Part shown: piece after piece, positions 1 through 64,000 of the stretch
How positions within the stretch are numbered: the first letter of the stretch is position 1
Layout of the letters: the number at the start of each line of letters is the position of its first letter
Source of the DNA: Flavobacteriales bacterium
Lineage (GTDB): Bacteria; Bacteroidota; Bacteroidia; Flavobacteriales_D; CALLUQ01
NCBI GenBank assembly: GCA_963669295.1
Contig: OY769938.1
Coordinates: 173,533-237,532, forward strand
DNA length: 64,000 bases
Direction of reading: 5' to 3'
The notes under the pieces: model-generated
Seen by the model: the letters and a program-made list of their open reading frames with translations, nothing else
Databases searched by the model: none
What the model was told of the DNA's origin: nothing
Made by a program: the position numbers and the translations under genes

Positions 1-54
1 CAGCTCGCTCATTTTGGCAATTGCAACTGGAGATTGGAGTGTTTCGTAATTCAT
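1..54 (-). CDS. possible 5' end of a gene running off the window (MNYETLQSPVAIAKMSEL...)
   Basis: ATG at 54 on the minus strand, open to the window edge, preceded by AT-rich intergenic DNA; too short to assign. Confidence 0.35.
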   Translation of the reverse strand, partial: MNYETLQSPVAIAKMSEL

Positions 55-200
55 GGTAGGTGGTTTATTATCATCATTAATCTTATTACAATGATAACCA
101 GTATTTATTGATTAAATAGTCGGTTTCCCGATATTTTTGTTGAACATCGAATGATGGAAAAAGTTCTTTTAGTTGGCTGGATTGCTTAACTTTAAGGCAT

Positions 201-232
201 AAAAAAAGTGGTTCCATTTAAAGAACCACTTT
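201..232. terminator. intrinsic terminator-like hairpin
   Basis: AAAGTGGTTC / GAACCACTTT 10-bp stem, with an A-run on the left and TTT on the right. Confidence 0.45.
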
Positions 233-413
233 CTCTACAAGATTTTTGGAACAAAACCTCATGAAAGCTCTCTACAGCTTCAATACAAAGATTCATTTTA
301 TTTAAACCGGGTCAAAACAAAGTTTTGTACTTTCACTGAAAGTCTAAGAAGGTGTTATCCCTTGTTTTTTTTCATTAACACCAAGGCTATCAGATTATTA
401 CAACAATCGTCAT

Positions 414-1970
414 ATGAAAAAGTCCGATCATCTTTTTCACCTTATAAAATCGCTGTCAAGATCAGAAAAGCGCTGTTTTAAAATCTTTGCATCGCGCCAT
501 ACTATTGGCGATGAGAACCAATATGTTAAACTCTTCGATGCCATCGACAAGCAATCTGCTTACGATGAAAAACTCATTATCAAGAAGTTTAAGGGCACCA
601 AGCTGGCCAACAACCTATCGTCGGTAAAGGTGCAACTCGACAATCTTATTTTAAAGAGTTTAAGGCAATTTAAGGGCACTACAAAAAAGATGTATGATGT
701 GCGGGAGTTGATGGATTATGCTGATATTCTTTACGAAAAAGGATTGCTAGAGCACAGCTTGAAGAAGTTAGAGAAGGCCAAGAAAATTGCTCTTGAATAT
801 GAGTTTTATATAGCATTAGACGAAATCTCCATTCTTGAACGAGAGATTGCCCATAAGTCGTCGAATTTTGATGCGTTGCAGAAGTTTGATCACGAAACAT
901 TTTACCAGGCGCGTCATTACCGAAAAGTGAACAATGATTTGGCCGAGTACGAACTACTGGCCACCCGGCTACACATGTTGTTGTTGCGTCATAATCGCAC
1001 CCGTTCTAAGGTAGGAAAAGAGCGGTACGATGAAATTATGCAACACCCTTTGCTGCAAGGCAATCCTGCTGAACAGGAGTTTGCTTGCCAGGTAGAGTAC
1101 CATGCCCTTTGGGGAACCTATTATTTTTTATTGGGCAATGGCAAGCAGTGCAAAGAACATCGCGAAAAAGTAGTTACACTCTTAGAGTCGAGGCCCCACA
1201 TCATACACGACAATCCGAAGCTGTACATCAGCCACATGCGTTCGCTCATGATTTTTCTTGGCAGCAATCGATTGTACGAAGAATTTGATGCACAGGTACA
1301 AAAAATCAAGCAGTTCATCGATGCCATTCCCGAGGGGAAAAAGTCGACCAACTTACAAACAGAAATCTATACAACCATATACAATGCAAAGCTCGACATT
1401 GATTTGGATAGAGGGCTGTTTGAAAGTGCCCATGAGTTTGCTGAAGAGGTGAAAGAGGGCATGAAGCATTTCGATTACCTGATCAATACTGATGGGCAAG
1501 CGGTGCTTTATTACAATTTGTTTTATGTATCGTTTGGCAATGGCAATTTTCATGAAGCACTTGCGTGGATGAACACCTTACTTAACCAATCGTTTGGTGA
1601 GGTACGTATCGACATTCAGTGCTTTGCAAGGTTGGTAAATATTGTATTGCACCATGAGCTGGGCAATTACGATTTGATCGACTATCTGGTAAAATCAACC
1701 GCACGTTTCTTAACTAAGAAGGAGCGTAAGTTCCGCTTCGAAGAGTTGTTTTTAAAGTTTGCTCGTACTTCGCTAAACCACGAGTTAAGCAAACCTGAAC
1801 AGGAAGTTGTATTCAATGCATTTACGGATGAGTTGCGCGTATTGTTTAGCGATCGGTTCGAAGAGAAGGCACTGCAATACTTTGATTTTATTAGTTGGGC
1901 AGAGAGTAAAGTATCGAATAAATCTTTTTCTGCACTGATGAAAGAAAAGTCGAAAAAGACTACCTCTTAA
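414..1970 (+). CDS. conserved Bacteroidota hypothetical protein (helical/TPR-like, 518 aa)
   Basis: long ORF; N-terminus LFxLIKSLSxSEKRxFK and C-terminal YFDFISWAESK typical of a widespread uncharacterised Bacteroidota family. Confidence 0.8.
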   Translation: MKKSDHLFHLIKSLSRSEKRCFKIFASRHTIGDENQYVKLFDAIDKQSAYDEKLIIKKFKGTKLANNLSSVKVQLDNLILKSLRQFKGTTKKMYDVRELMDYADILYEKGLLEHSLKKLEKAKKIALEYEFYIALDEISILEREIAHKSSNFDALQKFDHETFYQARHYRKVNNDLAEYELLATRLHMLLLRHNRTRSKVGKERYDEIMQHPLLQGNPAEQEFACQVEYHALWGTYYFLLGNGKQCKEHREKVVTLLESRPHIIHDNPKLYISHMRSLMIFLGSNRLYEEFDAQVQKIKQFIDAIPEGKKSTNLQTEIYTTIYNAKLDIDLDRGLFESAHEFAEEVKEGMKHFDYLINTDGQAVLYYNLFYVSFGNGNFHEALAWMNTLLNQSFGEVRIDIQCFARLVNIVLHHELGNYDLIDYLVKSTARFLTKKERKFRFEELFLKFARTSLNHELSKPEQEVVFNAFTDELRVLFSDRFEEKALQYFDFISWAESKVSNKSFSALMKEKSKKTTS

Positions 1971-2026
1971 TTCCCTGTTAGAGTTGGGAAAAAATACTAT
2001 TTTTACGTACCATCAAACGTTGTGCT

Positions 2027-2857
2027 ATGAGTAAGATTTATTTAATTCCCCACGATTTTTCGGCTGCAGCAGATTCGGCCGTACAACACGCCCTCAACCT
2101 CGCCCGTGAAACAGGCGCTGATTTACGATTATTGCATGTAGTAAAAAAAGAAAGTGAAGTAACTGCTGCCGAACATCAATTGAATGAAGTAGCTAAAACA
2201 CTTGCACTTGGCGATGATGATCCTGCGCTAGATACCAAAGTAATTGTTGGGAACATTTTTGAAGATATTGGCAAAATGGCCAACTACTCTGATACGCAAT
2301 TGATTGTAATGGGAACACACGGTGCTAAAGGCATGCAACGTTTGTTTGGCAGTTATGCATTGCGTGTAATTACCAGCTCTCACATTCCATTCTTGGTGGT
2401 GCAAGAAGAAAAAACTTCTACGCCTGGCTGCGATAGAATTGTGATGCCTCTTAACCTGAATCGCGAAAGTACTCAGGTGCTCAAGTTTGCCGAAGATCTT
2501 GCTACACAATTTAACTCCGAGATTCATATTGTGGTAGAGCATCAAACCGACGAATGGCTCATCAATAAAATTCGAAACAGCATTTTGATGGCTAAAAAGC
2601 ACATGAGCGAGCGTGGCATTTCGTGTACTGCCGAAATCATGCCCGGCAAAAAGGCATTTAACAAAGAAGTGGTAGAATATGCCGTTGAAAATAAGGCCGA
2701 CTTATTGGCAGTTGGGTATTTCACAGAAAGCCTGTTGCCCCAATTCGATACGTTTGCTCAATCGTTGTTACAGAATGAAGCCAATATTCCGGTATTGATT
2801 GTAAATGCAGAAGCTGTAGGCAAGGTGGCCGGACAATATTCCTTTATCAGCGTTTAA
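2027..2857 (+). CDS. universal stress protein (tandem UspA domains)
   Basis: LIPHDFS...A start motif, LIVMGTHGAKG...FGS, second domain ending IPVLIV. Confidence 0.9.
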   Translation: MSKIYLIPHDFSAAADSAVQHALNLARETGADLRLLHVVKKESEVTAAEHQLNEVAKTLALGDDDPALDTKVIVGNIFEDIGKMANYSDTQLIVMGTHGAKGMQRLFGSYALRVITSSHIPFLVVQEEKTSTPGCDRIVMPLNLNRESTQVLKFAEDLATQFNSEIHIVVEHQTDEWLINKIRNSILMAKKHMSERGISCTAEIMPGKKAFNKEVVEYAVENKADLLAVGYFTESLLPQFDTFAQSLLQNEANIPVLIVNAEAVGKVAGQYSFISV

Positions 2858-2858
2858 G

Positions 2859-3788
2859 TTACTTGAACTTATTGCACCCTATTTTTATTTGACTGCCCAC
2901 CCCATTGAAGCGTACGGTACTTGAATAGTTAGCACCATCGTATTGTTGGTAGAAGCTAAACGTTTGGTATGTACAATGCCCATCGGGCCAGGTGGCACAA
3001 AGTGCTGCAGATCTTTTGCGCCCTAATATCACTCCTGTTAAGCTGTTGCGTTCAATGCTCCAATCGCGGCTGGTAATGATGCACTTTACAAACGTTTCTT
3101 TCCACCCTTCTGCCTTGGCATGAGCTTGCGTGCACGCCAAAAATTTGGCTTCCAATCCAGCATCGTTCGCTGCAGCTTTGGGCAGTTTTACTTGATCCAA
3201 TTTCGCTTCGTTCAATTTGTTGGCTGTGGCCTGAAATTTCGCGATGTTATCGCCATCCAGTTCAAACTGACCATACCAACCCAAATCAGCTTTGGTGCTT
3301 TGCCCTCCTCCAGTCCACCCTACGGTAATGGTGTGCTTGCCAGGTGTTAGCTGTGTCAATACATTGTTTAAAAAGTTAAGCGACAATTGGTCTTTATAGT
3401 TTGCTGCATCTGGAAATATCTGGATGCGCAAATGGTCTTCTTGCGAGTAAAGTAATTCATGAAACGGAAGCAGTGCTACTACCTCATCGTCTACCCATAT
3501 TACAAAGGTGGGAATGGTGCCACCAAATACGGTCATAATAGGCCCTCCAAACTTAGTGATAGATTCAATGTAGGCACCATCTGCAAAAGAAGTGGTGGTA
3601 GCACTGTTTATCGTTATGTTACTGGAGCTCGTGAAAATTACTGTTTCCTCAGCGTTATCAGGAATTTCGTTGCCACCAGCTTCTGCCTGTGCTTTTTTTA
3701 GCATGGCCTGGTAGGCTTCTATCGCATTTTGTGGTAGAGCAGTTGTACTCATCAGTGCAGCAAGCGCAATAAAAACGACTTCTTTCAT
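2859..3788 (-). CDS. secreted hypothetical protein
   Basis: 309-aa ORF with Sec signal peptide; C-terminal WSIERN.LTG.IL.R domain with paired Cys. Confidence 0.75.
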   Translation of the reverse strand: MKEVVFIALAALMSTTALPQNAIEAYQAMLKKAQAEAGGNEIPDNAEETVIFTSSSNITINSATTTSFADGAYIESITKFGGPIMTVFGGTIPTFVIWVDDEVVALLPFHELLYSQEDHLRIQIFPDAANYKDQLSLNFLNNVLTQLTPGKHTITVGWTGGGQSTKADLGWYGQFELDGDNIAKFQATANKLNEAKLDQVKLPKAAANDAGLEAKFLACTQAHAKAEGWKETFVKCIITSRDWSIERNSLTGVILGRKRSAALCATWPDGHCTYQTFSFYQQYDGANYSSTVRFNGVGSQIKIGCNKFK

Positions 3789-3913
3789 GGTAATCTTGTT
3801 TGAAATTGTTGTTCAAAGTACCACGAATTTGGCATTATTTATTCTTGTTCGAAGGGAGGATTAGTAACCGTAGTTGTTGAATAGGTAAGTGGCAGGGTTT
3901 TATTCATAATTGT

Positions 3914-3948
3914 AAAAAAACTCCCCTTCCATTTCAGGAGGGGAGTTT
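3914..3948 (-). terminator. rho-independent terminator of the TBDR-DUF4249 operon
   Basis: AAACTCCCCT...AGGGGAGTTT stem followed by a U-run on the minus strand. Confidence 0.75.
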
Positions 3949-3986
3949 ACATAACAGGACACCATTTGAGTACTCAATCGAGTAGA

Positions 3987-4808
3987 TTATAGCTCGTCGA
4001 CCTCAAGGTACAGGGTATCGCTATTGAATCCTGTAAAAATGCCCCAACCGTTTTCAATGTTTGTAAGTGGGCTGGTAAGGTTTTGTGAGTTTTGACTGAT
4101 GCTTTCAAACATGTTTGCATATTCCTGGTTGATACGAAACAGTACGATTCGGTAGGTACCAAAAAATACGATATTGCGCTGATCGTAACTGTAGGCATTG
4201 CCTATGAATGGATCGGATACCAGCGTATTTTCAAACTCACGCCCCGTGTCTTCCATGTTGCCATTGATATAGTCTTGAGTAGCTTCCAGGTATTCTAACT
4301 TCATAAAGTAATAACCGTTATCAGGGTTATCCCACGTTAGTTCTACCGGATCAAAACTATCGAACGAAAAGCCGAACGATCCTGATGCTATACGCTCTAC
4401 AGAAAGCGTGGTAGTGGAACTGTTATAATTCGTAGGTTTTGAAGGTACTGTTGTTGTTGCTTTAATCGGTTTTCCTTTGTAATCAAACTCCAACAAATAA
4501 CTTCCTGTATCTACTCTAAATCCTGGCGATTGATATCGGTATACCCCCGTAGTGTCTTCATATAACAAGTAGTTGTTATTGTGGTGTCTTACCCAAACCT
4601 CCAGCCCTTGCAATGGTTGCTGAGTATCATTGCCATCTTCTGTAAAAGGGAGCAATTGATCTGCTTTCACCTCCAATAAACTTGTTCCCTGTGCTAAATA
4701 GGATTCAACTACCGGAACATCGGCATTTAGATCTTGTTCCATCAATTCTTTTTCGCATGCTGTTAAGCTAAGTAACAACAAGAGTATGTATAGAGTTGGT
4801 GCTTTCAT
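3987..4808 (-). CDS. DUF4249-family lipoprotein
   Basis: lipobox LTAC, PVVESYL near the N-terminus, C-terminal TNIENGWGIFTG; coupled to the upstream TBDR. Confidence 0.85.
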   Translation of the reverse strand: MKAPTLYILLLLLSLTACEKELMEQDLNADVPVVESYLAQGTSLLEVKADQLLPFTEDGNDTQQPLQGLEVWVRHHNNNYLLYEDTTGVYRYQSPGFRVDTGSYLLEFDYKGKPIKATTTVPSKPTNYNSSTTTLSVERIASGSFGFSFDSFDPVELTWDNPDNGYYFMKLEYLEATQDYINGNMEDTGREFENTLVSDPFIGNAYSYDQRNIVFFGTYRIVLFRINQEYANMFESISQNSQNLTSPLTNIENGWGIFTGFNSDTLYLEVDEL

Positions 4809-7504
4809 TATTTTAGTTTTAACGATAAAGTAATGTTGGGGGTAATTCCCAATAGATTCACATCGGTTTCCGTAAGTCCGGTTTCATCGATCTCAAATTC
4901 TTTATACCATATATTGGTGCGATTGTACACATTGAACAAGGAAAAGCTTAAGCTCCCTTTTCCTTTGCCCATATTAAACCCGTATTTAGCCGAAAGATCC
5001 ATGCGATGATAGTCGGGGTATCGCGATCCATTTTTTGCGCCTGTTACGATGTAGTCGGCGGTAGTGCCATCAAGTAATGTTAATGTGTACCCCCCCAGTG
5101 GTTCGGTATAAGGCTTGCCGGTAGCATAAATCCATGTTCCTGAAAAAGTCCAGTGTTTGTTTGCCTTGTAAGTGGCTACCAGTTTGGTTTCATGCGTTAC
5201 ATCATGACTCGCGGCAAAGTACCCTTCGCCATACACCGGAAAGTTGTGGTGCACCTGCCCCCAGGTATATCCTATCCACCCGGTGAGTTTGCCAAACTTC
5301 TTTTGGGCCAACACTTCAACGCCACGCGCATAACCTGTGCCTTCGTAGAAAAGAGAGGAATAGTCTATTTCACCGAAAGAGGGCGTAAATCGTAGGGTAT
5401 ATTCCGACAGGCCTTTCAGGTCTTTGTAATACGCTTCTACATCGAATAAAAAGTTTTGCGTTTCGTAGCTGGCTCCAGCAATATAGTGCATGGCTTCTCC
5501 CACGGGTACTTCGTTTCCATCAGACAGTACCCAAAAGTCGCGACTACCGGCCAATATGTCTTCGCGCACTACCCTGTTGGCAAATTGGTAGTATTGCCCC
5601 CATGCTGTTTTCAATTTCACTTTGTTGGTGAGTTGATAATCTACCTGTAGCCTGGGCGCATGGTACAATTGTTCTGTAACAGTAAAGTATGATGTTCTAA
5701 TGCCCGGTAATATGGTAAGCTTTCCGCCTGGGGTCCAACGGTTTTGCAAGTATACCGACATTAAGTTGCCACTGTCGTGCAACGATAATATCTCAGTAGT
5801 ATCGTTTTGAGTAAAATCGTAATCGATGTTGTAATTGGTAAGCTGAGCCCCAAACTCTACCTGGTTGTTTTTTCCCGTTTTATACTCACTGTCTACTTTA
5901 TAGGTAAAGTCTTTCAGGTCGTTGTCTTCCATTGTTCCACGGTTGCGGCTTGTGTTTTCTCCGTTGATGCTCACATTTGCTTCGATGGAGCGATCTCTGA
6001 TGCTGTAATAGTTGGAATACGAAAGCTGGCTGTTGGTATATAGTTTTTCGTTCCACCTTCTCGACCATTTAAGGGAGCTGCCCCAGTTTCCCCATTTGGT
6101 GAGATCGGTAACACCCCCTGAAATAGATACATCTCCAAACGATCGATCAAAAGTGCGTGAATTATCGAGGTCGTCCTGTCCGTTGAAAAAGCTAAGCGAG
6201 ACAATGTCTTTTTCTGTGGGACGATAAGTTACCTTTCCATTGAGGTCGTAAAAGAACGAGGTAGGTTCCGATGCTTCTCGTGCTCTTCCTCCTGAGCCTC
6301 CTTTACCTGATCTTTGTGCTATATCGTTACTGCTGTTGTCTTCATTGAATGCATCAAAAAACTTGTTGTAAAGTGCTCCTTTATACGATTTTCTTCCAGC
6401 AATAAATACCGAGCCTTTGCCTCCCAATGGGATTTCTGTAAAGGCATTATAGCTGAGCAAGCTAATATCGCCTCCCAAATTAAATTCTTTCTCGTTTCCT
6501 GTTTTTCCGGTAATTTCCATCACACTGGATAACCGTCCTCCATATTTAGACTCAAAGCCCCCTTTGTACAACTGTACGTCTTTGATGGCGTTGGTATTGA
6601 AAGCACTGTACATGCCAAAGAGATGTTCCTGATGGTATACTGTAAATCCATCGTACAGGATGAGGTTTTGATCGGGGGTACCACCACGTACATACAACCC
6701 TGCCGACGATTCGTTACTGCCACTAATGCCTGGCAACAATTGAAACGATCGAAAAATATCTTTCTCGCCTAAGCTGGGAAGATCGGCCACTTGTTGCGGG
6801 GTCATTTTTACCATGCTTATTCCTTCCGATGCTTTCATGCCTTCTTCTTCTCGTCTGGCTACAATTTGTACTTCACTCAATTGATTAACTGTTGGACTAA
6901 GCTCAATGATTAGAGGAGCCTTCACATTGGTGGGGCTGAGGTAAAACAAAAGAGGTTGATAACCGATGTAGCTGATTTCGATGGGCACGGTATCGGAAGC
7001 TACTTTAAAGAGGGTGAAGTAGCCATCGATATTGGTAGTTGTACCATGTGTAGTTCCTTTTACCTGCACGGTAGCAAATGGCAATGTTTCGCCCGTTGCT
7101 TTATCTTTCACCGTACCTGAAATTGTTATGTTATGCTGCTGTGCCGAACCGTGATAAGCGTTATTTGCCATTTTGGCCGATGGTATTGCTGTGGTTCTGT
7201 TTGCTGACTCAAAATGAATTACTCCAGCGCTGTCTACGTAATAAGTAAATGAGGTAAGTTTTCTACAAATAAGATCAAAGGCTGTATTGACAGGAGTATT
7301 GGAAAACAGCTGATCCAACTTGTAGTCTTTTACCAAAGTTGGGTCGTATTCTACCTTGATGTTGTACTTTTCTTGAAAGTCTTCGAATACCTTTTGAAGT
7401 GAGGTACCCCAATAGTATTCGTTGATGGTAGTTTGTTGGCTGTATGCCGAAGTGACCGGTAGCACTAATGCCAGGGTCAACATGCATTGATAAATTCTTT
7501 GCAT
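4808..7504 (-). CDS. TonB-dependent receptor with CarboxypepD_reg-like and plug domains
   Basis: ISGTVKD..TGETLPFATV, plug YVRGGTPDQNLILYDG, YKGGF..KYGGRLSSV, C-terminal YHRMDLS..FNVYNR. Confidence 0.92.
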   Translation of the reverse strand: MQRIYQCMLTLALVLPVTSAYSQQTTINEYYWGTSLQKVFEDFQEKYNIKVEYDPTLVKDYKLDQLFSNTPVNTAFDLICRKLTSFTYYVDSAGVIHFESANRTTAIPSAKMANNAYHGSAQQHNITISGTVKDKATGETLPFATVQVKGTTHGTTTNIDGYFTLFKVASDTVPIEISYIGYQPLLFYLSPTNVKAPLIIELSPTVNQLSEVQIVARREEEGMKASEGISMVKMTPQQVADLPSLGEKDIFRSFQLLPGISGSNESSAGLYVRGGTPDQNLILYDGFTVYHQEHLFGMYSAFNTNAIKDVQLYKGGFESKYGGRLSSVMEITGKTGNEKEFNLGGDISLLSYNAFTEIPLGGKGSVFIAGRKSYKGALYNKFFDAFNEDNSSNDIAQRSGKGGSGGRAREASEPTSFFYDLNGKVTYRPTEKDIVSLSFFNGQDDLDNSRTFDRSFGDVSISGGVTDLTKWGNWGSSLKWSRRWNEKLYTNSQLSYSNYYSIRDRSIEANVSINGENTSRNRGTMEDNDLKDFTYKVDSEYKTGKNNQVEFGAQLTNYNIDYDFTQNDTTEILSLHDSGNLMSVYLQNRWTPGGKLTILPGIRTSYFTVTEQLYHAPRLQVDYQLTNKVKLKTAWGQYYQFANRVVREDILAGSRDFWVLSDGNEVPVGEAMHYIAGASYETQNFLFDVEAYYKDLKGLSEYTLRFTPSFGEIDYSSLFYEGTGYARGVEVLAQKKFGKLTGWIGYTWGQVHHNFPVYGEGYFAASHDVTHETKLVATYKANKHWTFSGTWIYATGKPYTEPLGGYTLTLLDGTTADYIVTGAKNGSRYPDYHRMDLSAKYGFNMGKGKGSLSFSLFNVYNRTNIWYKEFEIDETGLTETDVNLLGITPNITLSLKLK

Positions 7505-7635
7505 TGTTGCGAGTTTTAGTAATACATAATTCCGAAGCGTGCGTGATTAGTGTATACTGTTACTGCATGAACCTCCTTTCTTCATAAAATTTGATGGTGT
7601 AAAGATGTTGGGATTGGCAAGAGCTATGAAAGGTT

Positions 7636-7667
7636 TTCAACCAACGACCAAAACATTTCAATGAACG
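7636..7667. promoter_or_regulatory. putative LytTR-type direct-repeat operator
   Basis: TTCAACCAACG (7636) and TTCAATGAACG (7657), 21-bp period, upstream of the TBDR. Confidence 0.5.
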
Positions 7668-7709
7668 AACGCTTGCCATTGCACTTTCTTGAAGCATTTT
7701 GCCTACAGC

Positions 7710-7744
7710 AAAAAAAACTCCCCTTCTAGTTGGAAAGGGAGTTT
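7710..7744 (-). terminator. rho-independent terminator
   Basis: AAACTCCC...GGGAGTTT stem with U-run, just after the 7763 stop. Confidence 0.7.
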
Positions 7745-7762
7745 GATGATAAGCATGGTGTT

Positions 7763-9082
7763 TTATCGGATGAATAGTTTTTGGTGTACGGTTCCGGCAG
7801 GTGTTGTTACTGCAACGATGTAAAATGTATTGTTGCTCAATCGGCTGAGGTTGGCGACTACTTGATGTGTTCCTTTTGTTTGTGGCGCATCCATTATTGT
7901 TTGTACTACGTTGCCTGCTTTGTCCAGTAACTCGATCAAAACCTGTCCTTCTTGTTTTATTTCAAACTCGATGGTAGTACTATTGCTTGCGGGGTTGGGA
8001 AATGTTTTCACCTCAAAAGCAGTTGCTGTTGTTGTAGGTTTTTCGTTCGATACATCCATGAGCAAGAAAAATACCTGCATGTGTTTCCCTGCCATTTCTT
8101 TGATGGGTAGGTGGTGTTTCATCATCGGCATATCACCATGCATTTCCATGGCTTTTTCGTGAATGGTGTTGAAGCTGGCTTCCAGCGTTTCTTCATGATT
8201 TTCTGCAATAACATGCAGTGGCTCTAGCGCTTCTTTTAACTCCTGGTGCATGGCCATTCTTTCTTCCAGGTGTGCGCGTTTCTCTACCTTCTCCTCTTCA
8301 CTTAGTCCTCGCATTTCCATGTGGTGCTCCATCATTTCCTTTTTCAAAGCCATCCATTCCTCTTCCGAAGCATTCTTTTCTTTCATCGCTTTCATTTTTG
8401 CACGCATCTCTTCGCGCATATTTTCTTGCGATTCATTTGCTGCGTGCCCATGGTGGCGTTGCTTATGATGCATGCCCTTCTTGCTTTCATGCATGCCTCG
8501 CTTCATCATGTTTTCAGGCGCAAAAGGATGCTCTACTTCCGGATCCAATGCTTCTTTTTTTATCTCCAGTACTTTTTCACGCATTTCAACGATAATGGCC
8601 TTTTCTTCCTCACTTAATTGGTTTTCTAATGCTTCACGCTGCGCTACGATTTCAGGCAATAACTGCTCCTTCATTGCTTCTATCTTGCTGTGCATACCAC
8701 GTCTTCCATGTTTTTTGCCATGGTGGCCGCGCTTCATTTGATGCAATTGCTCCAACTGTTCGGGCGTAAGTATTGCTTCCATTGCTGTTCTTTTCTCGGC
8801 CTTTAAAGCTTTCATGGTTTCCCGCATTTGCTCGCGGTCACCATTTGCTGCTGCTTTGGCCGCTTTCATTTGCTCTGCTTGCTGCATCAGCATTGTTTTT
8901 AATGCTGTTTGCTGTTCAGCAGTTAGTGAAAGTTTTTTTGTCAACATTTCAATGTGATGTTTGGCTTTCGTTTCGGGGTCGCCATGACTGTGAATGGCTG
9001 CCGACATTTTAAAGGCACTGAAGGAAAGCAAACCAGCTACCCCCAGGATGATAATTACTTTTGTTTTCATAATACGATTCAT
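7763..9082 (-). CDS. His/Met-rich Spy/CpxP-like (LTXXQ) protein with T9SS type A sorting domain
   Basis: signal peptide; LSLTAEQQ and ILTPEQL motifs; HH/MM-rich helices; C-terminal FPNPASNSTTIEF...TVHQKLFIR. Confidence 0.8.
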   Translation of the reverse strand: MNRIMKTKVIIILGVAGLLSFSAFKMSAAIHSHGDPETKAKHHIEMLTKKLSLTAEQQTALKTMLMQQAEQMKAAKAAANGDREQMRETMKALKAEKRTAMEAILTPEQLEQLHQMKRGHHGKKHGRRGMHSKIEAMKEQLLPEIVAQREALENQLSEEEKAIIVEMREKVLEIKKEALDPEVEHPFAPENMMKRGMHESKKGMHHKQRHHGHAANESQENMREEMRAKMKAMKEKNASEEEWMALKKEMMEHHMEMRGLSEEEKVEKRAHLEERMAMHQELKEALEPLHVIAENHEETLEASFNTIHEKAMEMHGDMPMMKHHLPIKEMAGKHMQVFFLLMDVSNEKPTTTATAFEVKTFPNPASNSTTIEFEIKQEGQVLIELLDKAGNVVQTIMDAPQTKGTHQVVANLSRLSNNTFYIVAVTTPAGTVHQKLFIR

Positions 9083-9171
9083 TATAGATGATTAAACAAT
9101 TTGTTCGCTTTCAACGGTTTATTGATGTTATGATTCAAAAGTGAAGCATTCCATTTAATCCTTAAAATATT

Positions 9172-9203
9172 TTCAATGAAGGCGCATTAATTTTCAACGT
9201 ACG
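9172..9203. promoter_or_regulatory. putative LytTR-type direct-repeat operator
   Basis: TTCAATGAAGG (9172) and TTCAACGTACG (9193), 21-bp period, same motif and orientation as at 7636. Confidence 0.45.
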
Positions 9204-9218
9204 GTTATAATTGGTTAA

Positions 9219-9268
9219 ATGATTCTCATCATGCCCTTAAAAAGCACGGTTTCTTTTCCTTAGCTTTG
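9219..9268 (+). promoter_or_regulatory. CRP/FNR-like site plus Bacteroidota -7 box
   Basis: ATGAT-N4-ATCAT at 9219-9232; TAGCTTTG (TAnnTTTG) at 9261-9268 just before the ATG at 9273. Confidence 0.5.
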
Positions 9269-9272
9269 TGGT

Positions 9273-9698
9273 ATGAAATGGTGGATGTTTTTAGTACCTT
9301 TTTTAATGGTGGCTTGCGCTGCTGAACCAGAAGAAATGGAGACTGCTCAACCGGAAGTGCCACTCAATCCTAATGGTGATAGTGAGTTAGCGTTGTTGAT
9401 GCGAGCGATGTATGATGATGCTATGTTGGTAAAAGAACAAGTAGAGGCAGGAGAAACGCCTACCATTTCCGTAAATCCGCAACCTATTTTAACAGCTACA
9501 CCAAGCGATCCTGAAAGTACTGCATCGCCACAATACAAGTCGTTTGCCCGTGCTTATATTCATTCGGTGAATCAATTGGGAGGCGCTACCGAAGATGTAG
9601 AGGCTTTATATACTGGAATGGTGAATACGTGTATGAGTTGCCATACAGCAGTATGCCCTGGACCGAGGGTAAGAATTAAAAAGCTGTACCTGGATTAA
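9273..9698 (+). CDS. c-type cytochrome lipoprotein (cytochrome c'-like, C-terminal heme)
   Basis: lipobox MVAC; single CMSCH motif near the C-terminus. Confidence 0.8.
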   Translation: MKWWMFLVPFLMVACAAEPEEMETAQPEVPLNPNGDSELALLMRAMYDDAMLVKEQVEAGETPTISVNPQPILTATPSDPESTASPQYKSFARAYIHSVNQLGGATEDVEALYTGMVNTCMSCHTAVCPGPRVRIKKLYLD

Positions 9699-9701
9699 CG
9701 C

Positions 9702-10925
9702 CTAGCGCACTACTATCCGTCGGGTAATGATGGTATTTTGCTGTTCTAATCGCAACAAGAATACTCCTTTACGTGCTACTTGAATGTTGAAACGATGGGT
9801 GCCAGTGCCCGATGCTACTTCCCGCCCTACAGCGTCGTACAATCGCCACCGTTGAATGCCTTTGCCTTCTACCCAGCAGTTTCCTGTATTGGGGTTGGGG
9901 TAAATGCTGATGGCATCGTTATTTCCCTGCTCTTCTATCCCCACCGAACAATCAACCACTTCTACCAAAATAGAATCGTACACCATGCAGTCGTTGGCTA
10001 CATTAATGCGGTAATAAATGGTGTGAGTTCCCAGCCCGGCATAAGAAGGTTCAAACCTTGCGTTAGGTCCATTTACCGCTCCGGGGCCGCTGAAGTAGCC
10101 CGATCCTGGAGTAACCACAAATGGCACTGCACTGTCGGTTAAACAAACTGTACCGATGGGTTGAAATACGATGGGTGGTGGCAATGGGAAAAAAGCCACA
10201 GTAGTTTCAATCACGCTATCGCAACCCGATGTGGTAGGATAGGTATCTATGTATACCCCATCTGTTTTTTGCCATGCTCCTTGTACAAAAAGGCTATCGC
10301 CTTCACACAGTTCATAGTTAAAGGGATAAACAATACTATCTCCTCCCATAATTTTGATGTCGTCGATGGCCCAAAAATAGTGGCTGATGATGCTGTCGCC
10401 AAAGGTGAACTTTAGCTGCACATTGGGTTCGTTGGCTGCAATGCTGGAAAGGGTAATGCGCTCATAAGTAGGGTTAATGTCTTGACACCCGGCTGGTAAA
10501 GGAAAGTCGTGCCAGGTGTTACCATCGGTGGTCACCGACACTGTAAACCCTTCGGTGGCATTCCAACAACATTGCCTGAAGTACGATTGAAATTGCAATT
10601 CTACACAGCTGGTTCCGCTTAGGTTGATGGGAGGCGATATTAACTCCCCCATCGGGGTAATGTAATTGGGAGATAACGGGAAGTTAATGGAATCGGCATC
10701 GAACAGCATAAACCCGTTGGGAGTAGTGGTAAAAGCAGGCAATGGCGTTCCTGTCGACCACTCGCCACTAGTGCCATAAAAAGAGTGCTTCCAATCGGGC
10801 TGTGGACCTGCTACGGTCCAGGTGCCATTGGTGCTGTTGAGTCCGTTCGAGAAATCTTCTTCCCAAACAACTTGTGCCCATGCAAAATGGGGCAATAGTA
10901 ACAATACGGTAAGCCAATGTTTCAT
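9702..10925 (-). CDS. T9SS type A sorting domain protein (N-terminal beta-sandwich/cleaved-adhesin-like domain)
   Basis: signal peptide from MKHWLT; QVVWEEDFS...WAIDDI domain; SGCDSV repeats; C-terminal IYPNPNTG...RRIVVR. Confidence 0.8.
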   Translation of the reverse strand: MKHWLTVLLLLPHFAWAQVVWEEDFSNGLNSTNGTWTVAGPQPDWKHSFYGTSGEWSTGTPLPAFTTTPNGFMLFDADSINFPLSPNYITPMGELISPPINLSGTSCVELQFQSYFRQCCWNATEGFTVSVTTDGNTWHDFPLPAGCQDINPTYERITLSSIAANEPNVQLKFTFGDSIISHYFWAIDDIKIMGGDSIVYPFNYELCEGDSLFVQGAWQKTDGVYIDTYPTTSGCDSVIETTVAFFPLPPPIVFQPIGTVCLTDSAVPFVVTPGSGYFSGPGAVNGPNARFEPSYAGLGTHTIYYRINVANDCMVYDSILVEVVDCSVGIEEQGNNDAISIYPNPNTGNCWVEGKGIQRWRLYDAVGREVASGTGTHRFNIQVARKGVFLLRLEQQNTIITRRIVVR

Positions 10926-11051
10926 GGTACTCAAAGATAGCCGAAAAAGCTGGAATAGTAACAAATACTATTGCTATTCTATCCTCCGATTTCCTTGTCG
11001 CACTGTGCCTCAGGCTGATATCACCATGTGTTTTTTTTTTATTTTCACGGC

Positions 11052-12404
11052 ATGAAAACAGGCGGTGCTTCTTTTTCCTTGATGTTGGTGTTGTGGTTGC
11101 TTTGCACACCATCTGTAGCGCAGCAAGACAGCAGCAAATCGTTTACAATATCGCTAGAGTTTCGTCCGCGTATGGAGTACCGCGACGGTTGGAAAACTTT
11201 GCCGAATGATACGACTGCAGCTGCTTATTTTGGCACGCACCGCAGCCGACTTAATTTTACGTACCAACAACCGGGGTTTAAGTTTCATACATCGTTGCAA
11301 GATATTCGTGTTTGGGGGCAATACGGACAAACCTCTACCAACGGTTCGTTCAATGTATTTGAAACGTATGTGGAGCCTTCGCTGAGCGAAAAGTGGCGAT
11401 TGCGCATTGGACGGCAGGCGGTGCAATTGGACAATGGTCGGTTGTTTTCAGCAGCCAATTGGAGCCAGGCTTCCAGGGCGCATGATGGACTGAATCTTAT
11501 TTACCAACAAAAGCATTTATTGTCGGAAGCGCTATTGTTTTTCAATCAAACTTCGGAACGTGTTTTTGGCACTGATTTTTCGTTGAACAATTACAAGCTG
11601 CTTGGTGTGCATCACCTTCGTGCCAGGCTGGGCGATTACCTCACCCTCACCACCATCAATGCTGTAGATGGCTATCAAAGTGCTACTACCCCCCGGGTGA
11701 TGTATGCACGCGGCACCTCTGGTGGGCGACTAGCGTTTGAGAAAAACCGATGGTACTTTACGGTAAGTGGGTATGGGCAATATGGGCAATTGGCCTCTGG
11801 ACAGGAGGTGCGAGCCTACTACCTACAGCCCGAAATTCGCTATAGCGCTGGCAAGTGGATCAGCCGTTTGGGCATGGAGTATTTGAGTGGCGATGATATG
11901 ATGAACCCCGATGCCATATCGAACTCTTTTGAAACGTTATACGGGGTGGCCTTTAAGTTTATGGGTAACCTCAACTACTTCACTTCATTTCCCGATAACA
12001 CTAATGGCGGTGGGTTGATTGACCCTTATTTGTTTGTTTCCTACCAACTGAGCGATCGTGTTCAATTGCGTGCCGATGGACATGTATTCTTATTGCAAAA
12101 CGATGTGCCTGGCTATAATGGAGAGGTACTCGACGCTTACCTGGGGTGGGAGAACGACCTATCGATGAAGTATGTTATTAACGACTATACTCGTTTGAAA
12201 TGGGGAGTATCGTATATGGTGGCCGAGCAAAGCATGGAAGTGTTAAAAGGAGGTGATAGCAACCTCATTCCTGTTTGGAGCTATGTGATGGTAACCTTTA
12301 AACCCGACCTTTTTAGCTTCAAAGGCAGCAGTCGGTCGGTGCCGCAGCGCAAGCACGATGGCAGTGGCAATGGGCAAGGCAGAAACGCCTCTACACCTCG
12401 ATAA
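11052..12404 (+). CDS. alginate-export-family outer-membrane beta-barrel
   Basis: EFRPRMEYRDG, RSRL, QDIRVWG, RIGRQ...DNGRLF...W.Q..RAHDG, YLSGD. Confidence 0.85.
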   Translation: MKTGGASFSLMLVLWLLCTPSVAQQDSSKSFTISLEFRPRMEYRDGWKTLPNDTTAAAYFGTHRSRLNFTYQQPGFKFHTSLQDIRVWGQYGQTSTNGSFNVFETYVEPSLSEKWRLRIGRQAVQLDNGRLFSAANWSQASRAHDGLNLIYQQKHLLSEALLFFNQTSERVFGTDFSLNNYKLLGVHHLRARLGDYLTLTTINAVDGYQSATTPRVMYARGTSGGRLAFEKNRWYFTVSGYGQYGQLASGQEVRAYYLQPEIRYSAGKWISRLGMEYLSGDDMMNPDAISNSFETLYGVAFKFMGNLNYFTSFPDNTNGGGLIDPYLFVSYQLSDRVQLRADGHVFLLQNDVPGYNGEVLDAYLGWENDLSMKYVINDYTRLKWGVSYMVAEQSMEVLKGGDSNLIPVWSYVMVTFKPDLFSFKGSSRSVPQRKHDGSGNGQGRNASTPR

Positions 12405-12506
12405 TTCTTTGATTCTCTTGTCTTTTTCTTGTTGCTTTTTATCTCGTTTCCTTCCTTTTTGGTCTAATTAAACGCCCTCTTTTCTTCCTACCATGGTTTA
12501 AAAGTC

Positions 12507-12514
12507 TACTTTTG
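12507..12514 (+). promoter_or_regulatory. Bacteroidota sigma-A -7 element
   Basis: TACTTTTG matches TAnnTTTG, 25 bp before the SulP start. Confidence 0.55.
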
Positions 12515-12539
12515 CGCCTTCTTTAAAATTGAGTAGGGC

Positions 12540-14153
12540 ATGAAAAAACTGATACGCAACTTTACCCACAACGCGAAGAACGATGTATTATCGGGACTTA
12601 CAGTAGCACTTGCATTGGTGCCTGAGGCGGTGGCTTTTGCTTTTGTGGCTGGTATCGATCCGTTGGTAGGATTGTATGGTGCTTTTATGATGGGCATTGT
12701 TACTTCCTTATTTGGAGGAAGACCGGGTATGATTTCGGGTGCTACTGGTGCCATGGCAGTGGTAATGGTGCACATGATTCAGCAAGGAAATGAAGTGGGC
12801 ATGGGGTTGGATGTACCTATTGAAAACCTGGGGCTGCAATGGTTGTTCATTACGCTGTTGATTGTTGGGGTTATTCAGGTGGCTGCCGGGGTACTAAAGC
12901 TGGGAAAGTTTGTACGCCTTATTCCTCATCCGGTAATGATGGGTTTTGTGAATGGACTGGCCATCGTCATCTTTTTATCGCAGCTTGAATTTTTTAAAAC
13001 CTCTGTTGGGGATAGTACAGAGTGGTTGCAAGGGCAAGCCTTATGGCTGATGCTCGGATTGGTAGCCCTGGTAATGCTCATTATGTTTGTACTGCCCAAA
13101 ATCACCAAGAAAGTACCGGCAGCACTTACTGCCATTATTGTGGTGGCCTGCATTACCATTTTTGGTCATTTGGAGGTAAGCACTGTAGGCTCTTTTATTC
13201 GCGAAGGTGGTGGCGAAGGGCTCAAAGGGTCGCTTCCTACTTTTCAGTCGCAATTATCAGGATTGGTTTATACCCTTGAAGGGCACTGGGGGCTTATTAT
13301 TTCCACGGCTTTTTTAATGGCTGCCGTAGGGTTAATTGAATCGTTAATGACCTTGAACCTGGTGGATGAGATTACGGGTACCCGTGGTAGTGGCAACCGG
13401 GAGTGTGTAGCACAAGGTGGCGCCAACTTGCTTAACGGATTGTTTGGTGGTATGGGGGGCTGTGCCATGATTGGTCAATCCATTATTAATGTGAACTCTG
13501 GCGGACGCGGGCGTTTATCGGGCATTACTGCAGCCATTGCTTTGTTGTGTTTTGTATTGTTTGGTGCACCACTTATCGAGCAAATTCCTATTGCTGCCCT
13601 GGTGGGGGTAATGTTTATGGTGGTCATTGGCACTTTTGCATGGAGCAGCTTCCGCATTTTAAATAAGATTCCGGTGGCTGATGCGGTGGTGCTTATTGCT
13701 GTATCTGCCATTACTGTTTGGCAAGATTTAGCCATTGCCGTTATTGCAGGGGTAATTATTTCTGCCCTGGTGTTTGCCTGGAAAAATGCCACCATGATTC
13801 GAGCGCGAAAGCGCATGAAAGAAGATGGTACTAAGGTGTATGAAATATGGGGTCCTTTGTTTTTTGGGTCGGTACAAACGTTCAACTCCAAGTTTGATGC
13901 GAAGAATGATCCCGAAAGAATAGAGATTGATTTCATTGAATCGAAAGTCACCGATCATTCGGGCATTGAAGCCATACGTACTGTAGCCAACAGGTACCTC
14001 GATTTGGGGAAAGAAATTAAGCTTACCCACCTCAGCCCCGAGTGCAAGACCTTATTGCTGAAAGCCAATAAGAAGTTTGAGCAAGTGATTGAAACCTCGA
14101 TCGACGATCCGAGGTATTATGTGGTTACCAACCAGCTCGACCCGGAAGTATAA
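12540..14153 (+). CDS. SulP/SLC26 inorganic anion transporter with STAS domain
   Basis: DVLSGLTVALALVPEAVAFA, GGRPGMISGATG, GGMGGCAMIGQS, STAS GPLFFGS...DHSG. Confidence 0.93.
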   Translation: MKKLIRNFTHNAKNDVLSGLTVALALVPEAVAFAFVAGIDPLVGLYGAFMMGIVTSLFGGRPGMISGATGAMAVVMVHMIQQGNEVGMGLDVPIENLGLQWLFITLLIVGVIQVAAGVLKLGKFVRLIPHPVMMGFVNGLAIVIFLSQLEFFKTSVGDSTEWLQGQALWLMLGLVALVMLIMFVLPKITKKVPAALTAIIVVACITIFGHLEVSTVGSFIREGGGEGLKGSLPTFQSQLSGLVYTLEGHWGLIISTAFLMAAVGLIESLMTLNLVDEITGTRGSGNRECVAQGGANLLNGLFGGMGGCAMIGQSIINVNSGGRGRLSGITAAIALLCFVLFGAPLIEQIPIAALVGVMFMVVIGTFAWSSFRILNKIPVADAVVLIAVSAITVWQDLAIAVIAGVIISALVFAWKNATMIRARKRMKEDGTKVYEIWGPLFFGSVQTFNSKFDAKNDPERIEIDFIESKVTDHSGIEAIRTVANRYLDLGKEIKLTHLSPECKTLLLKANKKFEQVIETSIDDPRYYVVTNQLDPEV

Positions 14154-14221
14154 CCATATTATCATCCTCGTTGTGTGCTTTGGGGCTTATGTTTATTTTA
14201 GCTGCTCCAATATTGTTTGTT

Positions 14222-15019
14222 ATGACCACCACCGAATTGGCTGCCGAGTTTGAGGCATTTAGGCCCATATTGAAATCATACATCTTACGCATGACCACCA
14301 GCGTAAGTGATGCTGAAGACATTGTACAAGAAACGTATGTAAAAGCCCACACCAACCTCAGCAGTTTCAAAGGGGAATCTTCCATAAAAACATGGGTGTT
14401 TGCCATTGCTTCCAACCTGGCCAAAGATCATTTGAAAGCCAAAAAACGCTGGCCCGAACATGTAACCGATATCTGCAAGGAGGCTGCAATGAGTAACCCC
14501 ACCTTTTTTGGGGAAGCGATGGCATTGCGCCAAACATCGCCACAGGGGCATTTTGAAATCAAGGAGCACATTACATTTTGTTTCACCTGTGTATCGAAGT
14601 CGTTGCCCCTGGAACAGCAATTGGTGCTGTTGCTGAAAGAAGTGTATGCTTTTAAGATTAAAGAGGTGGCTACCATCATTCAGCAAACCGAGGCCATGGT
14701 AAAGTATTACTTGCACACAGCACGTGGCAAGATGACGGAAGTGTTTGATCACCGCTGCTCCCTTATCAATAAAGAAGGAGTATGCCACCAGTGTACAGAG
14801 TTGAATGGTATTTTTAATCCGCAGCAAGATGCCCAGGAGGAATTGGCAAAAATTGACCTGGTAAAGGCCGCACAAGGTGGAGAAAAAGAGCACTTACTCG
14901 ACTTGCGGTTGCAGTTATTGCAAGAAATCGACCCTTTTGAGTCGGCAGCAGCGGCACTGCAACTCCATCATTTAGAGCACAATAGAAAGGTAATGGAAGA
15001 TTACCTGAAAAAAAGTTAG
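14222..15019 (+). CDS. ECF RNA polymerase sigma-70 factor with Cys-rich C-terminal extension
   Basis: DAEDIVQET, FKGESSIKTWVFAIASN, region 4 LPLEQQLVLLLKEVY; extra CFTC and RCSLINKEGVCHQC. Confidence 0.9.
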   Translation: MTTTELAAEFEAFRPILKSYILRMTTSVSDAEDIVQETYVKAHTNLSSFKGESSIKTWVFAIASNLAKDHLKAKKRWPEHVTDICKEAAMSNPTFFGEAMALRQTSPQGHFEIKEHITFCFTCVSKSLPLEQQLVLLLKEVYAFKIKEVATIIQQTEAMVKYYLHTARGKMTEVFDHRCSLINKEGVCHQCTELNGIFNPQQDAQEELAKIDLVKAAQGGEKEHLLDLRLQLLQEIDPFESAAAALQLHHLEHNRKVMEDYLKKS

Positions 15020-15072
15020 CTCCTTCCCTATCGTTTTTTTCTTGCCAGTCGTCAAAAGGGGTAAATCAACAT

Positions 15073-15579
15073 ATGAAGTATTTACCTTTAATTCTAGTAA
15101 TTATGGCAAGCACCATGGCAAAGGCCCAAGATGGCAAGGCAACCAGCGAAAGAAAAACATTTAGTTTAACCACCCAGGTGAGCACTCGCATTGAAGCGGC
15201 TCCCGAAATTGTTTGGAAGTTGTTAACTACCGCTCCCGATTTTACCCGATGGAACTCTACCGTTACATCGCTCGAAGGCACCATTGGTGTTGGAGAAAAG
15301 ATCAAGCTCAAGTCGTACCTCGATGCGAAGCGCACCTTTAAAATTACGGTAAAGGTGATGGAGCCGCATACCAAAATGATATGGGGCGATGGCGGTGGCA
15401 CTCGAACATTTACCTTAAAACAAGAGGGCAATGAGGTGGTGTTTCACATGCACGAAAAAATGGGGGGATTGATGTTTCCTTTATACGCTGGGCAGCTCCC
15501 TCCTTTTGAAGAATCGTTTGAGCGATTTGCTGCCGATTTAAAAAAGGAGGCTGAATTAATTCAGCGCACTAACCATTAA
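15073..15579 (+). CDS. SRPBCC (polyketide cyclase-like) domain protein
   Basis: RIEAAPEIVWKLLT..DFTRWNS...FAADLKKEAE; probable signal peptide. Confidence 0.85.
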   Translation: MKYLPLILVIMASTMAKAQDGKATSERKTFSLTTQVSTRIEAAPEIVWKLLTTAPDFTRWNSTVTSLEGTIGVGEKIKLKSYLDAKRTFKITVKVMEPHTKMIWGDGGGTRTFTLKQEGNEVVFHMHEKMGGLMFPLYAGQLPPFEESFERFAADLKKEAELIQRTNH

Positions 15580-15629
15580 GTTTTATTGAATCTTTGGTTT
15601 AGAAGTAGGCTTGCGGAAATGCCGTGGGC

Positions 15630-16694
15630 CTATTTCTCTTCCACAAAGTACATATCGATTTGCCCTTTGTTTTTGGCTTCAATCTTGCCCCTGTATTCGG
15701 TAGAGAAGTGATGTTCTACCAGCTTAAAGGTGGTGCCCGAAATGTTGACCTTGCCAATGGCTCCACTGCTTTCCATGCGTGAGGCTACATTTACGGCATC
15801 GCCCCAAATGTCGTAAGCAAACTTTTTAATGCCTACTACTCCGGCTACTACAGCACCTGAATTTACTCCAATGCGCACATTCCAATGGGGCTTCCCTTCA
15901 CTCAATCCGCTGTTAAAGGTGCGGATGTAATCGCGCATTTCTATGGCTGCGCTTACTGCCTTTACTGCATGTTCTCCGTTGGGTTCTGGCAGTCCACTGG
16001 CACACATGTATGCATCGCCAATGGTTTTAATGCGATTGAGTCCATATTTTTCGGTAATGAGGTCGAACTCGTGAAATATTTTATCGAGGGTATTTACTAA
16101 TTCCGAGGGCGACATTTCTTCTGAAATGGTGGTAAAGCCTGAGAAATCGGTAAATACAATACTTACATCTTCGTACTGACGGGGAGTAGTTTGTCCTTTT
16201 TCCTTCAGTTCTTCTGCTACGGTTGGTGGTAGAATGTTAAGCAATAACTTGTCTGACTTTTCCTTTTCCTCTGCAATTTCCAGCACTTGTTTTTGGATGG
16301 TTTTAAACGAGTCGCTCAATGCCAACATCGATTGTAACCGTGCACGCAACTCAATGCGGTCTACCGGTTTTCGGATGTAATCTACTGCCCCTGCTTCCAG
16401 GGCTGTTTTTAAGTTTTCCGACGAGGTCATGATGCCGGTACACATAATGATAGGAATCTCTTTCAACCGGTCGTCGGCCTTCAGCGTTTTTATGAACTCA
16501 ATGCCATCCATCACGGGCATTTCCCAGTCGGTAATGACCAAATCCGGTACTTCTTCTTCGGCAATCATACAAGCGGTTTTACCGTTCAGGGCTTGCAACA
16601 CCTCAAAGTTCTGACCGAGATGTTCTACAATGTTTACAATCACCTCCAGGTTTTCGGGTTGATCGTCTACAATCAATATTTTATAGTCATTCAT
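15630..16694 (-). CDS. response regulator receiver fused to class III adenylate/guanylate cyclase
   Basis: KILIVDD..PDLVITDWEMPVMDG; LLLNILP, FTDFSGFT, KTIGDAYM, YDIWGDAVNVASRMES; start overlaps the HK stop. Confidence 0.93.
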   Translation of the reverse strand: MNDYKILIVDDQPENLEVIVNIVEHLGQNFEVLQALNGKTACMIAEEEVPDLVITDWEMPVMDGIEFIKTLKADDRLKEIPIIMCTGIMTSSENLKTALEAGAVDYIRKPVDRIELRARLQSMLALSDSFKTIQKQVLEIAEEKEKSDKLLLNILPPTVAEELKEKGQTTPRQYEDVSIVFTDFSGFTTISEEMSPSELVNTLDKIFHEFDLITEKYGLNRIKTIGDAYMCASGLPEPNGEHAVKAVSAAIEMRDYIRTFNSGLSEGKPHWNVRIGVNSGAVVAGVVGIKKFAYDIWGDAVNVASRMESSGAIGKVNISGTTFKLVEHHFSTEYRGKIEAKNKGQIDMYFVEEK

Positions 16695-19419
16695 CGAGTA
16701 CTTTTTTGATGAGTGCTTTGAATTCGTCGTCGTCGCCAATGTTTACTGCCAGTTGCATGCTTGATTTCCACCGGCGGATATTGTCGTTTTTGGTTTCATC
16801 GATAGACCCCAGTAATTCCCGCAATACAGTTACTTTATAAATTCGCACCTCGCTAATGGGCTGTACCAATGGTGTAAGGTACGCAATATCTTCGTCAGTT
16901 AATGCCATTGTTGCTTCTTGCATGGCCATTGTACCCTCAGTGTCCCCGTGTTCTATTTCTTTGGCCTGATGCAAACTTTCCGAGCGTTGCTTTGCTCCCT
17001 GCGCCAGGGTAAACCAAAAGGCAGCTCCTTTTCCCCATTCGCTCTCTACTCCAATTTCTCCTCCATGTGCTTCCACAGCCATTTTACAAAAGGTAAGTCC
17101 TAAACCGGTAGAACGTACCGAGCCTGATTTTTTGGCATCCAACTGACCGAATTTCGCAAATACCTTATGGATGTCTTCGGCTTTAATGCCCTGACCCGAA
17201 TCTTTTACCTCTATTCGTATCATATCGTTTTCATCGATGATAGCCGATACGGTAAGGATACTTTTTAGGGGCGAATACTTAATGGCATTGGTCAGTAAGT
17301 TTACAATCACCCGTTCAATAATTTCACGGTCGGTATAGGCACTTAACCCCGGAGCCACCTTGTTTACCACCGAAAGGCCTTTCCCTTCAATAAGCACAGC
17401 TACCTGGTTCAATGAGTTTTGCACCAATTCATCTACCGATCGAGGTGCCAGTGAAAGGGTCATGCGTGTGTCTTCATACTTATGCACATCAAGGATGTTG
17501 AGCACCATGTTGAGCATTTGTTGTCCCGATTGTCGCATGGTATTGAATTGCTGTTCGATGGGCAATGAGGCGTTGGTATTGAGGATGGAATTGAGCGGGT
17601 TTTTAAGGTCGTGCACAATCATAGAAGTCATGCCTTCTTTAAATTGATCGAGCTCCAACAGTTTTTCGTTTTTCTCTTGTAGTTCGGTGGCCTGTCCTTC
17701 TATCTCTTCTTTTTGCCGGGCAATTTGACTGTTCTTTTTGCGTACCTGTCGGTAGGCAAAAACTGCTGTGATGAGGAGCAGCAACAGCACCCCCCCAATG
17801 ATGAAGAGGTTACGGGTAAATGTTTTTCCTGCCTCAATTTCTAACCCCAGGTTTTTGTTTTTCTCCTCTTCCAATTCTTTCAAGCGTTCCATCTCAAACC
17901 GCTTTTTGCTTTCTTCCAGAATTTCCAGATTTTTAGCGGCCTTAATAGAGTCCTGTCGTGCTTTAAGGATTAACCGTTGTTGTTCACGTTTGGCCTTTTC
18001 CTGGTTAAGTTTGCGCTCTTGTTCTGCCTGCCGCAACTCGGCCAATGCTTTTCGTGCTTCTGCTTCTTTAAGTGCTTTTTCCTTTTCCAGCACTTTGTTG
18101 CGTTCTGCTTGTGTAGCTGCTTCAGCAGTAATGCGTGCCAACTCCAGGTCTTTCATTTGGTCGCGTGCCCTACGCAGCTTCAGCTTTTTATCGAGCTCTT
18201 CCATAAACAATTGCCGCTGCAATACTTCATTGGCTTTTTCGCGCTCCAGGGTTTTTAGCGAATCGTTGATGATGAGGTGTTTTTCAAAAGCATGCAGTGC
18301 ATCTTCGTACTCGTACAGTCCTTCGTGGATGATGGACTTGGTACGGTAGGCATCGGATAGGACACGTGGCAGGTTGTGTTTTTCTGCCAAATCAATGGCC
18401 TTTTGCACGTATTGTAGTGCATTGTAAGAGTCGTTGTTTTGGTAGTGCGACAAAGCCAGGAAGTCGTACACAAACCCTTCATCTTCTCGATCGTCGAGGC
18501 GTTTTAAGGTTTGTGCGGCTATTGAAAAATGAGCAATGGCCGAATCGTACTCTTGCATGTTTTGGTAAAAGATGCCCAGGTTTTGGTGGATAACGGCCTT
18601 CGAGTCGTCGCTTTGTTGTCCTGTTGTTAGTACTTTCTTGAATTCTGCCACAGCGGCATCAAACTGCTTTAAGAAGAGGTAGGCATACCCCAGGTTGTTG
18701 ATGGCCTTTTGTTTCTCTTGCCCACTCATGTTTTCGGCCAGGGTCAGTATGTTTTTATTGATGTTGACCTCGGTTTGATAAGCACCTTTCCGGTGGGCAA
18801 TCCTGGCTTGTTGTTGCAGTGCCCACAATTGGTCTTCAATTTTTCCTTTACCCTTTGCAAAGTCTGCCACCTGATTAAACATGGCAACAGCCTCGGTATC
18901 TTTCTTTCGCAAAAAAAGTGTGGTCGCCTGCCGCTTTAAGGTTTCGTAATACAACGCTGTTTTTTCATAACCTTTCAACAGCACCAGTGTGGTATCGAAT
19001 GTTTGCTCTGCCTTTTGCAACAACTGACTTTCCAACAAAATTACCCCTACTCGATACCGCCTCCTTGCCACGTTGGTAAGCTTCACAACTTCTTTACCGG
19101 TGGTAGATTGTTTGTCGAGGTAGCTGATGTACTGCAGCAGGTATTGCAATTCCAACAACACGTTATTGCTTCGCTCTTGAAATTCAATCATGGTTTCGTA
19201 GCCCAATACTACGGCCTCATGGTAGGGCATTTCTTCCGCAATATAAATGGCTTCATCCAGGCGTTGCAGCTGAACGCTATCGGGTTTTTTGCTGTTAGCA
19301 AGCACCCGAATTACCTGCATGGTAGAAGCCGAGTCGACCGGTTGCTGGTTGAAGGTTAATTGCTGCGCACCTGCCGATACGCTTAACAACAATAGCCATA
19401 TGTATGCCAGGTACTTCAA
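16687..19419 (-). CDS. TPR-repeat sensor histidine kinase
   Basis: signal peptide, periplasmic TPRs, coiled coil, one TM helix, H-box MIVHDLKNPL, N-box NLLTNAIKYS, G-boxes DSGQGI and GLGLTFCK. Confidence 0.92.
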   Translation of the reverse strand: MKYLAYIWLLLLSVSAGAQQLTFNQQPVDSASTMQVIRVLANSKKPDSVQLQRLDEAIYIAEEMPYHEAVVLGYETMIEFQERSNNVLLELQYLLQYISYLDKQSTTGKEVVKLTNVARRRYRVGVILLESQLLQKAEQTFDTTLVLLKGYEKTALYYETLKRQATTLFLRKKDTEAVAMFNQVADFAKGKGKIEDQLWALQQQARIAHRKGAYQTEVNINKNILTLAENMSGQEKQKAINNLGYAYLFLKQFDAAVAEFKKVLTTGQQSDDSKAVIHQNLGIFYQNMQEYDSAIAHFSIAAQTLKRLDDREDEGFVYDFLALSHYQNNDSYNALQYVQKAIDLAEKHNLPRVLSDAYRTKSIIHEGLYEYEDALHAFEKHLIINDSLKTLEREKANEVLQRQLFMEELDKKLKLRRARDQMKDLELARITAEAATQAERNKVLEKEKALKEAEARKALAELRQAEQERKLNQEKAKREQQRLILKARQDSIKAAKNLEILEESKKRFEMERLKELEEEKNKNLGLEIEAGKTFTRNLFIIGGVLLLLLITAVFAYRQVRKKNSQIARQKEEIEGQATELQEKNEKLLELDQFKEGMTSMIVHDLKNPLNSILNTNASLPIEQQFNTMRQSGQQMLNMVLNILDVHKYEDTRMTLSLAPRSVDELVQNSLNQVAVLIEGKGLSVVNKVAPGLSAYTDREIIERVIVNLLTNAIKYSPLKSILTVSAIIDENDMIRIEVKDSGQGIKAEDIHKVFAKFGQLDAKKSGSVRSTGLGLTFCKMAVEAHGGEIGVESEWGKGAAFWFTLAQGAKQRSESLHQAKEIEHGDTEGTMAMQEATMALTDEDIAYLTPLVQPISEVRIYKVTVLRELLGSIDETKNDNIRRWKSSMQLAVNIGDDDEFKALIKKVLDE

Positions 19420-19422
19420 CAG

Positions 19423-21678
19423 CTAACGGAGCGTATAGGTGAGGCCAACAGAAAATGTGCGGTTAAACTGGGGGACATAGGGCAATTCATAGCCCGTTTT
19501 CCAGGTGGTAAATATCCCTTTATTGATGTTATTCAATACGTTGTACATCCTACCCTGAATGAGGAAATTGCGATTGACTACTTTGGTAAATACCATATCG
19601 AGGTTGAAGAAACCTGCCGTTTCCTGCACAAACAATTGACCGTTCGACAAGGCAATTCCTCCCACAAAATTGCCTACATATTTGTTGTAAAGCGATAGGC
19701 GGTTGGTTTTGGCGATGGTAAAGTGCAGGTTGAGTTGCCCCATAAACTCAGGCATGGAGCGATAGCTGTCTACATCGGTAATGGTATCTAAAAATTCTTC
19801 TCCAATGTTGTATTGCAAACTAAAATCAACATCCACAATTTTCGACTTATAGTTCGCAAAAGCTTGAAATGCTTGCAATACCGACCGTGAAGAGGTATTG
19901 GTGGAGCCTACAAAAAACTCCTGTCCGGGGGGAACCATGCTTGCTGTATCGGGAGGGAAGTCTGCCCGATTAAAAATACTGTTGCTCAACTCGTGCCAGT
20001 AGTAATGCAGTTCTACCCGTAGGTTTTCATTGATGTCGCGAAACGTACCAAATTCGATGCTGGTCATGTTTTCGGGGCTCAACCGTTGCCTACGTTGCTT
20101 AAAGAAAGCTGCTTGTGGGGGTTGACCAGGTGGAGAGCCTTGCATCCAATAGTTATCGTTGATGAAGTAAGGGGTAGGCCTACGAAAAGATTGGGAATAA
20201 AAGCAACGCACCCGCCAATCGTCGGTCAATTTATACAACGCTCCAAACTTCGGGCTCACTACACCTTCATCGTCGCGTTGCGAAACGTCGTAACGCAAGC
20301 CGCCAATGAGGTTAAATTTTTCGGCCTTATAATACACTTGTGTAAAACCGGCGATATCGGTGAGGTTAAACTCATCAAAAACAGCCAACGAATCAATCCA
20401 GCTCCACTGATCAAATGAGTTGAGCAAGTAGTCCTGTCCGGTAGAGTCGGTGCGTATCTGATCATCGTCGAAGGGATGGCCAAGATAGCCGTGAAACAAG
20501 GGGCCGGAAGAATTGAAGTAAGACCCTCCCACCAATACATTGAACCGCTTATTGGTGTAGTTCACCAATTGCTCTACCAGCAAGTCATTAGAGGCGCCAT
20601 ACATAAAATTACGGTCGTTAGAAATGGGGTGATCAATGCCTACATAGGAGGAGTTGTTGTCCATGGCATAATTGAGGTAAGAAGCGTTGGTATTGCTCGA
20701 CCAGTGCTTGCCCCAATTGGCATTGTATTGTAAGTTGTAGTTGTAAATGAACTCTGCTGTATAGGTAGAAGGATCGCTATACGACACTACCCCCGGGTGG
20801 GCACCAAGTGCGCTGTGGTCTCTTCGATACAATGCTTGTACACCAGCCATCAACCCTCTGAAGTTAACTTGTGCTCCTACAATCCTACTTTCGTGCGATA
20901 AATCACGAATTTCGGGCAGGGAAATGTCTTCCTCTTCGGCCAAATAAAATGGACTTTGATAGGTCAATGTATCGTCTACCACAAACTGGCTGATGTCGAT
21001 GTCGAGGTTGTCGGTACGTTTGCTGGAGCCATAAAACATGTATTTAAATACGTTGCGGTCTTTGCCCAATTTTCCTCCTAATGATAAATGCACTTCATCC
21101 GATAGTCCTGAGTTGAGGACTACACTTCCGGTTACTTCCATGGGGCGATCCACTTCTGGCAGTACAATGTTTACGATACCTCCCATAGCATCGGAGCCAT
21201 ACAACGAAGAGGCAGGCCCTAACACAATTTCAATGCGTTCGGCCTGTCGGATAGGCAACTGCGCCCCCAATGGCATGCCTGGGGCACCAAAGGGTTTTAC
21301 CGGACTACCGTTGATTAAGATTTTGGTATATACATTGCCAAACAGTCCACGCATGGTAAATGTTTCGCCATACAAGGCCGAGCTGGGTTGTGAAGTTCTG
21401 AAGCCAGGAAGGGTTTTTAGCACATCTACTAAGGTGGTGTACCCATTCAGGTTAATCTCTTCGTTGGTAATGATGTAAGTACGTACAGGCAATTCGTCGG
21501 AATGCTCCGGAATACGGTTTGCCGCGTAAATTTTTTGATTTTCTTTCGGTGGATGTTGAATCAGGTCTTTGTTGCCCAATTGGTTCCAGCGAAAGGTAGA
21601 ATCTTCTAGCGGTGATTGCGCCATTGCCCATAATGGAAATAGCCATACCATCAGTACGCCAAGCCTAACCTTCCCCAT
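19423..21678 (-). CDS. TonB-dependent receptor (plug plus barrel)
   Basis: signal peptide; TLVDVLKTLPG, ERIEIVLGPASSLYGSDAMGGIVNIV, C-terminal RTFSVGLTYTL. Confidence 0.9.
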   Translation of the reverse strand: MGKVRLGVLMVWLFPLWAMAQSPLEDSTFRWNQLGNKDLIQHPPKENQKIYAANRIPEHSDELPVRTYIITNEEINLNGYTTLVDVLKTLPGFRTSQPSSALYGETFTMRGLFGNVYTKILINGSPVKPFGAPGMPLGAQLPIRQAERIEIVLGPASSLYGSDAMGGIVNIVLPEVDRPMEVTGSVVLNSGLSDEVHLSLGGKLGKDRNVFKYMFYGSSKRTDNLDIDISQFVVDDTLTYQSPFYLAEEEDISLPEIRDLSHESRIVGAQVNFRGLMAGVQALYRRDHSALGAHPGVVSYSDPSTYTAEFIYNYNLQYNANWGKHWSSNTNASYLNYAMDNNSSYVGIDHPISNDRNFMYGASNDLLVEQLVNYTNKRFNVLVGGSYFNSSGPLFHGYLGHPFDDDQIRTDSTGQDYLLNSFDQWSWIDSLAVFDEFNLTDIAGFTQVYYKAEKFNLIGGLRYDVSQRDDEGVVSPKFGALYKLTDDWRVRCFYSQSFRRPTPYFINDNYWMQGSPPGQPPQAAFFKQRRQRLSPENMTSIEFGTFRDINENLRVELHYYWHELSNSIFNRADFPPDTASMVPPGQEFFVGSTNTSSRSVLQAFQAFANYKSKIVDVDFSLQYNIGEEFLDTITDVDSYRSMPEFMGQLNLHFTIAKTNRLSLYNKYVGNFVGGIALSNGQLFVQETAGFFNLDMVFTKVVNRNFLIQGRMYNVLNNINKGIFTTWKTGYELPYVPQFNRTFSVGLTYTLR

Positions 21679-21978
21679 GTACCTGTAATTTAATTTGCAT
21701 TTGCCGATCCAATAGCTTCCATACAAATATAATAGGAATACGACAGTAATGGGGTTGGGATTCGTAAAGTTGATGAATCAGGTAGTTTGGGGTGGCGGGG
21801 AGCGCAATTAGGAGGCCGAAAACAAGCGGGGGGGACATAAGGGGGGCAAAAAAATGCTCCCTTATACAATAGCTTCGTTTTACCTTCGTTTGGTTGAATG
21901 AACAATTTTCGAGCAATGTTGTTCTATTTTTAGATTTGGTGAAAAAGGTGTATTTTCGCATCTGTTACAAGGTAACTT

Positions 21979-22305
21979 ATGATTCAATCTAGCATCCATA
22001 AAGGATTATCTCTTTATGTACGAATATTTTTTTTCGTACTGGCTGCGGTATTTGTATCGAATACCCTTGTTCCTGAGTACCTTGCTTGTGTAGATGCCGA
22101 AGTGTTGGAGTTGGTAGAAAGTGATAAAGAGGCCGAAGAGGAAAAGAAAGAAAGCCAGGAAGAAAACGAAAAAGACGAATATTTACATACCAACTTATCG
22201 TCGAGTGATTGGAACTTAACCCAACATTTTCGACACAACCACTGTCTTGCTAACTGGGCATCTCCTGCTCTTAGTATTGCTACCCCCCCGCCTGAACAGG
22301 TTTAA
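21979..22305 (+). CDS. small exported/membrane protein ending in a PPP motif (DUF2946-like architecture, possible leader peptide)
   Basis: N-terminal hydrophobic segment, acidic E/K linker, His/Cys patch, C-terminal SIATPPPEQV; first ORF before sulP and CA. Confidence 0.65.
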   Translation: MIQSSIHKGLSLYVRIFFFVLAAVFVSNTLVPEYLACVDAEVLELVESDKEAEEEKKESQEENEKDEYLHTNLSSSDWNLTQHFRHNHCLANWASPALSIATPPPEQV

Positions 22306-22405
22306 TTTTCAATGGAAACTTCAATGCATTGCATTGTTGAATTGTGAATTAATAACGTGCTTTTACTAGCATTAATGATGCCTTACAGGCTTAACTAACT
22401 ATAAC

Positions 22406-23794
22406 ATGAGTGATTCGAATAAACAAGGTTTGTTCTCAAACCTAAAACATGATTTACCCGCAGGTATTGTAGTATTTCTTGTGGCCATGCCCCTTTGTTT
22501 GGGGATTGCCCTTGCTTCTGGCGCACCTCTATTTTCTGGCATCATTGCTGGTATTGTAGGGGGTATCCTGGTTGCTGCTATCAGTGGTTCTCCTCTCGGA
22601 GTGAGTGGCCCGGCAGCCGGGTTGGCCGTAATTGTTTATGGCGCCATCGAGGAAATGGAAACCTTTGAAACATTTTTATTGGCGGTAATGATTGCCGGTG
22701 CAGTTCAATTGATACTTGGTTTGGCAAGGGCCGGAGTTGTGGCCAAATTCTTTCCTGGATCTGTTATTACAGGGATGCTTTCCGGTATTGGTATTATCAT
22801 TTTCCTCAAACAAATTCCGCATGCCTTTGGTTACGACAAAGACCCGGAAGGTGACTTTGCTTTTGCACAAGTAGACGGACACAATACTTTCAGTGAATTG
22901 GGGTATATGATGGATGCCGTTAATCCCGGTGCTTTAATCATTGCAGCAGTATCGTTGTTCATCCTTATTTTGTGGGAACAAAAATTCATGAAGAAAGTGC
23001 CGGCCTTTAAAATTATACAAGGCCCACTAGTAGCTGTTGCTGCTGGTATTGGGTTGCACCTCTTATGGGTGAAAACGGGCATGTATACGTTAGAAAGCGA
23101 CCAGGTAGTAAACCTACCAGTAGCCGAATCGGTGGATGGATTTATCAACCAATTCTCCATGCCCGACTTCAACCAGTTTGGCAATGTTCAGGTATGGAAA
23201 TATGCTGGTATTATTGCATTGGTAGCCAGTCTGGAAACCTTATTGTGTGTTGATGCCACAGATAAGCTCGACCCCATGAAAAGGATTACTCCTACCAACC
23301 GCGAGTTGATTGCACAAGGAGCAGGTAACATGGTATCAGGGCTCATTGGTGGGCTGCCCATTACCCAGGTAATTGTGCGTAGTTCTGCCAACATTCAATC
23401 GGGAGGTCGCACCAAGATCAGTGCTATCTTTCATGGTTTCTTGCTCGTTATTTGTGTAGCATTTATACCAAATGTGTTGAACCTTATTCCACTAGCCAGT
23501 CTTGCTGCTATTTTATTTGTAGTAGGCTATAAGTTGGCAAAACCTTCGCTTTTCATTGCCAAATTCAAAGAAGGATGGGATCAATTCATTCCTTTTATAG
23601 TTACCATTGCAGGCATTGTATTTACCGACCTGCTTACGGGTATTGCCATTGGATTTGTAGTAGCAATGCTCTTCAAATTCTTGATTAAAAAAGATACTCC
23701 TTCATCTAACGATACTACTTCTGAAGAGGAGGAAAATAAAACTGTAGCTGCAAACAATATAGTAGAAGCTGAAGCGACTACAGTAGCAGAGTAA
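22406..23794 (+). CDS. SulP-family anion (probably bicarbonate) transporter lacking STAS
   Basis: DLPAGIVVFLVAMPLCLGIALASG, VSGPAAGL, GGLPITQVIVRSSAN; adjacent to carbonic anhydrase. Confidence 0.92.
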   Translation: MSDSNKQGLFSNLKHDLPAGIVVFLVAMPLCLGIALASGAPLFSGIIAGIVGGILVAAISGSPLGVSGPAAGLAVIVYGAIEEMETFETFLLAVMIAGAVQLILGLARAGVVAKFFPGSVITGMLSGIGIIIFLKQIPHAFGYDKDPEGDFAFAQVDGHNTFSELGYMMDAVNPGALIIAAVSLFILILWEQKFMKKVPAFKIIQGPLVAVAAGIGLHLLWVKTGMYTLESDQVVNLPVAESVDGFINQFSMPDFNQFGNVQVWKYAGIIALVASLETLLCVDATDKLDPMKRITPTNRELIAQGAGNMVSGLIGGLPITQVIVRSSANIQSGGRTKISAIFHGFLLVICVAFIPNVLNLIPLASLAAILFVVGYKLAKPSLFIAKFKEGWDQFIPFIVTIAGIVFTDLLTGIAIGFVVAMLFKFLIKKDTPSSNDTTSEEEENKTVAANNIVEAEATTVAE

Positions 23795-23837
23795 CTGATT
23801 GAACCAACATTATTAGTGTATACATAAAACTATAAAC

Positions 23838-24479
23838 ATGGAAACGACTATCGATAATTCAAAAACTCAAACTAAAGATACACAAGCAGCCATTACCCCT
23901 GCTGCTGCACTCGACCTATTGAAAGCGGGTAACGAACGTTTTGTAAACAGCACTCCAGTAGCGCGCAACTTGAATCAGCAGGTAAGCGATACCTCAACCG
24001 GTCAGGCACCCTTTGCAGTGGTACTGGGCTGCATCGATTCGCGTGTGCCGGGCGAAATGGTATTCGACCAGGGCATTGGCGACATCTTCAACATCCGTAT
24101 TGCTGGTAACTTCATTAACGACGATATATTGGGCAGCATGGAGTTTAGCTGTAAAGTAGCAGGGTCGAAACTCATTGTAGTAATGGGGCACGTAAGTTGT
24201 GGCGCAGTAAAAGGTGCTTGCGACAGTGTTGAATTGGGTAACCTTACCGGCATGTTGAACAAAATACAGCCCGCTATTGATGCGGTAACCGACATTACTG
24301 AAAACCGCAATTCTTCCAATGCTGAGTTTGTACAAAAAGTATCGGATGCCAATGTAGCCTTAAGTGTTGCTGCTATTCGCGAGCGCAGTGCTGTATTGCG
24401 CGAAATGCACGACAATGGCGAAATCGATATTGTAGGTGCCATGTACGACATCCATACCGGAAAGGTGTCTTTTAGCTAA
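23838..24479 (+). CDS. beta-class carbonic anhydrase
   Basis: Zn ligands CIDSR and GHVSCGAVKGA; LKAGNERF. Confidence 0.95.
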   Translation: METTIDNSKTQTKDTQAAITPAAALDLLKAGNERFVNSTPVARNLNQQVSDTSTGQAPFAVVLGCIDSRVPGEMVFDQGIGDIFNIRIAGNFINDDILGSMEFSCKVAGSKLIVVMGHVSCGAVKGACDSVELGNLTGMLNKIQPAIDAVTDITENRNSSNAEFVQKVSDANVALSVAAIRERSAVLREMHDNGEIDIVGAMYDIHTGKVSFS

Positions 24480-24484
24480 TCCGT

Positions 24485-25162
24485 ATGAAACATATCGTTT
24501 TAAGCCTGCTGTTGCTACAGTGGGCATTTGCTGCATGGTCGCAAGATGAAGTGGGCAACTGGTTGATGTACTTCGGCCAAAATAAAATTGCCGATCAGTG
24601 GAGTATCCACAGTGAAGTGCAATACCGTAATCATACCCTTGCCCCAGGTAATGTAGAGCAATTGCTTATACGCGGTGGGTTCAATTATCACTTTGCACCC
24701 AATGCCATGGTTACAGCGGGGTATGGGCACATCACTTCGCACGTATACGAAAGTGAGCAAAAAGCCCCTGAAAGCACCGAGCATCGCATTTGGCAACAAT
24801 TCATCAGCACCAGCAAAATTGGCAGGGTAAAGCTAGAACACCGCTACCGTGTGGAACAGCGTTGGGTAAACAACGATTACCGCAACCGACTGCGCTACCG
24901 TTTGATGCTGTTTGTGCCATTGAACAAAAAGAAAATTGAACCAGGCACTGTTTTCGTTGGCCTGTACGACGAAATCTTCATGAACACCGAAGAAACGTTT
25001 TTCGACCGCAACCGTTTGTACGGGGCAGTAGGCTACCAGGTAAACAGCACTACGGGTGTGCAACTGGGGTGGTTGCAACAACAGGTAGGCAACTTTGGCA
25101 AGCAATACTTGCAAATGGCCCTGGTATTTAACCCCGATTTTAGGAAGAAGGCAGCAGAATAG
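24485..25162 (+). CDS. DUF2490 outer-membrane beta-barrel protein
   Basis: W.MYFG, EHRIWQQ, EHRYRVEQRW, RLRYR, YDEIF...FDRNRLY. Confidence 0.88.
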   Translation: MKHIVLSLLLLQWAFAAWSQDEVGNWLMYFGQNKIADQWSIHSEVQYRNHTLAPGNVEQLLIRGGFNYHFAPNAMVTAGYGHITSHVYESEQKAPESTEHRIWQQFISTSKIGRVKLEHRYRVEQRWVNNDYRNRLRYRLMLFVPLNKKKIEPGTVFVGLYDEIFMNTEETFFDRNRLYGAVGYQVNSTTGVQLGWLQQQVGNFGKQYLQMALVFNPDFRKKAAE

Positions 25163-25195
25163 TAACACCCCCTACAATAAAAACATACGTGCCCT

Positions 25196-26626
25196 TTATG
25201 CCTGGGTACCAATAGCGGCTACCAGGTCGTCAACGGTATCGTATTGTGCTACCCATTGCAGCAATAAGGGGGCATGTTGTTGCACCGCAGCAGCGAATTG
25301 CTCGCTGCCATGCTGTACAAAAAGGTCGGCCATGTTGTTAATCATGGTAGCCATGGAGATGCCCTCAATGGTTTTCTCCAACCGGTAGGGTTCGTCCTGT
25401 TTCAGCTTCCTGCTCAACGAAATGAATTGCGGCCCTTTATGGCGTTGCCAGGCCACCATGCATTCGCGGTGGTCGTTCACCAAATCGATGCCTTCGTTTA
25501 CATGCTGTATAAGTGCCTGTACCAGTTGCCGCCCTTGCTCCGATTGGTTGAGCAATTCGCGGTACCGCTCCAGCCGTTTGGTATCGGCAAAAATTTGTAC
25601 TAACTCCAATTTGTCTTGCGGAACAGGAATGATAAAGTCGGCTTCATCGTGCCAAATGGTTTGTATGTTGTTGGCCAGGGTATGATATGGTGGTTCACTG
25701 CCCTCTTTGCTCCCATTAAATACCATGCCGATGACTTTATTTTCATTGGTTACCACAACCGCTCCTGAATCGCCATTACTCGCAAACTTTTCATTTTCTT
25801 TTCTTCCTGGGTGCCCGGCCACGATGGTGATGCCAATGCAGGTCATGTCAGCCTCTCGAAAAGTTAAACGGGTGACCTGCCCAATGGTAAACCCAGTGCG
25901 CATTCCATACTTGCGTACCCTCGACCCTACATAATAACCACCATCGCCATCTGCCACACGCGGAAAAGCGACTCCTGTTAGTTCGCCTATTCTTATCACT
26001 TTGTTGCTGGTTTCTACCCCTTCTTCTATGCGGGCAATGGCAGCATCTATACAAGGTTCTTCCACCCCTTTCCAATTGGTGGCAATGATGGCATCATCGC
26101 TGCCATCGGTGGCTGGCTGGTAAATTTCCGTTCCATCAGCCCCTCCATCGGCATACAACACGTGGTTGCAACTCAACAGGCCTACAAACGATTTTTTATT
26201 TTTTCGCCCCAACTCTACATATACCAATGCCCCCAATGTACCAACGGCTGGTTGTTCTGCCTTTAAATTGGAAATGGAACAACCACCTTGCAATGGGCGG
26301 TAACTGATGTTGTTCGGTAACCCCGGGTCGCCTTCAAACAATGGCTTCCGAAGTATTAAAGGTTCCGTATCGGGTTGTTCAACTACATCCAAATAAAACC
26401 CTTCCAGGGCATTGGGAATCACCTGATCGGGATGAAGTTGATCGACGGGTCGTTTTTTTTCTACCTCTACAAAAAGGCAAAACTCGTCCAGTAATTCCCC
26501 CTCCTTTTGGCGCAACCCTACGCCAAACCCAGTAGCTCCTTCAAAGCCCAGCAGATAATCTGCATGTGCTTTCAAGGCAGCCATGGCCTTCACTTGCTGC
26601 TTTCCATAATCGGGTTTATGCTCCAT
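25196..26626 (-). CDS. trypsin/chymotrypsin-like (S1, Nal1-like) serine protease with N- and C-terminal extensions
   Basis: catalytic triad SCNHVL, DAAIA, GDSGA; KYGMRTGFT.G; no signal peptide. Confidence 0.85.
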   Translation of the reverse strand: MEHKPDYGKQQVKAMAALKAHADYLLGFEGATGFGVGLRQKEGELLDEFCLFVEVEKKRPVDQLHPDQVIPNALEGFYLDVVEQPDTEPLILRKPLFEGDPGLPNNISYRPLQGGCSISNLKAEQPAVGTLGALVYVELGRKNKKSFVGLLSCNHVLYADGGADGTEIYQPATDGSDDAIIATNWKGVEEPCIDAAIARIEEGVETSNKVIRIGELTGVAFPRVADGDGGYYVGSRVRKYGMRTGFTIGQVTRLTFREADMTCIGITIVAGHPGRKENEKFASNGDSGAVVVTNENKVIGMVFNGSKEGSEPPYHTLANNIQTIWHDEADFIIPVPQDKLELVQIFADTKRLERYRELLNQSEQGRQLVQALIQHVNEGIDLVNDHRECMVAWQRHKGPQFISLSRKLKQDEPYRLEKTIEGISMATMINNMADLFVQHGSEQFAAAVQQHAPLLLQWVAQYDTVDDLVAAIGTQA

Positions 26627-26867
26627 GATATGTTTGGTTTTAGTGGTTAGTAATGCATTGAATATACCGTAATTTTATCAATTGGGTGTTATGCAATGCA
26701 TTCCCTTCCTGCTCAACAAATGGATGAAACCCAAAAGAAGGAGTACGAAGCACCATTTCGAGGATGTGCACTCCTTTTTTACAAGGATTAAAGGGGCACA
26801 ATAATCGATTTCATTCTTTCCGAAATCCTTATCTTGCTACTGAAAAACTCAAAACCGGTATAGCACC

Positions 26868-28586
26868 ATGAACATTCGACTTTCGCTTTCTCCATTAAAA
26901 GGATGGGGCTGCTCATTTTTACTGGCAGCACTGCTACTATCAAGCATTGGTTACGCCCAGCTTTTCCCCAACCCCATGCATGTACCCGATACCATTATGG
27001 GCACCACATTTAACCTGGTGGTAGATGAATCGAAAAAACTTTTCATTGCTGGCGATAGCAGCGATACCTATGGCATCAATGGCGATTATTTGGGACCTAC
27101 TTTAATTATGAATGAGGGTGATTTTGTGCAGATGAATGTGACCAACAACCTCGCCAATACCACCACCATGCACTGGCATGGTATGCATGTAGCGCCCGAA
27201 GATGATGGAGGGCCACATACGCCCATTGCACCTGGAGAAACGTGGTCGCCCGACTTTACCGTATTGGATGAGGCCACCACCTTTTGGTACCACCCACACT
27301 TGCATCATTATACGGCAGAACAAGTATACTTTGGCGCTGCGGGTATGATTTTGATCCGCGATAACAACCCCATTGCTAATCAGCTGCCCCACACCTACGG
27401 TGTAGACGAATTTCCATTGATTATACAAGACAAATCGTTCGATACCCTCAACCAATTTATTTACACCGAAATGGCCGACACCATGATGGTGAATGGCACA
27501 CTAGGTCCCTATTTGGAGGTACCCGGACAAATGGTGCGTTTCCACATCTTAAACGCTTCCAACCAACGGGTATACAACCTGGGGTTCCCCTTTCAATTCG
27601 ACATGTGGCAAATTGGTTCCGATGGTGGACTGCTGGAGCAACCATTGCCTACCAACCGGTTGTACATTGCCCCGGGCGAACGCGCTGAGGTGGTCATCGA
27701 CTTTAGCTCACAAATCGGCTGGAACGGGCCTATGGTATCGTTCAACTCAGAAATGGGTGATGGTGTATCAGGAGCCCCTAATGGTCCTGGTGGCGGCCCC
27801 AACAATCCATTGGATGGGGTAGATTTTCAGGTGTTGGAATTCAGGGTACAACCCCCTACCGCCAACCCCATTACCAGCATTCCCAATAACCTCAACACGT
27901 TAAGCCCACCACAAGAAATCAATACCGACCGTTACCGCACCAAAACCTTTACAGTTGACAGTACCGGATTTCCATTTTACATCAATGGCGAATTGATGGA
28001 CATGGCGGTATTTAACGATACGGTACTGCTCGACGACATTGAAGTGTGGACGCTCATCAACGAAACCGATATCGCGCACCCGTGGCACATTCACGACATT
28101 CAGTTTTTTGTACTCGACATCAATGGCAACCAACCTCCTCCCCACTTGCGTGGACGAAAGGATGTGGTACTGGTAGAACCGTTTGACACGATCAGGTACA
28201 TCACCCAGTTTACTGATTTCACCAACGATACGGTTCCCTACATGTTCCATTGCCACAACCTCTTTCATGAAGATGCAGGCATGATGGGACAGTTTATTGT
28301 AACCACTGGTGTGGGGGTGGAAGAATTGGAAGAAGGCACCGCCTTTTACGCCTACCCTAACCCAACGCTCAACCGCTTTAACATTGTGGCACACGAGGGC
28401 AACTTTTCCGACATCAATACCATTGAGGTGTGGGATACCCGTGGCCGACGGCTTGTTACCAGGGTTCCTGCGCCTGGGGTCAATCAACTCGAAATTGACC
28501 TTTCGCCCTACCCTACTGGTTTGTACTTGATACGGGTAAATTATGCCGATCAGTTTCAAACATTGAAGGTGATGAAGGCAAAGTAA
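26868..28586 (+). CDS. multicopper oxidase with T9SS sorting domain
   Basis: four Cu motifs HWHG, WYHPH, HPWHIH, HCHNLFHEDAGMM; C-terminal YPNPT...TGLYLIRV...KVMK. Confidence 0.93.
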   Translation: MNIRLSLSPLKGWGCSFLLAALLLSSIGYAQLFPNPMHVPDTIMGTTFNLVVDESKKLFIAGDSSDTYGINGDYLGPTLIMNEGDFVQMNVTNNLANTTTMHWHGMHVAPEDDGGPHTPIAPGETWSPDFTVLDEATTFWYHPHLHHYTAEQVYFGAAGMILIRDNNPIANQLPHTYGVDEFPLIIQDKSFDTLNQFIYTEMADTMMVNGTLGPYLEVPGQMVRFHILNASNQRVYNLGFPFQFDMWQIGSDGGLLEQPLPTNRLYIAPGERAEVVIDFSSQIGWNGPMVSFNSEMGDGVSGAPNGPGGGPNNPLDGVDFQVLEFRVQPPTANPITSIPNNLNTLSPPQEINTDRYRTKTFTVDSTGFPFYINGELMDMAVFNDTVLLDDIEVWTLINETDIAHPWHIHDIQFFVLDINGNQPPPHLRGRKDVVLVEPFDTIRYITQFTDFTNDTVPYMFHCHNLFHEDAGMMGQFIVTTGVGVEELEEGTAFYAYPNPTLNRFNIVAHEGNFSDINTIEVWDTRGRRLVTRVPAPGVNQLEIDLSPYPTGLYLIRVNYADQFQTLKVMKAK

Positions 28587-28738
28587 GGTGGTATAAAAAC
28601 GGTTAGCTCATCGGTTGTCAAAAAAGCAAAAAACGCTTTTCGAAACATCGCTCTGTATTCCCCTAAGCCAAGGCACAAGCGAGCTTTTGGCCAAAAATAA
28701 ATGCCGTATAAAACGGGAGAGCTCAGAGGTTCGGCTCC

Positions 28739-29096
28739 GAGCCAAAAAGCCTCGAATTAGAGCGTAAAGCGCTCGGAATCGAGCTAAAAACGCTTTATCG
28801 AGAGCGCATCACCCTCCTATTCGAGCGTTGAAGCATGGAGGGCATGGCAAAAAGGAACGGATGCCATGCTTTTACGCCCACTGTTGATGCAAGAAGAATC
28901 GTTGGCGAGCCTTAAAGCAACACGACCAAGCTTACTGGCAACGAGGGGCATGCTGCCTACCATTGCATTCATAGCTCGAAGCATTAAGCGCAAAGCTTCG
29001 AGCTTCGAACGAGAAGCAACAACGCTCGTGGGCGAGCAAAAAACGCTCAACGGTGATCCTGGAACGTTCGGCCTCGAACCTTTACAAATTTCATAA
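28739..29096 (+). repeat. degenerate 21-bp periodic (heptad-coding) tract, possible decayed ORF
   Basis: GAGC recurs at 28739, 28760, 28781, 28802, 28823; reads EPKSLEL-ERKALGI-ELKTLYR-ERITLLF-ER*; heptads resume in ORF 28866-29096. Confidence 0.55.
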
Positions 29097-29102
29097 GCTC
29101 AT

Positions 29103-29128
29103 GCAACCATTGCCCCCCTTTTTACGTC
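29103..29128 (+). promoter_or_regulatory. putative ECF-sigma promoter
   Basis: GCAACC-N16-CGTC upstream of the 29147 start. Confidence 0.4.
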
Positions 29129-29146
29129 ATTAAGAAAAGTAACGTT

Positions 29147-29557
29147 ATGATGAACGATGTACATATGGGGCAAGCCATTCGAGCAATCATGAACGAACAA
29201 GGGCTGGATAATGTTTGGTTAGCTAAACAACTGGGGCTGCATTACAGTACTGCACGTCGCATGCTCAACAATGCCTACCTAAAAATGGAGTGGGTAATTG
29301 CCATTTCCAAACTGCTGAATGTGAATTTGTTGAAACTGTATTTACAGGAAGACATTAAGGCCAAAGACAATTACGAGCAATTAAAATTGGAATTGAACGA
29401 ACGCTTCCAGGAGCGCATCAAAGTGTTGGATGCCGCTAATGCTACTAAAGCACACGCCCTTGAAGATGAAAACAAAAAGTTAGCAAGGGAATTAGAGCTC
29501 ACCCGGTTGCGGGTAACGCATTTGGAGGAAATGGTGGAAGTGTTGAAGAGCAGGTAG
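29147..29557 (+). CDS. XRE/Cro-like HTH protein with C-terminal coiled coil
   Basis: HMGQAIR..M.EQG...WLAKQLG.....RRML...ISKLLNVNLL followed by a heptad tail. Confidence 0.75.
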   Translation: MMNDVHMGQAIRAIMNEQGLDNVWLAKQLGLHYSTARRMLNNAYLKMEWVIAISKLLNVNLLKLYLQEDIKAKDNYEQLKLELNERFQERIKVLDAANATKAHALEDENKKLARELELTRLRVTHLEEMVEVLKSR

Positions 29558-29561
29558 GGAG

Positions 29562-29942
29562 TTACTGCACCATTAAGGCCAGCACCTCTTCTTTGCTGGT
29601 GAGTTGGTTGAACCAAAACAGGTTGGCCATTAATTTCCTGCTCAACAAAAACTCAAATTGCTTGTGTTGTTTCAATTGCTCTACGCGTATGGAAGTATAC
29701 ACCAACGCTTCATTGGTAGGGTCGTTGCGGTGCGATAACGCAAAGAAATAACGGTAAGGGGCTACTCCAGTATTTTCGAAAGGCCGGTGTTCCAGTATTC
29801 TTTTTAGTCGGCTATAATCGCCCGTTTCAATGCCAAAGCGCAATACCAACAACTCGCCTGCAATAGTGTGTTGGATGGTAGCTGCATAAATGTTGTTCTC
29901 TTTTGAAACTTCCAGCAATTCGATCATGTGATGATCTCCCAT
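29562..29942 (-). CDS. hypothetical protein
   Basis: 126-aa ORF convergent with the HTH gene; TACCTTTG promoter-like box just upstream. Confidence 0.65.
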   Translation of the reverse strand: MGDHHMIELLEVSKENNIYAATIQHTIAGELLVLRFGIETGDYSRLKRILEHRPFENTGVAPYRYFFALSHRNDPTNEALVYTSIRVEQLKQHKQFEFLLSRKLMANLFWFNQLTSKEEVLALMVQ

Positions 29943-30062
29943 AGCACAAAGGTATGTATAAGGCGTTAACTTTTTCTTGCTGTACTAAATTGCAATGATG
30001 AAGTTGATTGTTATTGATAACATTGAGCATAATAGAATTTCCAACCCTCCTCCAGCGCAGTA

Positions 30063-30117
30063 TTTTTTGAAGTCGCAAATTGCGACTTCAAGTGGTTGTA
30101 ACTGGATGATGGGCAAT
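30063..30117. repeat. 55-bp direct repeat copy 1 containing a perfect palindrome
   Basis: TTGAAGTCGCAA-A-TTGCGACTTCAA at 30067-30091 plus tail ending ATGATGGGCAAT, matching 31193-31247. Confidence 0.9.
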
Positions 30118-30359
30118 GCTCTGCGTAAAAATTGATGGAGGCTATTTGGTGATAAAATGCTGGAAAGGCATGAGCAATGGGAGTGACACACTGGCATCAC
30201 CTTGATGGCTTACGAAAGCTCCTTACTGCACCTGGTTCCTGTCTCGAATCAAGTTTGGGATAACACCAGAAGCTGGACTGGGAAAATCCGGTTTCCCGAA
30301 TGAACTGTCCCAACAAGTTATTATTTTAAACAACCAGGCATACAAATTCAATCCGTGGC

Positions 30360-31181
30360 TCATTCTTTTGCATACCGATTCAGCAGTTGGATGAACGATT
30401 GCAGCTGCTTTTCTTCCACTACTTCCCCCTGGAACAATAAGGTTTGCGCCTCCAGTACCAGTTTAAGTTTTCGTGTCATTACAAAAAATTCCAACTGCTC
30501 GGTTTCAGCATTTACTTTACGCGCCTCTGCCCTTTCGCGTGCTGCTTCTGCCAACAGCTTTGTAATGCGGGCAGCAATCTCTTCATTCTCCAAACCGGCT
30601 TTCTTTAGCCTACTCTTCAAATGATCGATCGACTCGCTGATAATGTCTTGCACTTCTTCCGCAATGGTTGTCCCTTTTTTAGCATCAATTACCGTGTCCA
30701 TTACCTGCTCCATGGCCTGTGCCAGCCTGGGGCCTATTTCCTGCATAAATTTGCTCAACTTAGTGGTTGATGCAATGGTTTTTACGGCAGCCTTTCTAGC
30801 CGCTATATTGCGCTGAATACCCATAATGGAACGCATTTCAATGAATGCCCTAATGACAAATACGCTGATGGCATCTGCTACGGAAGAAGAAGTAACATTG
30901 GCCACTTGCAATACCCCATGTTCGGTATAAGCGTAAGGTAATTTTCTTGTTCCTCCCCAACTTGAAGTCTCATTTTGCGACTTCAAATCGTTGAACTCTT
31001 CTACGGTAAGTTGAAACCTAAAATCTTCCGGAAATTTATTGGGGTTGCGTTTGGCTTGTTCATTAATGCGTTTGGTGGCGACTTCAAACAATGCTGCCAA
31101 ATCGGCATCAATGATCACATGCTGTCCACGAATGGTACGGATCGCTCCCCTGGTTCTACTGATAATTTCCTCCTCTTTCAT
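30360..31181 (-). CDS. ORF6N domain DNA-binding protein with C-terminal coiled coil
   Basis: IRTIRGQHVIIDADLAALFEV.TKRINEQAKRN..KFPEDFRFQL...LKSQNETSSWGG.RKLPYAYTEHGV. Confidence 0.92.
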   Translation of the reverse strand: MKEEEIISRTRGAIRTIRGQHVIIDADLAALFEVATKRINEQAKRNPNKFPEDFRFQLTVEEFNDLKSQNETSSWGGTRKLPYAYTEHGVLQVANVTSSSVADAISVFVIRAFIEMRSIMGIQRNIAARKAAVKTIASTTKLSKFMQEIGPRLAQAMEQVMDTVIDAKKGTTIAEEVQDIISESIDHLKSRLKKAGLENEEIAARITKLLAEAARERAEARKVNAETEQLEFFVMTRKLKLVLEAQTLLFQGEVVEEKQLQSFIQLLNRYAKE

Positions 31182-31192
31182 CGGCACGGTGT

Positions 31193-31247
31193 TTTTTTGA
31201 AGTCGCAATTTGCGACTTCAAGTAGTTATACATGAATGATGGGCAAT
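31193..31247. repeat. 55-bp direct repeat copy 2 containing a perfect palindrome
   Basis: TTGAAGTCGCAA-T-TTGCGACTTCAA at 31197-31221, 15 bp upstream of the ORF6N ATG. Confidence 0.9.
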
Positions 31248-31427
31248 TCCCACCTGTGTAAAGTAGCGCAGCAGGTGTAACTATTCAAAAATTGTTGATG
31301 AAACTGTGGAATAAGGGGATGGATGATGGTGGGGATAGCATGGCATCAAGATGAATTCAAACATCCTCCAACGCATCGTTATCCTGTTCGCCTCAGGCGG
31401 ATCAGGATCTGGGTAACGGGAGGAAAA

Positions 31428-32942
31428 TTAACAAGACAACCCAAGTGCTTTAAACTCAAGGTAAGTTTGCTTCAACTCCTTATAGCTCTTCACCATCGAA
31501 ACGAGCAGTTTGGCCCACCCAACAAAGCCTGTAGCAAGGTGCTTAAAGATGTTGAGCAACCAACCAATCATGTGGCACCCCAATTTAAATGCCCTGGTGT
31601 GTAGTGCCAATGCATCGAAAGATTGTTGCTGTTCCACAGGAGTTATTTGCTTCGAAAAATAGGCTGTTGTATCCATATCGGCCGAAAACAAGAAAGCACT
31701 TTTGGGAGTGGCCATGCCCCCTTTAATGTAAACCCCTATTGCACGCACTACGTTGGTAATGCCACATTTCACAACCTTGTACACCTTTGAAGCATACCTA
31801 AAAAACGCTTTAAACACATTTTCCTCCAGGAAGGAAATTACCTTTTTTCCAATTTTTTTCATCCATCGCCAAAGTCTTTTCAACCCATCCCAAAGTCGTA
31901 TCCCTCTTTCTTTTATATACGACCATGCTTTTTCCACCTTGCTGGTAGATACCATTTCTTTGGCGATGGCCTCACTGGCCTCGTCTTCATCAAATGCGTT
32001 GTCGTTTTCTTCGTGGGCAATGCTAATGCTTTGAAAAAATGCGGGCGTAATTTTTCGAGCCAGGCGATTGGCTGTGGTATTATCGTGCCCTTGAAACTGC
32101 TGGTAGTACTCCGACATCTTTTTATAGACCGGACTATCGGTACTAATGGCAAAATCATTTTTCCCATCGATGGGTACGTCATAGCCCAATAACCATAGCT
32201 CTATTTTGGCACAATTCACCAAAAAGCGTTCGGCCAGTTGTTGTTGTTTTGCTTTGCCTTTGCTCGCAAACCGGAGTAAAAATCGCTTTTTATCTGCCGA
32301 TGCCCTGCGTGCAATGGCATGAGTAAGCAAGTCCTGGTTGAATAAAAGGCTAAGGGTTTCGGCATTGAGGTCGGCAGTATAACCAGTGTCTTTCACTAAA
32401 AAGATAAAGAGCACCTTGCCAAATTTTTCCAGGTCTTTTGCTTCGAGTAAATCGAAGTTTTTTTTAGGCTTATACCGGTGCAATCCTAAGCTCCATAAAC
32501 GCAACTGCACCGCTCGCTGCACCGCCTTGTTGGCTTCCGGCCTGATGGTGCCATTCACAAACCATTGCTCCATGGTGAGCTCCGATTCAAAGCTCACCAG
32601 CTCATCGAGCGCATACCAGGTTTTGTTGCCCACCCAATTGTCTTGTTTGAGGTTGGCTTCTCGCTGAAATTGTGCCACTGCATCTTTAATGGCATCCAGC
32701 TGCTGGTGGATTTTTTTAGGAGGAATTTTGCGAGGCAGGTACCCCAATAGCCAAAGTCGGGTGGCAATGGTTTGTATCCTCACCTGCTGACTGGTAACAT
32801 CGTAGGTTTCCGCTTCATTTTCAGGAGTAACAGAAATGATGCCTTTTCGGCCAGCTTCATCCAGGATATGTTCGAACTGCCCTAACTGGTTTATGGGAGT
32901 ACCCGATAAATCAGCCAACGCATACTCGGGTAAATTCGACAT
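31428..32942 (-). CDS. peptidoglycan-binding (PG_binding_1-like) domain protein
   Basis: AVAQFQREANLKQDNWVGNKTWYAL; three RLWLLGY-like repeats; amphipathic C-terminus; no signal peptide. Confidence 0.75.
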   Translation of the reverse strand: MSNLPEYALADLSGTPINQLGQFEHILDEAGRKGIISVTPENEAETYDVTSQQVRIQTIATRLWLLGYLPRKIPPKKIHQQLDAIKDAVAQFQREANLKQDNWVGNKTWYALDELVSFESELTMEQWFVNGTIRPEANKAVQRAVQLRLWSLGLHRYKPKKNFDLLEAKDLEKFGKVLFIFLVKDTGYTADLNAETLSLLFNQDLLTHAIARRASADKKRFLLRFASKGKAKQQQLAERFLVNCAKIELWLLGYDVPIDGKNDFAISTDSPVYKKMSEYYQQFQGHDNTTANRLARKITPAFFQSISIAHEENDNAFDEDEASEAIAKEMVSTSKVEKAWSYIKERGIRLWDGLKRLWRWMKKIGKKVISFLEENVFKAFFRYASKVYKVVKCGITNVVRAIGVYIKGGMATPKSAFLFSADMDTTAYFSKQITPVEQQQSFDALALHTRAFKLGCHMIGWLLNIFKHLATGFVGWAKLLVSMVKSYKELKQTYLEFKALGLSC

Positions 32943-32946
32943 TGAA

Positions 32947-33282
32947 TTACTTCAACAATCCCTTGAATAAATCGAGTAAGCCTAAGCGCGTTTCGATGCC
33001 TGCTTTGATGGCATTTTTATGCGTTTCCAATGCCAACTCAGGAACATCGTCTAAATTTTGCTTCACAAAATTGTAAGAATCGCCATCGAATTGAGCCAGT
33101 GTTTCGGCCACCAGGGTAATTTTTCCCGATTCTTCCGAAGCTTTCACCAACTCTCTCAAGTCTTTGAAACTTTCTGTACCATCCAATTCCAGGTTCACTT
33201 CTCCGGTGTAGGTTTGTACGTGCAATGAGGTTAAATCTTGTACTGCATTGTTTAAGTTTTCTAATGCATCTTTTAGTGCCAT
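32947..33282 (-). CDS. small hypothetical protein, operonic with the PG-binding protein
   Basis: 111-aa ORF ending 4 bp before the next start. Confidence 0.75.
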   Translation of the reverse strand: MALKDALENLNNAVQDLTSLHVQTYTGEVNLELDGTESFKDLRELVKASEESGKITLVAETLAQFDGDSYNFVKQNLDDVPELALETHKNAIKAGIETRLGLLDLFKGLLK

Positions 33283-33384
33283 AATGCTCGTTTTTTGTGG
33301 TTTAAAAACTTCAATATAGTTAAAAATTACGGTGGCGTAAACCCGGTTTTGGAAGTGGGTGGGAATGAGGGGGTAAGGTTAAAA

Positions 33385-34350
33385 CTACTGTTTCACAATG
33401 CGCTTTACAAGCGTACCATCTCCAAAATGTACTTTAACAAAGTACAATCCATTTTCCTGATCTTTAATATCTATATCCGTTCGGTAAGAGCGTGAGCGCT
33501 GTGAAAAAACCTTTTTGCCAAGCACATCAAACACCTCAATACCAGTTGGCTCAGAATTCTTTAGTTCTTCAACATGTAAAGCGAATACTCCACTGGTGGG
33601 GTTTGGATAGATGCTGATAAGATCGCTATTTAGCGATTGTTCTGAAATTCCCACCAGGGAATCACAACGAACCACACGAACATCATCAATGTAATAGTAG
33701 GCACCATCAATGCCTCCAGTATTATCGATGGTATCAACAATTTGAACATCTTGATGCAACTTAAAGTTACCAATTGTCAAAAACTTTTCTCCACCAACAG
33801 CTGTATGTTGTCCAGATACCAGGTTCCATGAAACTATATCATTCAGAATATTTCCCGAAGGATTTTCTATTTGAGGTATAACAGTGAAAGGGGCATTAGT
33901 TGCACCCACTAAACTATCATTAGACAAATGAGCTCCAATAGAACTGATAGCATATCTAGCCTCTTCTGCTAATGAGACATAAAATTCAACACAATACTGC
34001 TCACCGGCTACCAATGAATCCGTTAACGCTATGGAAACATATTCGTAGTTATAATTATTGTTATTGTTATAAAGGTATGGGATAATGCCCGCATAGGCCT
34101 CACCTGTTCTCGCATTTTGATTGCCTGCAACATTGGTAGGAACATTGGACGATGAGACATTACCATTACAGGAATTAAAATAATCTGGTGAGGTGAGGCA
34201 CGGGTTAAACCAATTCATGCAGGACGCTACCTCGTCAACGCCATTCGGACAAGCAAGTGTATCCTCAAAACTCCAATTTGGCACAAGGTTTTGAGAGTGC
34301 CCTAATAAGGAAGAAAGCACAAGAGTTAATATTAAAATTGTATGTTTCAC
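33385..34350 (-). CDS. T9SS type A sorting domain protein
   Basis: signal peptide; QNLVPNWSFE...SPDYF...LTIGNF...AYYYIDDV domain; C-terminal IYPNPTSG...GLYFVKV...KRIVKQ. Confidence 0.88.
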   Translation of the reverse strand: MKHTILILTLVLSSLLGHSQNLVPNWSFEDTLACPNGVDEVASCMNWFNPCLTSPDYFNSCNGNVSSSNVPTNVAGNQNARTGEAYAGIIPYLYNNNNNYNYEYVSIALTDSLVAGEQYCVEFYVSLAEEARYAISSIGAHLSNDSLVGATNAPFTVIPQIENPSGNILNDIVSWNLVSGQHTAVGGEKFLTIGNFKLHQDVQIVDTIDNTGGIDGAYYYIDDVRVVRCDSLVGISEQSLNSDLISIYPNPTSGVFALHVEELKNSEPTGIEVFDVLGKKVFSQRSRSYRTDIDIKDQENGLYFVKVHFGDGTLVKRIVKQ

Positions 34351-34364
34351 TGGCTGTTAAACGA

Positions 34365-34398
34365 AATAAGGCCGGAAATGGTTGCTTCCGGCCTTATT
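34365..34398. terminator. 13-bp intergenic hairpin (attenuator/stabiliser or weak terminator)
   Basis: AATAAGGCCGGAA / TTCCGGCCTTATT between the two T9SS genes. Confidence 0.55.
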
Positions 34399-34408
34399 AC
34401 ATATTGTG

Positions 34409-37400
34409 CTATTTTTGAATTACAAACTTACCGGATTGCATTTCAGTGTCATTTATCATGACTTTATAAAGATACAACCCATTGCTTAATTCTTGTTCAT
34501 TGAGCTTTAATACTTGTGTTTCAGAAGCAAGTGCATAACGACTTAACTGCCTGCCTGCGAGGTCAAGAATTATAAGCTCTCCTGATTGTCCATCACCAAG
34601 TTCATATTTTAGACGCATTTGCCCATTGTTTGGGTTGGGATAGAGAGAGTATGCCGTTGATGAAGAAACTTCCTGTTCAACTACAAATTCTCGCAGTTGG
34701 TCGGTTGCACAGGAGTTAAACCAACCAAGTAAAGCTCGTGCTGAGTATACAGCCTGCCCACCTATCAATCCTTCCTGGCATGCAATAAATTCCAAATCAG
34801 CTTGTTGCTGCGCGGAAAATTCATAGATTCCCACTGCATATGTATTTAGATGGATGTTATAAACCGTTTTCATATTAATCTCATGCAGGTGGTTACCATT
34901 GATGCTATTAGTAACCAGGTTAGCATTGGAAATATCTCCAACCTTCACCAACTCTTGAACCTGGCAAATAGCACCAACATCAGCTTGCTCGCAAGTAGAA
35001 TAGAAATTTTGGTAATCAATGTCATCTTGCGTTCCCTGATTTAACCAGGCAGGGTTGTCTACAAATGCTCGAAATGCCGTAATTTGGTCATAAAAGGTAA
35101 ACTCAGCATTATTCGCATTAAAGCTCCTTTCGTTGCGAACTATCGGACCAAAAAGCTGCTCGCGCAATTGTGGGCCTGGGCCATTAGGTCCAGGAGTTAC
35201 TGCGCAAGGACTTGGCCCATTGGTTAAAATAGGGTTAAAATTACTCAGCACTAACGTTGGAGAGGGGGCAGGGTTAAAGTTTGTACCACTATTATGATAC
35301 CAATCTACTGGATCCATACCAAGATCCCCATCTGAATTGTAAATGTCAATATTGTTAACCCAACGATTGTCAGTGGGAGCATTGCTTGAACCTTGATGTC
35401 CAACATCAGCAAAATCAAGAAAAAGGCCATGAAAGTTTTGCAACATACTGTTACATTCAATCGTACTATTGTTGTTAGCATGTTTAAACTCCAACCCCTT
35501 ACCAACACGCCTCGTTTCATTTTTAAACACTGTGGTTAAAGCACTGTTTTCAACATGAATGCCCGTAAGAAATTCATTGTTATCTGGAACATCTCCACCT
35601 CGCTGCACACGATTGGCCTCAACAGTTGAATTGGGGCACATTTCAAGCCATATGCCGTTGCGCTGAATCATGGCAGTGCCCAGATTTGCGTTAGTAAAGT
35701 TAAACTGCACACGGTTGTTAAACACCTCTGCACCATCCATGTTTTGCAAAAAGATCCCTGTTTCAGGTTGACGAATAAGGTTATTTTCAACTTTAGTAAT
35801 ATTGCCCAAACCCGGGAGTACATTACTCACGGCAATTCCCGTTTCAATAAATTGAGTGCCGCCTGCATTCGGAAAGTTGATGGCATTGTTTTTAATCAAA
35901 ATAACACTTTGAGAATTCTCAAAACTGTTAATCCCAATTACTCCGTTTGCGTGTTCTATTTCATTTCGTTCGATGTTAATACCCCCACTCTTATTGAATG
36001 CTACAGCAATACTCACCAATTCCATATTTGTAAATGAATTTCGTCGAACATCTACATCTACATTTTGCTGTGCACGAACCCCCCAATAACAATTATCAAA
36101 ACTATTACTGGCTTGCTGGTTACCACCTCCAACCTGTAGGCCATAGTGCGTATTCTGATCGCCTGTTAACCGAATAGCAGTTCCAACACCTGGGTCGGCA
36201 TTTGGGTTAGGGTTGGTGATGTTTAAAAAGCTATTTCCCTGTATTACTAGATTAGATCGAAAACCTTGAATACCATAATCAAGGTTATCAAAGGTATTGT
36301 CTCGATTAATATTCAATAAGTCCACATCGTTAACTTCCATACCTTCAAACCCACGCATTCCGCTATAAGGGGGGAGTAAAGTGCCTGATGTTCGAAATAT
36401 ACTGGCATCCACAACACCCAAATGATTGCCCGCAAATGATTCTACTACTATTCCCTTATAGTTATTTTGAAAGAGGCATTGTTCCATCTTGTAACTCCCT
36501 CCATTTACACTCACGACTGCATTTTCTGCATTGAAAAAGGCATTCGAATTGGCACCAAAGGAAGCAGTCATATCGCTGATATAGATGCCATCCCACATTT
36601 TACCACAACCCGCTTGAATGGAACCATCATTCAAATCAAAAGTGATTCCAGGTTCAATGGTAATCTTTGCATTAGGTGCCATATAAATAAAGCAACCATT
36701 ACATGTGAAATTTTGATCGATGATCAGTTCACCATTGATAATGATTGGGTTTGGATTCGTTAAAACTGTCGGCTGCCCTAAACTTGAAAGAGTTGTTGGA
36801 ACACAAGGTGGAGTGGAAAACGTTATAGGTGCTCCTCCTAAAAGTTCATTTTGAATATCGCAACACCCCTCCACCGGATATTGAACGGTATTGGCACAAC
36901 CATCAGCATTGGTTACGGTTAATTCAATAGTTGCGTCAGCACCGCCTAATGCGGTCCAATCCACAGTTATGCTGTTTGTTCCATCGCCTGTGAAGGCCGT
37001 AGTTGGTATGATTTCCCAATCGTAAGTAGCATAAATATCATCAACAAAATAAGTGTTAGCGCCTGAACAACAAGAGCAAAACTCTCCGGCTACAACAGGA
37101 GGAGTTGGTTGATCAAAAATAGTAATCGTTTGCGTCAATGCTGTAAGCGGGTCGTTGTTAACCGTTAATGTTACATTATACGTTCCAGCTGCATTATAGA
37201 TATGTGTTGGGTTTTGAAGGTTACTCCCATTACCATCACCAAAATCCCAGTCCCATACTGATGGAGAACAACTTGAATTATCAGTAAACTGAATAGGTTC
37301 TCCAACGCAACCATCCTGAACAGTAAAATCGACAACCGTACCTACAATGAATTGTTGAGTGATACTATTTGAACCACATTCATTGGTAGCTATTACCGTT

Positions 37401-38407
37401 ACATCATAAGTTCCCGGAGGAAACCCCAGTCCAAAATTGTTCTGGAAAAATGGGCCAGGAGTACCACCATTAATGCTAACTTCCAGTGTTGTATTACCCG
37501 ATGTTGTTCCGGTGTAGATGATCTCTGTACTGCTAGAACACATTGGGTTTTCCATAAAACCGAATTGAGGTTGAGGCAAGTCGACAACGGTGATTTCTAC
37601 CCATGAATCAGGAACATAAGTAAACGGTGGTTGTGTATAACGCCTGTACAATATAATATAGTATGTCCCACTGTTTGGGTAACTAACCTGAAATCCTATT
37701 GATGTGTTATTGTATTGAAAAAAAGAAGGAGCAGTTGAACTTCCTGTTACATCCCAAAAGAAATCCCAATTACCATTGGTAAGAAAACTATTATTTGGGG
37801 CAGCATGAGCAACATTAATAGTTTCATCAGTACAAGTCGTCAACCAATCGACACATGTATTTTGCCTTCCCCCAAATGCACCAACACAACATAAACCATT
37901 TGTGCATATTCCTGGCGATAGTGCCAATTGAGGTGTAATTTCAAAAACACAAAGATCAAAAAAAGCTTCTTCTACTATACACTTTTGATCGCCACACTCG
38001 GTTGGAACTCCCCTCGTAAATTCAATAAGATAATTGTCTCCAACAGTGAGGTCGTATACATCAAGGCCGGTCGAAACCAATGAGCTAAATGCCAATAGAT
38101 CAATTTCCTTAACAACCTGCATGTACTGACAATACGATCCAACACGATATACAGTTATTGTATGTAAATGAGCGTTTGGAGCCGATGAGCTCTCTGCGGT
38201 ACCAATTAGCACTCCTGATTCTGTAGCCATGAATTCTACCCATAGTGATGTTTGATTTTCTGCAAAACTCATTGTTTGCATGTTGCATGATGCAGCTGTT
38301 GGAAAGGATATTGGGTTTCCGCAACTTGTTCCTGTTTGTGCTAAGATAGAATTACTCAGCATCAGGAAAACAGCTATACAATAGACCATTTGTTTAATTG
38401 TTTTCAT
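34409..38407 (-). CDS. large T9SS-secreted protein with PKD domain and parallel beta-helix repeats
   Basis: signal peptide; PKD WDWDFGDG...NPTHIY..AGTYNVTLTV; Asn-rich beta-helix; C-terminal LYPNPNNG...GLYLYKV...GKFVIQK. Confidence 0.88.
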   Translation of the reverse strand: MKTIKQMVYCIAVFLMLSNSILAQTGTSCGNPISFPTAASCNMQTMSFAENQTSLWVEFMATESGVLIGTAESSSAPNAHLHTITVYRVGSYCQYMQVVKEIDLLAFSSLVSTGLDVYDLTVGDNYLIEFTRGVPTECGDQKCIVEEAFFDLCVFEITPQLALSPGICTNGLCCVGAFGGRQNTCVDWLTTCTDETINVAHAAPNNSFLTNGNWDFFWDVTGSSTAPSFFQYNNTSIGFQVSYPNSGTYYIILYRRYTQPPFTYVPDSWVEITVVDLPQPQFGFMENPMCSSSTEIIYTGTTSGNTTLEVSINGGTPGPFFQNNFGLGFPPGTYDVTVIATNECGSNSITQQFIVGTVVDFTVQDGCVGEPIQFTDNSSCSPSVWDWDFGDGNGSNLQNPTHIYNAAGTYNVTLTVNNDPLTALTQTITIFDQPTPPVVAGEFCSCCSGANTYFVDDIYATYDWEIIPTTAFTGDGTNSITVDWTALGGADATIELTVTNADGCANTVQYPVEGCCDIQNELLGGAPITFSTPPCVPTTLSSLGQPTVLTNPNPIIINGELIIDQNFTCNGCFIYMAPNAKITIEPGITFDLNDGSIQAGCGKMWDGIYISDMTASFGANSNAFFNAENAVVSVNGGSYKMEQCLFQNNYKGIVVESFAGNHLGVVDASIFRTSGTLLPPYSGMRGFEGMEVNDVDLLNINRDNTFDNLDYGIQGFRSNLVIQGNSFLNITNPNPNADPGVGTAIRLTGDQNTHYGLQVGGGNQQASNSFDNCYWGVRAQQNVDVDVRRNSFTNMELVSIAVAFNKSGGINIERNEIEHANGVIGINSFENSQSVILIKNNAINFPNAGGTQFIETGIAVSNVLPGLGNITKVENNLIRQPETGIFLQNMDGAEVFNNRVQFNFTNANLGTAMIQRNGIWLEMCPNSTVEANRVQRGGDVPDNNEFLTGIHVENSALTTVFKNETRRVGKGLEFKHANNNSTIECNSMLQNFHGLFLDFADVGHQGSSNAPTDNRWVNNIDIYNSDGDLGMDPVDWYHNSGTNFNPAPSPTLVLSNFNPILTNGPSPCAVTPGPNGPGPQLREQLFGPIVRNERSFNANNAEFTFYDQITAFRAFVDNPAWLNQGTQDDIDYQNFYSTCEQADVGAICQVQELVKVGDISNANLVTNSINGNHLHEINMKTVYNIHLNTYAVGIYEFSAQQQADLEFIACQEGLIGGQAVYSARALLGWFNSCATDQLREFVVEQEVSSSTAYSLYPNPNNGQMRLKYELGDGQSGELIILDLAGRQLSRYALASETQVLKLNEQELSNGLYLYKVMINDTEMQSGKFVIQK

Positions 38408-38509
38408 AAGATTTCAGTTTAAAATCGGTTTATACTCACTGTTTATTGGTGGGTGAAACAGTTCCGTATCGATGAAAAACTACTTGACTTTAGGGTATTA
38501 TTCATCTGT

Positions 38510-38531
38510 TCGAACCCAATATTGGGTTCGA
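38510..38531. promoter_or_regulatory. perfect 22-bp palindrome (candidate operator)
   Basis: TCGAACCCAAT|ATTGGGTTCGA about 100 bp upstream of the 38407 start. Confidence 0.45.
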
Positions 38532-38915
38532 TGATAACCAGGCTTATCACCATGGCATTATTACAATATTGATATCAATAATCAAGGAGGGGTACCAAAC
38601 TCCTTTATATTAAAGAGGCCTCTATTAGTATAACAGAAAAATACCGTAAAAGTTACAATTATAAGCTAGTAAAATTACGGTATGCAATTGATTTACAGAT
38701 TTCATTGGTATCTTTTTGATCAAAACAAAAGGTCGGAAGACCATTGAATTACCTTACCTCTCAACCATTATTGTATAACTGCTTGGATGACCGGGTCAAT
38801 GGAATTAATCTGGCTTGGAGGACATCAAAAGCAACCCCTACGCGTTATCGCTCTTACCCTTTCTCAGAAGTGTTGACCCCTGCCACTGCATGCCGTCACC
38901 CCATCCTTTGCGCGT

Positions 38916-39035
38916 TGTCATCCTGAGCAGCTTGCCCTGAGTATCTGAGTGTTCAGACCGACCAACGGGAGCGGCTGAATGTATCCCTGCCCGACGGCAG
39001 GCGGGGAAGATCGAAGGGAAATATGAAGCGAAAGG
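38916..39035. repeat. nested REP-like elements
   Basis: GTCATCCTGAGC, CCCTGAG..TCGAAGGG, TCTGAGTG..TGTATC/GAAGA layers and a 20-bp palindromic insert. Confidence 0.65.
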
Positions 39036-39166
39036 TATGTGGATGAACTTCGTTGATCCGTCATCATCTTAAACGGTGCTCAAGCTTCAAAACCCCGCTG
39101 CTTTGCAGCGATAGTTTTTTTGTGCCCTAACGTTCACTCGAACAAGTTCGGCTCACTTTCGGGCAC

Positions 39167-39195
39167 AAAAAAACCTCGACTTTCGTCGAGGTTTT
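39167..39195 (-). terminator. terminator of tRNA-His, within a larger branched inverted repeat (39085-39199)
   Basis: AAAACCTCGAC-GAAA-GTCGAGGTTTTTTT on the minus strand. Confidence 0.75.
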
Positions 39196-39204
39196 GAAGT
39201 CTTG

Positions 39205-39279
39205 GGTGGATGATGGGATTCGAACCCACGACCCCCGGCACCACAAACCAGTGCTCTAACCAACTGAGCTACATCCACC
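39205..39279 (-). tRNA. tRNA-His (GTG)
   Basis: G-1 plus GTGGATG/CATCCAC acceptor stem, TAGCTCAGTTGGTTAGAGC D-arm, TTGTGGT anticodon loop, GGTTCGAATCC T-arm; CCA not fully encoded; TATATTTG promoter at 39293-39300. Confidence 0.96.
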
Positions 39280-39361
39280 GTAATGAGGGCGACAAATATA
39301 AAAAACTTTCTCCAATATCTGCAAGCGTATCGCACTCCTTTATTTGTAATTTTGTACCCAA

Positions 39362-41482
39362 ATGAGTAAGTCGAAAAACATTACGCTGAATGTGGAGGGA
39401 ATGACGTGCAACAATTGCGCGTTAGGAGTGACTAAAAAGTTGGAAAAAATGGGGCTACAACAGGTCAACACCAGCTTTGCTACCGGAGAAGTATCGTTTA
39501 CTCCCAACACCAAAATTTCGATCGAAAATGTGGCCAATGCCATCAATGGTTTAGGCTTTAAAGTGGTAGACGACCCCGACCAACACCAGGGGCTTTCCGC
39601 CATTGAAAAAAAGTTTTACTTCTCCCTCATCTTTACCATTCCGTTGTTTTTACACATGTTCTTCCCCCACTCGGCATGGATCAATCACCCCATCGTACAA
39701 GTCGTCCTCTGCACCCCCGTTTTTTTACTCGGGTGCTGGCATTTTGGCCGCAGTGCACTGGGCGGACTTAAAAGTGGCGTGGCCAACATGGATGTACTCA
39801 TCTTTATTGGCTCCACCGCAGCTTTTGGATACAGCCTTGCCGGCACCATTATGCATTACAACACCGATGCTGCCCACAACTACATGTTCTTCGAAACCAC
39901 CGCCACCATCATTACCCTCGTACTGCTCGGCAATGTGCTGGAACACCGCTCCGTGAATCAAACCACCACCGCCATCAAAGAGCTTACCCAGCTACAACAA
40001 ACACACGCCCACCGGGTTACCACCATTGACGGCACCGAAAAAATAGAAGACATTGATGCCGGTGATGTGAAGCTCAATGACACCCTGCTCATCAATACCG
40101 GCGACCAGGTGCCCACCGATGGTACTATCATTTCGGGCGAAGCTACATTGGATGAAGCCATGATTTCAGGCGAAAGCATTCCAGTACACAAACAACAAGG
40201 CGATGAAGTTATTGGCGGCACCATCTTGCTCGAAGGATCGATACGCATACAAGTTACCCGCATAGGCAGCGATACCGTATTGGCAAAAATCATTGCATTG
40301 GTAAAAACAGCCCAACAAGACAAGCCCCCTATTCAACAATTGGGCGACAAGGTGAGCAGCATTTTTGTGCCCACCGTACTTGGGTTATCGGCCCTTACAT
40401 TTGCCCTCTCCTACTGGGTATTCGACCTTGCCCTGCAAAACGCATTGATGCACAGCATTGCCGTATTGGTCATCTCCTGTCCGTGTGCCATGGGACTGGC
40501 TACACCTACTGCTGTGATTGCCGGCATAGGGCGTGCTGCCAAAAAAGGCATCCTTATTAAAGGGGGCAGCACCCTCGAAGAATTTGCCAACGTACAAACA
40601 GTAGTGTTCGACAAAACAGGTACCCTTACCACCGGGCAGTTTCAATTGCAGCAACTGGAAGTACTGGAAGGAAAAGACGAACAATGGGTGCGCCAACTTA
40701 TATACAGCATCGAACAACATTCGGCACATCCCATTGCCCGATCGTTGGTAAAAGCCCTGGATGGCACTCCACTTATTGCACTGGAAAACATTAGCGAAAT
40801 AAAGGGCAAAGGACTACAAGCCACCAGCGATGGCAATACCTATTTGCTGGGTTCGGATAAACTGGCTACTACCAACGTGGAAAGCAACCCCAATCAATTA
40901 CTGCTGTTTGAAAACAATACCCTCATTGCCAAAATAACGGTAGAAGATGAAGTAAAACCAGGGGCTAAAGCCTTAATGGATGCATTGCATCGAGAAGGAA
41001 AAACCACCGTGATGCTGAGTGGCGACCGCAAAGAAAAATGTGAAAAGCTGGCACAAGAGCTGGGCATTGCCACCGTGCATGCTGAAAAGCTGCCCGAAGA
41101 AAAGCTAGCCATCATTGAGCAACTTAGTGCCAACAGTAAAACCGCTATGATTGGCGATGGCATTAACGATGCCCCCGCACTGGCGAAAGCGCACGTAGGA
41201 CTATCGTTAGGCGATGCCACCCAGGTAGCCATACACTCGGCACAAATTGTACTGCTCAACGGCAAAGACCTCAACGCTGTTACTGCTGCGCTACTGGTAA
41301 GCAAACACACCCTAAAAACCATCAAGCAAAACCTTTTTTGGGCCTTCTTTTACAACGTGGTAGCGATTCCGGTAGCGGCTGTTGGACTGCTTAACCCCAT
41401 GGTGGCCGCATTGGCCATGGCCTTCTCTGATGTAATCGTGATTGGCAACTCCATTCGTTTAAAAACTAAAAAATTGACCTGA
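39362..41482 (+). CDS. copA: Cu(I)-type heavy-metal P1B ATPase
   Basis: HMA GMTCNNC, SGES, CPCAMGLATP, DKTGTLT, HP, GDGINDAP, FYN and MAFSD; TAATTTTG promoter at 39347. Confidence 0.88.
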   Translation: MSKSKNITLNVEGMTCNNCALGVTKKLEKMGLQQVNTSFATGEVSFTPNTKISIENVANAINGLGFKVVDDPDQHQGLSAIEKKFYFSLIFTIPLFLHMFFPHSAWINHPIVQVVLCTPVFLLGCWHFGRSALGGLKSGVANMDVLIFIGSTAAFGYSLAGTIMHYNTDAAHNYMFFETTATIITLVLLGNVLEHRSVNQTTTAIKELTQLQQTHAHRVTTIDGTEKIEDIDAGDVKLNDTLLINTGDQVPTDGTIISGEATLDEAMISGESIPVHKQQGDEVIGGTILLEGSIRIQVTRIGSDTVLAKIIALVKTAQQDKPPIQQLGDKVSSIFVPTVLGLSALTFALSYWVFDLALQNALMHSIAVLVISCPCAMGLATPTAVIAGIGRAAKKGILIKGGSTLEEFANVQTVVFDKTGTLTTGQFQLQQLEVLEGKDEQWVRQLIYSIEQHSAHPIARSLVKALDGTPLIALENISEIKGKGLQATSDGNTYLLGSDKLATTNVESNPNQLLLFENNTLIAKITVEDEVKPGAKALMDALHREGKTTVMLSGDRKEKCEKLAQELGIATVHAEKLPEEKLAIIEQLSANSKTAMIGDGINDAPALAKAHVGLSLGDATQVAIHSAQIVLLNGKDLNAVTAALLVSKHTLKTIKQNLFWAFFYNVVAIPVAAVGLLNPMVAALAMAFSDVIVIGNSIRLKTKKLT

Positions 41483-41925
41483 TGCTAGTGCTGCGTGCAA
41501 TGACCCCTGAAGAGCAATCGTTGTTTCAACCCCTATCGTTAGAACACTATGCCCAGGAAATGGCCAGCAACTACAATGCCCCCATCGAAGAAATGCGTAT
41601 AGAAGCACAAAAAGAAGCAGAAAAGGCGCAAATGCAAAATGCACAATTCCTCTCCATTGTAGCCAACAACCAGGTATTGGGTGGGCTGATGTACCTCATC
41701 AACGAATCGCGCCAATCAGCCTTCCTGCTCGAAATATTTGTGTACAAAGAATACAGGGGCAAAGGCTGGGGAAAAAAAGCATTGCAAACCTTCGAGCAGC
41801 AGCTTAAAGCAGCAGGAATTAAGCAATTGCGCTTTAACGTATTTAACGACAATTGGACCGCCAAAAACCTGTACACCAGCCTCAACTACGAAATTACCAA
41901 CATCATGATGCAGAAGGAGTTGTAG
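41482..41925 (+). CDS. GNAT N-acetyltransferase
   Basis: IFVYKEYRGKGWGK; NVFNDN..AKNLY..LNY. Confidence 0.88.
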   Translation: MLVLRAMTPEEQSLFQPLSLEHYAQEMASNYNAPIEEMRIEAQKEAEKAQMQNAQFLSIVANNQVLGGLMYLINESRQSAFLLEIFVYKEYRGKGWGKKALQTFEQQLKAAGIKQLRFNVFNDNWTAKNLYTSLNYEITNIMMQKEL

Positions 41926-41958
41926 CCCTTTCCAACGAAAATTACCATCTTTATCCCC

Positions 41959-42522
41959 ATGAAACTCATTTGGTGCATTGTATTGTTATTCCCCTTCGCC
42001 ATTTTTGTGCAAGCTGCTCAGGCTCATTTGGAAGAACGCATCGATGCCCAACGTCGCAACGATTTGAAGTTTCAGTTTGCCCAGGAATTGAGCCACAATA
42101 AAAAGGTAACGCTCAACATTAGTGGAAAGGAATTACGCAGAAAAGGAAAGGTATATGTGTTGCACTACCTCTACCAACCTTCCACCAACACCAATGCTCA
42201 ACTTTGCAGCAGCATATTTTTAGCTGAAGATGGAACAATAGTAGTTCCTTGTGCCCTTCCCAACTCACAAAAGTTTACAGAAAAACAAGCCCTCATCGAT
42301 GTGGGCACAGCACAAACCATAGCCGACTCCGTTGCCTTTGGCAGTACCATTAACCACCACTTGCTCAAATGCATTATGCCCAACAATCAGCAGCGGGGCA
42401 GCATCCTGGCCTGGGCCTTTAAGAAAAAACAATTCTCCGACCGGGGCTCGTATTACGACATCATTTACATCAATGCCCACAACGGCACCTACGTAAGAAC
42501 AGAACAGGAGAAAAAGCAATAA
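41959..42522 (+). CDS. exported hypothetical protein
   Basis: signal peptide; C-terminal YINAHNG (PepSY-like end). Confidence 0.65.
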   Translation: MKLIWCIVLLFPFAIFVQAAQAHLEERIDAQRRNDLKFQFAQELSHNKKVTLNISGKELRRKGKVYVLHYLYQPSTNTNAQLCSSIFLAEDGTIVVPCALPNSQKFTEKQALIDVGTAQTIADSVAFGSTINHHLLKCIMPNNQQRGSILAWAFKKKQFSDRGSYYDIIYINAHNGTYVRTEQEKKQ

Positions 42523-42586
42523 CCTACCTTAATCCCCTTACATTTCCCATCATCCCCAGCTCCAATAACTACCAGGGTGCTAAAGC

Positions 42587-42628
42587 CCATTCCACATTTA
42601 CCATTCAACATTTGCTATTGTCCATCCA
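42587..42628 (+). repeat. 7-nt periodic microrepeat (CCATTYC/ACATTTR)
   Basis: CCATTCC ACATTTA CCATTCA ACATTTG CTATTGT CCATCCA. Confidence 0.75.
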
Positions 42629-42638
42629 TCATTCCCTT

Positions 42639-42855
42639 TTGCGTTAGGGATTGTAGCGACTATCCGTTATGGCCGGCTGCGAAAAAGCTTGTTATCAGGG
42701 TGGGGCGACAGCAGGAGCCACTCCATGGTTTACAAGGTTAGCAATGGCCATAGCGATAACAGCGAAAAGCCCGACCCCAACCTATGTCTGAGTGATTAAC
42801 TGAGCCTTTTGGCGAAGTTAATTGTATCGAAGACCAGGTGTTGGGGAAACGCCCA
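42639..42855 (+). ncRNA. Flavo-1-like structured RNA motif with long inserted stems
   Basis: GCGTTAGGGATTGTAGCG..TATC ... GATAACAGCGAAAAGCCCGACC ... GGAAACGCCC framework, as I recall it for Flavo-1; not checked against Rfam. Confidence 0.6.
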
Positions 42856-42994
42856 TATTATTCATTAACAATAAAAAGCATCATTAGCTTGCTTCGTCGT
42901 TGCTTTACTCCTCCTCGCAATGATGGTTACCATAATCGAAATGCCGCTTAGCATATCTCTTACCCTCTCTATACATTCCCTTCCCCCTTGTTCT

Positions 42995-43057
42995 CCATCC
43001 ACCATTTCACATTTACCATTCCACATTTGCCATTTCACATTGTCCATCTAACATTCC
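42995..43057 (+). repeat. 7-nt periodic microrepeat, second tract
   Basis: CCATCCA CCATTTC ACATTTA CCATTCC ACATTTG CCATTTC ACATTGT CCATCTA ACATTCC. Confidence 0.8.
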
Positions 43058-43107
43058 CCTGACCACCATCATTCTTCAAATCATTTAATTTTGTTTCTTT
43101 GCACCGC

Positions 43108-44274
43108 ATGAGTAACCCAATTCAAAAAGTACTGTTCCTACCCAAGTGGTATCCTGACAAATACGACAAGCAATTTGGTGTTTTCTTGCAAAAGCATGCC
43201 AAAGCGGTTTCGTTGTACGCCAAGGTTGCGGTACTCTATGTAACCCCCGATCCTGAGCTAAAAGACAAAGACTTTGAAGTAGTTGAAACTACTGAAAATG
43301 GTATACTGGAAGTTATTGTTTACTACAACAAGAGCAACGCCAGCAGCAACTTTACACGCAAATTCACCAACCTACGTCGTTACCTCAAAGGCAACCGCAT
43401 AGGAATGAAAATCATCAAAGAGAAATTTGGTACGCCCGACATCAACCACGTTAACATTCTAAGCCGGCCTGGAGCCATCGCCTTAAAAATGAAGTGGTTC
43501 AAAGGCATTCCTTATGTCATTACCGAGCAGTGGACAGGTTACGGCTCTAACAAATTTGCCAAAAAAAGCGGGTTAGAAAAGTACATCAGCAGGCTCATTG
43601 GTAAAAATGCCAAAGCCATCCTTACTGTTTCCAACAGCTTAAAAGGGCACATGGAACGCCATGGCTTTCGCAACCGCTTCGTCATTATTCGCAACATCAT
43701 CGAATCGATTGACACCAAAGGGTTGGAAAAGCCCAATGATGGGAAGGTACGCATGCTCAACATTTCTGACCTCGACGACGAAAAAAAGAACGTGAGTGGC
43801 ATCATTAACACCTTTACCAAAGTTGCCGCAAACAATAAAAACATTGAATTGCACATTATAGGAGGAGGTGACGACGAACCCATGTTGCGCGAATTGGCCA
43901 AAAGCACAGGATTGAACGACACACAAATCTTTATGTATGGCCGAAAGTTCAACGACTTTGTGTACGAACTCATGCCCAAAATGGACTTCTACATCACCAA
44001 CAGTAATTTTGAAACGTTTTCGGTAGCTACGGCAGAAGCGTTGGTGAATGGCAAGCCGGTGATTGTAACACGCTGTGGTGGCCCCGAAGAATTTGTGGAG
44101 GAAGAAGTAGGGCTGGTGATTGATAAAAGCAACGATGAGCAACTGGAAGAGGCCATGCGCTACATGATTGAAAACTATGGCAATTATGCGCCAGAAGCAT
44201 TATCGGAGTACGCCAAAAACCGTTTCAGCTACGAAAAGGTAGGACAACACTTTATGGAGATATACGCCTCCTAA
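43108..44274 (+). CDS. glycosyltransferase family 4
   Basis: WYP...GVF, S.FETFSVATAEAL..GKPVIVTRCGGPEE. Confidence 0.92.
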   Translation: MSNPIQKVLFLPKWYPDKYDKQFGVFLQKHAKAVSLYAKVAVLYVTPDPELKDKDFEVVETTENGILEVIVYYNKSNASSNFTRKFTNLRRYLKGNRIGMKIIKEKFGTPDINHVNILSRPGAIALKMKWFKGIPYVITEQWTGYGSNKFAKKSGLEKYISRLIGKNAKAILTVSNSLKGHMERHGFRNRFVIIRNIIESIDTKGLEKPNDGKVRMLNISDLDDEKKNVSGIINTFTKVAANNKNIELHIIGGGDDEPMLRELAKSTGLNDTQIFMYGRKFNDFVYELMPKMDFYITNSNFETFSVATAEALVNGKPVIVTRCGGPEEFVEEEVGLVIDKSNDEQLEEAMRYMIENYGNYAPEALSEYAKNRFSYEKVGQHFMEIYAS

Positions 44275-44284
44275 CCCATGAATC

Positions 44285-45631
44285 ATGCTTCGGCAGATTT
44301 TGCATAAACTCATCGGAAAATCCGACGACAACTCTTCCAAAGGAATTGCTGTAAAGTCGCTTACCTCATTCAGCATGACGGTAGCCTCTACTGGATTGGC
44401 CTTTGTGATTGGGCTGGTACTCACCCACCTGCTGGGCGACCCTAAGCTTTATGGCGATTACGTATGGGCCTTTTCGTGGGTTAACCTGCTGGTACTGCTT
44501 TCCTTGCTTGGTTTCGACAAACTGGTGGTGCGCGAGTTTCCTAAATTGCGCAAAGAAGAAAAGTGGGGTGCCTTAAAAGGAGTATACCGTTGGTCGGGCA
44601 GCATTGTGTTTTTGTTCGCGGTATTGCTTGCCCTTGCTGCTTATGGCGTTTCGCTGTTGCCGCTAAAAGCATTTGCCGATACCAACACCCGCACCGCCTT
44701 TCAACTGGCCATCATTGCCATTCCCATTTATGCCCTATCGCAACACCGCATGGCTGCCCTTGTTGGCATTAAACAAGTAGTATTGGGGCAATTTCCCGAA
44801 AAAATTGTGCGCCCCGGAACCATGCTATTGGCCACCACTATACTTTACCTGGTAGCCAAACAATTGAACATCTCCTCTGCGGTATTGTTAAACCTCGGTG
44901 CCATTGGCATCACCTTTGTTTTTGGACAATGGCTACTATCACGCTACCTTAAAAAGCACCAGTCGGAGCCTACCAGTAAAGCCACCCGCAACATGCTACT
45001 AATGGCTACCATTCCGCTATGGATGTTCAACATCTCTGGTGCCATTCACTCTAAAGCCGACATCTTAATGTTAGGGTCGTTGATGGACACCACACGCGAG
45101 GCGGGCATTTACCACATTGCCTTTACCCTCACTACCATGGTGAACTTTATTCTCATTGCCTTCAACACCGTATTGGCACCCTCCATTTCCGAACTATCGT
45201 CGAAAGAAAAATACAAAGAGCTGCAAACCGTATTGGTAAAATCAGCCCGCATCATATTGCTGCTTTCCATTCCTATTAGTTTAACCCTCATCTTTGGGCG
45301 TAATTTTTTCCTGGGTTTATTTGGAACCGACTATACCGAGGGAGGCACTGCCCTTATCATTCTTTGTGTGGCACAACTGGTAAATGTGCTTACCGCTTCG
45401 GTAGGCAATGTGCTCATTATGACCAGGCATGTAAAATGGGCATTGGCAGGGCTGTGGATAGGGCTAACTGCCAACCTCATTCTCAATGCTGTATTGATTC
45501 CTAAATACGGTATGGAAGGTGCAGCATGGGCTACTGGCATAGGCATAGTGTGTAACAATGTATCCATGCTTATCTTTGTATTGGTGAAACTGAAGATCAA
45601 CCCCACAGCCTTTGGAAAAACCTACAAATAA
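44285..45631 (+). CDS. Wzx polysaccharide flippase
   Basis: multi-TM protein; YGDY, ADILMLG, GIYHIA, NLILNAVLIPKYGMEGAAWAT. Confidence 0.9.
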   Translation: MLRQILHKLIGKSDDNSSKGIAVKSLTSFSMTVASTGLAFVIGLVLTHLLGDPKLYGDYVWAFSWVNLLVLLSLLGFDKLVVREFPKLRKEEKWGALKGVYRWSGSIVFLFAVLLALAAYGVSLLPLKAFADTNTRTAFQLAIIAIPIYALSQHRMAALVGIKQVVLGQFPEKIVRPGTMLLATTILYLVAKQLNISSAVLLNLGAIGITFVFGQWLLSRYLKKHQSEPTSKATRNMLLMATIPLWMFNISGAIHSKADILMLGSLMDTTREAGIYHIAFTLTTMVNFILIAFNTVLAPSISELSSKEKYKELQTVLVKSARIILLLSIPISLTLIFGRNFFLGLFGTDYTEGGTALIILCVAQLVNVLTASVGNVLIMTRHVKWALAGLWIGLTANLILNAVLIPKYGMEGAAWATGIGIVCNNVSMLIFVLVKLKINPTAFGKTYK

Positions 45632-46526
45632 CACCCTCGGCTTTTACATTGTTGGCGCTCCCAAATGCGGCACCACTGCCATGAACGAATACCTGGGGCG
45701 CCACCCCGAAATACACATGCTGCCCAAAGAACTGCATTACTGGGGCAGCGACTTGCAATACATGTACCCAAGGATTACGAAAAACGACTACCAACAACAC
45801 TTGCAAGAAGCACCGGCAGGGCAACTGATAGGCGAAGGAGCAGTATGGTACCTTTACTCTGAAAAAGCGGCCAGCGAATTGAAAGCCTACACCCCCAATG
45901 CTAAAATCATCATCATGCTACGGCACCCTGTAGCTGCCATCCACGCCCTGCACAGCCAAATGGTATACACCGGTAACGAGCCTGAAGAAACGTTGAGCAA
46001 TGCATTAGAACTGGAAGTTGCACGTAAAAATGGCAAACACATTCCCGAACACTACTACTGTCCGCTACAAGGATTGTGGTACCAATCGGTATATCAATAC
46101 ACACCACAAGTGCAACGGTACCTCGAGGTATTCGGACGCGAGCAAGTGCACTTCATCTTCCACCACCAAATGAAAGCCAATATGGCCGAAGTATACCGCA
46201 ATGCTTTAACATTCTTAGGAGTGAACCCAGAGTTCACCACCGAATTCAACACCATTAACCCCAACCAAAGCACCAAAAACAAAACGTTGCGCAACTTTAC
46301 CCTTACCCCCTCTAAAACCGCTAAATCAATTGTAAAAGCTGTGATCCCTTCCAAAAAAATGCGTGAAAAGATTAAGGGGAAAGTATGGGACATCAACACC
46401 AAAGCGGAAGAACGCACTCCGATGGATGAAGCATTGCAACAACAATTGGAAGCCGCTTGTACCAACGACATTCAGCAACTGGAAGCCTTGCTTGATATGG
46501 ATTTGGGATGGACTACTTCAGCGTAG
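45612..46526 (+). CDS. PAPS-dependent sulfotransferase
   Basis: IVGAPKCGTTA..EYL..HP.I...KE; KIIIMLRHP; TTG start overlaps wzx. Confidence 0.9.
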   Translation: MEKPTNNTLGFYIVGAPKCGTTAMNEYLGRHPEIHMLPKELHYWGSDLQYMYPRITKNDYQQHLQEAPAGQLIGEGAVWYLYSEKAASELKAYTPNAKIIIMLRHPVAAIHALHSQMVYTGNEPEETLSNALELEVARKNGKHIPEHYYCPLQGLWYQSVYQYTPQVQRYLEVFGREQVHFIFHHQMKANMAEVYRNALTFLGVNPEFTTEFNTINPNQSTKNKTLRNFTLTPSKTAKSIVKAVIPSKKMREKIKGKVWDINTKAEERTPMDEALQQQLEAACTNDIQQLEALLDMDLGWTTSA

Positions 46527-47238
46527 TCAGGTCATCTACTCCCAGGGTACGTTCTACCGTATACCCTTCGCCATAAGGGGCATTAATTAACCGTCCGTAC
46601 TGACTACTTCGTCCTTTAATGAACTCCAAAAACTCGGGGCTTGAAATGGGCGTATGTGGCTCACTGCTCTTAGGATCGTAAAATTGCGACTTGTACGCCA
46701 AAATCACTTCCATCTTTTTGCCAAAATACTCGGTGATGTCAACAATAAGATCGGGCTTACAATAGCGGTCCTGGATGTAATGATAAATAGCTTTAGGACG
46801 CCAGTGCTCTTGTGCCTGCCCTTCCCACTCAGTTTCGATGCGTACCAGCCCTGAAAGAAAACAAGCATCAGCAACCAACTTCGATCCCTTGCCATGATCG
46901 GGGTGTCGGTCGGCCACAGCATTGCACAACACTATATCGGGTTTAAACCGACGTACCTGCTGAATAATCTCTAACTGATTGGCCTTGTTGTACTCGAAAA
47001 AGCCATCGGCCATTTCAAGGTTCACCCGCACTTTTAACCCCATCAACTTGGCCGCCATTTGTGCCTCTTGCAATCGAATTTCAGCACTCCCTCGCGAACC
47101 CAATTCACCGCGGGTTAAATCAACTATCCCTACCGCTTTGCCTTGTGCTACATGCTTTACAATAGTACCCGCACACGACAACTCTACATCATCGGGGTGT
47201 GCTCCAAAAGCCAATATATCCAATTTTACTTCACTCAT
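46513..47238 (-). CDS. bshB1: bacillithiol biosynthesis deacetylase BshB1
   Basis: DILAFGAHPDDVELSCAG, DLTRGELGSRG, DRHPDH, YKSQF. Confidence 0.92.
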   Translation of the reverse strand: MSEVKLDILAFGAHPDDVELSCAGTIVKHVAQGKAVGIVDLTRGELGSRGSAEIRLQEAQMAAKLMGLKVRVNLEMADGFFEYNKANQLEIIQQVRRFKPDIVLCNAVADRHPDHGKGSKLVADACFLSGLVRIETEWEGQAQEHWRPKAIYHYIQDRYCKPDLIVDITEYFGKKMEVILAYKSQFYDPKSSEPHTPISSPEFLEFIKGRSSQYGRLINAPYGEGYTVERTLGVDDLTTLK

Positions 47239-47702
47239 AACGTGTCATTATTGATCCAGTTGATAATACTTTCATCGATGGGCAGTACATCGGGCGAAAC
47301 GCTACGCACTACCTGCCCGGCTTCATCCACCAAAAATTTTTGGAAGTTCCACACCACCTCCACTCCGGTGGCAGTGGTAAGCCATTGATACAATGGATGT
47401 GCTTCCTCCCCTTTTACTGCGATCTTTTCCATCATGGGAAACGTTACCCCATAATTGCGCTGGCAAAAGGCAGCCACCTCATGGTTCGTACCCGGCTCCT
47501 GTGCTCCAAAATCATTGCAAGGAAAACCGATGATTTCCAACTGCTCATGGTAGGCATCATACAATTCTTGTAAGTGTTGGTATTGTGGGGTAAAACCACA
47601 TTCAGATGCCGTATTCACCACCATCACTTTTTTTCCTTTTAATGTCGATAAATCAAGGGGTGTTCCATCAATAGAACGAACGGTAAAGTCGTGCAGTGCC
47701 AT
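47235..47702 (-). CDS. glutathione peroxidase family protein
   Basis: VNTASECGFTPQY, GFPCNDFGAQEPG, WNFQKFLVD. Confidence 0.93.
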   Translation of the reverse strand: MALHDFTVRSIDGTPLDLSTLKGKKVMVVNTASECGFTPQYQHLQELYDAYHEQLEIIGFPCNDFGAQEPGTNHEVAAFCQRNYGVTFPMMEKIAVKGEEAHPLYQWLTTATGVEVVWNFQKFLVDEAGQVVRSVSPDVLPIDESIINWINNDTL

Positions 47703-47731
47703 GCGTTAAAGTTAATGATTTCAAAAAAAAA

Positions 47732-50700
47732 CTAGGCCGGCTTTTGTTTCAATCGACGGTTATTCCATGCTGCCACTATAGCTACCAATCCAATCACAGC
47801 TAACGTATAGTACACAAAAGTGGGAATAGGCATAGGATCGCCAGCTGCATAAGAATGCAATCCTGAAAGGTAATAGTTCACCCCAAAATAGGTCATGATA
47901 ATAGCACCATACCCCAATACCGATGCGAGGTTAAACGTATAGTTGCTTTTGAACACTCCAGGTAAGAAGCGCATGTGCAATACAAAAGCATACACCAATA
48001 CCGAAGTCAATGCCCATGTTTCTTTGGGGTCCCAACCCCAGTAGCGTCCCCACGATTCGTTGGCCCATACCCCACCGAGGAAGGTACCAATGGTAAGCAT
48101 AAACAACCCAATGGTCATGGTCATTTCATTAATGTGGGTCAGCTCTCGAATGGTTAAATTCAATCGCTTTGCATTTTTCTTCGATTTCAATAACATGGTA
48201 ACCAGGTTGAGGAAACCCAACAAAGCACCCAATCCTAAAAACCCATAACTGGCTGTAATAATGGCCACGTGAATCATCAACCAATACGACTTCAACACCG
48301 GCACCAAATTGGTCACCTCTGGATCGAGCCAGTTGAGGTTCGCCACCATTAAAATCAATGAAGCAAGAATAGCAGTTATCGAAAGGGTAATGGGCGACTT
48401 TCGCGCAAAAACAAAACCCGCAAGCATGGTAGCCCAGGCAATGTACAACATCGACTCGTAGGCATTGCTCCAGGGCGCATGCCCCGAAATGTACCAACGG
48501 CCAATAAGGCCCAGGGTATGACCAACAAAGCCCAACAACAGCACCCCTATCACAATGCGAATAATGAGTTTAGGAATGCGGTTGGCTTTAAAAACATTGA
48601 GAAACAGTAAAATCAACAACACAAATCCCACCAACGAGTAATAGCTAAATAACCGCTTGAAAATTTTCCAATCGTTGTACTTAATTTCCATGCTTAGCTT
48701 GCGCTCCGAAGGAATGACTGCTGCACCATACTTGTGCTGGTATTCGCTAAGGTGCTCCAACAATTTATTGGCCTGGGTCCAATCGCCCGACTGTTTGGCT
48801 TCATGCACTTCCAGAAAATACATCTTCGACAACCCTTGAATGAGCAACGAATCATCGCCCGTTAAATCCGCTACCGGCTCAAAAGAAGAAGTCCACCGGT
48901 TGGCCTCATCGTTGGGTATGGGGAATATTTTGAGCAACGTGCCTGCATAGATGAGGTAACAAATGTTTACCCGCTCATCTACAGCAATCACATCCTTATC
49001 GTATTGACTGCGCTCGAAAGGTTTCTTTTGGTGTGCTTCTTCTGCCGGCCCCGACAAGATGTAGTTCAAATCTTCATCAAAAAAATCGAAGAATGCCCAG
49101 TAAGCTTTTCCTTCTTCTCCCAACTCCTTTTGCAGTTTTGGGTGGCGCACTTTAATGATGTCTTTAACTTGCCATTCCAGGGGATTCATTGTCATCTCCA
49201 AAAACACCTGATCGGCATGCATCCCTTCATACTCATCTTTGCGGTATACCTTGCGCAGTACTTCACTGGCCAGGGTATTGATAGGCTTTAAACGGCCTCC
49301 ATTGTCTTGCACCACCAATGCCCCAAACTTACGGGCATGCTCGTAGTCTACCATTTGGTTTTTAGCGCTGGTAGTATCGGTAAACTGATCGAGCTGTCCA
49401 AAAGCCAAAGAAGGCACCATCACTGCACCCAATAGCAATACATTCAATGCAGTTTTGGCCTTGCGCACATCTTTAATCTTTTTGTTCAATACCCCAAACC
49501 GGCTGTTCTTATTGAAGATGGATAAGATCATGGCCAGCGCCATCAACAAGTAACCAATGTAGGTTACCATGGTACCGTAGTAGTCGTGATTCACCGATAA
49601 AATGGTTCCCTGCTCATCCTGATCGTACGACGATTGGAAAAACCGGTATCCCTGGTAATCCAATACATTGTTCATAAAGATCTTATGAGGCTCATTCACA
49701 TTGTTGTTCGGATCGATTAAGGTGACTTCGCTCTCGAAAGAAGAAGGGCTCATAGAACCCGGGTAACGCTCCAACTTAAACTTGTCGAGTTTCAAGGCAA
49801 AAGGCAATACAATGGGCTTGGCTCCATAAGCCAGGTCAAAATTCACCCCGTTAAACGTAAACTGCTGATGCTCGCCCCATACTCCTTTTTGTCCAAACAG
49901 TACCACCTCTTTATGCTTGCCATTCACTGCAATATCCACCTTCAATGCGTCTTTATTATACTGTTCTTCCTCCTTCGGCATGCTCTCCAATTCCAGGCGG
50001 GCATTCGCATAATAATCTTGAAACACTACACTTATGCCAGCAATATTATAAAGGGTGCGGTGCTCAAAGGGGAGCAAAGTATCAGCTGGCAACAGCCCCT
50101 GGCTCTGATCCAACATTTTCATGTATTGCACATCAAAGGGCGACTCAAAGTAAAACTGATCTCCTTGAGATGTGATGCGCACTGCATTGGTATCTGTAGC
50201 ATCGTTCCAACTTACTTTCAAAAAACCAACATCCTTTGTTTCGCCTTCTTTCACATACACATTTTCGCGCCCATTACCGGTAGTAGTTACCAACGACAAC
50301 ATCGCCTCTCCCTCCCCTTCTTTTACCACATAATTGGCACGTGGCACAAAATCAACGTAATCGATAGAAATGTCGTGCTGCTCAAATTTCACCTTCTCAT
50401 TAAAACTATTGTCACTCAACACCGAAAACAATACTTGCTTATCGTACGTGTACTGCATTTTTAAATCGTTGGCCTTGATTTGCAAGTAGGTATTATCAGA
50501 CACAATAATGTTAGACTGCTGCCCCATGCGAATGTGCATCACCCCTTCGTAACTGATATAACGGGTAATGCCGGCACCAACAATGATGACCAAAAAGGCC
50601 AGGTGAAAAATGAAAATGGTGAGTTTGCCCTTGGTGAAATACTTCTTCTTAAAAAGGTTGCCAATCAGGTTAATAGACAACAATATCAACAACACCTCAA

Positions 50701-50851
50701 ACCAGGTGGCGTTGTATACCACTGCTTTTGCAGCAGTGGTACCGTAATCGTTTTCAATAAAAGTAGCGGTACCAATGGAAACGGCAAAGATGAAGATAAG
50801 TGCACCCATTAAGCGCATTGAGAACAAAAAACTCAAGATTTTCTTATCCAT
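47732..50851 (-). CDS. ccsA: fused system II cytochrome c biogenesis protein (CcsBA)
   Basis: GTATFIENDYG, FHLAF, ResB-like periplasmic region, WANESWGRYWGWDPKETW, GLHSYA; TACTTTTG promoter at 50877-50884. Confidence 0.95.
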   Translation of the reverse strand: MDKKILSFLFSMRLMGALIFIFAVSIGTATFIENDYGTTAAKAVVYNATWFEVLLILLSINLIGNLFKKKYFTKGKLTIFIFHLAFLVIIVGAGITRYISYEGVMHIRMGQQSNIIVSDNTYLQIKANDLKMQYTYDKQVLFSVLSDNSFNEKVKFEQHDISIDYVDFVPRANYVVKEGEGEAMLSLVTTTGNGRENVYVKEGETKDVGFLKVSWNDATDTNAVRITSQGDQFYFESPFDVQYMKMLDQSQGLLPADTLLPFEHRTLYNIAGISVVFQDYYANARLELESMPKEEEQYNKDALKVDIAVNGKHKEVVLFGQKGVWGEHQQFTFNGVNFDLAYGAKPIVLPFALKLDKFKLERYPGSMSPSSFESEVTLIDPNNNVNEPHKIFMNNVLDYQGYRFFQSSYDQDEQGTILSVNHDYYGTMVTYIGYLLMALAMILSIFNKNSRFGVLNKKIKDVRKAKTALNVLLLGAVMVPSLAFGQLDQFTDTTSAKNQMVDYEHARKFGALVVQDNGGRLKPINTLASEVLRKVYRKDEYEGMHADQVFLEMTMNPLEWQVKDIIKVRHPKLQKELGEEGKAYWAFFDFFDEDLNYILSGPAEEAHQKKPFERSQYDKDVIAVDERVNICYLIYAGTLLKIFPIPNDEANRWTSSFEPVADLTGDDSLLIQGLSKMYFLEVHEAKQSGDWTQANKLLEHLSEYQHKYGAAVIPSERKLSMEIKYNDWKIFKRLFSYYSLVGFVLLILLFLNVFKANRIPKLIIRIVIGVLLLGFVGHTLGLIGRWYISGHAPWSNAYESMLYIAWATMLAGFVFARKSPITLSITAILASLILMVANLNWLDPEVTNLVPVLKSYWLMIHVAIITASYGFLGLGALLGFLNLVTMLLKSKKNAKRLNLTIRELTHINEMTMTIGLFMLTIGTFLGGVWANESWGRYWGWDPKETWALTSVLVYAFVLHMRFLPGVFKSNYTFNLASVLGYGAIIMTYFGVNYYLSGLHSYAAGDPMPIPTFVYYTLAVIGLVAIVAAWNNRRLKQKPA

Positions 50852-51033
50852 GTGTTTGCCATTAAAGATAGCGCGGCAAAAGTAAGCATTTACTCCCAGT
50901 TTACCCCGCCAGTTTTTTTATTTTTCGATGCATTCAATGAATCTGTCTTCGAAAATGACGGTGGTGTTTTATCTTTTTTCTAATTTCGAAAAAAAAGAGC
51001 AAGGAAAAAGGGACCTCCCCGACAAGAAAAAGT

Positions 51034-51819
51034 ATGGAATCAACCACTATCAACAATGTTGTCATCATTGGTGCAGGAAATGTAGCTACCCACCTTGGAA
51101 TGGCCCTGCAAAATGTAGGTGTACATACGTTGCAGGTAGTAGGAAAAACGGTTCATCATGCCGCTGAGTTGGCTCAACAACTTGGCACCACATATACCAC
51201 CAACTGGGAAGGGCTTCGTGCCGATGCTGATTTATACCTTATTGCGGTAAACGATGATGCGGTACAAGAGGTAGCCAGGCAATTGCACACCTCTGCTATG
51301 GTGGCACATACTTCGGGCAGTGTGCCCATGAGTGCACTGGAACACCATCCGCAACATGGCATCTTTTACCCTTTGCAAACATTTTCTAAAAACAAGCCGG
51401 TAAGTAATACCAACATTCCTTTTTGCATTGAAGGAAACAACAGCACTACCGAAGCGGCCTTGATGGCACTTGCACAACGACTGTCCAACAATGTACAGTC
51501 CATCAGCTCTACCCAGCGAAAGCACTTGCACCTGGCTGCCGTATTTGCTTGCAACTTCAGCAACCACATGTATGCCATTGCCGATGAACTGTTAAAAGAA
51601 CAACAGTTGGATGTAAGTATACTACAACCATTGATTGAAGAAACAGCAAAGAAAATTAAGGGCAACGCTCCGGCAAGCATGCAAACGGGGCCAGCACAAC
51701 GAAAAGATCATGCTGTAATGGAGCAACAAATCGCATTATTGCAACAACATCCAGATTATCAAAAATTGTATAAATTGTTGAGCGAAAGCATTACCAAACA
51801 CCATGGAGAAGAATTATAA
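51034..51819 (+). CDS. Rossmann-like plus DUF2520 oxidoreductase (PanG-like)
   Basis: IIGAGNVA, HTSGS, FYPLQTFSK, LHLAAVFACNF.NH, QTGPA.R. Confidence 0.9.
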   Translation: MESTTINNVVIIGAGNVATHLGMALQNVGVHTLQVVGKTVHHAAELAQQLGTTYTTNWEGLRADADLYLIAVNDDAVQEVARQLHTSAMVAHTSGSVPMSALEHHPQHGIFYPLQTFSKNKPVSNTNIPFCIEGNNSTTEAALMALAQRLSNNVQSISSTQRKHLHLAAVFACNFSNHMYAIADELLKEQQLDVSILQPLIEETAKKIKGNAPASMQTGPAQRKDHAVMEQQIALLQQHPDYQKLYKLLSESITKHHGEEL

Positions 51820-52327
51820 GCAATTACTGGGAGCAATTACCACCTGTATTTTTGATGTGGATGGTGTGTTAACCGACAGCTCGGTCATCTTATTGCCATC
51901 AGGCGATCAGGCACGCACCATGTCGGTTAGGGATGGTTATGCTTTGCAATTGGCAGTAAAAAAAGGGTTCAATATCTGCATCATTTCTGGAGGCTCTTCT
52001 GAAGCAGTACGCGATCGCTTAGAAAAACTTGGCGTGCAAGACGTTTTTTTAGGCGTAGCCAACAAAATAGAAGTGTACGAACAATACATAAACGACCATA
52101 ATCTCAGTCCTGAGCAAGTGCTATACATGGGCGACGATATTCCCGATTACCATGTGATGCGCAAAGCTGGTTTAGCCGTTTGCCCGGCCAATGCAGCGGA
52201 AGAAATTAAAAGCATTGCCCACTACGTTTCGAATGTGCCTGGCGGCAAAGGATGTGTACGTGATGTAATAGAACAAATGCTTAAAGTACAGGGAAAGTGG
52301 TTCGATAAGGATTCTTTTGAATGGTAA
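51803..52327 (+). CDS. kdsC: KDO 8-phosphate phosphatase (HAD IIIA)
   Basis: FDVDGVLTD, RDGYA, YMGDDIPD, GGKGCVRDVIE. Confidence 0.88.
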   Translation: MEKNYKQLLGAITTCIFDVDGVLTDSSVILLPSGDQARTMSVRDGYALQLAVKKGFNICIISGGSSEAVRDRLEKLGVQDVFLGVANKIEVYEQYINDHNLSPEQVLYMGDDIPDYHVMRKAGLAVCPANAAEEIKSIAHYVSNVPGGKGCVRDVIEQMLKVQGKWFDKDSFEW

Positions 52328-52328
52328 G

Positions 52329-53324
52329 ATGCTTGGATTTTTTAAACTCATAAGGCCCCTTAACCTCGCCATCATTGCACTTACGATGTACCTCATCCGA
52401 TGGTTCATCATTTACCCCATTATTTCGGTAGAAACCGTGTTTTATTTCGACTTTGAGCTACAAATGAGCGAGTTCGACTTTTTCTTGCTCGTCATGTCTA
52501 CCATCTTCATCGCAGCGGCAGGGTATATTATTAACGACTACTTCGACTTACGTGCCGATCGCATTAACAAGCCCCACCGGGTAATTGTAGGGCGGGTGGT
52601 AAAGCGTCGGGTAGCCATGGTAACCCATTTTGCATTCAACCTTATTGGCATAGGCCTTGGTGCCTACCTGGCCTACAAGGTCGACTTCTGGAAACTGGGC
52701 ATCATACATATATTTTCTGCTGCCTCATTGTGGTATTACTCCGTCATCTTTAAGCGCGAGTTTTTGATTGGCAACCTCATCATTGCCCTCATGGCTGGGC
52801 TGGTACCTGTTATGGTTGGCGTGTTTGAAATTCCATTGCTCACCAAAGAATACGGTCAAACAGTATTCCATGCCTTTAAAGAATATGGTGTAGAAAGCAG
52901 CGCCCTCGACTACTTTAAAATACTGTACTACTGGATAGCAGGCTATGCGGCCTTTGCTTTTGTAGCTACCCTTATTCGGGAAATTCAAAAAGATTTGGCC
53001 GACATCGAAGGCGATCGTATTGTAGGTTGTAAAACCGTACCCATAGTGGTGGGCGAAAAAGCTACCAAAGGTATTGTGGTGGCGTTGATGGTAGTACTAC
53101 TAGCAGCGTTGGTTGGCGTAATGTATCAATTCGAAGATTTTTATGCCACCCTGTACTTTTCCATAGCAGTGGCAGTGCCCTTACTCATTAGCGCAGTGCT
53201 TACCCTTAGGGCTCAAACACGCAAGCAACACCTTGCTGCCTGCAACTTCGTAAAAATAGCCATGGCCACAGCCGTATTGTACGGATTGGTATTTGCCTAT
53301 ACGCTACAACTACAAATTACATGA
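52329..53324 (+). CDS. UbiA-superfamily prenyltransferase (DGGGP synthase-like)
   Basis: LIRPLNL, GYIINDYFD...DRINKP, REIQKDLADIEGD. Confidence 0.9.
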   Translation: MLGFFKLIRPLNLAIIALTMYLIRWFIIYPIISVETVFYFDFELQMSEFDFFLLVMSTIFIAAAGYIINDYFDLRADRINKPHRVIVGRVVKRRVAMVTHFAFNLIGIGLGAYLAYKVDFWKLGIIHIFSAASLWYYSVIFKREFLIGNLIIALMAGLVPVMVGVFEIPLLTKEYGQTVFHAFKEYGVESSALDYFKILYYWIAGYAAFAFVATLIREIQKDLADIEGDRIVGCKTVPIVVGEKATKGIVVALMVVLLAALVGVMYQFEDFYATLYFSIAVAVPLLISAVLTLRAQTRKQHLAACNFVKIAMATAVLYGLVFAYTLQLQIT

Positions 53325-53893
53325 TTGCCGAACACTTAACCATTACCCTCGCCTCAAAATCGCCACGCAGGCAGCAATTGCTAGAAGCCATGGGCGTGCA
53401 CTTCACGGTGAAGGTAAAGGAGGTGGAAGAGGTATTTCCTGAAGACCTCCCGTGTGAGGAAGTAGCCCTTTACCTGGCTCGATTAAAAGCCAGTGCTTTT
53501 GATAACGACCGACAAGAAGGAGAGGTAACCATTACTGCCGACACCACCGTTTGCCTAAACGGTAGAATATTGAACAAGCCTGCCAACCGGGAGGAAGCCA
53601 TAAAAATGCTGCGCTCCCTTTCGGGCAATCAACACACCGTTGTTACAGGCGTTTGCTTAAAGTCGAATACAAAAACCACCGAATTTTCCTCGGCAACAAA
53701 AGTGTATTTCAAACCACTAACCACTGTCGAAATAGAACACTATGTAGATACCTATCAACCCTTCGATAAAGCAGGTTCTTACGGCATCCAGGAATGGATT
53801 GGGTACATCGGCATCGAAAAAATAGAAGGTTGCTACTTCAACGTGGTGGGCCTCCCCCTCAACAAAGTTTATGATGCGCTACTACAGTTTTAA
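53321..53893 (+). CDS. maf: Maf nucleotide pyrophosphatase
   Basis: LASKSPRRQQLL, TADT.V, DKAGSYGIQ, NVVGLP. Confidence 0.93.
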   Translation: MIAEHLTITLASKSPRRQQLLEAMGVHFTVKVKEVEEVFPEDLPCEEVALYLARLKASAFDNDRQEGEVTITADTTVCLNGRILNKPANREEAIKMLRSLSGNQHTVVTGVCLKSNTKTTEFSSATKVYFKPLTTVEIEHYVDTYQPFDKAGSYGIQEWIGYIGIEKIEGCYFNVVGLPLNKVYDALLQF

Positions 53894-53906
53894 ATGCCTT
53901 GCTTTG

Positions 53907-54080
53907 ATGGCTGCATTGCTGTGCTTTAACACAGCCTGGGCCGACACCACCGCAGTAGCAGACACTACAACGCAAGGAACAACCCAGGAAGGAAGTAATG
54001 CCTGGCTCTATTTTGGGTTGATGATTGTAATCGGCGTAATACTGGTGTTTCGCGATTATAAAAATCGTACGACCCAATAG
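53907..54080 (+). CDS. small membrane protein (signal peptide, Thr-rich linker, C-terminal TM)
   Basis: MAALLCFNTAWA-DTTAVADTTTQGTTQ-WLYFGLMIVIGVILVF-RDYKNR; start could be as early as 53871. Confidence 0.55.
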   Translation: MAALLCFNTAWADTTAVADTTTQGTTQEGSNAWLYFGLMIVIGVILVFRDYKNRTTQ

Positions 54081-54121
54081 AATATACTATCTTTAAACCC
54101 TGCAAAAAGAATTCATCTGTT

Positions 54122-55825
54122 ATGACTGAGACAAAGAAACCATCGTTACTCATTGCTTTTATTCCCGTCATCTTTTTAATTGGCATTTTGATGCTCAATG
54201 TAAAGTTGTATGGCGATGCCACCTTAGATGGTTCTAACCAGATGACCTTACTTTTCTCGGGTACGGTAGCTGCTATTTTGGGGCTCACCTATGGCGTGAA
54301 GTGGAAAAAAATCATGGATGGGGTTACCAAAAGTATTGGATCGGCACTGAGTGCATTGATCATTCTTTTGCTCATTGGTTCGTTGGCCGGCACCTGGATA
54401 CTCAGCGGTATTGTACCCGCTATGATATACTATGGGTTAGACATTCTTAGTCCAAGTATTTTCTTGTTTGCTACCTGCATCATTTGCATCATTGTTTCGT
54501 TGGCCACTGGTAGCTCATGGACTACGGTAGCTACCGTTGGCATTGCCTTAATAGGCATCGGTAAGTTCTTAGGACTTTCAGAAGCGGTGGTGGCAGGCGC
54601 CATCATTTCAGGAGCCTACTTTGGCGATAAGATGTCGCCATTGTCAGACACCACCAACCTGGCACCTGCCATGGCTGGAACCGATTTATTTACCCACATC
54701 CGTTACATGATGTGGACCACCATTCCTTCCATCACCATTGCCCTTATCATTTTCCTCATTATGGGGTTTGCAGGTGCTGGCGATGCGGAGGTAACAGGAG
54801 TAGCTGAGTTGCAAGAAGCCATTGCTTCGAAATTCTACATCAACCCTGTATTGTTTTTAGTACCGGTAGGGGTCATTTTTATGATTGTAAAGAAAGTACC
54901 TGCCATCCCTGCCCTATTAGCAGGAGCGATTTTAGGCGGTGTTTTCGCCATCATTTTTCAACCCGACTTGATTAAAGAGGTAGGTGCCGGAACAGACATT
55001 GAAGTGGTCACCAACCAGGAGCATTTGACCTATAGCTGGAGCAACGACTCGGAAGGCAGTGCTGCCAACTTCACCCTGCCTGGCGAACATACCCTTACCG
55101 TAACCGATACGGTAACCAATGCCAGTGCTACTGCTAAAGTTATTGTTCCTCCTTATTCGGAAAACGCACAAAATGTAACTACAGAATTAACCATAAATAA
55201 TGTGCCCACCACCATCGAGCTGAACATGAGTCGAGGATCTTTTGGCGTGGCCGCCTACATGTCGGTCATCAATGCCATGACCATCGATATGGCCTATACT
55301 ACAGGCAACGATAAGGTAGACGAACTGCTGGGCACCAGCGGCATGTCGGGCATGCTGGGCACCATATGGCTCATTGTATGCGCCATGAGCTTTGGTGGTA
55401 TCATGGAAGCTACAGGCATGCTGCAACGCATCGCGGCATCCATCCTTTCGATGGCCAAATCGGTAGGGGCATTGGTAGCTACCACCACAGGTACCTGTAT
55501 CTTCTTTAACGTTACTGCATCCGATCAGTATTTATCGTTAGTAGTGCCCGGCCGAATGTTTGCCAATGAGTATAAAGAACGAGGATTACAACCACAACTG
55601 CTCAGTAGAACACTCGAAGACTCGGGAACAGTAACATCGGCACTGGTGCCCTGGAATACGTGTGGAGCATATCATGCTGGTGTATTGGGAGTAGCTACAG
55701 GCGAATACTTCATGTATGCCTTCTTCAACCTCATCAGTCCTATAATGACCATGATCTTTGGATTTATGGGTTGGGGCATTGCCAAACCAGGAGAAGCGAT
55801 AGAAACACCTGCTGAGGTAGAATAA
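54122..55825 (+). CDS. nhaC: NhaC-family Na+/H+ antiporter (or amino-acid transporter) with inserted soluble domain
   Basis: TGSSWTT..TVG, SGAYFGDKMSPLSDTTNLA, LSRTLEDSGT...PWN.CG. Confidence 0.9.
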   Translation: MTETKKPSLLIAFIPVIFLIGILMLNVKLYGDATLDGSNQMTLLFSGTVAAILGLTYGVKWKKIMDGVTKSIGSALSALIILLLIGSLAGTWILSGIVPAMIYYGLDILSPSIFLFATCIICIIVSLATGSSWTTVATVGIALIGIGKFLGLSEAVVAGAIISGAYFGDKMSPLSDTTNLAPAMAGTDLFTHIRYMMWTTIPSITIALIIFLIMGFAGAGDAEVTGVAELQEAIASKFYINPVLFLVPVGVIFMIVKKVPAIPALLAGAILGGVFAIIFQPDLIKEVGAGTDIEVVTNQEHLTYSWSNDSEGSAANFTLPGEHTLTVTDTVTNASATAKVIVPPYSENAQNVTTELTINNVPTTIELNMSRGSFGVAAYMSVINAMTIDMAYTTGNDKVDELLGTSGMSGMLGTIWLIVCAMSFGGIMEATGMLQRIAASILSMAKSVGALVATTTGTCIFFNVTASDQYLSLVVPGRMFANEYKERGLQPQLLSRTLEDSGTVTSALVPWNTCGAYHAGVLGVATGEYFMYAFFNLISPIMTMIFGFMGWGIAKPGEAIETPAEVE

Positions 55826-56908
55826 TCAAGCTTGCATAAAATCGCTGATCAATTGGTGAAAATGATGCACCCCTTTTTCCATACGAGGTGAAAAACGTCC
55901 TTTCTTGTACAAGTAAGACCCCGTGCCGCGCTGTACTTTTTCTACCACTGCCTCATCTTCACGCTCCACACGGTCCAACAGTGCTCCAGCACCCTGATCA
56001 ATTTTAGTAGGGTCCCATATATACGAGCGAAACGATACCTTGGTTAAATCTGGCGCCAACGGTCGTACAATATTCACCGATAGCCCCCATGGGTAAAAGT
56101 TAAACATCATGTTGGGGAACAACCAATAGTAATATGCTGCCACTTTTTTGCCGTAATCGGGAGAGCTTTCGGGCAAATCAAACACCACATCACCTCCCTT
56201 AGCTATGCCTAATTGTAAATTGGAGTATCGGTAAATTTCACTGGCATAGCTCGAATAATCCAACGCTGCCGCCAAATCTTTATGAATGAATGGAATGTGA
56301 AAGCCCTCCAGGTAATTGTCGCAATACAACGCCCAATTAGCACGTACCAAATAATCTTGCGACCGATTGGGATCGAACTTAAATTCGTTGAATGGCATCC
56401 ACCCTACCCGTTCGTCCATTTCCTTTACCAGCTCCTCAAAAGGGAAAGCCGGCGACAAAGAAGCAAACAAAAACTTGCCCCATTGCTTGAAAGCCACTTG
56501 CGGCAAATCATCATCTTTAGAAGGGAAATCTTGCATGCCTTCACATTCAGGCATCGACTTAAAACAACCATTCAACTCAAAACGCCTGCCATGATAGCCA
56601 CAACGCAGTCCTCCTTGAATAGGGCCAGCACTTTCTACCAGGATATTTCCACGATGAGTACACACATTCGACATGCAATGCAACTGATCATCTTTATCGC
56701 GAGCAAACAACAACGGTTCGTCTACAAACCCTTCCAGGTATTTGAAAGGATAAACAGTAGATGGAATATTGATTTGATCCGTTTCAGTAATGAATTGCCA
56801 ACTTTTTACAAAAATCGAGTCTTTCGATTGTTCAAAGTATGTTGGCGACTTGTAAAAACTGCCAGGAAGCGTAAATGCTTTGGTAATGTCTTTATCAATA
56901 TTTATCAT
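55826..56908 (-). CDS. Rieske non-heme iron oxygenase alpha subunit (choline monooxygenase-like)
   Basis: CTHRG...CGYHG Rieske motif; DNYLEGFHIPFIH Fe site; TLPGSFY. Confidence 0.9.
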   Translation of the reverse strand: MINIDKDITKAFTLPGSFYKSPTYFEQSKDSIFVKSWQFITETDQINIPSTVYPFKYLEGFVDEPLLFARDKDDQLHCMSNVCTHRGNILVESAGPIQGGLRCGYHGRRFELNGCFKSMPECEGMQDFPSKDDDLPQVAFKQWGKFLFASLSPAFPFEELVKEMDERVGWMPFNEFKFDPNRSQDYLVRANWALYCDNYLEGFHIPFIHKDLAAALDYSSYASEIYRYSNLQLGIAKGGDVVFDLPESSPDYGKKVAAYYYWLFPNMMFNFYPWGLSVNIVRPLAPDLTKVSFRSYIWDPTKIDQGAGALLDRVEREDEAVVEKVQRGTGSYLYKKGRFSPRMEKGVHHFHQLISDFMQA

Positions 56909-57076
56909 CGATTCAGCAGGTTAGGTACACAAACAAAGGTAGAAATTTCATATTTCAAAAATCTGCCTATATTTATAGTTGAGTAAAATCGTGAACCAAT
57001 ACAACCTTTTTGTAACAAATCACGTCGTAGCATCGTAGATATTTAACTGGGGAGCTCTCTAAAACCAATTAAACCA

Positions 57077-57841
57077 GTGAGGGGAAAAATAGCATTTACA
57101 ATCTTTAGCTGCTTAACTGCAATTTCCATAGGAATTGCACAACCGGGTAATTCAAGCATCAAGCTTGAAAACCAAATTCCAAAGAAGGTAACTTACGATG
57201 AAACCATCATCGATCCAAGATATGGTATTCAATTGTACGAACCGCTCAATTTTCAGTTGGGAGGTGATTCGGTGCGTAACTGTGAAGATGGCTATGCCTG
57301 CCAATCGTGGGTAGAAGATTTTTATGCCAATGGCAACCTGCTTCACAAAGGGTATTACATCGACGGGCAATTAAAGTTCTATAAAAACTACTTCCCTACC
57401 GGACAGTTAGAACGAGAATTTAAAAACCTCGATAACGTTCGTTGCACCATGGTAAAATACTACTCTAACGGCCAAATGAAGTCGAAAGTAAAGTATGTAG
57501 ATGGTGGAGCCATCCTTTGGCAAGACTTTTACTCGAACGGCAACCCTGAATTTTACGAAGAATACCACAAGAGTTTTGACTATCACATTGCCCGGAAGTC
57601 ATACTTTGAAAATGGTAATCCACAATCTACGCTAGAAATGGTGAACAAGAAAAAGTTGGACTTTGTGAAGAAAGAATACTACGAGAATGGTCAGGTAAAG
57701 ATTGATGGCGCTGTAAAATACGATCGCGCTGGCTTTGATTACTACAGTACCGGAAAATGGACCTATTACGATGAAAATGGCAACCCTACAAAAGAAGAAT
57801 ACTATACCAAAGGTACCGTAACCAAGGAAAAGACCTTTTAG
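57077..57841 (+). CDS. MORN-variant repeat protein (YwqK-like)
   Basis: signal peptide; repeated YY.NGQ.K / Y.ENG motifs. Confidence 0.85.
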   Translation: MRGKIAFTIFSCLTAISIGIAQPGNSSIKLENQIPKKVTYDETIIDPRYGIQLYEPLNFQLGGDSVRNCEDGYACQSWVEDFYANGNLLHKGYYIDGQLKFYKNYFPTGQLEREFKNLDNVRCTMVKYYSNGQMKSKVKYVDGGAILWQDFYSNGNPEFYEEYHKSFDYHIARKSYFENGNPQSTLEMVNKKKLDFVKKEYYENGQVKIDGAVKYDRAGFDYYSTGKWTYYDENGNPTKEEYYTKGTVTKEKTF

Positions 57842-60108
57842 TTGTTTTCCCCTTTCTTTCCGTAAAACAATAGCAACAATACTGGCAACAGCAGTAAATC
57901 AGCAATTACCGCAAAAAACAAGGTGAGGCTAATGAGCAATCCGGTATAGAACGTACCGTTAAAATCAGACATGATGAGGGTTAAAAAACCTCCACATAAG
58001 ATGATAGACGTTACAATGATGGCCTTTCCGGTAGTTAGAAAGGTACGTTTAACTGCATAAACAAAGCTCCTCCCCTTACGCAACTCCAGCTTTAGCTTGC
58101 TCACAAAATGGATGGTATCGTCTACAGCAATACCAAAAGCAATGGTGAAGATAATGGAAGTAGTAGCCTTCAGAGGAATACCGCTGAGCCCCATGATGCC
58201 TGCTACCATTAGCAAAGGAAAGATGTTTGGAATCAATGAAATCACAATCATTTTTAACGAACGAAACAACAAGCCCACCACCAGGCCTACTACCAAAAAT
58301 GCAATCATTAATCCCTGCATCATATTGGCCGCCAGGCTCATGTTGTTCTTATCCATCAGTCGTGCCGTACCAGTAATACGGTATTCCAACAAATTGAGGT
58401 CGACATGCTCCTCCATAAAAGCTATTAAGCCTTCATCCAGCTGCCGTACTTTATAGCTACCAACATCTGCCATCCTTCCCCCCATACGCGCATACAACTG
58501 GTTTTCCGATACAAATGCCTTAATAATGTCTGCCCGCTTAAACTTGCTGATTTGGTCAACAAGGTGACGGCACTCTTCATTGTTATCAGGGATTTTATAA
58601 TACTTCGACGACCCACCGTTGAACCCTTTATTGGCATATTTAATGATGGTAACTGGCGACAGTAAAAAGCCAACACCATATTCGTCTTTCAAATAGCGTT
58701 CAATTTGTTCGAACTCCAGCAATACCTCTCGATCAAATACACTTTTGGTGCTGTCTTTTACAATAAACGACATCTCAAAAGGGCGCACACCAGCAAACTT
58801 ATCCTCGAAAAAAGTAAAGCTTTCCTTTAACGGATCTCCATCGTTCAAATCTTCCAACAAGTGACTATTTACTCGAATCTCACGAATACCAATAATACTC
58901 ACTACCAGGATAACTGCAGCTCCCACCAGCACTACTGTTTTATGGCGAATAACCCAAAGGAATAAACGACGCAACATGCGCGTCCAAAATACCTGGTTGT
59001 TCTTCTTGTTTCTTACTGTTTTGGGTGGCTTACTCAAAATCATTACTGCCGGTAATAAAGAATAAGCCAGTATATAAGCCAGAAACACTCCTGTAGCCGT
59101 ATACACGCCAAAGCTTCTAATGGGCAGAATATTGGCCATGAGCAAGGTTAAAAAGCCTGCAGCAGTAGTTAATGAAGTCAAAAAAGTAGCCAGCCCCACT
59201 TCTTTAAAAGAAGTTTTCACTGCTGTAATTTTGTCATTCCCCTCCCTTAATTCTTCCAGGTACCGGTTCAATATATGCACCACATCCGACATGCCTACTA
59301 CAAACATAATCGTAGGCAACATGGTCAACATCAAATCAATGGGCTTGCCAGTAACACTCATCACTCCCAATATCCACACAATGGAAAGGAGTACCACCAT
59401 AATAGGCACCCATACCCCCCAAAACGTACGAAAAGCGATAACAAGGAAAACCAGTACCAGTATAAAGGAAGCCAATACAAAAATAGACAACTCTTTCTGC
59501 ATCAGTTCCACATAATAGCTTTGTCCAACACTACGCCCTGCTACATGTACCTCATCAAATTCAAACTGCGCCACCACCCGCTTCATGTTTTCAGCCAATA
59601 CATCACACTTCTCCTTGCTGATGTATTCCTCTGTTTTAGCAAAAATGGAAACCGACTTCCCGTCTTTAGAAAAATAACTGCCTATCAGTTCTTCATTCTG
59701 ATAAATTTTTGCTGAATCTTTCGCATAACGACCGGGTTGTTCATACCGTAAAATAGGACGTTCTATCACTGCTCCCATCAATGGGTCGCGAATAAAATCT
59801 TTTAGGTTGGTAGGTGCAAGCACCTCTGTAACAGAAGGCAACTGGGCAATAGAATCGGTGAGCGTTTGTACAGTTGCTAAAAATTCCTGGTTAAAGATCC
59901 CATCATTATTGGTGATGCCAACCAATACAAAATCGTTATCAGACTCAAATACATGACGATGGGTATTGAAGTATTCCGTGTCTTCATCGGAAGCAGGGAA
60001 AAACTCTTCGAAATTGTAATTGAATTCTAGGAGCGAAATACGATAGGAGAAAAATGCAGAAAGCAATACAATAACAATGATTACTCCAATGCTTAGCTTT
60101 CTGTACAT
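57838..60108 (-). CDS. MMPL/RND family transporter
   Basis: two TM bundles; TSLTTAAGF, GIAVDDTIHF, TGKAIIVTS. Confidence 0.9.
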   Translation of the reverse strand: MYRKLSIGVIIVIVLLSAFFSYRISLLEFNYNFEEFFPASDEDTEYFNTHRHVFESDNDFVLVGITNNDGIFNQEFLATVQTLTDSIAQLPSVTEVLAPTNLKDFIRDPLMGAVIERPILRYEQPGRYAKDSAKIYQNEELIGSYFSKDGKSVSIFAKTEEYISKEKCDVLAENMKRVVAQFEFDEVHVAGRSVGQSYYVELMQKELSIFVLASFILVLVFLVIAFRTFWGVWVPIMVVLLSIVWILGVMSVTGKPIDLMLTMLPTIMFVVGMSDVVHILNRYLEELREGNDKITAVKTSFKEVGLATFLTSLTTAAGFLTLLMANILPIRSFGVYTATGVFLAYILAYSLLPAVMILSKPPKTVRNKKNNQVFWTRMLRRLFLWVIRHKTVVLVGAAVILVVSIIGIREIRVNSHLLEDLNDGDPLKESFTFFEDKFAGVRPFEMSFIVKDSTKSVFDREVLLEFEQIERYLKDEYGVGFLLSPVTIIKYANKGFNGGSSKYYKIPDNNEECRHLVDQISKFKRADIIKAFVSENQLYARMGGRMADVGSYKVRQLDEGLIAFMEEHVDLNLLEYRITGTARLMDKNNMSLAANMMQGLMIAFLVVGLVVGLLFRSLKMIVISLIPNIFPLLMVAGIMGLSGIPLKATTSIIFTIAFGIAVDDTIHFVSKLKLELRKGRSFVYAVKRTFLTTGKAIIVTSIILCGGFLTLIMSDFNGTFYTGLLISLTLFFAVIADLLLLPVLLLLFYGKKGENN

Positions 60109-60192
60109 CTAATTGCGTGCTGCTCTACCACAAAAATACACAGGAAATGAATACGTTGTTTACTTTTTCGAAGAAATGTGTGGAGACCAAAT

Positions 60193-60226
60193 AAAAAGCC
60201 CCCGACCAATAAAGGCCGGGGGCTTT
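60193..60226 (-). terminator. rho-independent terminator of the terminal operon
   Basis: AAAGCCCCCG...CGGGGGCTTT stem with U-run on the minus strand, just after the 60245 stop. Confidence 0.8.
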
Positions 60227-60244
60227 CATGTACTTATGTAGCAA

Positions 60245-61123
60245 TTACTTTATCATGAATTTTTTGGTGATAATGCCTTCATCGAAACGTGCCGACATCA
60301 TGTAGATGCCTTGTGCCATTTCGCTCAACTGAATTTGGTTACTACCATTATTCAATCCTTCACGAGCAATTACCTGACCGGTAGTGTTTACTACAGTCAA
60401 CTCACCATTGTTCAATCCTTCTGGTACGTTAACGCCCAGGTAAGAATCGAAGAAACGCATTTTAATGCCTGCCAACATTTGCTCTTCAACGCTCACGTTG
60501 ATGGTACCATTATCACCTGCTTCAATACCTGTTGCAGGAGTAGCTTGATAGGCATAATCTTTAATGGTAAAAGAACTGGCATCGGCAGCCACATTTAAGC
60601 GTGCCCAACCATAATGGGTATTGCCACCCACAACAATTTTTAATCCGAGAAATTTATTTTGCTCACCTGCCCAATTTCCTAACTGTACTGGAAAGGTACC
60701 TCCGGCCAAACCATCCACGGCAAGAAACATGGTGTCTTCACCAAGTGTATTTCCCATCCATGAACTTTGGTCATCAATCATGGTAGTGGCATCTATTACC
60801 AAACCATAAGGGTACAACGAGCCACTTGAGGCAACAGCCTGGTTACTGTCGAACAACTCTAATGCTACACCATCTGCTGTATAAGAAACAGGAATACCAA
60901 TGGTAATAGTGCCACTCCTAAATGAAGCAGTAATGTTAAAGTCTACAGTAAGGTCATTGTTCAAATCCAAAGCAAAAGCTCCGGGAATACCAATGGTTTG
61001 ATCTGGGTTAACATCAGTATAAATGATCTGCGCATCGGCAGCACCAGAAGCAGCCAACACAGTACCCGCCATTGCAGAGTACTTCATTAACTTCTCCTTG
61101 TTAAGGGTAGATTTTTGATTCAT
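60245..61123 (-). CDS. T9SS type A sorting domain protein with a PEP-CTERM-passenger-like domain
   Basis: leader LMKYSAMAG..AADA-QIIYTDVNPD; HYGWARL...TIKDYAY..P..GIEAG; C-terminal GIYMM...TKKFMIK. Confidence 0.82.
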   Translation of the reverse strand: MNQKSTLNKEKLMKYSAMAGTVLAASGAADAQIIYTDVNPDQTIGIPGAFALDLNNDLTVDFNITASFRSGTITIGIPVSYTADGVALELFDSNQAVASSGSLYPYGLVIDATTMIDDQSSWMGNTLGEDTMFLAVDGLAGGTFPVQLGNWAGEQNKFLGLKIVVGGNTHYGWARLNVAADASSFTIKDYAYQATPATGIEAGDNGTINVSVEEQMLAGIKMRFFDSYLGVNVPEGLNNGELTVVNTTGQVIAREGLNNGSNQIQLSEMAQGIYMMSARFDEGIITKKFMIK

Positions 61124-61180
61124 ATTACGACGATTTTAAGTGATTTGAGTATCCAATTTTACCATTTTTTTTCCTAAAAA

Positions 61181-63736
61181 TCAACTCTTAACGGCTTTAT
61201 TTCGGTATAAATCAGGGTCTACCGACAACGCCATTTCTTTTACATTTAAGGCATTCCCAAGAAATGCATTGATATTTTCGGCTTGTTCTTCAGGGTGTGC
61301 AATTACCTCTGCATACGGTACAAACAAGGCCTCTACATTCGATTGCCTTTTGATCCAATCTTTGGCTTGTTGCAGCTGCTTTTCAAAAGCAGCTGCAAGC
61401 GTTGCTGGGTATGCATTGGCTTCGGCATGGCTTGTTTTTCCCAACATAATTTGTTGCGAACGCAACAACTCACTCATATCGCGCTCCATGAATACAATCT
61501 TATATTCATACTCCGCTGGGAGGTTGTACAACAATGGCCCAATAATTTTCACCACCTTGTCTTCCGCTTCGTGTAACCATGAATTGTCTTTGCCCAACCG
61601 CTTTACCGGCTCGTATTCATAATAACCTTTCGGATTGTTATTATCGGGTTGTCTCAACTCATCGGTAAGTGCTTCCATGCCTCCACGATGCAACATTTGC
61701 ATCATCATAGAGGTTCCTGAGCGAGGAAGTCCTGAAACAATGGTAATCACGCCTTTGATCCTTTCGTTAATAATGGTTCTATAATGTGCTGCCTTAGCAG
61801 CATCGGGAATTTTTTCTTCGTAGATATTCACCAACCAGCGATAAGCTCGTGTCATACCTGGAGCCATAGAAGCGGCCATTTGAAATGCCTGTGCTGCCTC
61901 TTCATAATGCTCCATCAACACCAATGCTTCTCCTAAATGATAGTGGGCAGGAGGAAAAAAGTGCATCAATTCCAATGCATGCAACAGCTCGTTTACGGCT
62001 TCTTCATAACGACCTCTACGAAGGTAGGTAATGGCCAGGCCGTGGTGAGCAATTGGGCTATCGTTATCTAACGATAAAGAGGTCTTAAAAGCCTCTGCTG
62101 CCTCTTCCCACAATTGGCGCATGTTTAAAGCTTTACCCACTTGTACATGTACTTCTGCAAACTCAGGGGCATTCTTTTGCGCTTTGCGCAGCAATTCCAA
62201 CGCCATACGGGGGCGATTACTCGATAACAATAAGTTCCCTTCCATGTAGTCGAGGTAGTCTTCACTCACATCCTCATTGTTTCGAAGCTGATCGATGATT
62301 TGCTTCCCTTTCTTTCCCATTTTTTTAGCCAGGTAGCTCGAGCAAAGGGTAAGCCCATAACGTGTTTGATCTGGGTCGGTAGCAAACAATGTTTCTAAAA
62401 TGGGGATGGCATCATCGTGCCGCCCTGCATGAATATGGGTTTTCGCCAGGTAGTATTGCGACTCGTTTACCGTTTTGCGAATGGCCTCTTGCTTATCGTC
62501 GTCAGGCGCTTCTACATACCCCAACTCAATGAGTTGCTGCATGGCCTCCTGTGCTGCCCAGGTATCTTCTTGCACATCTTCCGAATGCATACCACAATCA
62601 CCTTCCACCTCTTCCCAACTAGGAATAGTAGCAGGCACTTTTGCCTCTTCAAAACATTGCAATAAAGGACGCCCTTCCATATCATCGCCCAATGGCAAAT
62701 CGTAAAGGGTAAGTAAGGTTGGAGTAATATCGAGCAACGAAGCCCCAAATATTTGTTCGTTCTTTTTAATGCCCGGCCCTTTCATCGCAAAAATGCCAAA
62801 AGGGCTGTGCTCGTGAGCCGGTGCAGCCGGTTCTTTAGGCAACTTGCGCGGGCGTAAGTGATCGGAATGAAAACCATGATCCGAAATAATCATTACGGTG
62901 GCATCATCTCCAGCCAGTTCCAGTAACCGTTCCAACATCATATCGTGATAGATATAACCACTGGTTACTACCTGCTTATAACGCTGAAAAAGATCGTCGG
63001 GAACGCCGGGCAATTGTGGCGGATGAAACTTCATAAACCCATGGCAAAAATGATCAATAGCATCGTAATAGATCGCTGTAAAATCCCATGGTTCGTGCTC
63101 CATTAAATGAGTTGCCGCAGCATGAATGCTCGTACAATGAGCCAATATTTTTGAAACGGAATATAACCGCTTGTCCTTTTCGTAATCCACCTCCACTGCT
63201 GTAGGTACAAAAGGCAATACATGAGCCTCTGTCATCTCCCCTGCATGCACACGAAGATTTTCCATTTCTTCTTCCAACCGTTGGGGATATACTGTTCCCT
63301 TTGGTAAAGGCCATGGATCTCCATATTTTCCTTTAAATTGCTGGTAAAAATTAGACACCATCACGCCATTAATGGGTTCGGCAGGATGACTAGGCCACCA
63401 TCCTACCACATTTGATTGGTAGCCTTGCTGGTGTAAAATATTCCAAATGGCTTTTACTTTACGCGAAGTAGAGTTAACCGGACGAATGGCCTGCCCGTCG
63501 GGAGTAGGCTCTAAAAAACCCAGGATACCATGTTTATCGGCACGCTTTCCGGTAGCAATAGAAGTCCACAACATTGGCGACATCGGAGGGTCTAAAGTAG
63601 CTAACTTGCCCCACACTCCCTCTTTCAAAAACTTTGCAAGAGTAGGCATGTAACCCGCCTCAATTAACGGAAAGATAATTTTCCAATCCGCAGCATCCCA
63701 ACCTATAACCACTACTTTTCTTTTCGACTTACTCAT
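61181..63736 (-). CDS. alkaline phosphatase-superfamily (phosphodiesterase-like), TPR and sulfotransferase fusion
   Basis: IGWDAADW, PPMSPMLWTSIATG, ISDHGF, L.ELGY; TPRs; IVSGLPRSGTSMMMQML and NPKGYYE. Confidence 0.9.
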   Translation of the reverse strand: MSKSKRKVVVIGWDAADWKIIFPLIEAGYMPTLAKFLKEGVWGKLATLDPPMSPMLWTSIATGKRADKHGILGFLEPTPDGQAIRPVNSTSRKVKAIWNILHQQGYQSNVVGWWPSHPAEPINGVMVSNFYQQFKGKYGDPWPLPKGTVYPQRLEEEMENLRVHAGEMTEAHVLPFVPTAVEVDYEKDKRLYSVSKILAHCTSIHAAATHLMEHEPWDFTAIYYDAIDHFCHGFMKFHPPQLPGVPDDLFQRYKQVVTSGYIYHDMMLERLLELAGDDATVMIISDHGFHSDHLRPRKLPKEPAAPAHEHSPFGIFAMKGPGIKKNEQIFGASLLDITPTLLTLYDLPLGDDMEGRPLLQCFEEAKVPATIPSWEEVEGDCGMHSEDVQEDTWAAQEAMQQLIELGYVEAPDDDKQEAIRKTVNESQYYLAKTHIHAGRHDDAIPILETLFATDPDQTRYGLTLCSSYLAKKMGKKGKQIIDQLRNNEDVSEDYLDYMEGNLLLSSNRPRMALELLRKAQKNAPEFAEVHVQVGKALNMRQLWEEAAEAFKTSLSLDNDSPIAHHGLAITYLRRGRYEEAVNELLHALELMHFFPPAHYHLGEALVLMEHYEEAAQAFQMAASMAPGMTRAYRWLVNIYEEKIPDAAKAAHYRTIINERIKGVITIVSGLPRSGTSMMMQMLHRGGMEALTDELRQPDNNNPKGYYEYEPVKRLGKDNSWLHEAEDKVVKIIGPLLYNLPAEYEYKIVFMERDMSELLRSQQIMLGKTSHAEANAYPATLAAAFEKQLQQAKDWIKRQSNVEALFVPYAEVIAHPEEQAENINAFLGNALNVKEMALSVDPDLYRNKAVKS

Positions 63737-63890
63737 CACGCTCCTCCTGCTGTTTTTGCGCTTCTTCATCGCGTTTTTTTCGCCATGCTTTAATGCCTAC
63801 GGCACCAAGTGCCAATAGCCCCAAAGATCCCATGGCTGTTACTTCATACTGGTTGGATGGTTGGTCTTGCTTTTCTTCCTTTTCGTCCAT
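63729..63890 (-). CDS. 53-aa stand-alone PEP-CTERM-like membrane peptide
   Basis: GSLGLLALGAVGIKAWRKKR; stop overlaps the next gene's start; promoter box supports the MDEKEEK start. Confidence 0.75.
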   Translation of the reverse strand: MDEKEEKQDQPSNQYEVTAMGSLGLLALGAVGIKAWRKKRDEEAQKQQEERDE

Positions 63891-63916
63891 GTATACGTAT
63901 TTCAATTGAAGGTTAC

Positions 63917-63924
63917 CAAAGTTA
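63917..63924 (-). promoter_or_regulatory. Bacteroidota -7 promoter element of the terminal operon
   Basis: TAACTTTG on the minus strand, 26 bp upstream of ATG 63890. Confidence 0.6.
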
Positions 63925-64000
63925 GTATTATTATAAAAATATCGCTCATCCGCCAAAGGTTTAATACCTTTATCCATCAGCATGTTATTGAAAATAAGAT

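What the first reader, a model, noticed from the sequence alone, without database searches (positions are those of the whole stretch)
30063..31247. ORF6N gene flanked by two perfect palindromes that also encode its own conserved motif
Seen: TTGAAGTCGCAA-N-TTGCGACTTCAA (12-bp arms) occurs at 30067-30091 and 31197-31221, inside 55-bp direct repeats 1130 bp apart. A third near-copy lies inside the gene (30962-30986) and encodes LKSQNETSS. On the + strand the two non-coding copies read LKSQIATSS and LKSQFATSS, which are variants of the ORF6N signature motif. The external copies sit upstream of ORF6N (15 bp from the ATG) and upstream of the 29942 gene. Known: ORF6N is a putative DNA-binding domain of mobile elements. 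Inference: either the protein binds a DNA site that is also its own coding sequence, coupling specificity to target, or the flanking copies act as recombination or conversion donors that vary this motif or mobilise the cassette.
Basis: partly seen in the sequence, partly recalled or inferred. Interest (0 to 1): 0.85.

Follow-up and report, generated by a model that had tools for sequence, protein, structure and literature searches.

The report
ORF6N gene carries its own operator
A small DNA-binding protein gene contains, inside its own coding sequence and again beside it, the palindromic DNA site that the protein itself most likely recognises, and this arrangement turns out to be shared by the whole protein family across bacteria and phages.

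Summary
The 25-bp palindrome occurs perfectly at 30067-30091 and 31197-31221, with 2 mismatches inside the ORF6N gene at 30962-30986, and nowhere else in the 5.9-Mb genome.

The main result goes beyond the window. In 156 distinct ORF6N genes from many phyla and phage contigs, the DNA coding the LxSQxxTSS motif is a palindrome of about 29 bp. On average 11.8 of 14 positions pair, against 5.25 with shuffled synonymous codons. A second subfamily keeps the same palindrome at the same place but reads it in another frame, giving the peptide EVVANCDHL.

Base pairs 4-5 of each half-site co-vary almost one-to-one with residues 24 and 27 of the predicted helix-turn-helix recognition helix, which are R38 and E41 in the window protein. 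This holds in both frames. A rule made on the first sets fitted 77 of 78 genes fetched afterwards.

Best reading: ORF6N binds its own intragenic palindrome as double-stranded DNA. The two perfect copies in the window are extra operators, one before its own start codon and one before the next gene. Binding is inferred, not shown. Recombination or cassette mobility found no support. I found nothing in print on this.

The parts
31197..31221 (.). Site O1: perfect 25-bp palindrome (12-bp arms, centre 31209), 15 nt upstream of the ORF6N start codon. Proposed promoter-proximal operator.
   Evidence: The GTCGCAA core fits the R38/E41 class of the protein.
31193..31247 (.). Copy B of the 55-nt direct repeat, holding O1 and about 26 nt upstream of it on the gene strand.
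   Evidence: 89% identical to 30063-30117
30360..31181 (-). ORF6N gene, 273 aa. ORF6N domain at about residues 14-96, followed by a long C-terminal part that lacks the family's usual P(R/K)xxIG(F/Y) tail.
   Evidence: PF10543, E 9.8e-30; PHROG 'anti-repressor'; model
31047..31076 (-). Codons of the predicted recognition helix T36-R45 (model residues 22-31). R38 (31068-31070) and E41 (31059-31061) are the two residues that co-vary with the site's core bases across the family.
31078..31087 (-). Extra exact half-site TTGAAGTCGC inside the gene (codons F32-A35). Probably idiosyncratic.
   Evidence: One search shows that extra internal half-sites are not general in the family.
30960..30988 (-). Site O2: the family's intragenic palindrome (centre 30974, the first base of codon N70). 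It encodes L66-S74. Here 11 of 14 positions pair; the promoter-distal half-site is degenerate (GAG in place of GCG).
30067..30091 (.). Site O3: second perfect 25-bp palindrome (centre 30079), 268 nt after the ORF6N stop and 124 nt before the start of the 126-aa gene.
30063..30117 (.). Copy A of the 55-nt direct repeat, holding O3.
29562..29942 (-). Gene for a 126-aa protein of no known family, downstream of O3. Candidate second target of the same operator.
   Evidence: no family; only helical-repeat-like leads

Best explanation
ORF6N proteins are sequence-specific double-stranded-DNA binders. Their domain is a helix-turn-helix, with weak fold likeness to MerR-like, winged-helix and partition-protein DNA-binding domains. 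The cognate palindromic site of about 29 bp is embedded in the protein's own coding sequence, at the position that Pfam sees as the family's signature motif.

Each half-site is most likely read by the second helix of the helix-turn-helix. Residues 24 and 27 of the domain model set base pairs 4-5 from the centre:
- R/E pairs with GTCGCAA.
- (V/A)/Q pairs with GTCACAA.
- N/K pairs with GTTCCAA.
- x/R pairs with (T/A)GCCAA.

The window protein has R38/E41, and its sites have the matching GTCGCAA core. The site occurs three times, and only at this locus in the genome. O2 lies inside the gene and is the ancestral position; here it is half degenerate. O1 lies 15 nt before its own ATG. O3 lies before the next gene. 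O1 and O3 are perfect and sit in a duplicated 55-nt upstream segment.

The most likely working is as follows. A dimer of the protein sits on O1, and more weakly on O2, and holds down its own transcription. It sits on O3 and controls the 126-aa gene. Reader and site therefore travel as one unit of under 1 kb that needs no particular promoter context.

Shown: the sites, their uniqueness in the genome, the family-wide palindrome, the frame change, and the residue-base covariation. Inferred: binding, dimer form, repression, and the direction of control.
For: 1. Sites in the window. Three copies were found against 0.00 expected. They are the only three in the 5.9-Mb genome.

2. Second ORF6N gene of the same genome. 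It has a different palindrome (GGTATCACA-AAA-TGTGATACC) at the same codon position. A 1-mismatch copy again lies 15 nt before its ATG, and these are the only two copies in the genome.

3. Family-wide palindrome. Loci were fetched with peptide patterns that do not include the motif. Of 223 HMM hits, 219 sites were read, giving 156 distinct 29-mers. The mean was 11.8 of 14 symmetric pairs, and 134 of 156 had 11 or more. The synonymous-codon null gave 5.25. Other centres in the same genes gave 3.6 on average and at most 5.5.

4. Compensated changes in both arms. At distance 4 from the centre the pairs are G:C 66, A:T 43 and C:G 31 of 148. Distances 5, 7, 8, 13 and 14 show the same kind of change.

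5. Synonymous constraint at the centre. The Gln codon at the motif is CAA 135 to CAG 5 of 156, against 710 to 657 elsewhere in the same genes. In a hairpin this base would lie in the loop.

6. Frame change. In 65 of 265 distinct genes the palindrome sits at the same place but its centre falls on codon position 2, and the peptide reads EVV[AT][NK]CDHL.

7. Reader-site covariation, frame 0 (168 genes, class entropy 1.76 bits). Residue 27 carries 1.61 bits and residue 24 carries 1.39. Residue 57, which the site itself encodes, carries 1.45. The other columns outside the site carry 0.47 or less.

8. Reader-site covariation, frame 1 (61 genes). Residues 24, 27 and 28 carry 0.99, 0.94 and 0.71 bits. 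The encoded variable residue is now 54 (0.91), not 57 (0.21).

9. Counts by core class.
- CG core: R/E in 80 of 82 (frame 0) and 38 of 39 (frame 1).
- CA core: Q27 in 54 of 54 and 20 of 20.
- GC core: R27 in 17 of 17.
- TC core: K27 in 12 of 12.

10. Close pairs. In 91 disjoint pairs at least 60% identical elsewhere but of different core class, residue 27 differs in 89.

11. Later-set check. The rule fitted 77 of 78 genes of the metagenome set, which was fetched after the rule was made. In two of the six misses (L025, L298) a nearby external palindrome fits the protein instead.

12. Position of the residues. Residues 24 and 27 lie in helix 22-31, the second helix of a helix-turn-helix in the model, which has mean pLDDT 80.

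13. Non-coding copies elsewhere. Copies within 3 mismatches of the gene's own site lie just before the start codon in several phyla. Examples are L053, L159, L114, L043, L289, L294 and L302.
Against: - No binding, dimer or expression data exist.
- The tree-based test is underpowered. On well-supported branches only 3 independent pairs exist. All 3 are concordant, with sign test p 0.25. The tree on 60 columns is poorly resolved.
- Symmetry over 14-15 bp per half-site, including at positions that vary, is longer than a helix-turn-helix usually contacts. That is what base pairing in a hairpin would predict.
- Among non-paired positions, A.C (69) outnumbers G.T (27). This would fit wobble pairs on the antisense strand.
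- Only 30 of 232 genes have an upstream family-type palindrome. In 14 of those 30 its core does not fit the gene's own residue 27.
- For 2 of 2 such misfits tested, the genome holds no other copy and hence no cognate paralogue.
- No promoter was identified near O1 or O3, so 'operator' rests on position only.
- O3 lies 124 nt before its gene.
- The O1-O2 spacing (235 bp; 239 bp in the second gene) is not a whole number of helical turns.
- Fold matches are weak, with Z of 5 to 7.
- The window's own intragenic site is half degenerate.
Confidence: 0.68

Rival explanations
1. The protein does bind the palindrome, but the site's main role is not autoregulation. It is a cis-acting address that tethers the protein, with its variable C-terminal part, to its own element. 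The purpose could be partition or anchoring, replication, packaging or silencing, as with binding sites that lie inside the gene of their own binding protein.
For: - Most ORF6N genes have only the intragenic site: 202 of 232 have no family-type palindrome in the upstream window scanned. An intragenic site is a poor place for a classical operator.
- The best weak fold matches include the pSK1 Par centromere-binding domain (Z 6.0), ParA N-terminal domains and RacA.
- The usual architecture is a DNA-binding domain, then a helical middle, then a short conserved C-terminal tail: 58 of 152 complete genes matched an IGF-type pattern, and IGY-type tails, which that pattern does not count, were also frequent.
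- PHROGs place the domain among 'anti-repressors', whose C-terminal parts vary.
Against: - Where extra copies exist they cluster just before the start codon, which is the usual place for an operator.
- ORF6N genes occur several to a chromosome and in tandem arrays, which a partition site would not explain.
- The window locus shows no sign of a mobile element.
- The fold scores are in the range of common arrangements.
Confidence: 0.15
2. The palindrome works as a stem-loop in RNA or single-stranded DNA, affecting for example mRNA stability, translation, processing or priming. It would act independently of the ORF6N protein. The upstream copies would be further stem-loops in the leader.
For: - Symmetry runs through 14-15 positions with compensated changes.
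- Each of the three window copies can fold as an RNA hairpin of about -15.5 kcal/mol, with z of -5.3 to -7.4.
- A.C mismatches (69) exceed G.T (27), as expected for wobble on the antisense strand.
- The external copies lie where a leader could be.
Against: - A stem-loop does not explain why core bases track residues 24 and 27 of a helix 28-31 codons away, in two reading frames.
- It does not explain why the base next to the centre is held as A (CAA 135 to CAG 5) even where its partner is also A.
- No wobble signal appears on the sense strand.
- No Rfam family matches.
- No T-run of a terminator follows the hairpin on either strand.
Confidence: 0.08
3. The palindromes are recombination sites. 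They would flank a cassette that can be excised, inverted or replaced, or serve as donors that convert the motif.
For: - The window gene is bracketed by two perfect copies in direct 55-nt repeats.
- 14 of 30 upstream palindromes do not fit their gene's protein class, as if alleles had been swapped behind a resident site.
- One locus (L090) has a truncated ORF6N gene that ends just after its palindrome, directly before a complete ORF6N gene.
- Some genes hold two palindromes in tandem inside the coding sequence.
- Closely similar genes differ in specificity class.
Against: - No joint, deletion or inversion appears in the contigs of two runs that cover the locus, although rare forms would be lost.
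- No Pfam family of a recombinase, integrase or transposase was found in the 15 ORFs scanned between 19.4 and 42.5 kb.
- Only 1 of 36 upstream palindromes examined is preceded by a real ORF6N fragment.
- The palindrome sequences differ between paralogues in one array, so they could not recombine with each other.
- Recombination does not explain the residue-base code.
Confidence: 0.05
4. The palindrome has no function. It would be a self-perpetuating quasi-palindrome kept perfect by template-switch mutation, which copies one arm onto the other, in a tolerant loop of the protein.
For: - The segment it encodes is the end of a helix plus a low-confidence loop that accepts insertions.
- Compensated changes are what template switching produces (established knowledge, recalled).
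Against: - It does not explain the link to residues 24 and 27.
- It does not explain the CAA bias at an unpaired position.
- It does not explain the non-coding copies with the same sequence before the start codon.
- It does not explain retention across phyla and through a frame change.
Confidence: 0.04

Closest known systems
Autoregulated helix-turn-helix repressors with palindromic operators (phage Cro/CI type, MerR-like and antitoxin repressors)
   Same: - A small protein with a helix-turn-helix domain.
- A two-fold symmetric site.
- A copy of the site next to the protein's own start codon (O1).
- The site is restricted to the protein's own locus.
- Paralogues have different sites.
- Residue-base covariation lies in the second helix.
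   Different: - The primary, family-wide site lies about 200 nt inside the coding sequence, not at the promoter.
- It is about 29 bp long.
- It overlaps the family's signature motif and persists in two reading frames.
- No solved relative exists, and the fold likeness is weak.
Binding sites that lie inside the gene of their own binding protein: parS within spo0J/parB, lambda ori within gene O, pac within small-terminase genes (recalled, not checked here)
   Same: The cis site and the gene of the protein that reads it are physically one unit, so recombination cannot easily separate them.
   Different: - Those are single systems or loosely placed sites.
- Here the site holds one fixed codon position in a whole Pfam family across phyla and phages.
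- It co-varies with specificity residues and shapes the conserved peptide motif.
- The function of ORF6N binding is unknown.
DNA-binding proteins that block transcription from within coding regions (for example CasPR anti-CRISPRs; bioRxiv 10.64898/2026.02.23.707548, abstract in the listing and three passages)
   Same: Recognition of a sequence motif inside a coding region, with a proposed roadblock to RNA polymerase.
   Different: - CasPRs have CapR and AP2 domains and target another system's genes.
- ORF6N would target its own gene.
- A roadblock effect is not shown here.
[quoted passage not shown]
   Same: The window protein is an ORF6N member and matches PHROG anti-repressor families.
   Different: - 'Anti-repressor' is an annotation passed on by likeness.
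- Nothing in my searches describes a binding site or a palindrome for ORF6N.

Membership tests
Pfam ORF6N (PF10543) | Match to the family profile above its curated cut-off | tested here: met
   E 9.8e-30, 103.1 bits against a cut-off of 27.8, residues 15-97, profile positions 3-86 of 86.: one of two such genes in the genome.
Pfam ORF6N (PF10543) | Signature segment L-x-S-Q-x-x-T-S-S followed by GG..R..P.AFTE.G | tested here: met
   LKSQNETSSWGGTRKLPYAYTEHG, aligned with 42 other domain matches.
Autoregulated helix-turn-helix repressor with its operator | Helix-turn-helix DNA-binding domain | tested here: inconclusive
   The model has helices 11-18 and 22-31 separated by 3 residues. Fold matches to winged-helix, MerR-like and Par domains reach only Z 4-7. 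No sequence relative has been solved.
Autoregulated helix-turn-helix repressor with its operator | Sequence-specific binding of the protein to the palindrome | not testable with these tools
   Indirect only: residue 24/27 to core covariation in two frames and a later-set fit of 77 of 78.
Autoregulated helix-turn-helix repressor with its operator | Operator overlaps the gene's own promoter or transcription start | tested here: inconclusive
   O1 ends 15 nt before the ATG. No promoter was found by the sigma-70 scan, which does not cover the promoter type of this phylum.
Autoregulated helix-turn-helix repressor with its operator | Site restricted to the regulator's own locus or regulon | tested here: met
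   3 copies for this gene and 2 for the second ORF6N gene, and none elsewhere in 5.9 Mb.
Invertible or excisable cassette (phase variation, shufflon) | Recombinase gene nearby | tested here: not met
   15 ORFs scanned between 19.4 and 42.5 kb; none has a Pfam family of a recombinase, integrase or transposase (three have no Pfam family).
Invertible or excisable cassette (phase variation, shufflon) | Alternative joined forms in sequencing data | tested here: inconclusive
   no joints in the contigs of two runs. Contigs drop rare variants, and the raw-read runs did not cover the organism.
Structured RNA family (Rfam) | Match to a curated covariance model | tested here: not met
   0 matches at E up to 1 in 28500-33500, both strands.
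Dispersed palindromic repeat (REP or MITE-like) | Many copies spread over the genome, unlinked to one gene | tested here: not met
   only the locus copies. The other long palindromes with this core are terminator-like GC stems with T runs.

The most novel reading that the evidence does not exclude
The 'signature motif' of the ORF6N family is a translated operator. The conserved thing would be a DNA site of about 29 bp that each protein reads with residues 24 and 27 of its recognition helix. The peptide over the site would be largely a by-product, which is why the same DNA is read as LxSQxATSS in one subfamily and as EVVANCDHL in another.

Each gene would then be a self-addressed unit, with reader and site within 100 bp. 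It would keep feedback or tethering wherever it lands. Specificity would switch repeatedly by coordinated changes (R/E with CG, V/A-Q with CA, N/K with TC, x/R with GC), giving orthogonal paralogues.

The family would be a natural library of thousands of matched protein-site pairs readable from sequence alone.
Probability: 0.5. Interest if true: 0.9.

Novelty: new variant of a known kind. Interest (0 to 1): 0.86.

Why it matters
If the reading holds, four things follow.

1. It gives a first function to a widespread but unstudied domain of phages and bacteria: sequence-specific DNA binding with a defined site.

2. It shows a protein family whose most conserved peptide motif is shaped by a DNA site rather than by protein function, conserved even through a frame change. 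That is a warning for motif-based annotation and a clean case of dual coding.

3. Every gene carries both the reading residues and the site, so a recognition code can be read from genomes without experiments. It could supply sets of non-cross-reacting repressor-operator pairs for engineering.

4. It offers a simple way for a horizontally moving gene to keep its own control independent of promoter context.

For this window it explains all three palindromes and predicts that the 126-aa gene is co-controlled.

Tried and rejected
- Dispersed repeat: rejected. Only the locus copies exist. The one other genome of the family has none (91% complete).
- Amino-acid constraint alone: rejected. The synonymous-codon null gives 5.25 pairs against 11.8 observed.
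- Gene remnants: only 1 of 36 upstream palindromes examined (L090) is preceded by a real ORF6N N-terminal fragment. Three more have marginal matches with E 0.007-0.017.
- Conserved partner gene: clustering of 924 neighbouring ORFs found none. The largest cluster was antisense frames over ORF6N itself.
- Extra internal half-sites as a general feature: 16 of 209 genes have an extra own 9-mer, against a control mean of 5.0 and maximum of 9. All but three of the 23 occurrences belong to upstream palindromes.
- Cross-regulation by a paralogue for upstream palindromes of a misfit class: 2 of 2 tested are unique in their genomes. They remain unexplained.
- Linkage block instead of recognition: residues between 28 and 50 carry little information on the core class.
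- Helix-to-peptide contact instead of helix-to-DNA: the encoded variable residue differs between frames (57 against 54), but the code does not.
- Tree test: underpowered.
- Sense-strand wobble signal: none.
- Rfam: no match.
- Sigma-70 promoter and terminator scan: nothing at the sites.
- Solved relatives by sequence: none.
- Foldseek: no match at E 0.001 or better.
- Expression: no RNA holder is listed for this stretch. One RNA run and one DNA run of raw reads laid no reads at all, so they are no test.
- Homodimer prediction of the 273-aa protein: no verdict, score 0.20 against a mark of 0.32. It is not used as evidence either way.
- Atlas search for the 126-aa protein: only helical-repeat-like eukaryotic clusters, a lead of no use here.
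- Literature: 'ORF6N' occurs in 12 papers, never in a title or abstract (listing). I read single passages of two of them. Searches for an intragenic operator or a palindrome together with Bro-N or KilA-N gave nothing relevant (listings only). Three passages of the CasPR preprint were read. Supplements were not consulted.
Full report
**1. What is in the window**

The minus strand carries a 273-aa gene, with ATG at 31181 and stop at 30360. Its product matches Pfam ORF6N (PF10543) at E 9.8e-30 and PHROG 'anti-repressor' families.

The 25-nt palindrome TTGAAGTCGCAA-N-TTGCGACTTCAA is perfect at 31197-31221 (O1), which ends 15 nt before the ATG. It is also perfect at 30067-30091 (O3), which lies 268 nt after the stop and 124 nt before the ATG of a 126-aa gene of no known family. 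A 2-mismatch copy (O2, 30962-30986) lies inside the gene and encodes L66-S74, LKSQNETSS. Shuffles give 0.00 such matches.

O1 and O3 lie in 55-nt direct repeats that are 89% identical. A gapped alignment shows weaker likeness for about 200 nt further upstream on the gene strand. So an upstream segment was duplicated, and its palindrome-proximal part has been kept. One more exact half-site lies at 31078-31087.

In the whole genome (one contig, 5,895,558 bases) the palindrome occurs only at these three places.

**2. The lead that changed the question**

The genome has a second ORF6N gene. At the same codon position it has a different perfect palindrome, GGTATCACA-AAA-TGTGATACC. A 1-mismatch copy again lies 15 nt before its ATG. 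These two are the only copies in the genome. So the non-coding copy follows the coding copy.

**3. A family-wide palindrome**

I collected ORF6N loci from three sources:
- 30 from genomes of the same order;
- 80 from genome records of many phyla;
- 80 from viral contigs.

The last two sets were found with peptide patterns that lie outside the motif, so the palindrome did not bias the choice. Of 223 profile hits, 219 sites could be read (4 skipped), giving 156 distinct 29-mers.

All are centred on the first base of the codon after 'SQ'. The mean is 11.8 of 14 symmetric pairs. The spread is 28 with 14, 46 with 13, 32 with 12, 28 with 11, 13 with 9-10 and 9 with 8 or fewer. Several of the low ones turned out to be shifted palindromes. 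With synonymous codons redrawn the mean is 5.25. At all other centres in the same genes it is 3.6, with a highest value of 5.5.

The arms change together. At distance 4 the pairs are G:C 66, A:T 43 and C:G 31 of 148, and distances 5, 7, 8, 13 and 14 behave likewise. Pairing extends to distance 15. The peptide follows the DNA, as in LRYQIGTSS, LKCQFGISS, LRLQFATSR and MSSQFVMTS.

The Gln codon next to the centre is CAA in 135 and CAG in 5 of 156, against 710 to 657 elsewhere in these genes. That holds even where the facing base is also A.

**4. The same DNA in another frame**

Three genes seemed to lack the palindrome but had it 2 nt off. A metagenome scan seeded with them gave many more. Of 265 distinct genes, 199 have the centre on codon position 1. 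Another 65 have it on position 2, with the peptide E-V-V-[AT]-[NK]-C-D-H-L. One case was a mis-centred call.

Both flanks of the protein are homologous. So a pair of indels moved the frame over the site while the site stayed. The nucleic-acid element, not the peptide, is what is conserved.

**5. Who reads it**

I asked which protein columns carry information on the core bases (positions 5 and 4 from the centre).

| Column | Frame 0 (168 genes, entropy 1.76 bits) | Frame 1 (61 genes, entropy 1.10 bits) |
|---|---|---|
| Residue 27 | 1.61 | 0.94 |
| Residue 24 | 1.39 | 0.99 |
| Residue 28 | 0.47 | 0.71 |
| Residue 57 | 1.45 (encoded by the site) | 0.21 |
| Residue 54 | 0.72 (also encoded by the site) | 0.91 (encoded by the site) |
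| Remaining columns | 0.43 or less | 0.44 or less |

All values are bits.

Counts by core class:

| Core class | Frame 0 | Frame 1 |
|---|---|---|
| CG | R24/E27 in 80 of 82 | R24/E27 in 38 of 39 |
| CA | Q27 in 54 of 54 (residue 24 mostly V or A) | Q27 in 20 of 20 |
| GC | R27 in 17 of 17 | none seen |
| TC | K27 in 12 of 12 (N24 in 11) | none seen |

The AlphaFold model (mean pLDDT 80) puts residues 24 and 27 in helix 22-31, the second helix of a helix-turn-helix. It puts the site-encoded residues 50-60 at the end of helix 46-55 and in a low-confidence loop. That loop accepts insertions in relatives.

The pairings are chemically plausible: Arg or Lys with G, Gln with A, and Arg/Glu with a CG step. 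This is my inference.

Two other explanations do not fit.
- A helix-to-peptide contact cannot explain the code, because the encoded variable residue differs between the frames.
- A linkage block cannot either, because the columns between 28 and 50 carry little information.

The rule was made on the first sets and fitted 77 of 78 genes of the later metagenome set. For the first sets it fitted 79 of 81, 32 of 35 and 51 of 51; 5 genes with poor palindromes were not scored. In two of the six misses an external palindrome nearby fits the protein instead.

Relatedness is the main caveat.
- A tree on the 60 remaining columns is poorly resolved. It gives only 3 independent contrasts on supported branches. 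All 3 are concordant, with p 0.25. There are 41 on all branches.
- As a cruder control, among 91 disjoint pairs that are 60-95% identical elsewhere but differ in core class, residue 27 differs in 89.

**6. External copies elsewhere**

Of 232 genes with a full upstream window, 30 have a family-type palindrome 200-400 nt before the internal centre, which means at or just before the start codon. Twelve of these are within 3 mismatches of the gene's own site. The core fits the gene's own residue 27 in 16 and not in 14.

Examples with matching sites lie 0-30 nt before the start codon in Bacteroidota, Planctomycetota, Lentisphaerota and phage contigs. Two misfit sites tested are unique in their genomes and remain unexplained. 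Only one of 36 upstream sites examined is preceded by a real ORF6N fragment.

**7. What it is not**

- It matches no Rfam family.
- It is not a terminator.
- It is not a dispersed repeat.
- There is no sign of a mobile element or recombinase around it, and GC content is ordinary.
- No alternative joined form appears in the contigs of two runs, and no reads of the RNA run cover it.
- As RNA each copy could fold at about -15.5 kcal/mol. A stem-loop effect may therefore ride along, but it does not explain section 5.

**8. Reading for the window**

The protein has R38/E41, and its sites have the matching GTCGCAA core. O1 and O3 are perfect. O2 has one good and one degenerate half (GAG for GCG).

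I take O2 as the ancestral family site. I take O1 and O3 as duplicated promoter-proximal operators through which the protein controls itself and the 126-aa gene. Binding, dimer form and the sign of control are inferred. A homodimer prediction gave no verdict.

**9. Comparison and novelty**

The nearest known kinds are two. One is autoregulated helix-turn-helix repressors. The other is cis sites lying in the gene of their own binding protein, such as parS in spo0J, lambda ori in O and pac in terminase genes. Those examples are recalled, not checked here.

What differs is the fixed codon position across a whole family, the two reading frames, the readable residue-base code and the overlap with the signature motif. 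No solved relative exists, and the fold matches are weak.

In the searchable library 'ORF6N' appears in 12 papers, only in passing (passages). Three other searches found nothing on such a site. I rate it a new variant of a known kind, of high interest. Its strength is unusually clean comparative evidence. Its weakness is the lack of any direct binding or expression data.

Noticed in passing
G000:C1:5873142-5873162 and 5873381-5873401 (outside the window): The second ORF6N gene of the same genome has its own palindrome inside the coding sequence. A 1-mismatch copy lies 15 nt before its ATG, the same spacing as in the window. Its helix is the T/Q type with a CA core.
   Followed up: yes
L020, L034, L026, L093, L066 (tandem ORF6N arrays): Two or three ORF6N genes stand in tandem about 500 nt apart, usually with different palindrome classes. 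L105 and L026 hold two genes with an identical palindrome.
   Followed up: partly
L103:1659/1698, L056:1665/1749, L083:1662/1722 (centres, 0-based on the gene strand): Some genes carry two family-type palindromes 39-84 nt apart inside one coding sequence, translated as a duplicated motif within the loop.
   Followed up: no
L090, centres 1404 and 1662: A truncated ORF6N gene of the second-frame type ends just after its palindrome, about 20 nt before a complete first-frame ORF6N gene.
   Followed up: partly
L018, L039, L070, L110, L138, L016, L109, L267, L275 (upstream of the ORF6N gene): These upstream family-type palindromes have a core class that does not fit the adjacent gene's protein. Two tested (L018, L039) are unique in their genomes. 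They could be relics of allele replacement or sites for incoming elements.
   Followed up: partly
C-termini of ORF6N proteins in L006-L195: Most family members end in a conserved P(R/K)xxIG(F/Y) tail after a helical middle part. The IGF-type pattern matched 58 of 152 complete genes, and IGY forms were also frequent. The window protein lacks this tail and is about 80 residues longer.
   Followed up: no
36 loci, opposite strand of the ORF6N domain: Long open antisense frames over the ORF6N domain cluster together as if they were a family. This is most likely an artefact of conserved DNA, not a gene.
   Followed up: partly
window 29147-29557 (+): A 136-aa protein with a weak Cro/C1-type helix-turn-helix match lies convergent with the 126-aa gene. 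The match is HTH_3 at 20.8 bits, below the cut-off of 23, with PHROG repressor families at E 1e-6. Its relation to the ORF6N unit is unknown.
   Followed up: no
window 30124-30153: A 30-nt stretch between O3 and the ORF6N stop is shared exactly with another contig of about 73 kb in runs X1 and X3.
   Followed up: no
window 26868-28586, 33385-34350, 34409-38407: Neighbouring genes encode proteins that end in the type IX secretion sorting domain, seen by Pfam for two of them. The first reads like a multicopper oxidase with such an ending by eye and was not scanned. This points to a Bacteroidota chromosome context.
   Followed up: no
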